The notes under the pieces are model-generated. The model did not search any database and had not been told where the DNA came from. It saw only the letters and a list, made by a program, of their open reading frames with translations. A DNA stretch of 29,663 bases from a virus (taxonomy: Duplodnaviria; Caudoviricetes). This document shows, piece after piece, positions 1 through 29,663 of the stretch (the first letter of the stretch is position 1; the number at the start of each line of letters is the position of its first letter). The DNA is taken from the IMG/VR virus record IMGVR_UViG_3300002301_000047, positions 1 through 29,663 of that record; one strand, given 5' to 3'. Made by a program: the position numbers and the translations under genes.

Positions 1-1
1 T

Positions 2-376
2 CACGGTGAATTTGAACAACGACCTATACATCATTATAAAGGTGCTGGTTGTCAAATTTGTAATGAATCAAAAGGTGAACGAATAATTAGACAATATTTA
101 ATATATAATAATATTGAATTTATTTCTCAAAAACGATTTAAAGATTGTCGAGATAAAAAACCCTTACCGTTTGATTTTTATTTACCTAAATTCAATGTAT
201 GTATTGAGTATGATGGTGAACAACATTTTAAAATAAAGGAAGTTTGGGGTGGTATAAAAGAATTAGAAAATACTCAGAAAAGAGATAAAATAAAAACTGA
301 TTATTGTGATATTAATAATATAACATTAATACGTTTTAATGATAATAATTTAATAAAAATAAAAGAAATAATATGA
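2..376 (+). CDS. 3' part of a putative homing endonuclease (Zn-binding repeat plus Vsr/DUF559-like nuclease domain); cut by the window edge
   Basis: Own translation: HGEFEQRPIHHYKGAGCQIC...SKGE...LPFDFYLPKFNVCIEYDGEQHF...RDKIKTDYC, TGA at 374-376; not in ORF track. Confidence 0.8.
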   Translation, partial: HGEFEQRPIHHYKGAGCQICNESKGERIIRQYLIYNNIEFISQKRFKDCRDKKPLPFDFYLPKFNVCIEYDGEQHFKIKEVWGGIKELENTQKRDKIKTDYCDINNITLIRFNDNNLIKIKEII

Positions 377-732
377 AACAACATTAGATTAGTAGTAATG
401 AGAAATTAAGGGTTATAACAAGAAGAGATTTGGCTATAGGCGTAGCTTCTGTTCAGGCTTGTCATGCGGCAATTGACTTCCAGCATGAATATCAAAGGGA
501 AGCAACTGAATGGCACACATCATCTAATTATTTAGCCATTCTTACAGTTAAAGACGAAGAGGAACTTATTGACATTCTAGTCAAAGTTAGTCTTAGAGGT
601 ATTAAATATACCATTTTCCGTGAACCTGATTTAAACAATGAAATTACAGCAGTAGCATTAGAAGCATCTAATGACAGTAGAAAGATAACTAGTTCTCTTC
701 CATTACTAGGAAAGGAGGTAAGCTATGCTTAA
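373..732 (+). CDS. Peptidyl-tRNA hydrolase type 2 (Pth2)-like protein with in-frame TAG at codon 5
   Basis: MKQH*ISSNEKLRVITRRDLAIGVASVQACHAA...FREPDLNNEITAVAL; the V-x-x-R-x-D-L...Q-x-x-H-A motif is Pth2-like and partly lies upstream of the ORF-track TTG start at 430. Confidence 0.7.
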
Positions 733-982
733 TCTAACTGGTAGAAACGAGATTATCTTCCACTTCAATAAGAAGCATTTGGAAGATGCTAATATACCTA
801 TGTGGGTAATAAAAACAAAAGGTGAATCATACTATGTGAATCATGTTGAAGTTTTAGCTGGGGTTGGCTTTAATACTAAAGAGACACCAGATAATCCACA
901 TACTAAGGGTTCAATTAGACTTAAAGGGTCGATAAAAATTGAAACAACAGAGGAACATGGTATAGTGGCAACAATATATTAA
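725..982 (+). CDS. Hypothetical phage protein
   Basis: 85 aa, ATG overlapping previous gene. Confidence 0.75.
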   Translation: MLNLTGRNEIIFHFNKKHLEDANIPMWVIKTKGESYYVNHVEVLAGVGFNTKETPDNPHTKGSIRLKGSIKIETTEEHGIVATIY

Positions 983-986
983 AAAA

Positions 987-1008
987 GGTCAGGTGTCCGA
1001 GTGGCTAG
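987..1008 (+). pseudogene. 5' fragment of a tRNA gene (Cys-like)
   Basis: GGTCAGG-TG-TCCGAGTGGCTAG = acceptor 5' strand plus D arm; no anticodon or T arm follows. Confidence 0.5.
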
Positions 1009-1009
1009 C

Positions 1010-1147
1010 CGTGAGGAACATTTGGCAACAATAATTCATGAACTTGAGATTAGGGGTCGTGATTATGTTCTTATTACTGGGGATAATTATGAAGAAAGAT
1101 TTCAAAAAGCTTTAAAAGAAGTTGAAAAGTTGGGATATTTATTATAA
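1010..1147 (+). pseudogene. C-terminal remnant of a NadR-like kinase (AAA_28)
   Basis: REEHLATIIHELEIRGRDYVLITGDNYEERFQKALKEVEKLGYLL*; resembles NadR C-terminus; no ATG. Confidence 0.5.
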
Positions 1148-1156
1148 AATATCTTG

Positions 1157-2590
1157 ATGGAATTAAATATAAGACTAGTTTTAAGGGAAGGTCTTGATAA
1201 GACAATAAAGTGTAAAGAATGCGGCTGGCATTGGAAGCAATCTGAATCCTCTAAGAAGGAAATGTACAAATGTCATAAATGTGGACATGACAATACACCA
1301 GATTTAAACGAGAACATACAACAAGCTGATAAAATATACTTCAATACTAATGTATTATCACCAGAGGTGCGTGAAATAATTCTTTCAATAACACATGGCG
1401 ATAACTATACAAGATTAGTTGCTGATTTATGGTTCTATTTTACTAAGGGACGAGATAAGCATAATAATTATGATGGTGAAATTAGAATAATGAAAATATT
1501 TTATCAAGAACTTCTTAATTATGATAAAAACTTATTTCCAGTAAAATATAATTTACTTGATTACAGCGAAAATGAACCTAGTGAGAAGCATATTATTAGA
1601 TTATATGCGATATTAATGGAGCGTGAACAGTTGGTTAAAGAATTTAGAAAATTACCTTCTATAGCAGTAAGAAATTTGAAACGTATAACTAAGATTGTAG
1701 GGGAACGTGAATATATCTTTAAGGAATTAGACGAAAAATTAACGCAATTAAATGCAATTCTTCAAACTATTCCTAATACTGAGAAGGGGCAGCAAGTATT
1801 AAATAAGATATTTGCTAGTAATAATACACTTAATCAAATGATTGAAGTTGGTCAACATTTCCAACATGCATTTAATATGATGAGTGATGGTGAAGATAAA
1901 GAGGATTTAATTGATGCAATTCAATACCTTGATGCTGAAGTTATACAAGATACAAATAATATTTTAGTTGTTAAAGTTAATGATGCTGATTCAATGCAAA
2001 GAATCGGTACAATGTCAATGTGGTGTTTTGCGAGACCAAATTCTGATGGTTATTGGAACCAATATGCATCCGAAGGTTACGTATATGTTGTATTTGATTT
2101 TAATCAAGATAGTGATGATGCTAAATTTATGATGGTAATATTACCAGATACTGACCAAGTTTATACCTCAACTAATGTTCCAATGGAAGAAATCGGTATT
2201 GAAAATCCATTTGGTTATCTTAAGAAAATTGGTGTTGATTTATCTTTATTAGGTCATAACCCAAATCATTATAACTATGTTGAACCAGCCAGTGATAGAC
2301 CATATGTTGACCCTAATCAATTATCATTATTTGAATCATTAAAGAATAAGGTAATAAGCGAAGCGTTTGATGATACTGATTTATATATTAAAGACAAGAT
2401 AATTAAGGGATTTCATTTGATACCTTTTACTGGCGGTTTTAGTAATTCATATACAACAACAAATAACAAAGTATCAGATATTCTAATAAAACAAATAAAC
2501 GCTTGGATTAAAAAAGCGTTTCCAGCTTCACCAATTTTTGTTAAAAAAGAAGCGATGTACAATAAAATTCAATTTTTTAAGAGAAGTTAA
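1157..2590 (+). CDS. Large hypothetical phage protein with N-terminal C4 zinc ribbon
   Basis: CKECG...CHKCG; ATG at 1157 downstream of ATATTTAT motif. Confidence 0.8.
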   Translation: MELNIRLVLREGLDKTIKCKECGWHWKQSESSKKEMYKCHKCGHDNTPDLNENIQQADKIYFNTNVLSPEVREIILSITHGDNYTRLVADLWFYFTKGRDKHNNYDGEIRIMKIFYQELLNYDKNLFPVKYNLLDYSENEPSEKHIIRLYAILMEREQLVKEFRKLPSIAVRNLKRITKIVGEREYIFKELDEKLTQLNAILQTIPNTEKGQQVLNKIFASNNTLNQMIEVGQHFQHAFNMMSDGEDKEDLIDAIQYLDAEVIQDTNNILVVKVNDADSMQRIGTMSMWCFARPNSDGYWNQYASEGYVYVVFDFNQDSDDAKFMMVILPDTDQVYTSTNVPMEEIGIENPFGYLKKIGVDLSLLGHNPNHYNYVEPASDRPYVDPNQLSLFESLKNKVISEAFDDTDLYIKDKIIKGFHLIPFTGGFSNSYTTTNNKVSDILIKQINAWIKKAFPASPIFVKKEAMYNKIQFFKRS

Positions 2591-2613
2591 ATATTTTTCC
2601 GTATATTTGCAGA

Positions 2614-3780
2614 ATGAAACAATTGATAAAGGATAAACTTAGGGAAGAATTATTGAGTGAGAGTAGACTCCCATTCAATATGGACTTACCTGCCGATATA
2701 CTTCAAATCAAGGATGTATTTAAAAATAACAAGTACGACTTGTTTGTAGTTGGTGGTGCGGTACGTGATGCGGTATTAGGGGTTAAGCCAAAGGATTTTG
2801 ATTTAGCTACCGATGCGGTACCCGATGTTGTTGAGCGTATCATGCAAGCTGCTGGATTTAGAACTCTTGGAACTGGTAAATCATTTGGTGTTATTAACGT
2901 CTTTACTGACGCTGGTGAATACGAAATTGCTACCTTCAGGTCAGATAGCCTCACTGGTGATGGTAGACGGCCAGATTCTGTTTCATTTACCAATATTGAA
3001 ACTGATGTTAAGCGTAGAGATTTAACTATGAATGCTTTATTCTATGATATTGATAAACATCAAATTGTTGATTTAGTTAATGGTGTATCTGACTTGAAGA
3101 AGGGTATAGTAAGAACTGTTGGCCACCCAGTTGATAGGTTCAATGAAGATAAGTTAAGAATACTTAGGGCAATTAGACTAGCCGCTAGATTTGGTTCAGA
3201 TTTAGATGCGGACATTGACGCTGCATTAAAGAGGGATGCCAGTCTTAATGAAGTATCTGGTGAGAGAATCAGAGATGAATTTATCAAGGGTATCAAATCG
3301 GCTAAATCAGTTAAGCATTTTCTTGAGTTATTGGATAGATACCAATTATTCAACTTTATTTTCAAAGGATTACATGTAAACAAAGAGTTTTTAGACGATA
3401 AGAATATTATTTTACAATTGGCTGTGTTGTTGAAGGGTAACTCAAGTGCCGCTCTTAATAAGGGATTAAATAATTTGAAGTATCCAGTTAACGAGATAAA
3501 GGCTGTTATATTTCTCTTGAACTTACTACACTTAACAGTTGATAATGTTGTCGCTTTAAAGAGACAAGAAAAGAATGCACCAATATCTAGGCATCAAATT
3601 ATAGCTTTTGCTAACAGGGAGAAGTTAGACAACAGATTAATTAACGCATTCTTAAATTTCGAGTTAACTGTATCTGGTGAAGAGGTTATGCAACAGTACA
3701 ACCTTAAGCCAAGTAAAGAACTTGGTGATACTATTGATAGGTTGGAAAAAGAAAACTTCTTGAGGCTATTAAACGCATAA
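2614..3780 (+). CDS. cca: CCA-adding enzyme / class II tRNA nucleotidyltransferase
   Basis: VGGAVRD, DFDLAT, EIATFR, RRDLTMNAL, RFNEDKLRILRAIR motifs. Confidence 0.9.
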   Translation: MKQLIKDKLREELLSESRLPFNMDLPADILQIKDVFKNNKYDLFVVGGAVRDAVLGVKPKDFDLATDAVPDVVERIMQAAGFRTLGTGKSFGVINVFTDAGEYEIATFRSDSLTGDGRRPDSVSFTNIETDVKRRDLTMNALFYDIDKHQIVDLVNGVSDLKKGIVRTVGHPVDRFNEDKLRILRAIRLAARFGSDLDADIDAALKRDASLNEVSGERIRDEFIKGIKSAKSVKHFLELLDRYQLFNFIFKGLHVNKEFLDDKNIILQLAVLLKGNSSAALNKGLNNLKYPVNEIKAVIFLLNLLHLTVDNVVALKRQEKNAPISRHQIIAFANREKLDNRLINAFLNFELTVSGEEVMQQYNLKPSKELGDTIDRLEKENFLRLLNA

Positions 3781-3782
3781 CT

Positions 3783-3968
3783 ATGAATAAAGCAAAAAAG
3801 CATGTTATCAGGCTCAAGGCTGCGACTAAAAGCACTCATTGGGTAGATAACATGCATTTTAGTAACAGGCTTGTAATAAGGCTATATGAAGCCCTTAAAG
3901 AGGTCGATTTGATTAAACAAGGATTAATTACGCCGATTACAATAGATGAATTTCTAGCTAAATTATAA
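3783..3968 (+). CDS. Hypothetical protein
   Basis: 61 aa, ATG directly after cca stop. Confidence 0.6.
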   Translation: MNKAKKHVIRLKAATKSTHWVDNMHFSNRLVIRLYEALKEVDLIKQGLITPITIDEFLAKL

Positions 3969-4027
3969 TATTTTACATAATATTGAATCTATCGAATTTT
4001 GTTATATATTTATAATAAAATTTATAT

Positions 4028-4384
4028 ATGGCTAAGTATTTAGTAATTTTCTCTGACAATCATAATGATGAATTTGATATCAATGGGTTTAGGTTAATGA
4101 CAGAAAAGGAAGTGGATAGCTTCGAGGAAATCGCAAATAGTATTACATTTAACTTTGACTATCATGCTAACACTGAATCGTTAACTTATGCTAATGGTGA
4201 AGACTTTTTATCCAGAATTGAGTTTAAAGTAATCAGTAATGAGGAATATCAATCATTAAAGAAACTTTTCGATGGTCAATTTGGTATCTTCATAGGCGAA
4301 GAGTATTTAAAGACTATATTAGAAGGTGATGATACCAATGATTACAGTGATGAAGATGAAAGTGAAGAAGAAGACGAATGGTAA
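4028..4384 (+). CDS. Acidic hypothetical protein
   Basis: 118 aa, D/E tail, ATATTTAT motif upstream. Confidence 0.8.
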   Translation: MAKYLVIFSDNHNDEFDINGFRLMTEKEVDSFEEIANSITFNFDYHANTESLTYANGEDFLSRIEFKVISNEEYQSLKKLFDGQFGIFIGEEYLKTILEGDDTNDYSDEDESEEEDEW

Positions 4385-4399
4385 TTAAAACGTTTTAAA

Positions 4400-4525
4400 A
4401 TGACTAAACTAGTTCATTGTAATAATGAACCATACGATGTTTATATTGGCCGTCCAAGTATTTGGGGTAATCCTTATACACATATATCGGATAAGGAAAC
4501 TCTAGCTGAGCATGTTGTTAACTGA
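4400..4525 (+). pseudogene. Truncated DUF4326-like gene
   Basis: MTKLVHCNNEPYDVYIGRPSIWGNPY...*; N-terminal VYIGRPS-x-WGNP motif present, C-terminal Cys/His motif absent. Confidence 0.6.
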
Positions 4526-4772
4526 TGGTGGAACAAGTGAAATCGTTACTGATACAGGATTAGTTTATTGCTTTGATAATAGAATTCATACAAAGACAAA
4601 GAATAGTCTATATTTAGGTTATCCAAGAGATAATAATTCAAATCTGATTAAAGACTCGGATTTATTGATAAAAGAAATAATTGAGTTGTTAAAAGAATAC
4701 AAGCATCCTTTTTATCAAGTATCAATTGATAATTTAATTACTGAAATTCAGAAAAAAGATTTGGTAGTTTAA
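4512..4772 (+). CDS. Hypothetical protein (possibly 5'-truncated)
   Basis: 86 aa ORF starting inside the DUF4326 remnant. Confidence 0.55.
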   Translation: MLLTDGGTSEIVTDTGLVYCFDNRIHTKTKNSLYLGYPRDNNSNLIKDSDLLIKEIIELLKEYKHPFYQVSIDNLITEIQKKDLVV

Positions 4773-4793
4773 ATATAAGTTCGTATATTTGCA
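4760..4793 (+). promoter_or_regulatory. Bacteroidota-type promoter (-33 TTTG, -7 TATATTTG) upstream of the leader and tRNA array
   Basis: TTTG 4760-4763, TATATTTGCA 4784-4793; same decamer at 2602, 7262, 7567, 8115, 12595, 14263, 16236, 19290, 21952, 26141. Confidence 0.8.
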
Positions 4794-4864
4794 TTCTATT
4801 AAAAAGTTCTTTAAAATATTTTACTTATTATTTTTTAAGACTTTACACTTTTGTAAAAAGTGAT

Positions 4865-4872
4865 ATATTTAT
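4865..4872 (+). promoter_or_regulatory. Second recurrent promoter-like motif ATATTTAT
   Basis: Also just upstream of starts at 1135, 4006, 5594, 6505, 8461, 11996, 21126, 27717 and on minus strand at 19066 and 19249. Confidence 0.65.
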
Positions 4873-4901
4873 AATTAACGGGGAAACCCATAAACAAAAA
4901 G

Positions 4902-4988
4902 ATGATGGTACGATTTAATAACATATTTGATTTTAATTTTGAAGCAGCTGAGGCGGATTGTCCCCAGATGTCAAGGTATTGTCGTTAA
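4902..4988 (+). CDS. Putative leader peptide MMVRFNNIFDFNFEAAEADCPQMSRYCR
   Basis: 28 codons, A-rich leader, between promoters and a terminator; F/D/E/A-rich core. Confidence 0.65.
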   Translation: MMVRFNNIFDFNFEAAEADCPQMSRYCR

Positions 4989-5008
4989 CTTATAAGAGAG
5001 AATAAACG

Positions 5009-5040
5009 AAGCCCTTGACTTGATTGTTAAGGGTTTTTTT
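5009..5040 (+). terminator. Intrinsic terminator / attenuator hairpin
   Basis: AAGCCCTTGAC-ttgatt-GTTAAGGGTTT with the T run continuing to 5040. Confidence 0.8.
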
Positions 5041-5047
5041 CATTTAC

Positions 5048-5080
5048 GGAATATTAGTGAAATGGTATATGACGCTCCCC
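5048..5080 (+). pseudogene. 5' half of a tRNA-Asp-like gene
   Basis: GGAATATTAGT...TCCCC resembles 5' half of tRNA-Asp at 10715; stops before the anticodon loop. Confidence 0.55.
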
Positions 5081-5089
5081 GTAAAAAAT

Positions 5090-5160
5090 GGAGGTATAGT
5101 TTAGTGGTAAAATGCTGGTTTGTCACATCAGTGTCACGATTTCGATTATCGTTATCTCCG
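5090..5160 (+). tRNA. tRNA-Asp(GTC)
   Basis: Acceptor GGAGGTA/TATCTCC, anticodon arm CTGGT-TTGTCAC-ATCAG, T arm ACGAT-TTCGATT-ATCGT. Confidence 0.85.
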
Positions 5161-5198
5161 CAGAGTTCTTTGATTTATGATATTTGTAAAAAGTCATT

Positions 5199-5218
5199 TT
5201 CGAATCTTATTCTCACCA
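5199..5218 (+). pseudogene. 3' fragment of a tRNA gene
   Basis: TTCGAATCTTATTCTCACCA = T loop plus 3' strands with no 5' partner. Confidence 0.4.
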
Positions 5219-5260
5219 CGAAATGGGTTGAAGATATACATTGAGTGGAATCTTCACAAT

Positions 5261-5333
5261 GGGCTGTTGGTATAGCTGGCTAACACACTTGCCTTGCACG
5301 CAGGAATCATCGGTTCGAGGCCGATACGGTCCA
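5261..5333 (+). tRNA. tRNA-Ala(TGC)
   Basis: GGGCTGT/ACGGTCC with G3:U70, anticodon arm CTTGC-CTTGCAC-GCAGG. Confidence 0.9.
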
Positions 5334-5339
5334 CTTTAA

Positions 5340-5510
5340 ATGATGATTATGACATATTACATTAATCCTAGTGGTATTGTAATTGCCACTTTGACAAATT
5401 ATGGAAAGTTTATCGTTCAAGATAATAGTATTTTAGATGCAACATTGAAAATGGGTAAATTAATTGATAATCATTTAAAAAGGTTTGGAAATTTGGGGGT
5501 AAAGCTCTAG
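5340..5510 (+). CDS. Small hypothetical protein between the two tRNA-Ala genes
   Basis: 56 aa own translation; 3' end runs into the next tRNA. Confidence 0.35.
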   Translation: MMIMTYYINPSGIVIATLTNYGKFIVQDNSILDATLKMGKLIDNHLKRFGNLGVKL

Positions 5511-5567
5511 TGGATGAGCACGTGCTTTGCAAGCATGAGGTTGTGGATTCGAGTTCCACTACCTCCA
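5495..5567 (+). tRNA. tRNA-Ala(TGC)
   Basis: GGGGGTA/TACCTCC with G3:U70, anticodon arm CGTGC-TTTGCAA-GCATG. Confidence 0.9.
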
Positions 5568-5615
5568 CTCTTGACTTTTTTGTACTTTTCGGTATATTTA
5601 TTATAAAAGATAGAT

Positions 5616-6284
5616 ATGCCAAGAAAAGAAAAGTTAATACATTACCTTTATAAGACAACCTGTAAGGTAACTGGAAGGTATTATATAGGAATGCATTCAA
5701 CATCAAATATCGATGATGGGTACATAGGAAGCGGAAAAATATTAAGATACTCAATAAGGAAACATGGTGAGGAAACCCATGAAAAAGAAATCCTAGAGTT
5801 CTTTGATTCGAGAGAATTATTAGTTGAGGCTGAGAAGAAAGCTATCACTGGTGAGATGTTGGTTGATAGGATGTGTATGAATTTGAAGAGTGGTGGAACT
5901 GGTGGATTTATAAATGAAGAGCATCAGTTAAAATGTAGTTTAGCTGGAGCTAAAGTTATTGGAAGAGTTGAAAATGCAATCAAAGCTAAAAGTGAAAAGA
6001 TGAAAAATTTATTGTTTTATACTTTAGTTAGTGATAGAATAAAAAATGGGTTAAAAAATGTTAACCATAATCATGCAACACTAGCTGGGACTAAACGAGA
6101 TGAAACAACTAAGAAAAAAATTGGTGTCACAAATGCAATAAAACAAAATGGTAATAAAAATTCTCAGTTTGGTACTTGTTGGATAACAAAAGATGGCGAA
6201 AATAAAAAAATTAAACGAGATTTAGTTGACGAATGGTTAAAAAATGGTTGGGGTTTTGGTAGAAGCAAAAAATTTGGGGTTTGA
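5616..6284 (+). CDS. GIY-YIG (Seg-like) homing endonuclease
   Basis: YLYKTTC...YYIGMHST...DGYIGSG; C-terminal NSQFGTCWI motif. Confidence 0.85.
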   Translation: MPRKEKLIHYLYKTTCKVTGRYYIGMHSTSNIDDGYIGSGKILRYSIRKHGEETHEKEILEFFDSRELLVEAEKKAITGEMLVDRMCMNLKSGGTGGFINEEHQLKCSLAGAKVIGRVENAIKAKSEKMKNLLFYTLVSDRIKNGLKNVNHNHATLAGTKRDETTKKKIGVTNAIKQNGNKNSQFGTCWITKDGENKKIKRDLVDEWLKNGWGFGRSKKFGV

Positions 6285-6320
6285 AGATGAAATCGTGCAG
6301 TTCGCTATTGCGAAACTCCA
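6276..6320 (+). ncRNA. 45-nt tRNA-Ala-like minihelix lacking an anticodon arm
   Basis: Acceptor GGGGTTT/AAACTCC (G3:U70), discriminator A, T arm TGCAG-TTCGCTA-TTGCG, 13-nt linker. Confidence 0.55.
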
Positions 6321-6381
6321 CAGGTGTCCCTGATGTACGGACCGAGCATGGGAATTAAGGGTAATTTCTAGTACATCATAT

Positions 6382-6454
6382 GGTAAAGTTGCCAAGTTGG
6401 TCAAGGCGAACGACTGAAAATCGTTTTATAAGAGTTCAATTCTCTTCTTTACCA
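6382..6454 (+). tRNA. tRNA-Phe(GAA)
   Basis: GGTAAAG/CTTTACC, anticodon arm AACGA-CTGAAAA-TCGTT, T arm AAGAG-TTCAATT-CTCTT. Confidence 0.9.
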
Positions 6455-6516
6455 CAAAGTAGTAGCGTTAGAAAATTAAAATTAGCACTTCTAACAATCT
6501 TGATATATTTATTAAT

Positions 6517-6990
6517 ATGAAAAGATTATATACTAAAGAAATTTTAGAAGAAGCTGTAAGAAATTCAATTTCTTACAGTGATGTTTGTAGAGCTATTGGA
6601 ATGACTAAAGCTGCTGGGTCTAGTTATGAATTGGTTAGAAACAGGATAGCTGAATATCAAATTGATATATCACATTTTTTAGGAAAATCAGCATTTGCTG
6701 GTAAAAGAAATCCTAATTATGCTAAACGAAAAACTAGCGATGATATTTTAGTTGATAATTATCAATATAGAGCATCACATAATAGACTTGAAAGAGCTTT
6801 AACTGAAATGGGTGTAGAATATAAGTGTAGCGAATGTCAATTAGACACTTGGTTAGATAAACCAATTACATTAGATGTAGACCACATTGATGGTAATTGG
6901 AAAAATTGTAAAATTGAAAATTTACGTTTTTTATGCCCTAATTGTCATAGACAAACTGATACATTTGGTGGGAAAAATAAAAAATTATGA
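6517..6990 (+). CDS. HNH homing endonuclease
   Basis: CSEC...LDVDHIDGNWKNCKIENLRFLCPNCH. Confidence 0.9.
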   Translation: MKRLYTKEILEEAVRNSISYSDVCRAIGMTKAAGSSYELVRNRIAEYQIDISHFLGKSAFAGKRNPNYAKRKTSDDILVDNYQYRASHNRLERALTEMGVEYKCSECQLDTWLDKPITLDVDHIDGNWKNCKIENLRFLCPNCHRQTDTFGGKNKKL

Positions 6991-6991
6991 C

Positions 6992-7174
6992 ATGGAGTTA
7001 GAAGATTTACCAATTGAGGAATTGTCACGAATTGTAGGTGAAGCGACAGCAAGGGCTGCTGATGAATTTATGGAAATCATGGGTTATAATGTTATTGCTC
7101 TTAATGGTTGGGTTGTGAAGATATTTCCAGATGGTAGTATTGAAAAGATAAGTGAGATTAAAAAAGTTCTTTGA
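6992..7174 (+). CDS. Small hypothetical protein
   Basis: ATG right after HNH stop (MELEDLP...), 60 aa. Confidence 0.65.
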   Translation: MELEDLPIEELSRIVGEATARAADEFMEIMGYNVIALNGWVVKIFPDGSIEKISEIKKVL

Positions 7175-7272
7175 ATGTTGACAAAATCCATCATTAACCC
7201 ATAAATAGGGAAATAATGACGGAAAATTACAACAAAGTTTGTTTATTTGAAATAAAAGATGTATATTTGCAC

Positions 7273-7542
7273 ATGCAAGAAAATGATTTTTTAAAATATC
7301 AAGAAAAACAAAAACAAGTATTTGATTTTTTAATCGAATATAGTTCTGGAATATATGGCAATGCTGGCCTTAAAATTACAGTTAAAATGGTAAATGTCTT
7401 TATGATTAAAGCAACAAAAAATCTAATAGACGAGATTGAAACATATTTTAGTTTTAAAGAAGAGATGTTATTAGATAAACAAGGTTCAGATGAGATAGAA
7501 GGAATAATTGAAAGACTTTTAGATTTAAATAATAAATATTAA
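7273..7542 (+). CDS. Hypothetical protein
   Basis: Start moved to ATG 7273 because a full promoter (7237-7271) lies in the upstream extension. Confidence 0.65.
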   Translation: MQENDFLKYQEKQKQVFDFLIEYSSGIYGNAGLKITVKMVNVFMIKATKNLIDEIETYFSFKEEMLLDKQGSDEIEGIIERLLDLNNKY

Positions 7543-7592
7543 TTTGTTAGTTTGAAATAAAAGATGTATATTTGCATTCTAAAAATTTTTAT

Positions 7593-7844
7593 ATGAAAGT
7601 AGTTGATTTTAATGATTATTCCGATTCTCAGATTAAAGAATTACGTATTAAGTTATCTAATCCAAACCCCGAAAAGGATAAAATGTTACCACCAAAAATT
7701 TTTGAGTTTTTGAATAAAGAAAACCCTCAAATTGGTAATGTTCAGACAAGGGTTGTAAGATGCATTAATTTGTTAAATCAACAAATTGTTTCACGTTTCT
7801 TGAATAAATACCCCCGAATCCCAATATATTATAACAATTTTTAA
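7593..7844 (+). CDS. Hypothetical protein
   Basis: ATG downstream of promoter at 7567. Confidence 0.65.
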   Translation: MKVVDFNDYSDSQIKELRIKLSNPNPEKDKMLPPKIFEFLNKENPQIGNVQTRVVRCINLLNQQIVSRFLNKYPRIPIYYNNF

Positions 7845-7846
7845 AT

Positions 7847-7867
7847 GCTACCATGGTAAAGTGGTTA
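7847..7867 (+). pseudogene. 5' fragment of tRNA-Glu
   Basis: 7840-7867 is identical to 9187-9214 (28 nt). Confidence 0.75.
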
Positions 7868-8103
7868 TCATAAATTTTTTAATTATTTCAGACGATGAGG
7901 TTGAAAAAATTAAAGATTTTAATACCCCTAGTCACTTACAAATGAATGATACCTTAAGGCGATTTGGTCATGATATGATTTCATTTACTGAGTATTTAAG
8001 TGGGGAAAAATTATGGGAATTTTCACCAAAAGAGTTCTTTCAAGATAGTAAAAAAACTCTAAAATTTTTTACTGGAAAATTAAATTTTTATTTGCAAGAT
8101 TAA
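7861..8103 (+). CDS. Hypothetical protein or 5'-truncated remnant
   Basis: GTG start lies within the tRNA fragment. Confidence 0.4.
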   Translation: MVIINFLIISDDEVEKIKDFNTPSHLQMNDTLRRFGHDMISFTEYLSGEKLWEFSPKEFFQDSKKTLKFFTGKLNFYLQD

Positions 8104-8135
8104 GATATAAATCGTATATTTGCATTATATAAAAC

Positions 8136-8394
8136 GGGTAAAAAATAGCATACAGCACATTAGTGAATTTTGGTTTAAGACACTGTTGAGGTGCGCTACT
8201 AATTAGGATGTTATTTCTGAAGACGTTTTAAGTTTGTCTCTTTGTGACGGAACACATTAACTGAATAGAAATCAGGAGAAAATTCTTAAGACCCTAGTAA
8301 GATAGTTCTAATTAACGGTCATCAGGAAAAATTAAGAAGGGTTTAGAATATTTCCGATTCTAAATAGGTCCTTAAATGTTATTTGTTAATACCC
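8136..8394 (+). ncRNA. Candidate ~260-nt structured RNA
   Basis: Follows promoter at 8115; ends pair (GGGTA..AAATAGCAT / ATGTTATTT..TACCC); internal hairpin TTTAGAAT/ATTCTAAA; no ORF. Confidence 0.45.
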
Positions 8395-8398
8395 AAAT

Positions 8399-8421
8399 GG
8401 TGCGGTAGCTCAGTTGGTAGA
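8399..8421 (+). pseudogene. 5' fragment of a tRNA-Phe-like gene
   Basis: 8395-8421 identical to 10507-10533 and similar to start of 8986. Confidence 0.75.
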
Positions 8422-8472
8422 AAAATATTTTAAAAATGTGTGCTTTTATCCTTTTTCAATATATTTATAGAT

Positions 8473-8985
8473 ATGGAAAAAGAGATTGAGATTATTAAAA
8501 TGTATGAAGACGGCAAAAGACCAACGGTAATTGCTAATGAATTAAAGATTGGTAGACGAACAATTTATCGTTTGTTAGAAAAACATAATATACCTTTACA
8601 CCCTAAAAAGGAAATTAAAAAATGTATAATATGCGAAAATATTACAAGTTCACGAAGAAATAGATGTGATACATGTAATACTAAAATAAGACGTTATCGT
8701 GCTAAAAAGGCAGCTGTTGATTATTTGGGTGGTAAATGTATAAATTGTGGGTGGTTAGGAAATTTAGCTGGATTTGATTTTCATCACAAAGACCCAAATG
8801 TTAAAGACTTTAATCCAAGTGCGTTAGAGTTAGCTAATAAATCTTGGGAGTTAGTAAAAGAAGAGTTAGATAAATGTAAATTATTATGTGCTATTTGTCA
8901 TAGATTAGAACACAATGATTACGATAATGAAAAATTTTTAATAATTGCTAATTCTGAACATGATAATTTGATTTTTAAAACGTAA
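8473..8985 (+). CDS. HNH endonuclease with N-terminal HTH
   Basis: IANELKIGRRTIYRLL; CIIC/CDTC; CINCG...FDFHHKDP...ELDKCKLLCAICHRLEH. Confidence 0.85.
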   Translation: MEKEIEIIKMYEDGKRPTVIANELKIGRRTIYRLLEKHNIPLHPKKEIKKCIICENITSSRRNRCDTCNTKIRRYRAKKAAVDYLGGKCINCGWLGNLAGFDFHHKDPNVKDFNPSALELANKSWELVKEELDKCKLLCAICHRLEHNDYDNEKFLIIANSEHDNLIFKT

Positions 8986-9057
8986 GGTGCGGTAACTCAG
9001 TGGTAGAGTGTCTCCCTGAAGAGCATGGTGTCGTCAGTTCGATTCTGACCCGTACCA
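8986..9057 (+). tRNA. tRNA-Phe(GAA)-like with mispaired anticodon stem
   Basis: Acceptor, D and T arms good; TCTCC-CTGAAGA-GCATG has two mismatches. Confidence 0.65.
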
Positions 9058-9193
9058 CAAGATGCTCTGGCCGTCCAGAGAATTGAGTAGATGAAACATA
9101 GGTCGTTTAGTCACAAGAATAAATAGGAGACACGCATATCGGTCCGAAATGCCGTGGCAGGTCTTAAAACGCCAGTAGGGGTCCTATTTAAAT

Positions 9194-9265
9194 GCTACCA
9201 TGGTAAAGTGGTTAATACGCTACCCTTTCACGGTAGAGTCACGGGTTCGATTCCCGTTGGTAGTA
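9194..9265 (+). tRNA. tRNA-Glu(TTC)
   Basis: GCTACCA/TGGTAGT, anticodon arm CTACC-CTTTCAC-GGTAG. Confidence 0.9.
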
Positions 9266-9417
9266 CGGGAGCTGATATACTGGTGCACAAGTTATCAATG
9301 AAAGCCTTAGAGCACAATCATTAATCAATGATGCTATGGTATTGCAGCAGGGTATTAAGAGTAGAGTGAATGAGACCCTTGGCAAATGTATCATACGCCA
9401 AGAAACTCTTTAAAAAT

Positions 9418-9503
9418 GCTATGGTCGACTAGCGGCTTAGGTCGCCTCCCTTTCAAGGAGGTGGGGAGTAATCCCCTCACGGGTTCGAATCCCGTCCATA
9501 GTA
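9418..9503 (+). tRNA. tRNA-Glu(TTC) with long variable arm
   Basis: CCTCC-CTTTCAA-GGAGG; variable hairpin GGGGA-GTAA-TCCCC. Confidence 0.85.
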
Positions 9504-9742
9504 CAAATGTGTTAGGTTATTTAGTATTTTGAAGGAACTCTTAAGAAAGGTAATCGGGTGGGTTGCATAGTCAGGTGCGAACAACTATTCGTTCAAGTCG
9601 AATCACATTTACTAGTAGCCTGTTGTAAAGAGACTCTTAAAATGGAAAGATACCATAAGAGACGGTGGTAAATGCTTTACGACAAAAGTTTGTTCTTTGA
9701 TAAAATGGTTTTTGATGTGATATATTAATCAAAAAGAAAACT

Positions 9743-10078
9743 ATGGAAAAGATGAATGAATTTTTAGAGTCATTGAGGTTAAACCCAATATATGACGGCT
9801 TCTCAGGGCGAGAAGATGTGTTTTATCAGTTTGCAAAAGCTGACGACACAGACATACAAATCGTGTATGCAAACTATGTTTGTGAATGTTATGAAGGAAG
9901 CGCAAGCGTAATTTATTACAGAACATCAACTGGTAAGTATTATGAGGTGTATGGTGGACATTGTTCATGCTATGGGTTGGAAGACCAATGGAATGGCGAT
10001 GAAGAGATAGTAGTTGCAGAACTGCTAAATCGTGTAGGTGAGCTAAAAGCTCTCTACAAAAAAAATTGGGCCCAGTAA
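9743..10078 (+). CDS. Hypothetical phage protein
   Basis: 111 aa, YEGSA...GGHCSCYGLEDQW. Confidence 0.8.
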   Translation: MEKMNEFLESLRLNPIYDGFSGREDVFYQFAKADDTDIQIVYANYVCECYEGSASVIYYRTSTGKYYEVYGGHCSCYGLEDQWNGDEEIVVAELLNRVGELKALYKKNWAQ

Positions 10079-10140
10079 AGCCTCTTGCGCAAGCAATGTA
10101 ACTGGTGGGGATAACCTGAAAGGGTGACGCTCTCCAAATC

Positions 10141-10230
10141 GGGCGGTTAGCTCAGTCGGTAGAGCAATGGAGGACATGGAGATGAAACATCTTCACTACT
10201 TGGTCGGTGGTTCGAATCCATCACTGTCCG
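10141..10230 (+). ncRNA. tRNA-like RNA with remodelled anticodon arm
   Basis: Canonical acceptor (G3:U70), D and T arms; anticodon region replaced by TGGAGATG-AAA-CATCTTCA hairpin. Confidence 0.75.
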
Positions 10231-10236
10231 CAAAAT

Positions 10237-10324
10237 GGGATGATGCGCTGAAAAAGCTGGAAAGCAAGCTCACGAGTAAAGTGAGTGTCGTATGACTGAG
10301 TAAGTTCGAATCTTGCTCATTCCA
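10237..10324 (+). ncRNA. Atypical tRNA-like RNA (GTA centred loop, long variable arm, G3:U70)
   Basis: GGGATGA/TCATTCC; CTCAC-GAGTAAA-GTGAG lacks U33; T arm GTAAG-TTCGAAT-CTTGC. Confidence 0.65.
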
Positions 10325-10510
10325 CAATGATTAAGAGATAGTCAGGAAGTAAAGGTCTGCCTCGCTTTAATGAGGGAGATATGTGGGGAAATGCTGGCAA
10401 ATCCGCCTCGCATCCACATTATAGGATTGACGATTTGCGGTAAGACGCTTTGATTTTTCAAACAGAAAAAATCTAATCATCTACTTACAGGAATCTCATG
10501 TAAGGTAAAT

Positions 10511-10597
10511 GGTGCGGTAGCTCAGTTGGTAGAGCAATGAGGACCAGCGATGGTCATGAAAACTCATGTGTCGGTGATTCGATTACACCCTGCACCA
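10511..10597 (+). ncRNA. tRNA-Phe-like RNA with 14-nt hairpin inserted in the anticodon loop
   Basis: ATGAG-[GACCA-GCGA-TGGTC]-ATGAAAA-CTCAT. Confidence 0.75.
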
Positions 10598-10714
10598 CGA
10601 TTGTTAAAACGCTGGCTTCGTTTTGAAATGATGGATAACATGCCGAACAGAAACACCATCAAGAAGGAAAGTCTGCAACTAAACCTGCTTAGCTTTTGGA
10701 ATGTAAAGGCAAAT

Positions 10715-10788
10715 GGAATATTAGTAGAGTTGGTTACAATATCCCCCTGTCACGGGGAAGGTCACGGGTTCGAATCCCGTATATTCCG
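10715..10788 (+). tRNA. tRNA-Asp(GTC)
   Basis: GGAATAT/ATATTCC, anticodon arm TCCCC-CTGTCAC-GGGGA. Confidence 0.92.
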
Positions 10789-10925
10789 CTGGTTAGTTCT
10801 TTTTTGGTTACTGTAGAAACAAATAGGGAAGCACCCCGATAAGGACCCGATAGAGTGGTCTTTTTGACTTCATGAGTATTTAGGTCCTTCAGTGGCCACA
10901 AGAGAGGTGCAAGCTGACCAAACTT

Positions 10926-10994
10926 GGAGATTTGGTGTAATTGATAGCATGGCCCACTGTCTGGGTTGGCGAGGTTTAAGTCCTTAGTTCTCCG
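10926..10994 (+). pseudogene. Degenerate tRNA-Asp-like sequence
   Basis: GGAGA/TCTCC, GCCCA-CTGTC-TGGGT 5-nt loop, T loop TTTAAGT. Confidence 0.5.
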
Positions 10995-10999
10995 CAAAT

Positions 11000-11107
11000 G
11001 TTCTGATAGAATACTGGTTGTATTCACAATATGTAAGAGCCCATATACCAATTGCTGCTTTATGGGACAGAAAAGTTGAGGGGAAAGTTCGATTCTTTCG
11101 AAGGACA
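11000..11107 (+). ncRNA. tRNA-like RNA with large anticodon-arm insertion
   Basis: D arm GAAT/ATTC, T arm GAAAG-TTCGATT-CTTTC, insert with CCCATA/TATGGG stem; acceptor imperfect. Confidence 0.55.
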
Positions 11108-11138
11108 CATTAATAACAAAATTTAAAAAGTGAGCATT

Positions 11139-11992
11139 ATGAAACAGCTGGACGCATTTGGCTCACAGGACAGTATATAAAGTTCTGTGAGGATAAAAAA
11201 ATCGAATTTAAGATGGAAGAAAGTATCACATCCTACGATGATACAACCCTATTTTGCCCATCAGGTATGCAACAATTTAAGTCCTTATTCAAGGATATAA
11301 ATTACAAGGGAACACAGTCGAATATTCAACCATGTCTACGGTTGAACGACATCGAAGAAATAGATGATGGAACACATCTACTTTATTTCAATATGATTGG
11401 GTTATTCTCATTCCGAGAACTAACTCTTACTTACACAATTGATTTTTGGTTTGAATTCTTAGGTACTATCGGTATTGTACCAGATTACGTTACTATCCAC
11501 CCAGATAAATTGGACTGGAAGGAATTTTATGTTAAGCATAACGTTGAAGTTAGGCTTGATGAAGGATGCCTTTGGACTGATGGTGAAATTGGCGGTTACT
11601 GTACTGAATTCTATAAGAATGATATAGAGATTGGCAATATTGTTAATACTCTAGGTACATGTATTGACGTTGGTTTTGGTCTTGAGAGATTAGAATTGAT
11701 ACTTACTGGTAATAAGCCATCTAAGGAAAGTACACTTAGAGAGAGTATAATGAAGATTATTGATAGCGGTGTATTACCAAGTCATAATAAACAAGGCCAT
11801 ATACTAAAGAAGCTATTACGGCTTTGTTATCGTGAAGGTATTGAGATTGACCATCAATTATATCGTGACGAAGTAATTAGGAATGATAAGATAAAACTTA
11901 AATGGGAACGTTTAAAAGACAAGTTTAGTCATATGTCAGATGAATGGTTTTGGAATACACATGGAATTGACGTAACGTTATTTAGAAAATAA
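11139..11992 (+). CDS. alaS: Mini alanyl-tRNA synthetase (aminoacylation domain only); N-terminus in another frame
   Basis: DDTTLFCPSGMQQFK, QPCLR, HLLYFNMIGLFSF, EIGNIV, IDVGFGLERL, PSHNKQGHILKKLLR; ATG 11139 needs a -1 shift to join the 11213 frame. Confidence 0.85.
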
Positions 11993-12007
11993 TGGATATT
12001 TATTAGT

Positions 12008-12568
12008 ATGAGTAAGGAATTTATACAGCAAAATCTACGCAAATATCTAATTGAATCATTATCTGAGGAAATACCAACGGTTAAATTATATCATCGTATT
12101 GGTAACAAGAAGGGGTTAGAGTTAACTGATTTATTAAGAAGTGTAATAACTAATGGTTTAATATGTCATGATAATGGCGAATTAGGACCTATTATATGGT
12201 TTAGTAATGAGTTTGGTGATTATGCTAAAAATGGTGCTTTTGTTGTATCAATTGAATATAATCCAACAACTAAAGAAGAATATGATATTAGATATGATAA
12301 CCACAATGGTTATGTTCATTCTAATATTCCATTTAATGCTTTGGAAGTAATTAAAATACCTGTTATGGTAGTTCGTTCTCGTGCTGAATCTTCTGATAAT
12401 TTAATTGAATTTATAAATAAGGGTGTCGCAACGCCTGAAAGGATAAACGGAAATAAATCAATAGAGGTTATTTATGGAGATATTTTCAATAAATACGTTC
12501 AACCATTTATTAATGTTTCCAATTTTCTTAGTCAAATAGAACCAAATAAAATTAAAAATATTTTCTAA
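12008..12568 (+). CDS. Hypothetical protein, possible ADP-ribosyltransferase-like fold
   Basis: KLYHR...ITNGL...IWFS pattern; weak. Confidence 0.6.
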   Translation: MSKEFIQQNLRKYLIESLSEEIPTVKLYHRIGNKKGLELTDLLRSVITNGLICHDNGELGPIIWFSNEFGDYAKNGAFVVSIEYNPTTKEEYDIRYDNHNGYVHSNIPFNALEVIKIPVMVVRSRAESSDNLIEFINKGVATPERINGNKSIEVIYGDIFNKYVQPFINVSNFLSQIEPNKIKNIF

Positions 12569-12619
12569 ATAGTTGTTTGTATCAAAAAATGTTGTATATT
12601 TGCAACATAAACAATTCAT

Positions 12620-12871
12620 ATGATGAGGATAATTAATTTAGTAGAGTCAATTGAGGGAAAAATCAATCAGATACAATCATTTTTAGTTGTTGATGAAAAG
12701 TTGGCGGCTGAAGTACAAGCTAAAGTTGAAAAGAACTTTATCGAAGCTATCAACGACCACACAAGTCCAGCCATTTTAACTAGTGATAGTGAAAAATATT
12801 GGTTAGAAAAAGGACATTTCACAGGTATAAACTACGAATTACAAATTGTTTCATCTTATACAGTACAATAA
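12620..12871 (+). CDS. Hypothetical protein
   Basis: Downstream of promoter at 12595. Confidence 0.7.
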   Translation: MMRIINLVESIEGKINQIQSFLVVDEKLAAEVQAKVEKNFIEAINDHTSPAILTSDSEKYWLEKGHFTGINYELQIVSSYTVQ

Positions 12872-12872
12872 T

Positions 12873-14015
12873 ATGCGAATAGTATTTACAGGCGGACCTA
12901 GTTCTGGCAAAACAACCATTATCAATGAGTTGGCTAAAGAATTTACAGTTGTTCAGGAGCCAGCTAGACACTTACTAAGTGTTCACGGAAATGTCTTGTT
13001 CACGGAACGTGAACGTTTTCAAAATTTACTGGAAGAATTATGTATTGAAAACTTCAACAAATATCCAAATGCATTTTATGATAGAGGGCTACATGATGAG
13101 ATTGCTTATCGTAAACATTTCAATTGCGAGATTAGTGATAAGTTACACGCTGAATGTAAGAATCTTCAATACGACATTGTGTTCGTATTTCCACCTTGGA
13201 AAGAAATATTTGAAAATGATGCGATAAGAAAGGAAACTTTTGAAGAGGCGGCAGTAATTTATGACGGTATAGTAGCTGGCTATAGAGAGTATGGCTTGGA
13301 GCCAATCGTGGTTCCGTTTGGTACAGTTGAGGAAAGGGTTAATTTTATTAAAAGTAATTCAATACCATCAAAACCAAAAAATACTCTAGTTACTAACATA
13401 GGATTTATTGATAATTTTATTGATAGTGATTCATTATTAAGATACCCAACGCATATTGTTTCACATGCTGGTAAGGGAAAGACAGCAATTTTAGCGGCAA
13501 TTGCTTCTAATTTAGTTAGGCAAGATAATAAGCGAATTTATGTTCTAAATGATACTAATGCTAAGGATTTCGCAACTAAGTTTGTATCACATATTACTGG
13601 TGTCAGTATCAAGGATTTAATTTTTGAGGACGCTGCTGACTTAAAGAGTAAAACTCAGCAATATAAGGGTCATAACTCATCAACTTTTGTTAAATTTTTA
13701 CCGCATAGTACCAATTTAGATGAATATTTTGATACCTTAGTTTTAAATATTGAGTTCAATGAGTTCAATGTATTAATATTAGACTTACCAAGTTTCAAAG
13801 GTGTTGATGAACTTATCAGAAAAGTAAAATCTAGGTTTGGAATACCTGTATTTTCAACTAAAAATCTTAGAAATTTTGGTATGTTATTTGACCAAAAACT
13901 TAATAATTTTATAGTTTTGAATGATGAACAAAATGCTGTTGATATTTTAACTAATAGTTATTGTGTTTTACAGCATCCAGTTCAAATTGACTTTCAAACA
14001 TTAAAAATTAGTTAA
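12873..14015 (+). CDS. NadR-like AAA_28 P-loop kinase fused to a degenerate RecA/DnaB-like domain
   Basis: IVFTGGPSSGKTT, EPAR, FYDRG, FPPWKEIFENDAIRKE; second P-loop HAGKGKT. Confidence 0.75.
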   Translation: MRIVFTGGPSSGKTTIINELAKEFTVVQEPARHLLSVHGNVLFTERERFQNLLEELCIENFNKYPNAFYDRGLHDEIAYRKHFNCEISDKLHAECKNLQYDIVFVFPPWKEIFENDAIRKETFEEAAVIYDGIVAGYREYGLEPIVVPFGTVEERVNFIKSNSIPSKPKNTLVTNIGFIDNFIDSDSLLRYPTHIVSHAGKGKTAILAAIASNLVRQDNKRIYVLNDTNAKDFATKFVSHITGVSIKDLIFEDAADLKSKTQQYKGHNSSTFVKFLPHSTNLDEYFDTLVLNIEFNEFNVLILDLPSFKGVDELIRKVKSRFGIPVFSTKNLRNFGMLFDQKLNNFIVLNDEQNAVDILTNSYCVLQHPVQIDFQTLKIS

Positions 14016-14016
14016 T

Positions 14017-14235
14017 ATGATTAATTGGCACGAAGAAAGAGCAACTAAGAATTACTGCGGTTATTGTAATGGATTTCTACCAAGTTCACCTTGCTCTGGT
14101 CTTTGTTTTACGAGTGTGAAGGATGCTCAAAGTAATAGGGTTGACCATATCTTAACTATGCTTAAGAAGATACCTGAAGAAATAGAAGCACTTCAATTAA
14201 AAGAACAAGAATATAAAGACGCATTATCAGCATAA
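14017..14235 (+). CDS. Small Cys-rich hypothetical protein
   Basis: CGYC...CSGLC. Confidence 0.65.
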   Translation: MINWHEERATKNYCGYCNGFLPSSPCSGLCFTSVKDAQSNRVDHILTMLKKIPEEIEALQLKEQEYKDALSA

Positions 14236-14288
14236 AAATTTTGCTGGATAACTCTTTGTTACTATATTTGCATTTTAAAATAAGAAAT

Positions 14289-14852
14289 ATGATACATAAA
14301 ATTGCCCATCAATTGGGTATTAAACTCACTGGGAATGAAACGTCAACTGAAGTTGAAGAATTAATTGTAAAACAATTAGAAACTGTTCCGTATATTCAGT
14401 ACCCAACAGCCTTTCATACGGTAGATATAATTGCTACACGTAATGTTGAATCAACAGTAGATGGTAATTTAGAAGTACTTTTAGGTCGTAAACATAATGC
14501 TACCGATTGGGTTTTTATCGGTGGATTTGTTGAACCAACTCAAACTGCTGAGGCCGCTGCTCTTCGTGAATTACATGAAGAAACAAATGTATTCGTTGAT
14601 AACGAGCATAGATTAGAATATCTCGGCTCATTATTCATTGACGATTCAAGGTATAAAGATTCACCACATAAAATTACTACCAGTATATTCACTGTCTCCT
14701 TAACAAGGGATGAAGCGTCACAAGCTAAAGGCGGTGATGATATTGCTGAGGTTAAATGGGTAAAATTGAATAAAATACTACCATTATTAAAGGACCATCA
14801 CGTTCCATTGTATAACAAATTTTTGGACTGGTATAGTGATACAAATGCTTAA
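14289..14852 (+). CDS. Nudix hydrolase, ADP-ribose pyrophosphatase-like
   Basis: GGFVEPTQTAEAAALRELHEET Nudix box, TVD, GGDDIAEVKW; start set after promoter at 14263. Confidence 0.88.
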   Translation: MIHKIAHQLGIKLTGNETSTEVEELIVKQLETVPYIQYPTAFHTVDIIATRNVESTVDGNLEVLLGRKHNATDWVFIGGFVEPTQTAEAAALRELHEETNVFVDNEHRLEYLGSLFIDDSRYKDSPHKITTSIFTVSLTRDEASQAKGGDDIAEVKWVKLNKILPLLKDHHVPLYNKFLDWYSDTNA

Positions 14853-14855
14853 AGT

Positions 14856-15455
14856 ATGAGTAAGTTAGATGAATACAAAGAAAAAAAGCGTATTGAAGCT
14901 TTAGGTTTACCAACGATGTGGATTGTTAAATCAACTAAAGAGACTGGTGTTGAAGAACCGTATGAAGTTCAAACAAAGGAGATTTTTAAAATAGGTACTA
15001 GAAGGTATAATGATAAGCCTAATATTGATGTTTATTGTTATAGGTTAGTTAATAATGGTTATCCTTATGAGGTCGATATTGAGGAAGGTGCAATTAGTGG
15101 AATATCTGAGGGTTATGGTACTGGGTTCGGTGACTTATGGGTATGGACATACTATAGCAGTCTTTCAAAAGAGGATGCTTTTGCATACTATGAGAAAGAA
15201 AAGCGAAGGCTTGAAAACAAGTCATTACTGAAGGCGATTGAAATTGTGCTTGAGACTAAGCCTCATCACGAAATTCTTGAAAAATTTGCTCGTGAAAAGT
15301 ATAATGAAAGATTTACAGGTGAAAAAACACCCTATAATGCTTTTCATTACTACTCAAGGTATAACATACTTGACAACAATACCATTGCAATAGAGTATAA
15401 ATACGGTGCTGGTGATATGGAATTTGATGATTCATTTAACGTAAAAATAGACTAA
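14856..15455 (+). CDS. Hypothetical protein
   Basis: 199 aa ORF in operon-like packing. Confidence 0.75.
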   Translation: MSKLDEYKEKKRIEALGLPTMWIVKSTKETGVEEPYEVQTKEIFKIGTRRYNDKPNIDVYCYRLVNNGYPYEVDIEEGAISGISEGYGTGFGDLWVWTYYSSLSKEDAFAYYEKEKRRLENKSLLKAIEIVLETKPHHEILEKFAREKYNERFTGEKTPYNAFHYYSRYNILDNNTIAIEYKYGAGDMEFDDSFNVKID

Positions 15456-15457
15456 TT

Positions 15458-15823
15458 ATGGAAATTACACACGAAAATATGCATAAGGGCCTTGAACACG
15501 CTGAGGTTAGGGATTTTATTTCGACTCAGTTTTGTGAAATTCAAGATAAAGAAAACAAAAATCGGCCAGTACGAGTTGAAGTTATTGACAACGATTATAT
15601 GCGTTATCGAATTGAGTCACTTGAGCTTGAGATAAAATCAAAACAACTAGCACTTGAATTAGCAAATCATTTAAGAGCGTTGTTTACAATCATGAAGACT
15701 TTTAACTGGAAAAGCTATGATGTTTCGGAAGAACTAAAGTGTTATATAACTATTGGTTTTAAGAACTTTATTGGTACCGCTGAGGAGTACAATGCGTTAA
15801 TTGCATCATTACCAAAACAATAA
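15458..15823 (+). CDS. Hypothetical protein
   Basis: 121 aa ORF. Confidence 0.75.
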   Translation: MEITHENMHKGLEHAEVRDFISTQFCEIQDKENKNRPVRVEVIDNDYMRYRIESLELEIKSKQLALELANHLRALFTIMKTFNWKSYDVSEELKCYITIGFKNFIGTAEEYNALIASLPKQ

Positions 15824-15826
15824 TTT

Positions 15827-16204
15827 ATGACTATACCTATTAATATTTGGGATGATTTCTATGATGACGGATATATCCCCAAAGGCGAAAATCAAAATAC
15901 ATACATTTATATTGAGGAGTCTAATATGCCTTTAGATAAGCAAGAGTCAATTTTACAAATTCTATTAGAACACTTAAATACTAATGTTAGATTGGATGGT
16001 GTTACTCTTAGATTATTTCTTAATGATACATCCTCAAAATATCCTCAATGGATTGGTACTGAGCACGAGTGGATGCTATATAAGCGTTGGGAAATTAGGA
16101 TTGATGACTTAACACATAAACGTTTAAATACCCTTGTTGGTGAGTTAAATAACGCTCATTTGGATTATGAAGGTGTTCCTTTTAGAATTTATTCAGAATC
16201 TTAA
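15827..16204 (+). CDS. Hypothetical protein
   Basis: 125 aa ORF. Confidence 0.75.
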   Translation: MTIPINIWDDFYDDGYIPKGENQNTYIYIEESNMPLDKQESILQILLEHLNTNVRLDGVTLRLFLNDTSSKYPQWIGTEHEWMLYKRWEIRIDDLTHKRLNTLVGELNNAHLDYEGVPFRIYSES

Positions 16205-16264
16205 AAAATAATTTTGCCAGTATCAAAAAAGATTGTATATTTGCATCACAATAAATAATTAATA

Positions 16265-16492
16265 ATGAAAGTAAATAATATTCTAAAAAATTTATCGGAC
16301 GATAAACTATTAGTTTTAGTTGAAGAAATAAAAAATCCAGTCGTCCCAGAAGATGCATTGATTAGAAAAGTTATTCTTGACGCATTTGGAGAAATTAACA
16401 TATTAGCTCTTCAAATTAATGAGTTGCTTTGGCCTTTATTAGAAGTTATTTCTGAAAGATTTAAATGTTATTCTCCACACATTCAAAAATAA
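16265..16492 (+). CDS. Hypothetical protein
   Basis: Downstream of promoter at 16236. Confidence 0.7.
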   Translation: MKVNNILKNLSDDKLLVLVEEIKNPVVPEDALIRKVILDAFGEINILALQINELLWPLLEVISERFKCYSPHIQK

Positions 16493-16497
16493 ATACA

Positions 16498-18153
16498 ATG
16501 AATATTAAAAATTACAAGAGAAAAAATCACGAAGTCCCACGTTTACTATGGGGTGACGCTTACACAGTTGGTTCAAATGAGTTTGAATCAGATGATGCTA
16601 AAGATTTATCAGTCTATTACGTATGTGCTAGAAGATTCCTCGATAAAATCAATCCAAATCTTTATAACGAAAATGATAGTCGTTATATCCTCTCTGGCTT
16701 AAGTCGTATTATCGACAATCTATTCTTCAAGCCAATCACAATGGAAGAAATACTTGAAACTGACAAGTTCTTGGAGTTTGCCAAGGTAACAACTAAGGGC
16801 TTAGTTAGGTTTAACTATCCAAGAGAGCTTTGGGTTTCAATAGTTGAAAATTATGGTGGTCGTATACCTATCGAAATAAAGGCATTACCTGATGGTAGCG
16901 TATTTTATCCACATGAGCCATTTGCTGAAATAAGAAACTTACCTAAAGGTTTTGGTGTATTAGCCGCTTGGTTTGAAAGTAAAATACTTCAAGTCTGGGC
17001 TTCAACTGAAATGACAACCCAAATTGAGCACTGGATGCTTTATTACAAAGATTTGCTTGATAAGGTTTATGGTGACACAATGTCAGAAGCTGACAAAGAT
17101 TTCACCGCACGTTTAATGCTTCATAATTTTGGTGATAGAGCTGGTATTTGCCAACAAGAATCTGAATGGTTGGGTGAAACAGTAACTCTTTCAGTTGCTG
17201 GTACCGATACATTCTCAGGTGGTTATTCCGCTTGGAAAAATAGTAACGAACAAGCTGGTGTCGCATTATCTGTAGCTGCGTTAGCACACAGAAATGTTGA
17301 ATCATATCCTACGGAATTTGAATGTTTCAGAGCGTTGTATAACAACTTAAAGGATAATGAAATTGGGTCATTTGTTGCCGACTGTAACGACTTCTTTAAA
17401 GCTGTTGCAACGATTGATAATGGTATTGTTCACCCAGATTGTCTTTTAGGTCTTGCGCTTGAATCAAAAACTACAGGTAATGGTAAGATAGTTGTTGCTC
17501 GTCCTGATAGTGGTATTGCCGTTGACCAAGTACTTTGGTTGTGTCGCTTGGCTAAAGAACATGGACTTTATCGTGAAATTGTTGTTGGTGCTAAGACGTG
17601 GTATGGTGCCACATTCCTTAAATTCATCGAAGGTGATGGTATGAAATGGGAAACTATGAAGGAAATCAACGCTGCTTTATTGGCTGAAGGTTTCTTACCT
17701 TGGGAATGGGGTCTTTACGGTGTTGGTGGTGGTCTTAGGAACGACATCAAGCGTGATAATGGTTCATTTAAATACGCTCTTTGCGCTGTAGGTCTTATGT
17801 TATCACCAAGAGTTAAGTTTTCTGAAACTGCTGGTAAATCTACACTTGGTGGGCCGTTTAAATTGCTTCGTGACCCAGATTCTTTGGCTAATGGTACCAC
17901 AATAGTATTTTATAACGAAGCTGGTATTGATGCTAGAGTTGTATATTACAATGGTACTTTAGGCGATGATTGTTTTGGTGACATCATGGCTGAAAACAAC
18001 AATGATATTAAGGCTCGTATTAAGGACCAATTATCTTGTATGCCAGCTAGGTTGATTAATGATGTACCAGCAAGTGATGCGGTTATTAATACTCGTTTAG
18101 AGATATTGGCTAAGAATGCTCCAAATAAGCTTGAATTCTTTACAAATAAATAA
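16498..18153 (+). CDS. Nicotinamide phosphoribosyltransferase-like protein (Nampt/NadV family)
   Basis: DAY, IPIEIKALPDGS, LHNFGDRA, GTDT, VVARPDSG, IEGDG, YGVGGGL, KRD; ATG at 16498. Confidence 0.85.
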   Translation: MNIKNYKRKNHEVPRLLWGDAYTVGSNEFESDDAKDLSVYYVCARRFLDKINPNLYNENDSRYILSGLSRIIDNLFFKPITMEEILETDKFLEFAKVTTKGLVRFNYPRELWVSIVENYGGRIPIEIKALPDGSVFYPHEPFAEIRNLPKGFGVLAAWFESKILQVWASTEMTTQIEHWMLYYKDLLDKVYGDTMSEADKDFTARLMLHNFGDRAGICQQESEWLGETVTLSVAGTDTFSGGYSAWKNSNEQAGVALSVAALAHRNVESYPTEFECFRALYNNLKDNEIGSFVADCNDFFKAVATIDNGIVHPDCLLGLALESKTTGNGKIVVARPDSGIAVDQVLWLCRLAKEHGLYREIVVGAKTWYGATFLKFIEGDGMKWETMKEINAALLAEGFLPWEWGLYGVGGGLRNDIKRDNGSFKYALCAVGLMLSPRVKFSETAGKSTLGGPFKLLRDPDSLANGTTIVFYNEAGIDARVVYYNGTLGDDCFGDIMAENNNDIKARIKDQLSCMPARLINDVPASDAVINTRLEILAKNAPNKLEFFTNK

Positions 18154-18162
18154 TGATAAATT

Positions 18163-18187
18163 AAAAGCGTCCTAGGACGCTTTTTTT
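18163..18187. terminator. Bidirectional terminator
   Basis: Perfect palindrome AAAAGCGTCCTAGGACGCTTTT between convergent genes. Confidence 0.85.
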
Positions 18188-18881
18188 ATATTTTATTTCT
18201 TTTAATATCCCGATTATAGTAACTACATAGTGGTTGCAAATTAGTATAATGGTTTAAATTTATCATATCATCATCACTTAGGGCCTTTGATGACGGAATA
18301 ATATGGTCAATATCCCAACCGTAATTTAATTCACCATTGTATAATCCATAATTATTCCAGTTCATCCAAGGTTCAAATTTACTTTCTAAATGAATTTTAA
18401 ATTCTTCAAAGTTACAACCTAATATCAAATAAGTTCTGGATGTTTTCTTATAACCATTTCGTTTAAATGCAGTTCTAATAGACGCTCTAATATTATTAGA
18501 AAGTTTATATAATGGGTCATTTTGGTTACGTTCCCGTTCTCGGTTGTTTCGTTTATCTTTATTATTTTTTCTGTATTCTTTATGGTATTCTTTTTGATAT
18601 ATTTTTATTTTATCTTTATTCGCTTCACGATAGTCATTGCGATGTAGTTTATTATATTCTTTTTGATATGAATTTATTTTATCTTTATTAGCTTCACGAT
18701 ATACTTTTTTTTCTTCTTTTATTTTATCTTGATTCTTGGCACGATATTTTTTAACCCGTGCTAAGACAGCATTTTTATTTTCTAAATAATATTTTTTTGA
18801 ATTTTTTAAACTATACTCTCTAAGGTATTCTTTACGTTTTTCCTTTGCGGCTAATTTTTGTTCCTCAGTAAGTTTTCTCAT
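18186..18881 (-). CDS. HNH-type endonuclease with basic helical N-terminus
   Basis: LGCNFEEFKIHLESKF...WDIDHIIP...NHYTNLQPLC; ATG at 18881. Confidence 0.82.
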   Translation of the reverse strand: MRKLTEEQKLAAKEKRKEYLREYSLKNSKKYYLENKNAVLARVKKYRAKNQDKIKEEKKVYREANKDKINSYQKEYNKLHRNDYREANKDKIKIYQKEYHKEYRKNNKDKRNNRERERNQNDPLYKLSNNIRASIRTAFKRNGYKKTSRTYLILGCNFEEFKIHLESKFEPWMNWNNYGLYNGELNYGWDIDHIIPSSKALSDDDMINLNHYTNLQPLCSYYNRDIKRNKI

Positions 18882-19044
18882 TTGTACCAATTTTAATATT
18901 AGTCTTATTGAAATAATCTTCAAGCAACCACTCAAAGAATTTACTCTTATTCTTAACATCGGAGATGCAGTCTAACAGCTCATTAGGTATCTGAATACTT
19001 ACTGTTACCTTCTTGTCTTTAACTTCTTTTTTGTTTCTTCCCAT
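18865..19044 (-). CDS. Ribbon-helix-helix-like small DNA-binding protein
   Basis: MGRNKKEVKDKKVTVSIQIPNELLD...NKSKFFEWLLEDYF (59 aa); ATATTTAT upstream. Confidence 0.65.
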   Translation of the reverse strand: MGRNKKEVKDKKVTVSIQIPNELLDCISDVKNKSKFFEWLLEDYFNKTNIKIGTNEKTY

Positions 19045-19106
19045 AATATTTGTTTTTGTATATTAATAAATATCTGGAAAATATAAAAACAGTCAAAAGA
19101 TTGTAT

Positions 19107-19244
19107 TTATTTTTTACGATTTTGGGAAAACTTCTTTAATAAGCTGACTAGGAGCTGATTACGATTATAGTTACCTTCTTTAATTTTTTCAATTAGTGGT
19201 GCCGATATAGTCACGCTTATTTTAGTAGTATTTGTATCTTTCAT
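19107..19244 (-). CDS. Second RHH-like small protein
   Basis: MKDTNTTKISVTISAPLIEKIKEGNYNRNQLLVSLLKKF (45 aa); ATATTTAT upstream. Confidence 0.55.
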   Translation of the reverse strand: MKDTNTTKISVTISAPLIEKIKEGNYNRNQLLVSLLKKFSQNRKK

Positions 19245-19264
19245 GAAAATAAATATAATAAATT

Positions 19265-19346
19265 ATTTGTTTAAGTCAATAAAAGTTAGTATATTTGCAT
19301 TCTAATCGGGAACAGGTTATCTGAACAAAATTAAATTATGAAAAAA
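19265..19346 (+). repeat. Promoter plus 5'UTR repeat, copy 1 (copy 2 at 21927-22007)
   Basis: Shared ATTTGTTTAA.TCAATAAAAGT..GTATATTTGCAT and TCGGGAACAGG..ATCTGAACA...AAATTATGAAAAAA. Confidence 0.8.
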
Positions 19347-20162
19347 TTATTATTATTTAGTATTTTAGTATTTTTAAGGTTTATATCTTTTGGTCAAGAA
19401 TATAATGATATTTTTTTGGGAAATGATGTTAATTCTTACAAAGGATTGTATTTGAGATATAGGGAGGGTACAATTGGTGAAATGGAGTATTGCTTTTATA
19501 ACAATAAGCCGTCAAAAAGGTTTGAAACACCTGTCTATCACCCTGAACAAGAATACAACTTTAACACGGATACATCATCTATTAAAAATAGGGATTTTTT
19601 AGTTGTAAACATATATGATTTTGATGATAAACATTATATCTTTGAATTAAAAGATACTATAAAAAATGAAACAATTTGGTTTATTTACAATTCCGAATAC
19701 AATTTTAATTTTCCATTTAGGGTTAAGGGGTTTTCATATAATTCAAATGCTGTTATAAAGTTCATTGATAAAAAAATTGATGAATTTACTGGTGAAATAA
19801 CATATCAAACCCCCATAGATAAAGATATGGTATTAATTAAGGTTATACATAAAGGTGTTTTACCAAAATATTATCTTAGTTTAGAGGCAAATGGTAATAC
19901 ATTAACTTATCGTGCGAATGGTGCTATAATTCTATTTACTGATGGTACTAAATTATCTAAACCAAATGAAAAAATTGATGTTAGATATATTGGCGGTGAT
20001 AGTTGGAGATACAGTGCGTTTATTAGATTAACACAAGAAGATTTATTGATTTTATCTAAAAAAGAAATTAGTAAATTTAGATTATATCTTTACGATAATT
20101 TCGCACCTGATGAACCAAATAAATTAATGTTTTTAACGCAAGCAATTATTAAATTAAAGTAA
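19338..20162 (+). CDS. Exported protein with Sec signal peptide
   Basis: MKKLLLFSILVFLRFISFG|Q. Confidence 0.78.
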   Translation: MKKLLLFSILVFLRFISFGQEYNDIFLGNDVNSYKGLYLRYREGTIGEMEYCFYNNKPSKRFETPVYHPEQEYNFNTDTSSIKNRDFLVVNIYDFDDKHYIFELKDTIKNETIWFIYNSEYNFNFPFRVKGFSYNSNAVIKFIDKKIDEFTGEITYQTPIDKDMVLIKVIHKGVLPKYYLSLEANGNTLTYRANGAIILFTDGTKLSKPNEKIDVRYIGGDSWRYSAFIRLTQEDLLILSKKEISKFRLYLYDNFAPDEPNKLMFLTQAIIKLK

Positions 20163-20163
20163 T

Positions 20164-21090
20164 ATGGTAAAGATAGCTTCATGCAGCAGTACTAAGTATT
20201 TATTCGATAAAATTACTAACCCAGAACTTGTTGGTTATAAAGTTGAGTTAAGCACACAAAAATTTTCAGACGGTGAAATGGCTGTTCAGTACTTAGAATC
20301 AATTCGTGGTCGTGACCTATTTCTTTTGGCCGATACATCACAAAATCTAACAGAGTTATTATTAGCTCTTGATGGTGCAATAAGAAGTTCCGCTAAATGT
20401 ATTACAGTTATATTACCTTATTATGGCTATGGTCGCCAAGATAAGAAGGATGGTCATAGAGGCTCATTAGGTGCATCAGTTATGGCACACGCATTACAAT
20501 CATTTGGCGTTGACCGTGTTGTATCAATTGACCTTCACGCTGACCAAATTCAAGGTATGTTCAATATTCCATTGGAACATATCAAGGGTCATAGTGTATT
20601 CATTGATTACGTTCAAAATAACATTGACCTCACTAATATGATATTGTGTTCGCCAGATGCTGGTGGTGTTCATAGAGTTCAAAAGTATGGTGGTAAGTTG
20701 AATTTACCAATGGTTTCAATCAATAAAAGAAGAGATAAACCAAACTCTATTGCTTCAATGGAGCTTATTGGTTCTGTTAAGGGTAAGAATGTCATGATTA
20801 TTGATGATATTGTGGATACTGCAAATTCCTTAGTTAAGGCAACGGATTTGTTGCTAGAACAAGGTGCTTTGAAGGTGTATTGTGTTGCAACTCATCCCGT
20901 ACTTAGTGGGGATGCTTATACTAATATTGCTAACTCAAAAATTAACCAATTAATTGTTAGTGATACGATTAAGTCAACTAATCCTGATTTTATAAATAAT
21001 AGAATTAAAACTGTTTCTTGTGTTCCTGTGTTGGAGAAGGTTATTACGAATTTGATAAATGACGATTCAATTTCAGAAATTAATCAATAA
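20164..21090 (+). CDS. prs: Ribose-phosphate pyrophosphokinase
   Basis: FSDGE, PYYGYGRQDKK, DLHADQIQG, SPDAGG, IIDDIVDT, THPVLSG. Confidence 0.92.
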   Translation: MVKIASCSSTKYLFDKITNPELVGYKVELSTQKFSDGEMAVQYLESIRGRDLFLLADTSQNLTELLLALDGAIRSSAKCITVILPYYGYGRQDKKDGHRGSLGASVMAHALQSFGVDRVVSIDLHADQIQGMFNIPLEHIKGHSVFIDYVQNNIDLTNMILCSPDAGGVHRVQKYGGKLNLPMVSINKRRDKPNSIASMELIGSVKGKNVMIIDDIVDTANSLVKATDLLLEQGALKVYCVATHPVLSGDAYTNIANSKINQLIVSDTIKSTNPDFINNRIKTVSCVPVLEKVITNLINDDSISEINQ

Positions 21091-21137
21091 TGTGACAAAT
21101 ATCTTTAGCGTTTTCGATTTTCCAGATATTTATTATT

Positions 21138-21944
21138 ATGGAAAAAAGAAAACAAATTAAATGGACTGAAGAGTTAATTGAAAAATTAAGATGTGTTTGG
21201 ACCTCAGGTTCAACGGAAGAGATAAATTTAGCTTTTGACGGTATACCTAATAGTACTTTACGTGAAACAGCTAGAAGATTTGGTATAAAGCGTGGTTATG
21301 AATTTAAGTGTAAGCGTAAATTAGCAAATCTTTTAACTGAAAACGCATACAACTATTATTGGTTAGGTTTTATAATGGCCGATGGCCATTTTAGTAAAAA
21401 GGGTGAACTTAAAATTAGTTTAGGTCTTAAGGATATTGAACATCTTAAAAAATTCGGACAATACGTAAACGCTAACATTCATATAAAAGATGCTCAAACA
21501 TATGGTAAGTATACAAGTGATAAATCTTGTTGTTTGACAATTATGGACGTTAATTCAGTTAGGACATTATCTGAAAGATTTTGTATTAATAGTACTAAAA
21601 CTTATGAAGCATGTTCATTGGATTGTTTAGATACTGATGATAAATTTTTAGCTTTTTTTACAGGTCTTGTTGATGGTGATGGATGCATTACACAAAATAA
21701 GACTGGAAATGTTAATATGCTTCGTATTCAATGTCATAGTTCTTGGTTGAATGTTTATTGTCAAATTGGTGAACGATTGAAACGATTATATAATATTGAC
21801 TATAAATGTTATATTGATAAAACTGGATATTGTAAATTTGCTATCTATCGTTATGAGTCATTAATAAAAATAAAAAATGAGGTCATTAAACTAAATATTC
21901 CATTATTAGAAAGAAAATGGGATAAGATTTGTTTAATTCAATAA
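21138..21944 (+). CDS. Double-motif LAGLIDADG homing endonuclease
   Basis: WLGFIMADGH and FFTGLVDGDG. Confidence 0.88.
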   Translation: MEKRKQIKWTEELIEKLRCVWTSGSTEEINLAFDGIPNSTLRETARRFGIKRGYEFKCKRKLANLLTENAYNYYWLGFIMADGHFSKKGELKISLGLKDIEHLKKFGQYVNANIHIKDAQTYGKYTSDKSCCLTIMDVNSVRTLSERFCINSTKTYEACSLDCLDTDDKFLAFFTGLVDGDGCITQNKTGNVNMLRIQCHSSWLNVYCQIGERLKRLYNIDYKCYIDKTGYCKFAIYRYESLIKIKNEVIKLNIPLLERKWDKICLIQ

Positions 21945-21998
21945 AAGTCTGTATATTTGCATCATATTCGGGAACAGGAAATCTGAACATAGGAAATT

Positions 21999-22694
21999 AT
22001 GAAAAAAATAAGTATAATGGTGGTTCTAATGACTGTACTAATGAGTTTTATGTCTTCTGGACAAAGTTTAGGGAAATTAAAACTTGGTATGTCAATAAAC
22101 GATATACCTGAATTAAAAGAGGCGGATACTACTTCATCTTATGATACGTACATGAATAAAATTTTTGGGAGTACTAAAAAGAGTTCAATTTGGGAGATAC
22201 TTCGAGATACGGTAAATAATTCAAACGATTATGCTTCATTATCTAAAAATGTAAGGATATTTTATATTGGTAGTATAAAAATTTCTTCAAATATTTCTAT
22301 TGAGCAGGTTGAATTAAAATTTTATGATGATTCGCTTTATTATATTGTCTGCGAAAGTAACCGAACATTAGAAGAAGCTTTAAAAACTAAATATTTGGAG
22401 CCAAAGATAGAGGTAAAAGAAAACCCAAAAGAATACACAAATGGTTACGGAAATAAAATTATAAAAACAGATGTTTCATATACCACATCATACTTTGAAA
22501 AAGATAATATAATACTTAATACTTATCTTTCTAAAAGTTTTAGTACATATTCTCAAGATTTTTTTTATTTTGATAAGGTGTTTTTATATAATAATAAAAT
22601 AACTGAAATTGTAACAAAACAAGAAGAAATAGTTAAAGCTAGAATTGAAAAACGCAAAGAAGAAAGTAAAAAGAAACAATTTGCTGACTTTTAA
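21999..22694 (+). CDS. Exported protein with Sec signal peptide
   Basis: MKKISIMVVLMTVLMSFMSSG|Q. Confidence 0.78.
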   Translation: MKKISIMVVLMTVLMSFMSSGQSLGKLKLGMSINDIPELKEADTTSSYDTYMNKIFGSTKKSSIWEILRDTVNNSNDYASLSKNVRIFYIGSIKISSNISIEQVELKFYDDSLYYIVCESNRTLEEALKTKYLEPKIEVKENPKEYTNGYGNKIIKTDVSYTTSYFEKDNIILNTYLSKSFSTYSQDFFYFDKVFLYNNKITEIVTKQEEIVKARIEKRKEESKKKQFADF

Positions 22695-23027
22695 ATGGTT
22701 GATACCTGTGGAACCCTTAAAAAAGCTGTTAGTTACTTGAAAGCTGAAGGGGCATTAAAGGTTTACTACATTGCTACCCACCCAGTATTAAGCGGTGAAG
22801 CATTCACAAACTTAGTATCATCAGAATTGGATGAATTGATTATTAGTGATACACTTCTAGTTGATGATATTAAAGGTAGTTTAGCGTATGCTATGAAAAC
22901 CGTTGAACTTGAAAATATAACTCCAAATAGATTAACGATTCATCAAATCTCTTGTGTTCCAGTGTTGGAAAAGGTTATTATCAACTTGATTAATGATGAA
23001 TCAATTTCTGAATTAAATAACCTTTAA
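22695..23027 (+). pseudogene. Displaced duplicate 3' third of prs
   Basis: MVDTCGTL...GALKVY..ATHPVLSG...SCVPVLEKVI.NLIND.SISE aligns to 20809-21090. Confidence 0.88.
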
Positions 23028-23030
23028 AAA

Positions 23031-23303
23031 ATGAATTGGGGTTATTTAAAAAAGAAAATAAATAGTCTTTCTAAAGAAGATTTAAAAAAAGAAGTTATTT
23101 TTATTGCTGAAGATAAATCTTTTAGTGGTGTTGTTAATCGAGCGGTAAAATGTAAAACTAATTTATTTTATGCGTATGATGATGACCCTGCATGGTTGAT
23201 GACTAAAACTGAATTAAAAGAACGTGGTTTTACTGATGATGATATTAATGAACTTGAGGTTTACGTTTCAAAAGGTGATTTATTTCTTGAAGTAACAAAT
23301 TAA
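23031..23303 (+). CDS. Hypothetical protein
   Basis: 90 aa ORF. Confidence 0.7.
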   Translation: MNWGYLKKKINSLSKEDLKKEVIFIAEDKSFSGVVNRAVKCKTNLFYAYDDDPAWLMTKTELKERGFTDDDINELEVYVSKGDLFLEVTN

Positions 23304-23453
23304 ACAATCTTTAGAGGATAAAGCGATAGTGCTTAGTATACCCAGTGGTTGGCTCACATAACATGAATCGTAGAAAAGCGAGGTGCTAGACCACCATTTC
23401 TTTTAAATAGTTTAACTTTTGTGTGTTAGCACACTATTTATATATAAAGATAT

Positions 23454-24185
23454 ATGGATAGAAATTTAACACACAATAGACATTATGTTTATGTTTATAC
23501 AGACCCTAGAAAAGCTGGACATTATGAGTATAATGGGTTTGTTTTTAATTATGAACCATTTTATGTTGGTTCTGGTAAAGGTTATAGATGGAAACGCCAT
23601 CTTACCAATTTTGAAATTGATTGGAATTATAATACAATTAAAAATGGTAAAATTAAGCATCTTAAAGAGAAGTTTGATTTAGAAAAATATATTATTTTCT
23701 ATAAAACAGACTTAACTAAAGAGGAATCATTAATAATTGAAAAAGGTTTAATAGTTCATTTTGGTCGTTTAAATACTAATACTGGTTTTTTGTCTAATAT
23801 GACAGATGGAGGTGAAGGTTGGTTTGGTGCTGTATCACCTTTTAAGGGTAAGACGTATGAAGAAATACACGGTATAGAAAAAGCAAATTCTTTAAAAAAA
23901 AATAAGTCTAACCAGTTGAAAGGTAATAATTATGGTACCTATACTAAGGGTAAAAAAATGTCTGACGAAGGAAAAAAACATTTATCAGATATTAAAAAAA
24001 TGAAAGTAAAACAATTAAATTTAGAAATGAATTTAATTCAAACTTGGGATTCTCCTAAACATGCAGCTGATAGCTTAGGTATTTATGTTGGTTCAATACA
24101 TAATGTTTTAGGTAATCAAAAAAGTAAAACCGCAGGCGGTTTTAGATGGGAATATGTTAATAAAAAAAATAAAAAATATGGCTAA
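23454..24185 (+). CDS. GIY-YIG-like homing endonuclease with NUMOD-like tail
   Basis: YVYVYTDPRK...FYVGSGKGYR...LSNMTDGGEG...KTAGGFRW. Confidence 0.82.
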   Translation: MDRNLTHNRHYVYVYTDPRKAGHYEYNGFVFNYEPFYVGSGKGYRWKRHLTNFEIDWNYNTIKNGKIKHLKEKFDLEKYIIFYKTDLTKEESLIIEKGLIVHFGRLNTNTGFLSNMTDGGEGWFGAVSPFKGKTYEEIHGIEKANSLKKNKSNQLKGNNYGTYTKGKKMSDEGKKHLSDIKKMKVKQLNLEMNLIQTWDSPKHAADSLGIYVGSIHNVLGNQKSKTAGGFRWEYVNKKNKKYG

Positions 24186-24705
24186 TCCAATTAAACATTC
24201 AGAATCTTCTGTTGCCCAGTGGGGTGGCACAATTGAAAATTACTTGTCAATTCATGAGAAAATGGATTGTTCAAAAGCGTGGTTATCTGATGCGAGACAT
24301 CGGGTACTTACCCACACTATGTTCTGGATTAAGGAAGTTATGATACCGATTTTTGGTTCATATATAACCCTTGAGAATGATAAAAAAGTATCTGTTAAAG
24401 ATATTTGTGAACGTCATATCTTAGAAGATTTTAAGATGAAGTTCATTCCAACGCCACAAGATTTCATTCAAGAAATGGATTTCAAGCCTTGGATGCAAAA
24501 TGGTAATGGTATATGTCCATCGGCATCTAAACTCTATGCTGGTATTTTACCAGTTCAAGAAACGCCAAAAGATTTATCACAAAAAATACTAGAAGAAACT
24601 GGTAAGGATAAAGAAAAACCTAAAAGAGTCATACCACAAATTGGTAAGATTTTAGACGGTAGACGTAGAGGTGGTGGTGATTACAGTAGACAAATATTAG
24701 ACTAA
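24178..24705 (+). CDS. Hypothetical protein (DUF6915-like)
   Basis: MANPIKHSESS..WGG..HEKMD.SK...RHRVLTH...ERHILED. Confidence 0.7.
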   Translation: MANPIKHSESSVAQWGGTIENYLSIHEKMDCSKAWLSDARHRVLTHTMFWIKEVMIPIFGSYITLENDKKVSVKDICERHILEDFKMKFIPTPQDFIQEMDFKPWMQNGNGICPSASKLYAGILPVQETPKDLSQKILEETGKDKEKPKRVIPQIGKILDGRRRGGGDYSRQILD

Positions 24706-24709
24706 AAAT

Positions 24710-25006
24710 ATGGAATTACAAGAAAAATTCTCTCCAGAGAATATCAAGAAAGAAATCATTTCCCGTATCGAAACCGAATTTGGTAAAGAACATGGGATTA
24801 AAGTTGCGCTTTTTAAAGCTGTTAGTGAATACAATGATGAGGTTGATAATTATGCCCCTCTTCTTATATTGATTGATAAAAATTATACTGAAATTGAGCA
24901 TAAGATTAGACTTAAAGGTTTATATCCTACTCAAGAGGAGCAGTATAACGCTTATGATGAAATAAATGGTTTGCTTAGTGTTAGTGACATTACAATAAAT
25001 TTCTAA
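24710..25006 (+). CDS. Hypothetical protein
   Basis: 98 aa ORF. Confidence 0.7.
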   Translation: MELQEKFSPENIKKEIISRIETEFGKEHGIKVALFKAVSEYNDEVDNYAPLLILIDKNYTEIEHKIRLKGLYPTQEEQYNAYDEINGLLSVSDITINF

Positions 25007-25446
25007 TGGCTAAAGTAGAAGAAGAAAAAATAGTTGATGCTGGTGAGATTGACTTATCGTTTTATGCTGTAATGAGTAAAGATGGTAAATGGTTTCGCAG
25101 TAAAGGATACAATGGCGGTGGCGACTCTTGGGTTGACAATGTTAATAAGGCTAAGTTATATACTAAGATTGGTCCAGCTAAGGCTGTTGTTACTTGGTGG
25201 TCAAAACATTATCCAAGTTTTGGTACTCCTGATTTAGTTCGTATAATAGCAACTAGTTATGAAGTAATTGACCAAAATGCTAGGGTTCAAAAGAAGATTG
25301 AAGATGATAAGATTAAAGAAATTAATCGTCAAATAAAGAGAACTCAGGACCAAATTGATTATCTTTCAAATAAGAAAGACGCTGATAATAAAATGTTAGC
25401 TGATTTGAGGATTAGATTGGCGAAAGAAAAAAATAAACTATTATAA
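25006..25446 (+). CDS. Hypothetical protein with coiled-coil tail
   Basis: 146 aa, TAATG coupling. Confidence 0.75.
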   Translation: MAKVEEEKIVDAGEIDLSFYAVMSKDGKWFRSKGYNGGGDSWVDNVNKAKLYTKIGPAKAVVTWWSKHYPSFGTPDLVRIIATSYEVIDQNARVQKKIEDDKIKEINRQIKRTQDQIDYLSNKKDADNKMLADLRIRLAKEKNKLL

Positions 25447-25448
25447 TT

Positions 25449-25673
25449 ATGAAATTTGATTGGTTTGATAGGATTTATTCTTTAATATATGCTTTGTGTT
25501 CATCATGTATTGTATCAGTTGGTATCAATGGTATTTTCAAGATAAACGGTGGTGATAGAGCCGTATTAGTTGAAGTAGGAATGTTTCTTTTCTTTTTAAT
25601 AGTTATAGTCTTTAAAATTAAGCTGGAGAAGATTGAAGAAGAATTAAAAAATAAAAATAAACAAGATGGATAG
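25449..25673 (+). CDS. Small two-TM membrane protein
   Basis: Two hydrophobic segments. Confidence 0.7.
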   Translation: MKFDWFDRIYSLIYALCSSCIVSVGINGIFKINGGDRAVLVEVGMFLFFLIVIVFKIKLEKIEEELKNKNKQDG

Positions 25674-26136
25674 TTTAATATTCAAACCACCTATGAACAT
25701 TGCTAAGAGGGACATGACTAAGAAATATGTCTTTTTAGCTGGTAGTATAGAGATGGGTAAGGCCGAAGACTGGCAAGCGGAAATGACTGAGTTCTTCAAC
25801 TTGCATGATTGGGGTGTATTTAATCCTAGACGTGATGATTGGGACCCAACATGGGTTCAAGACTTCGAGAATCCTCAATTTGCTCAACAAGTTAATTGGG
25901 AATTGAACGGCTTGGATAATGCGGATTTAATAATAATGAATTTTGTACCAAATACAATTTCACCAATATCTCTTTATGAGTTTGGCCGTTATTCAACTAG
26001 CGGTAAAATGTCAGTTGTTTGTCCAACTGGATATTTCAGAAAAGGTAATGTTGAAATTGGTTGTCACAAGGATAACTTACCATTATTTGAAAGTCTTAAA
26101 GATTTCAAAAAATATTTTGTTACAGTAACAAAATAA
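25666..26136 (+). CDS. Nucleoside 2-deoxyribosyltransferase-like protein
   Basis: VFLAGSIEMGKAEDWQ, FNPRRDDW, QVNWEL, SPISLYEFG. Confidence 0.85.
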   Translation: MDSLIFKPPMNIAKRDMTKKYVFLAGSIEMGKAEDWQAEMTEFFNLHDWGVFNPRRDDWDPTWVQDFENPQFAQQVNWELNGLDNADLIIMNFVPNTISPISLYEFGRYSTSGKMSVVCPTGYFRKGNVEIGCHKDNLPLFESLKDFKKYFVTVTK

Positions 26137-26164
26137 TCCGTATATTTGCATTAAATAAGTTGTT

Positions 26165-26344
26165 ATGAAGATTTATGTTGTTGAAGTTATTTTAGGTGCG
26201 CATAGTACATCAAAGCAATCAATAATTGCTGATAAGCTACTTACTTCAAATGGCTGTCATACCTTCTACGTTGATAACGAAATTTCATGTATCTTTCCTG
26301 TTGACAGAACAATTATTACATCAATCACATCGAGCAAAAGTTAG
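26165..26344 (+). CDS. Small hypothetical protein
   Basis: 59 aa own translation, after promoter at 26141. Confidence 0.6.
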   Translation: MKIYVVEVILGAHSTSKQSIIADKLLTSNGCHTFYVDNEISCIFPVDRTIITSITSSKS

Positions 26345-26346
26345 TC

Positions 26347-26415
26347 ATGGAAAAAGTTGGTTTTTATATTGGTTCATTTAATCCTTTTGCTAAAGCAATA
26401 AAAAATAATGAATAA
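26347..26415 (+). pseudogene. Remnant of an HxGH nucleotidyltransferase (NadD/NadM/CoaD-like)
   Basis: MEKVGFYIGSFNPF|AKAIKNNE*; breaks just before the HxGH motif. Confidence 0.6.
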
Positions 26416-26774
26416 TGAGTGATGAAATTAAAATTGATGAAGCTTATTGGTTTAATGATAAATTTTATTCTGATATTATAGGTATTGCTGAAGACCTTTT
26501 TCCTGATGAAGAAGAAATCAACGAGTTACCTGATGATTGGAGTATTGAAGTTGAAGTGCTTACTTTACAACCAGTTCATCAATTTACAATGGATGAATTA
26601 GTTGATAGAATTGATGAAAATCGTCTTCCAGATGAAGAATGGGACTATGATGATACGTTTGGTAAAGCTATGAAAGAAATTTTAGAATATATTAATCTAA
26701 AGATGCCAAAATATTTCTATACACAAAATAAAATGGTTACTATTACGGTTACTAAGCAAGATTTAATGATATGA
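26415..26774 (+). CDS. Acidic hypothetical protein
   Basis: 119 aa ORF. Confidence 0.72.
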   Translation: MSDEIKIDEAYWFNDKFYSDIIGIAEDLFPDEEEINELPDDWSIEVEVLTLQPVHQFTMDELVDRIDENRLPDEEWDYDDTFGKAMKEILEYINLKMPKYFYTQNKMVTITVTKQDLMI

Positions 26775-26938
26775 AAATGAAAAGAAGTTGGTGGTATGGT
26801 GTAGCATGGTCTTTTTGGCTAGGTTATTGGCTTGGTAATTTAGGCTGTGATGCAACACATTTAAAGTTTTGGTATATATTTGTACCAGTAGTAATATTAG
26901 CTGATTTGGAAGCTAAGGAAAGAAAAAAAGATAACTAA
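26771..26938 (+). CDS. Small Trp-rich membrane protein
   Basis: 55 aa, overlaps both neighbours (ATGA, TAATG). Confidence 0.6.
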   Translation: MKMKRSWWYGVAWSFWLGYWLGNLGCDATHLKFWYIFVPVVILADLEAKERKKDN

Positions 26939-27654
26939 TGACATACAAAGTTTACATACAATCGGTTAACAATTTCCCAATATCAGATTGGGCGGTATCA
27001 GCATATCTTGGGTTTAAAGAGAAACAAATGAATATTATCTTCTTTGAAGACATTGAAGAAGTTCCAGTTTCAAAGTTTAATATTGTTGTTGCGTATATTG
27101 AGGACACTAATAAATACCTAGCTAAGTTGGGTCTTGGTCCTAAAACGGCATTGAACATACCTGATGAATTATTAAAGTATGCTGGCCGTGAGGTTAGATA
27201 TATGACTATGGGTGAATTTAAAAAAGAAACTAAGGTTCCAATTTTTGTTAAACCTAATAGACGTAGTAAAGAATTTGGTGCTGGTGTAATAACTAAGTTA
27301 TCTAGTAAAACAATTTTTTTTGATGAAGTTGAAGATGATACGCCTGTATTGGTATCTGAGGTTGTGGATTTTGTATCAGAATATCGTGGTTATGTCATTA
27401 ATCGTGAGTTAAAGGGTATTAAGCATTATCTTGGTGATTTTAGAGTATTCCCAGATATGAAGATTGTGGATGCGGCAATTGCTGATTATAAGACACAAAC
27501 TGCTGGTTATTCAATTGATTTTGGTATCACTAGTGATGGGAGAACTCTATTGGTAGAGTGCAACGATGGTTTTTCACTTGGCAATTATGGGCTTGAAGAC
27601 ACTACATATTCAACTTTACTTACTAGAAGATGGTTAGAAATGATGAAAAACTAA
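26938..27654 (+). CDS. ATP-grasp protein (DUF4343/R2K-like)
   Basis: PIFVKP, SEVVDFVSEYR, YSIDFG, LLVECNDGFSLGNYG. Confidence 0.8.
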   Translation: MTYKVYIQSVNNFPISDWAVSAYLGFKEKQMNIIFFEDIEEVPVSKFNIVVAYIEDTNKYLAKLGLGPKTALNIPDELLKYAGREVRYMTMGEFKKETKVPIFVKPNRRSKEFGAGVITKLSSKTIFFDEVEDDTPVLVSEVVDFVSEYRGYVINRELKGIKHYLGDFRVFPDMKIVDAAIADYKTQTAGYSIDFGITSDGRTLLVECNDGFSLGNYGLEDTTYSTLLTRRWLEMMKN

Positions 27655-27728
27655 CTTACCTAAACATGAACCGTTAATTAAAATTGGTTAAAAATTGTCT
27701 TTTTATTATTTTCATGATATTTATTATT

Positions 27729-28463
27729 ATGAAAGCAATATATGGTATAATAAATAAAATTAATGGTAATAAATATGTTGGGTCAGCCATTGATTTTTAT
27801 AAACGAAAAAAAAGACATATTTGGGAATTAAATGGTGGTTTTCACCATTCAAATATTTTACAAAAAGCGTGGAATAAGTATGGTTCTGATGTATTTGAAT
27901 TCTTAGTGCTAGAGGAGGTTCAAGAAAAAGAAAATCTGATTGTCAGAGAACAATGGTGGATTGATAATTCAAATTCTAAATATAATGTTTGCAAAACAGC
28001 TGGTAATACTTTAGGTCGATTATGTTCACTTGAAACTCGTAAAAAAATTTCTTTAAAAAATAGTCAACCTAGGACAAAAGGTCAAATATTAGGGCAAAAA
28101 AATAGACGAAAACCTGTTGACCAGTATGATTTATATTGTAATTTTATTAAAAGTTGGGAATCAACACAAGATGCTGGTGAGTTTTTACGTAAAAACCATA
28201 AAGCAATTATAGATGCGGCTAGTGGTAGATGTAATACAGCGTTTGGTTTTAGGTGGGCATATAAGGGTGAATCATTAAAAGAGGTTAAAAGAAATAATTG
28301 GAAATACATTTATCAATTTAATTTGAATGGTGAATATATCCGTGAATGGTATACAATTCAAGAAGCGGCAAATTATTATGGTATTAACAACTGTTGTATT
28401 GTTGATTGTGCTAAAGGTAATCAGAAAACAAGTGTTGGGTTTATTTGGCGATATGAAAAATAG
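27729..28463 (+). CDS. GIY-YIG homing endonuclease with NUMOD repeats
   Basis: AIYGIINKINGNKYVGSA...LQKAWNKYG...REQWWID...YNV. Confidence 0.88.
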   Translation: MKAIYGIINKINGNKYVGSAIDFYKRKKRHIWELNGGFHHSNILQKAWNKYGSDVFEFLVLEEVQEKENLIVREQWWIDNSNSKYNVCKTAGNTLGRLCSLETRKKISLKNSQPRTKGQILGQKNRRKPVDQYDLYCNFIKSWESTQDAGEFLRKNHKAIIDAASGRCNTAFGFRWAYKGESLKEVKRNNWKYIYQFNLNGEYIREWYTIQEAANYYGINNCCIVDCAKGNQKTSVGFIWRYEK

Positions 28464-28556
28464 TGTAATGACGGTTGGTCTCTTGGAAACTATGGTCTTG
28501 ACGATACAACCTATTCAACGCTATTAACTAAGCGTTGGTTGGAAATGATGAAATAA
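28464..28556 (+). pseudogene. Displaced duplicate 3' end of the ATP-grasp gene
   Basis: CNDGWSLGNYGLDDTTYSTLLTKRWLEMMK* versus CNDGFSLGNYGLEDTTYSTLLTRRWLEMMKN* at 27559-27654. Confidence 0.92.
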
Positions 28557-28563
28557 AGTTATT

Positions 28564-28759
28564 AGGAGTAAGGGAAACCTAAAGAAAAAGTAGCAAGTAG
28601 TTAATGTGAAGTTTGTAGGACAGAAACTATACTTAACAGTATAGATAAAGATAGGAATTGAGATTGGGTACCCCTGAATACAAACCGCTGTTATTGATTT
28701 TTCAGAAGTAGGGCTTCACCGCCTAAAAACGATTTATTGTATTAGCAGAAAATACTCCT
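28564..28759 (+). ncRNA. Candidate structured RNA
   Basis: Nested pairings AGGAGTA/TACTCCT, GTGAAG/CTTCAC, GTTTGTA/TACAAAC, CTATACT/AGTATAG. Confidence 0.4.
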
Positions 28760-28797
28760 TTTTTGTAAATTATTAATTAACATAAAAAAAAACAGTT

Positions 28798-29253
28798 ATG
28801 AGTTTATTGAGTTTTGCCATATTTGGCAGTTGGGTTTGGGCAGCAATTTTTGCTGGCATTCTATTGATTTTGTTATTTACGTCTGAGGCATTAGAACAAG
28901 GGTTTATTGCTCTGGTATCTTTTGTGGTGTTCTTATTGATTAACCACTTCTGGGGTAACATTCCAGTCTTCTCGTATTTAACGTGGGTTAACATTGGGGT
29001 TTATTTAGGCTTGGGCTTTGTATTCTCGATTTTTAGAGTATTCTTCTATGGTCGAAAACAAGCGAAAACTAATAGTAAGCCTAATTTAGCTAATCTTGGT
29101 GGTAATGTTTGTCGATGGTGGTTCCTTTGGCCAGTATCAGCGTTAGTTTGGATTTTATCAGACTTGGCGAAGAATCTTTGGGATTTCATCTATCAATTAT
29201 TGGGTCATGGTTTCGAGTATATCTTGGAATTAGGGTTCAGAAGTGCTAAGTAA
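28798..29253 (+). CDS. Multi-pass membrane protein
   Basis: About four hydrophobic segments. Confidence 0.8.
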   Translation: MSLLSFAIFGSWVWAAIFAGILLILLFTSEALEQGFIALVSFVVFLLINHFWGNIPVFSYLTWVNIGVYLGLGFVFSIFRVFFYGRKQAKTNSKPNLANLGGNVCRWWFLWPVSALVWILSDLAKNLWDFIYQLLGHGFEYILELGFRSAK

Positions 29254-29311
29254 TTAAAAATAAATTTGGTGGAATGAAAATTCCACCTTATTTTTGTAAC
29301 GAATTAAAGGA

Positions 29312-29644
29312 ATGGAAAATTTAGAACTTTGTGATTGTGGTAAAGTAGCTGTGTGGTGTTACATGCCAGGTTTTCAAGATGGTAATTCCTTCGTCTGTGA
29401 TGATTGTATGTCCTCAACCGAAGATGTTGGTTGCTCATGTAACTGGCACTACTCTAAAGATGGTGACGGTGAACAACCAGAAGGTATTGAAGGAAAAGAT
29501 TGGCGATATGTAGAACATGCTGGCTCTGAGCATATGGGTGAGATAAAGAAAGAAGAGGGTATTTGGGTTAATTTGGACGACAGAGGTAGACCCTATCCTT
29601 GTGCTGAGTATTGGCATTCAAAAGAAGGTTTCGAAAAAGATTAA
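29312..29644 (+). CDS. Cys-rich hypothetical protein
   Basis: CDCG, CDDC, GCSC, RPYPC. Confidence 0.78.
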   Translation: MENLELCDCGKVAVWCYMPGFQDGNSFVCDDCMSSTEDVGCSCNWHYSKDGDGEQPEGIEGKDWRYVEHAGSEHMGEIKKEEGIWVNLDDRGRPYPCAEYWHSKEGFEKD

Positions 29645-29663
29645 ATTTTAATTATATGTTTCC

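Follow-up and report, generated by a model that had tools for sequence, protein, structure and literature searches.

It has long been an open question why phages carry tRNA genes (PMC10264068, consulted in part), and the locus analysed here adds another: why should a tRNA array be preceded by a short open reading frame and an intrinsic terminator? The initial annotation proposed a leader-peptide attenuator that controls the array. The window, that is, the whole stretch of 29,663 nucleotides that was analysed, comes from the virus record IMGVR_UViG_3300002301_000047 (G+C = 32%), and the promoter-like motifs, leader, terminator and tRNA genes located below lie on its + strand. It also encodes a CCA-adding enzyme, a PTH2-like hydrolase, an AlaRS-like fragment, NAD-salvage genes and several homing endonucleases. 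Relatives of the CCA enzyme lie on 33 viral loci, on contigs of up to 519 kb; among GenBank phages the best match is just 36% identical. The NAD/PRPP salvage cluster (12846-22694) comprises a NadR-like kinase, a Nudix gene, a nicotinamide phosphoribosyltransferase and a PRPP synthetase, with a second PRPP-synthetase piece beside a LAGLIDADG gene. Directly 3' of the Ala-containing array, an ORF of 259 aa (11213-11992) matches the N-terminal part of AlaRS only (PF01411, residues 6-97); it is kept at 96-99% in loci L022 and L023.

The array spans 5.7 kb. ARAGORN finds nine tRNAs there, all Asp, Ala, Phe or Glu, which confirms the four identities first read downstream of the terminator. Both ARAGORN and Rfam recognize tRNA-Asp(GTC) at 5090-5161, the first intact gene 3' of the terminator; tRNA-Ala(TGC) at 5261-5334 and 5495-5568, each with the identity pair G3:U70 as read from the sequence; tRNA-Phe(GAA) at 6382-6455 and 8986-9058; tRNA-Glu(TTC) at 9194-9266 and 9418-9504, the latter with a long variable region; and tRNA-Asp(GTC) at 10715-10789, which closes the array. 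Rfam reports a further tRNA-like gene at 10141. Both this gene (10141-10231) and another at 10511-10598 have an enlarged anticodon arm. The second resembles tRNA-Phe 8986 in its body, lacks G3:U70 and has an extra hairpin beside a GAA-containing stretch; its ARAGORN label, Ala(AGC), is doubtful, and an Ala(AGC) call is also made at the corresponding place in the relatives L001 and L002. Fragments are interspersed with the intact genes. The 5' half of a tRNA-Asp-like gene (5048-5082), read from the sequence and matched by neither ARAGORN nor Rfam, stops at the anticodon loop and occupies the place of the first intact tRNA-Asp of L001 and L002. At 5185-5222 lies a tRNA 3' half whose match is a tRNA-like gene in L002. 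Upstream of inserted genes the 5' ends of tRNA-Phe (8986/10511 type) and tRNA-Glu (9194) recur as near-copies, at 8399-8421 and 7846-7869 respectively, as if endonuclease insertion had duplicated the 5' part of the tRNA. Long, more G+C-rich non-coding stretches between the tRNAs (8130-8400, 9060-9190, 9505-9740 and 10790-11120) gave no Rfam match and are possibly further structured RNAs.

Between promoter motif and tRNA genes stands the short ORF, 28 codons at 4902-4988 as annotated. Its true start is probably the second ATG (4905, hence 27 codons), because this codon has the better context and is the sole ATG kept in L001, in L002 and in a further allele found in run contigs (X1/X2). It has an A at -3, -6, -12 and -13 and no Shine-Dalgarno sequence (determinants from PMC6847099, consulted in part). 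Codons 9-19 (4926-4958) do read F-D-F-N-F-E-A-A-E-A-D, as had been pointed out, so that 10 of 11 match the tRNA identities supplied downstream. The chance that the best 11-codon window of a 27-codon ORF holds at least 10 such codons is 6e-5 (phage background 0.23); over the whole leader the excess of Phe, Asp, Glu and Ala is modest (11/27, P=0.033). The last putative regulatory codon, Asp 4956-4958 (codon 19), comes one codon before the predicted switch, described below, begins.

Two promoter motifs had been seen before the leader, and both are there. The first, P1 (4760-4791), is of Bacteroidota type, with TTTG, 20 nt and TATATTTG (4784); its distance from the leader is about 230 nt greater in L002, and none was seen in the L001 stretch 12600-14300. 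P2 (4842-4871), made of TTTACA (4842), 16 nt and TATATTTA (4864), is the motif kept directly before the leader in close relatives, at the same position in L001 and L002. A second promoter-like class is present beside the Bacteroidota type (TTGAAT, TTTACA, TTGACT or TTAGCA, 16 nt, TATATTTA). It occurs at 4005, 4864, 5593, 6504 and 8460 (weaker at 8460), stands before the leader and the endonuclease genes, and may be read by a sigma factor of the phage. The Bacteroidota promoter consensus is TTTG/TANNTTTG (PMC6847099, a partial source, which also gives the determinants of start signals). Promoters and starts of this type fit the window, because TATATTTG occurs 12 times on the + strand and 0 times on the - strand, mostly about 20 nt 3' of TTTG or a similar T-rich run, and because a Shine-Dalgarno-like 4-mer is found in only 7 of about 130 leaders. 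We infer a Bacteroidota host.

Sequence and folding bear out the intrinsic terminator that was claimed before the array (5010-5040): a 10-bp stem with a 6-nt loop (5010-5035) runs into T7 (5034-5040), for -13.5 kcal/mol alone. GTCAAGG at 4970-4976, late in the ORF, is indeed the exact reverse complement of CCTTGAC at 5013-5019, in the terminator 5' arm. An inner helix (4982-4986 with 5005-5009) lengthens this 7-bp pairing into a predicted antiterminator (4970-5019, -12.1 kcal/mol alone). That the match is due to chance, a caveat raised at the outset, is disfavoured by shuffling (shuffles pair 4.0 nt on average, the true sequence 7; P=0.007) and by compensatory change in relatives. In simulated nascent RNA the pairing of 4970-4976 with 5013-5019 holds (P=0.99) as long as the free 3' end lies no further than 5031, and the terminator wins once that end has passed 5033. 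RNA polymerase holds the last 8-9 nt at the U-tract; this places the free end near the fold crossover, so that the outcome is likely kinetic. Because the terminator fold is 7 kcal/mol more stable in the full-length RNA (-20.3 vs -13.3 kcal/mol), read-through would need kinetic trapping. A long hairpin (4901-4911/4976-4986) might have served as an anti-antiterminator, but was discarded because its pairing, as read, is poorer in L001 and because it loses to the antiterminator in nascent folds.

The fold was then computed with a ribosome masking part of the leader (13-nt footprint, the A-site codon being stepped along the ORF). In this model sequestration of the terminator 5' arm is 0.83 for codons 1-20 and then falls, with 0.32 for codon 21 and 0.05 for codon 22; it is 0.33-0.39 at codons 24-27 and ends at 0.04 at the stop. 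The ribosome is thus predicted to flip the fold just 3' of the last cognate codon (19), with a geometry in which a stall on the regulatory codons frees the antiterminator and a ribosome at the stop covers it. The mechanism would run as follows. In a Bacteroidota host, translation of the leader would keep pace with transcription. As long as a ribosome waited at codon 20 or earlier, 4970-4976 would stay free to capture the terminator 5' arm before the 3' arm is made; a ribosome at codon 22 or later would cover this segment, and the terminator would form. The signal would be too little usable charged tRNA for Phe, Asp, Glu or Ala, and the new tRNAs would speed leader decoding again, which makes a negative feedback. 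Untranslated transcripts would also read through. Nuclease attack, heavy phage translation and starvation are candidate natural causes of slow decoding; tRNA shortage seems the more sensible signal, because extra tRNA helps little when amino acids are lacking.

Relatives keep this arrangement. In L001 and L002 the window-type leader has 25 codons; a 3-nt indel leaves the frame intact, the stop has moved, and antiterminator and terminator arm are both changed at one and the same pair. In the X1/X2 allele this same pair (4972, 5017) has undergone a compensatory change, position 4973 shows a wobble change, and 3 nt are inserted in frame. The 7-bp pairing is therefore accompanied by compensatory changes in relatives. 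More distant F/D/E/A leaders (L069, L135 and L167) each have their own helix; those of L069 and L167 precede A/D/E/F arrays, and the L135 locus ends after one Phe gene. The helices differ accordingly: GTCAAGG/CCTTGAC in the window, GTTAAGG/CCTTAAC in L001, CCGAAGG/CCTTCGG in L069. When the five alleles (window, L001, L069, L135 and L167) are paired with one another's arms, the own arm gives the lowest duplex energy in 4/5 rows, the L001 leader having its own arm level with that of the window (-6.9 vs -7.0). Searches by motif yielded little more. The exact antiterminator-terminator pattern was met at 19 loci in viral contigs, none with the leader-terminator-array layout, and these we regard as chance; the pattern used on metagenomes gave six loci, namely the window itself, the L001 and L002 alleles repeated and three chance matches, which had entered alignment A2 and caused it to be dropped. 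A search with the three-leader alignment returned two records, both already known, and no new ones. GenBank phages gave no match to the window leader DNA or to two leader peptides.

If the leader senses the tRNAs that it gates, its codons should change with the array. A pipeline blind to codons collected 26 distinct terminator-before-tRNA heads, 25 of them with an ORF (set 1; its thresholds were chosen after loci had been seen, and related leaders are not independent). The stop-to-stem gap is 21-36 nt in 24/25. Codons cognate to the array are in excess at P<0.05 in 24/25 leaders, the exception being L083 5827, which has no excess over the whole ORF (P=0.64). In more distant phages a CCA gene is followed by a Trp/Ser/His/Ile/Asn/Met/Arg array, and the leader of that array is rich in those residues. 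Whole-record regions hold up to four arrays (C/V/L; P/Q/Y/T/G/K; W/S/H/I/N/M/R; F/E/D/A), which together cover all 20 amino acids, and in G003 all four have a matched leader. Where the tRNAs are grouped differently, in G008 and G009, with five and two leaders, the leaders follow the grouping. The true pairing of leaders with arrays ranks first in 5/5 multi-array genomes, and for 12 leader families 0/200,000 permutations reach it. The co-variation of leader codons with array content that the initial annotation had suggested looking for is thus seen across related phages. The excess also has a boundary: before the antiterminator 325/502 codons are cognate (132 expected), after it 65/234 (68 expected). 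In the masking model the arm is sequestered in 22/25 leaders with a stalled ribosome and in 0/25 with a ribosome at the stop; a strict complement test was passed in just 11/25, and a duplex test in 14/25. Some arrays are leaderless: the F/E/D/A and Met arrays of G002, and all but one of the arrays examined in G007. In the complete genome of G002 (L065 18568) the leaderless F/E/D/A array comes after a protein gene that has a promoter-like motif of its own; the other three large arrays there do have leaders. As a separate observation, tRNAs with the amber-reading anticodon CTA recur in these loci (L001 1529, L027 5122, L029 5408, L032 4539, L033 8155, L040 5295 and L059 9578).

Conservation, co-variation, compensatory pairing and the predicted fold flip all support the attenuator proposed at first. 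From these comparisons of sequences and models we hold with considerable confidence that the leader is a ribosome-mediated transcription attenuator with negative feedback, gating tRNA genes.

How much of the window's array it gates is a distinct matter. Six promoter-like motifs lie inside the array (the first at 5571-5600, the others at 6504, 7262, 7567, 8115 and 8460), before homing-endonuclease and unknown genes. The possibility that the array is transcribed from promoters 3' of the terminator, which was initially named as a threat to the attenuator, is thus partly realized. These motifs could serve 6/9 tRNAs without the leader, including both Phe and both Glu genes, so that the leader's Phe and Glu codons match genes that may have other promoters. 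Therefore only Asp 5090, Ala 5261 and Ala 5495, the last tRNA before the first internal motif, clearly depend on read-through, and it is these three alone that the window leader clearly governs. One might go further and suppose that the terminator merely insulates the array, its tRNAs being made from internal promoters and the leader being a decaying relic or a chance ORF. The internal motifs, the breaking up of the array by homing-endonuclease genes and tRNA fragments, and the victory of the terminator at equilibrium would all suit this idea. We nevertheless find it most unlikely: P2 is directed towards the terminator from a position 30-60 nt ahead of the ORF, the interval 5041-5568 contains neither TATATTT[GA] motif, and alleles with many differences between them have all preserved the frame, the codon run and the pairing. 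Moreover, 19/25 units of set 1, including the 395-nt F/E/D/A array of G003, have no internal promoter-like motif, and 212/236 tRNAs precede the first such motif. Since set 1 units mostly lack internal motifs, the window appears to be an array later invaded by mobile genes.

Could the peptide, or the terminated leader RNA, act in trans, and a phage or host antitermination factor set the read-through? A 10-mer at 4805-4814, just 3' of P1, resembles a boxA, and could possibly be a Nus-type antitermination or processing signal. It occurs four times in the window, always on the + strand (4805, 5164, 5797 and 7165; 0.57 expected), and similar runs, at about 9692 and 10795, follow tRNAs. Attenuator peptides with roles in trans do exist (peTrpL, from a source consulted in part). 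However, the boxA-like motif lies upstream of P2, so that P2 transcripts would not contain it, and the peptides share no sequence across arrays. The C-terminal part of the peptide even shifts frame while the RNA pairing is kept. This was observed in a second family of 11 leaders, where 53/55 core cells pair, two alleles are compensatory and the core is read in two frames; the count is anchored on the motif and replaces one made on a misregistered alignment (A4: 71% paired, 73% when slid by one). Such an account seems to us scarcely credible.

A second sample asked for no codon criterion, its pattern being a terminator shortly before a tRNA T-loop. It comprises 126 viral loci from 9/64 parts of the collection, from which about 900 stretches are estimated overall; 46 loci have short flanks, hence cut arrays, and a few overlap set 1. 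Among its 117 distinct heads 105 have an ORF, with a gap of 18-36 nt in 96 of these, and 12 have none; an ORF with such a gap is found in 95/111 cases, against 14.2 in shuffled upstream DNA. The matching test used 79 unlike leaders, arrays of >14 amino acids being left out, and gave a mean z of 2.42 against 0.12 (0/100,000 permutations), with z <=0 in 10/79 leaders. The model sequesters the arm in 68/79 with a stalled ribosome and in 5/79 at the stop; 41 are expected from shuffled RNA. For arrays in which Ser, Arg or Leu is represented by one codon box only, the leader uses that box in 60/94 codons (48.1 expected, P=0.009, kin not removed), which lends weak support to the view that leaders sense tRNA species rather than amino acids. 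Two arrays of 21-22 tRNAs (L119 4879 and L134 4884, strand-wise) serve all 20 amino acids, each with just one leader before it; that of L134 uses most amino acids once or twice.

With both samples at hand, it may be asked whether a real switch reports general translation speed, or lost coupling of the ribosome, the codon match playing little part. Several features would be compatible with such a sensor: the antiterminator is predicted to keep the arm sequestered without any ribosome in 19/25 and 84/105 leaders, the predicted effect of a stall is equal at every codon up to 20, and some leaders sample most of the code. The codon content, by contrast, follows the array both within and between genomes, with an excess that stops at the antiterminator; Gln runs precede Gln arrays and Lys runs precede Lys arrays; and several different leaders per genome would be needless for a general sensor. 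We therefore judge it very unlikely that the codons matter so little, and keep to an attenuator read by its cognate codons.

Cultured phages also carry such leaders. Two phages of Cellulophaga, phi38:1 and phi4:1, which infect Cellulophaga baltica, and the Maribacter phage Panino have two each in their tRNA regions (six in total; P between 0.0002 and 0.036), which bear no annotation or are listed as hypothetical proteins; two further heads before tRNA genes have no ORF. The leaders lie at 35283-35360 and 36744-36833 in phi38:1 and at 87065-87133 and 89771-89869 in phi4:1. Phage phi38:1, for which an RNA-seq time course exists, is described as lacking an RNA polymerase of its own, and the part of that account at our disposal mentions no terminator (PMC5335546). 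No matched leader was seen in 401 bacterial genomes of the phylum to which L098's Reichenbachiella genome belongs: 11 matched the terminator-before-tRNA pattern (5 control matches), 7 of these had a tRNA nearby, and none had a matched leader, three being cut by contig ends. On the attenuator reading, the element of the window is one module of a genome-wide set, with one leader per tRNA block. A bolder proposal, to which we give somewhat less than even credence, is that phages of Bacteroidota possess a code-wide bank of translation sensors, every tRNA block being coupled to a leader that samples the codons decoded by its tRNAs; these sensors would detect host tRNAs that have been cut (by an anticodon nuclease, for example) or exhausted, and transcribe only the replacements, as a self-limiting counter-defence.

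A codon-specific switch before each tRNA block implies that tRNAs are made on demand, when decoding slows. This would favour the depletion explanation of phage tRNAs over constant codon compensation, and it opens that explanation to experiment: any one leader can serve directly as a reporter for its own set of tRNAs, and leaders are present in cultured phages whose hosts are known. Phage tRNAs have been presented as a counter to the depletion of host tRNAs by anticodon nucleases, PARIS and retrons (PMC10264068, PMC11464382 and PMC11555353, all consulted in part). This role would give a reason to make tRNAs when those of the host are lost. In the portions consulted, no sensor controlling phage tRNA transcription was found in these three papers, and PMC10264068 mentions neither attenuation nor promoter nor leader. 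More generally, we found no description of attenuation of phage or array tRNA genes in the open-access literature, subscription papers being largely outside this search.

Among known regulators, the mobile, surplus tRNA array of Anabaena PCC 7120 (the trn operon, or L-array, governed by TrcR) is likewise switched on when translation is impaired (PMC8421152, PMC10272220, both partial sources). Its control, however, relies on a protein repressor acting at the promoter of the whole array, with a direct-repeat operator over the promoter, whereas control in the phage would be by a predicted RNA switch with array-specific codons; the part of PMC8421152 consulted mentions neither attenuation nor a leader. 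T-box riboswitches sense tRNA charging and switch an intrinsic terminator too. T-boxes control some tRNA-Ala operons in Clostridia. They bind tRNA directly, through a stem I with a specifier loop and an antiterminator with the T-box bulge, and need no ORF. Over the phage leader neither a T-box nor any other cis-regulatory Rfam family matched, whether at gathering score or with E relaxed to 5.

The closest likeness is with the attenuators of amino-acid operons, trp, his, pheA, leu and pheST, and the multivalent leaders of thr and ilvGMEDA. A short ORF with regulatory codons, mutually exclusive antiterminator and terminator, and read-through upon slow decoding define leader-peptide attenuators (PMC1183508, consulted in part), and the layout of the phage element is the same. 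What differs is the target: phage tRNA genes instead of biosynthetic enzymes or a synthetase. Indeed, the first genes 3' of the window's terminator are tRNAs, and the AlaRS-like fragment comes 6 kb further on, behind internal promoter-like motifs. Folding of the leaders also revealed no conserved anti-antiterminator, or 1:2 pause hairpin to synchronise ribosome and polymerase, that would block the antiterminator in untranslated RNA, and therefore an untranslated leader is predicted to read through, not to terminate more. Finally, one phage leader covers from 1 to 13 or more amino acids, and the set of leaders divides the code among arrays. Comparison of sequences thus strongly supports a known mechanism, ribosome-mediated attenuation, applied to a new kind of target, tRNA genes; if this is true, leader-peptide attenuation would extend to a product that directly speeds its own sensor.
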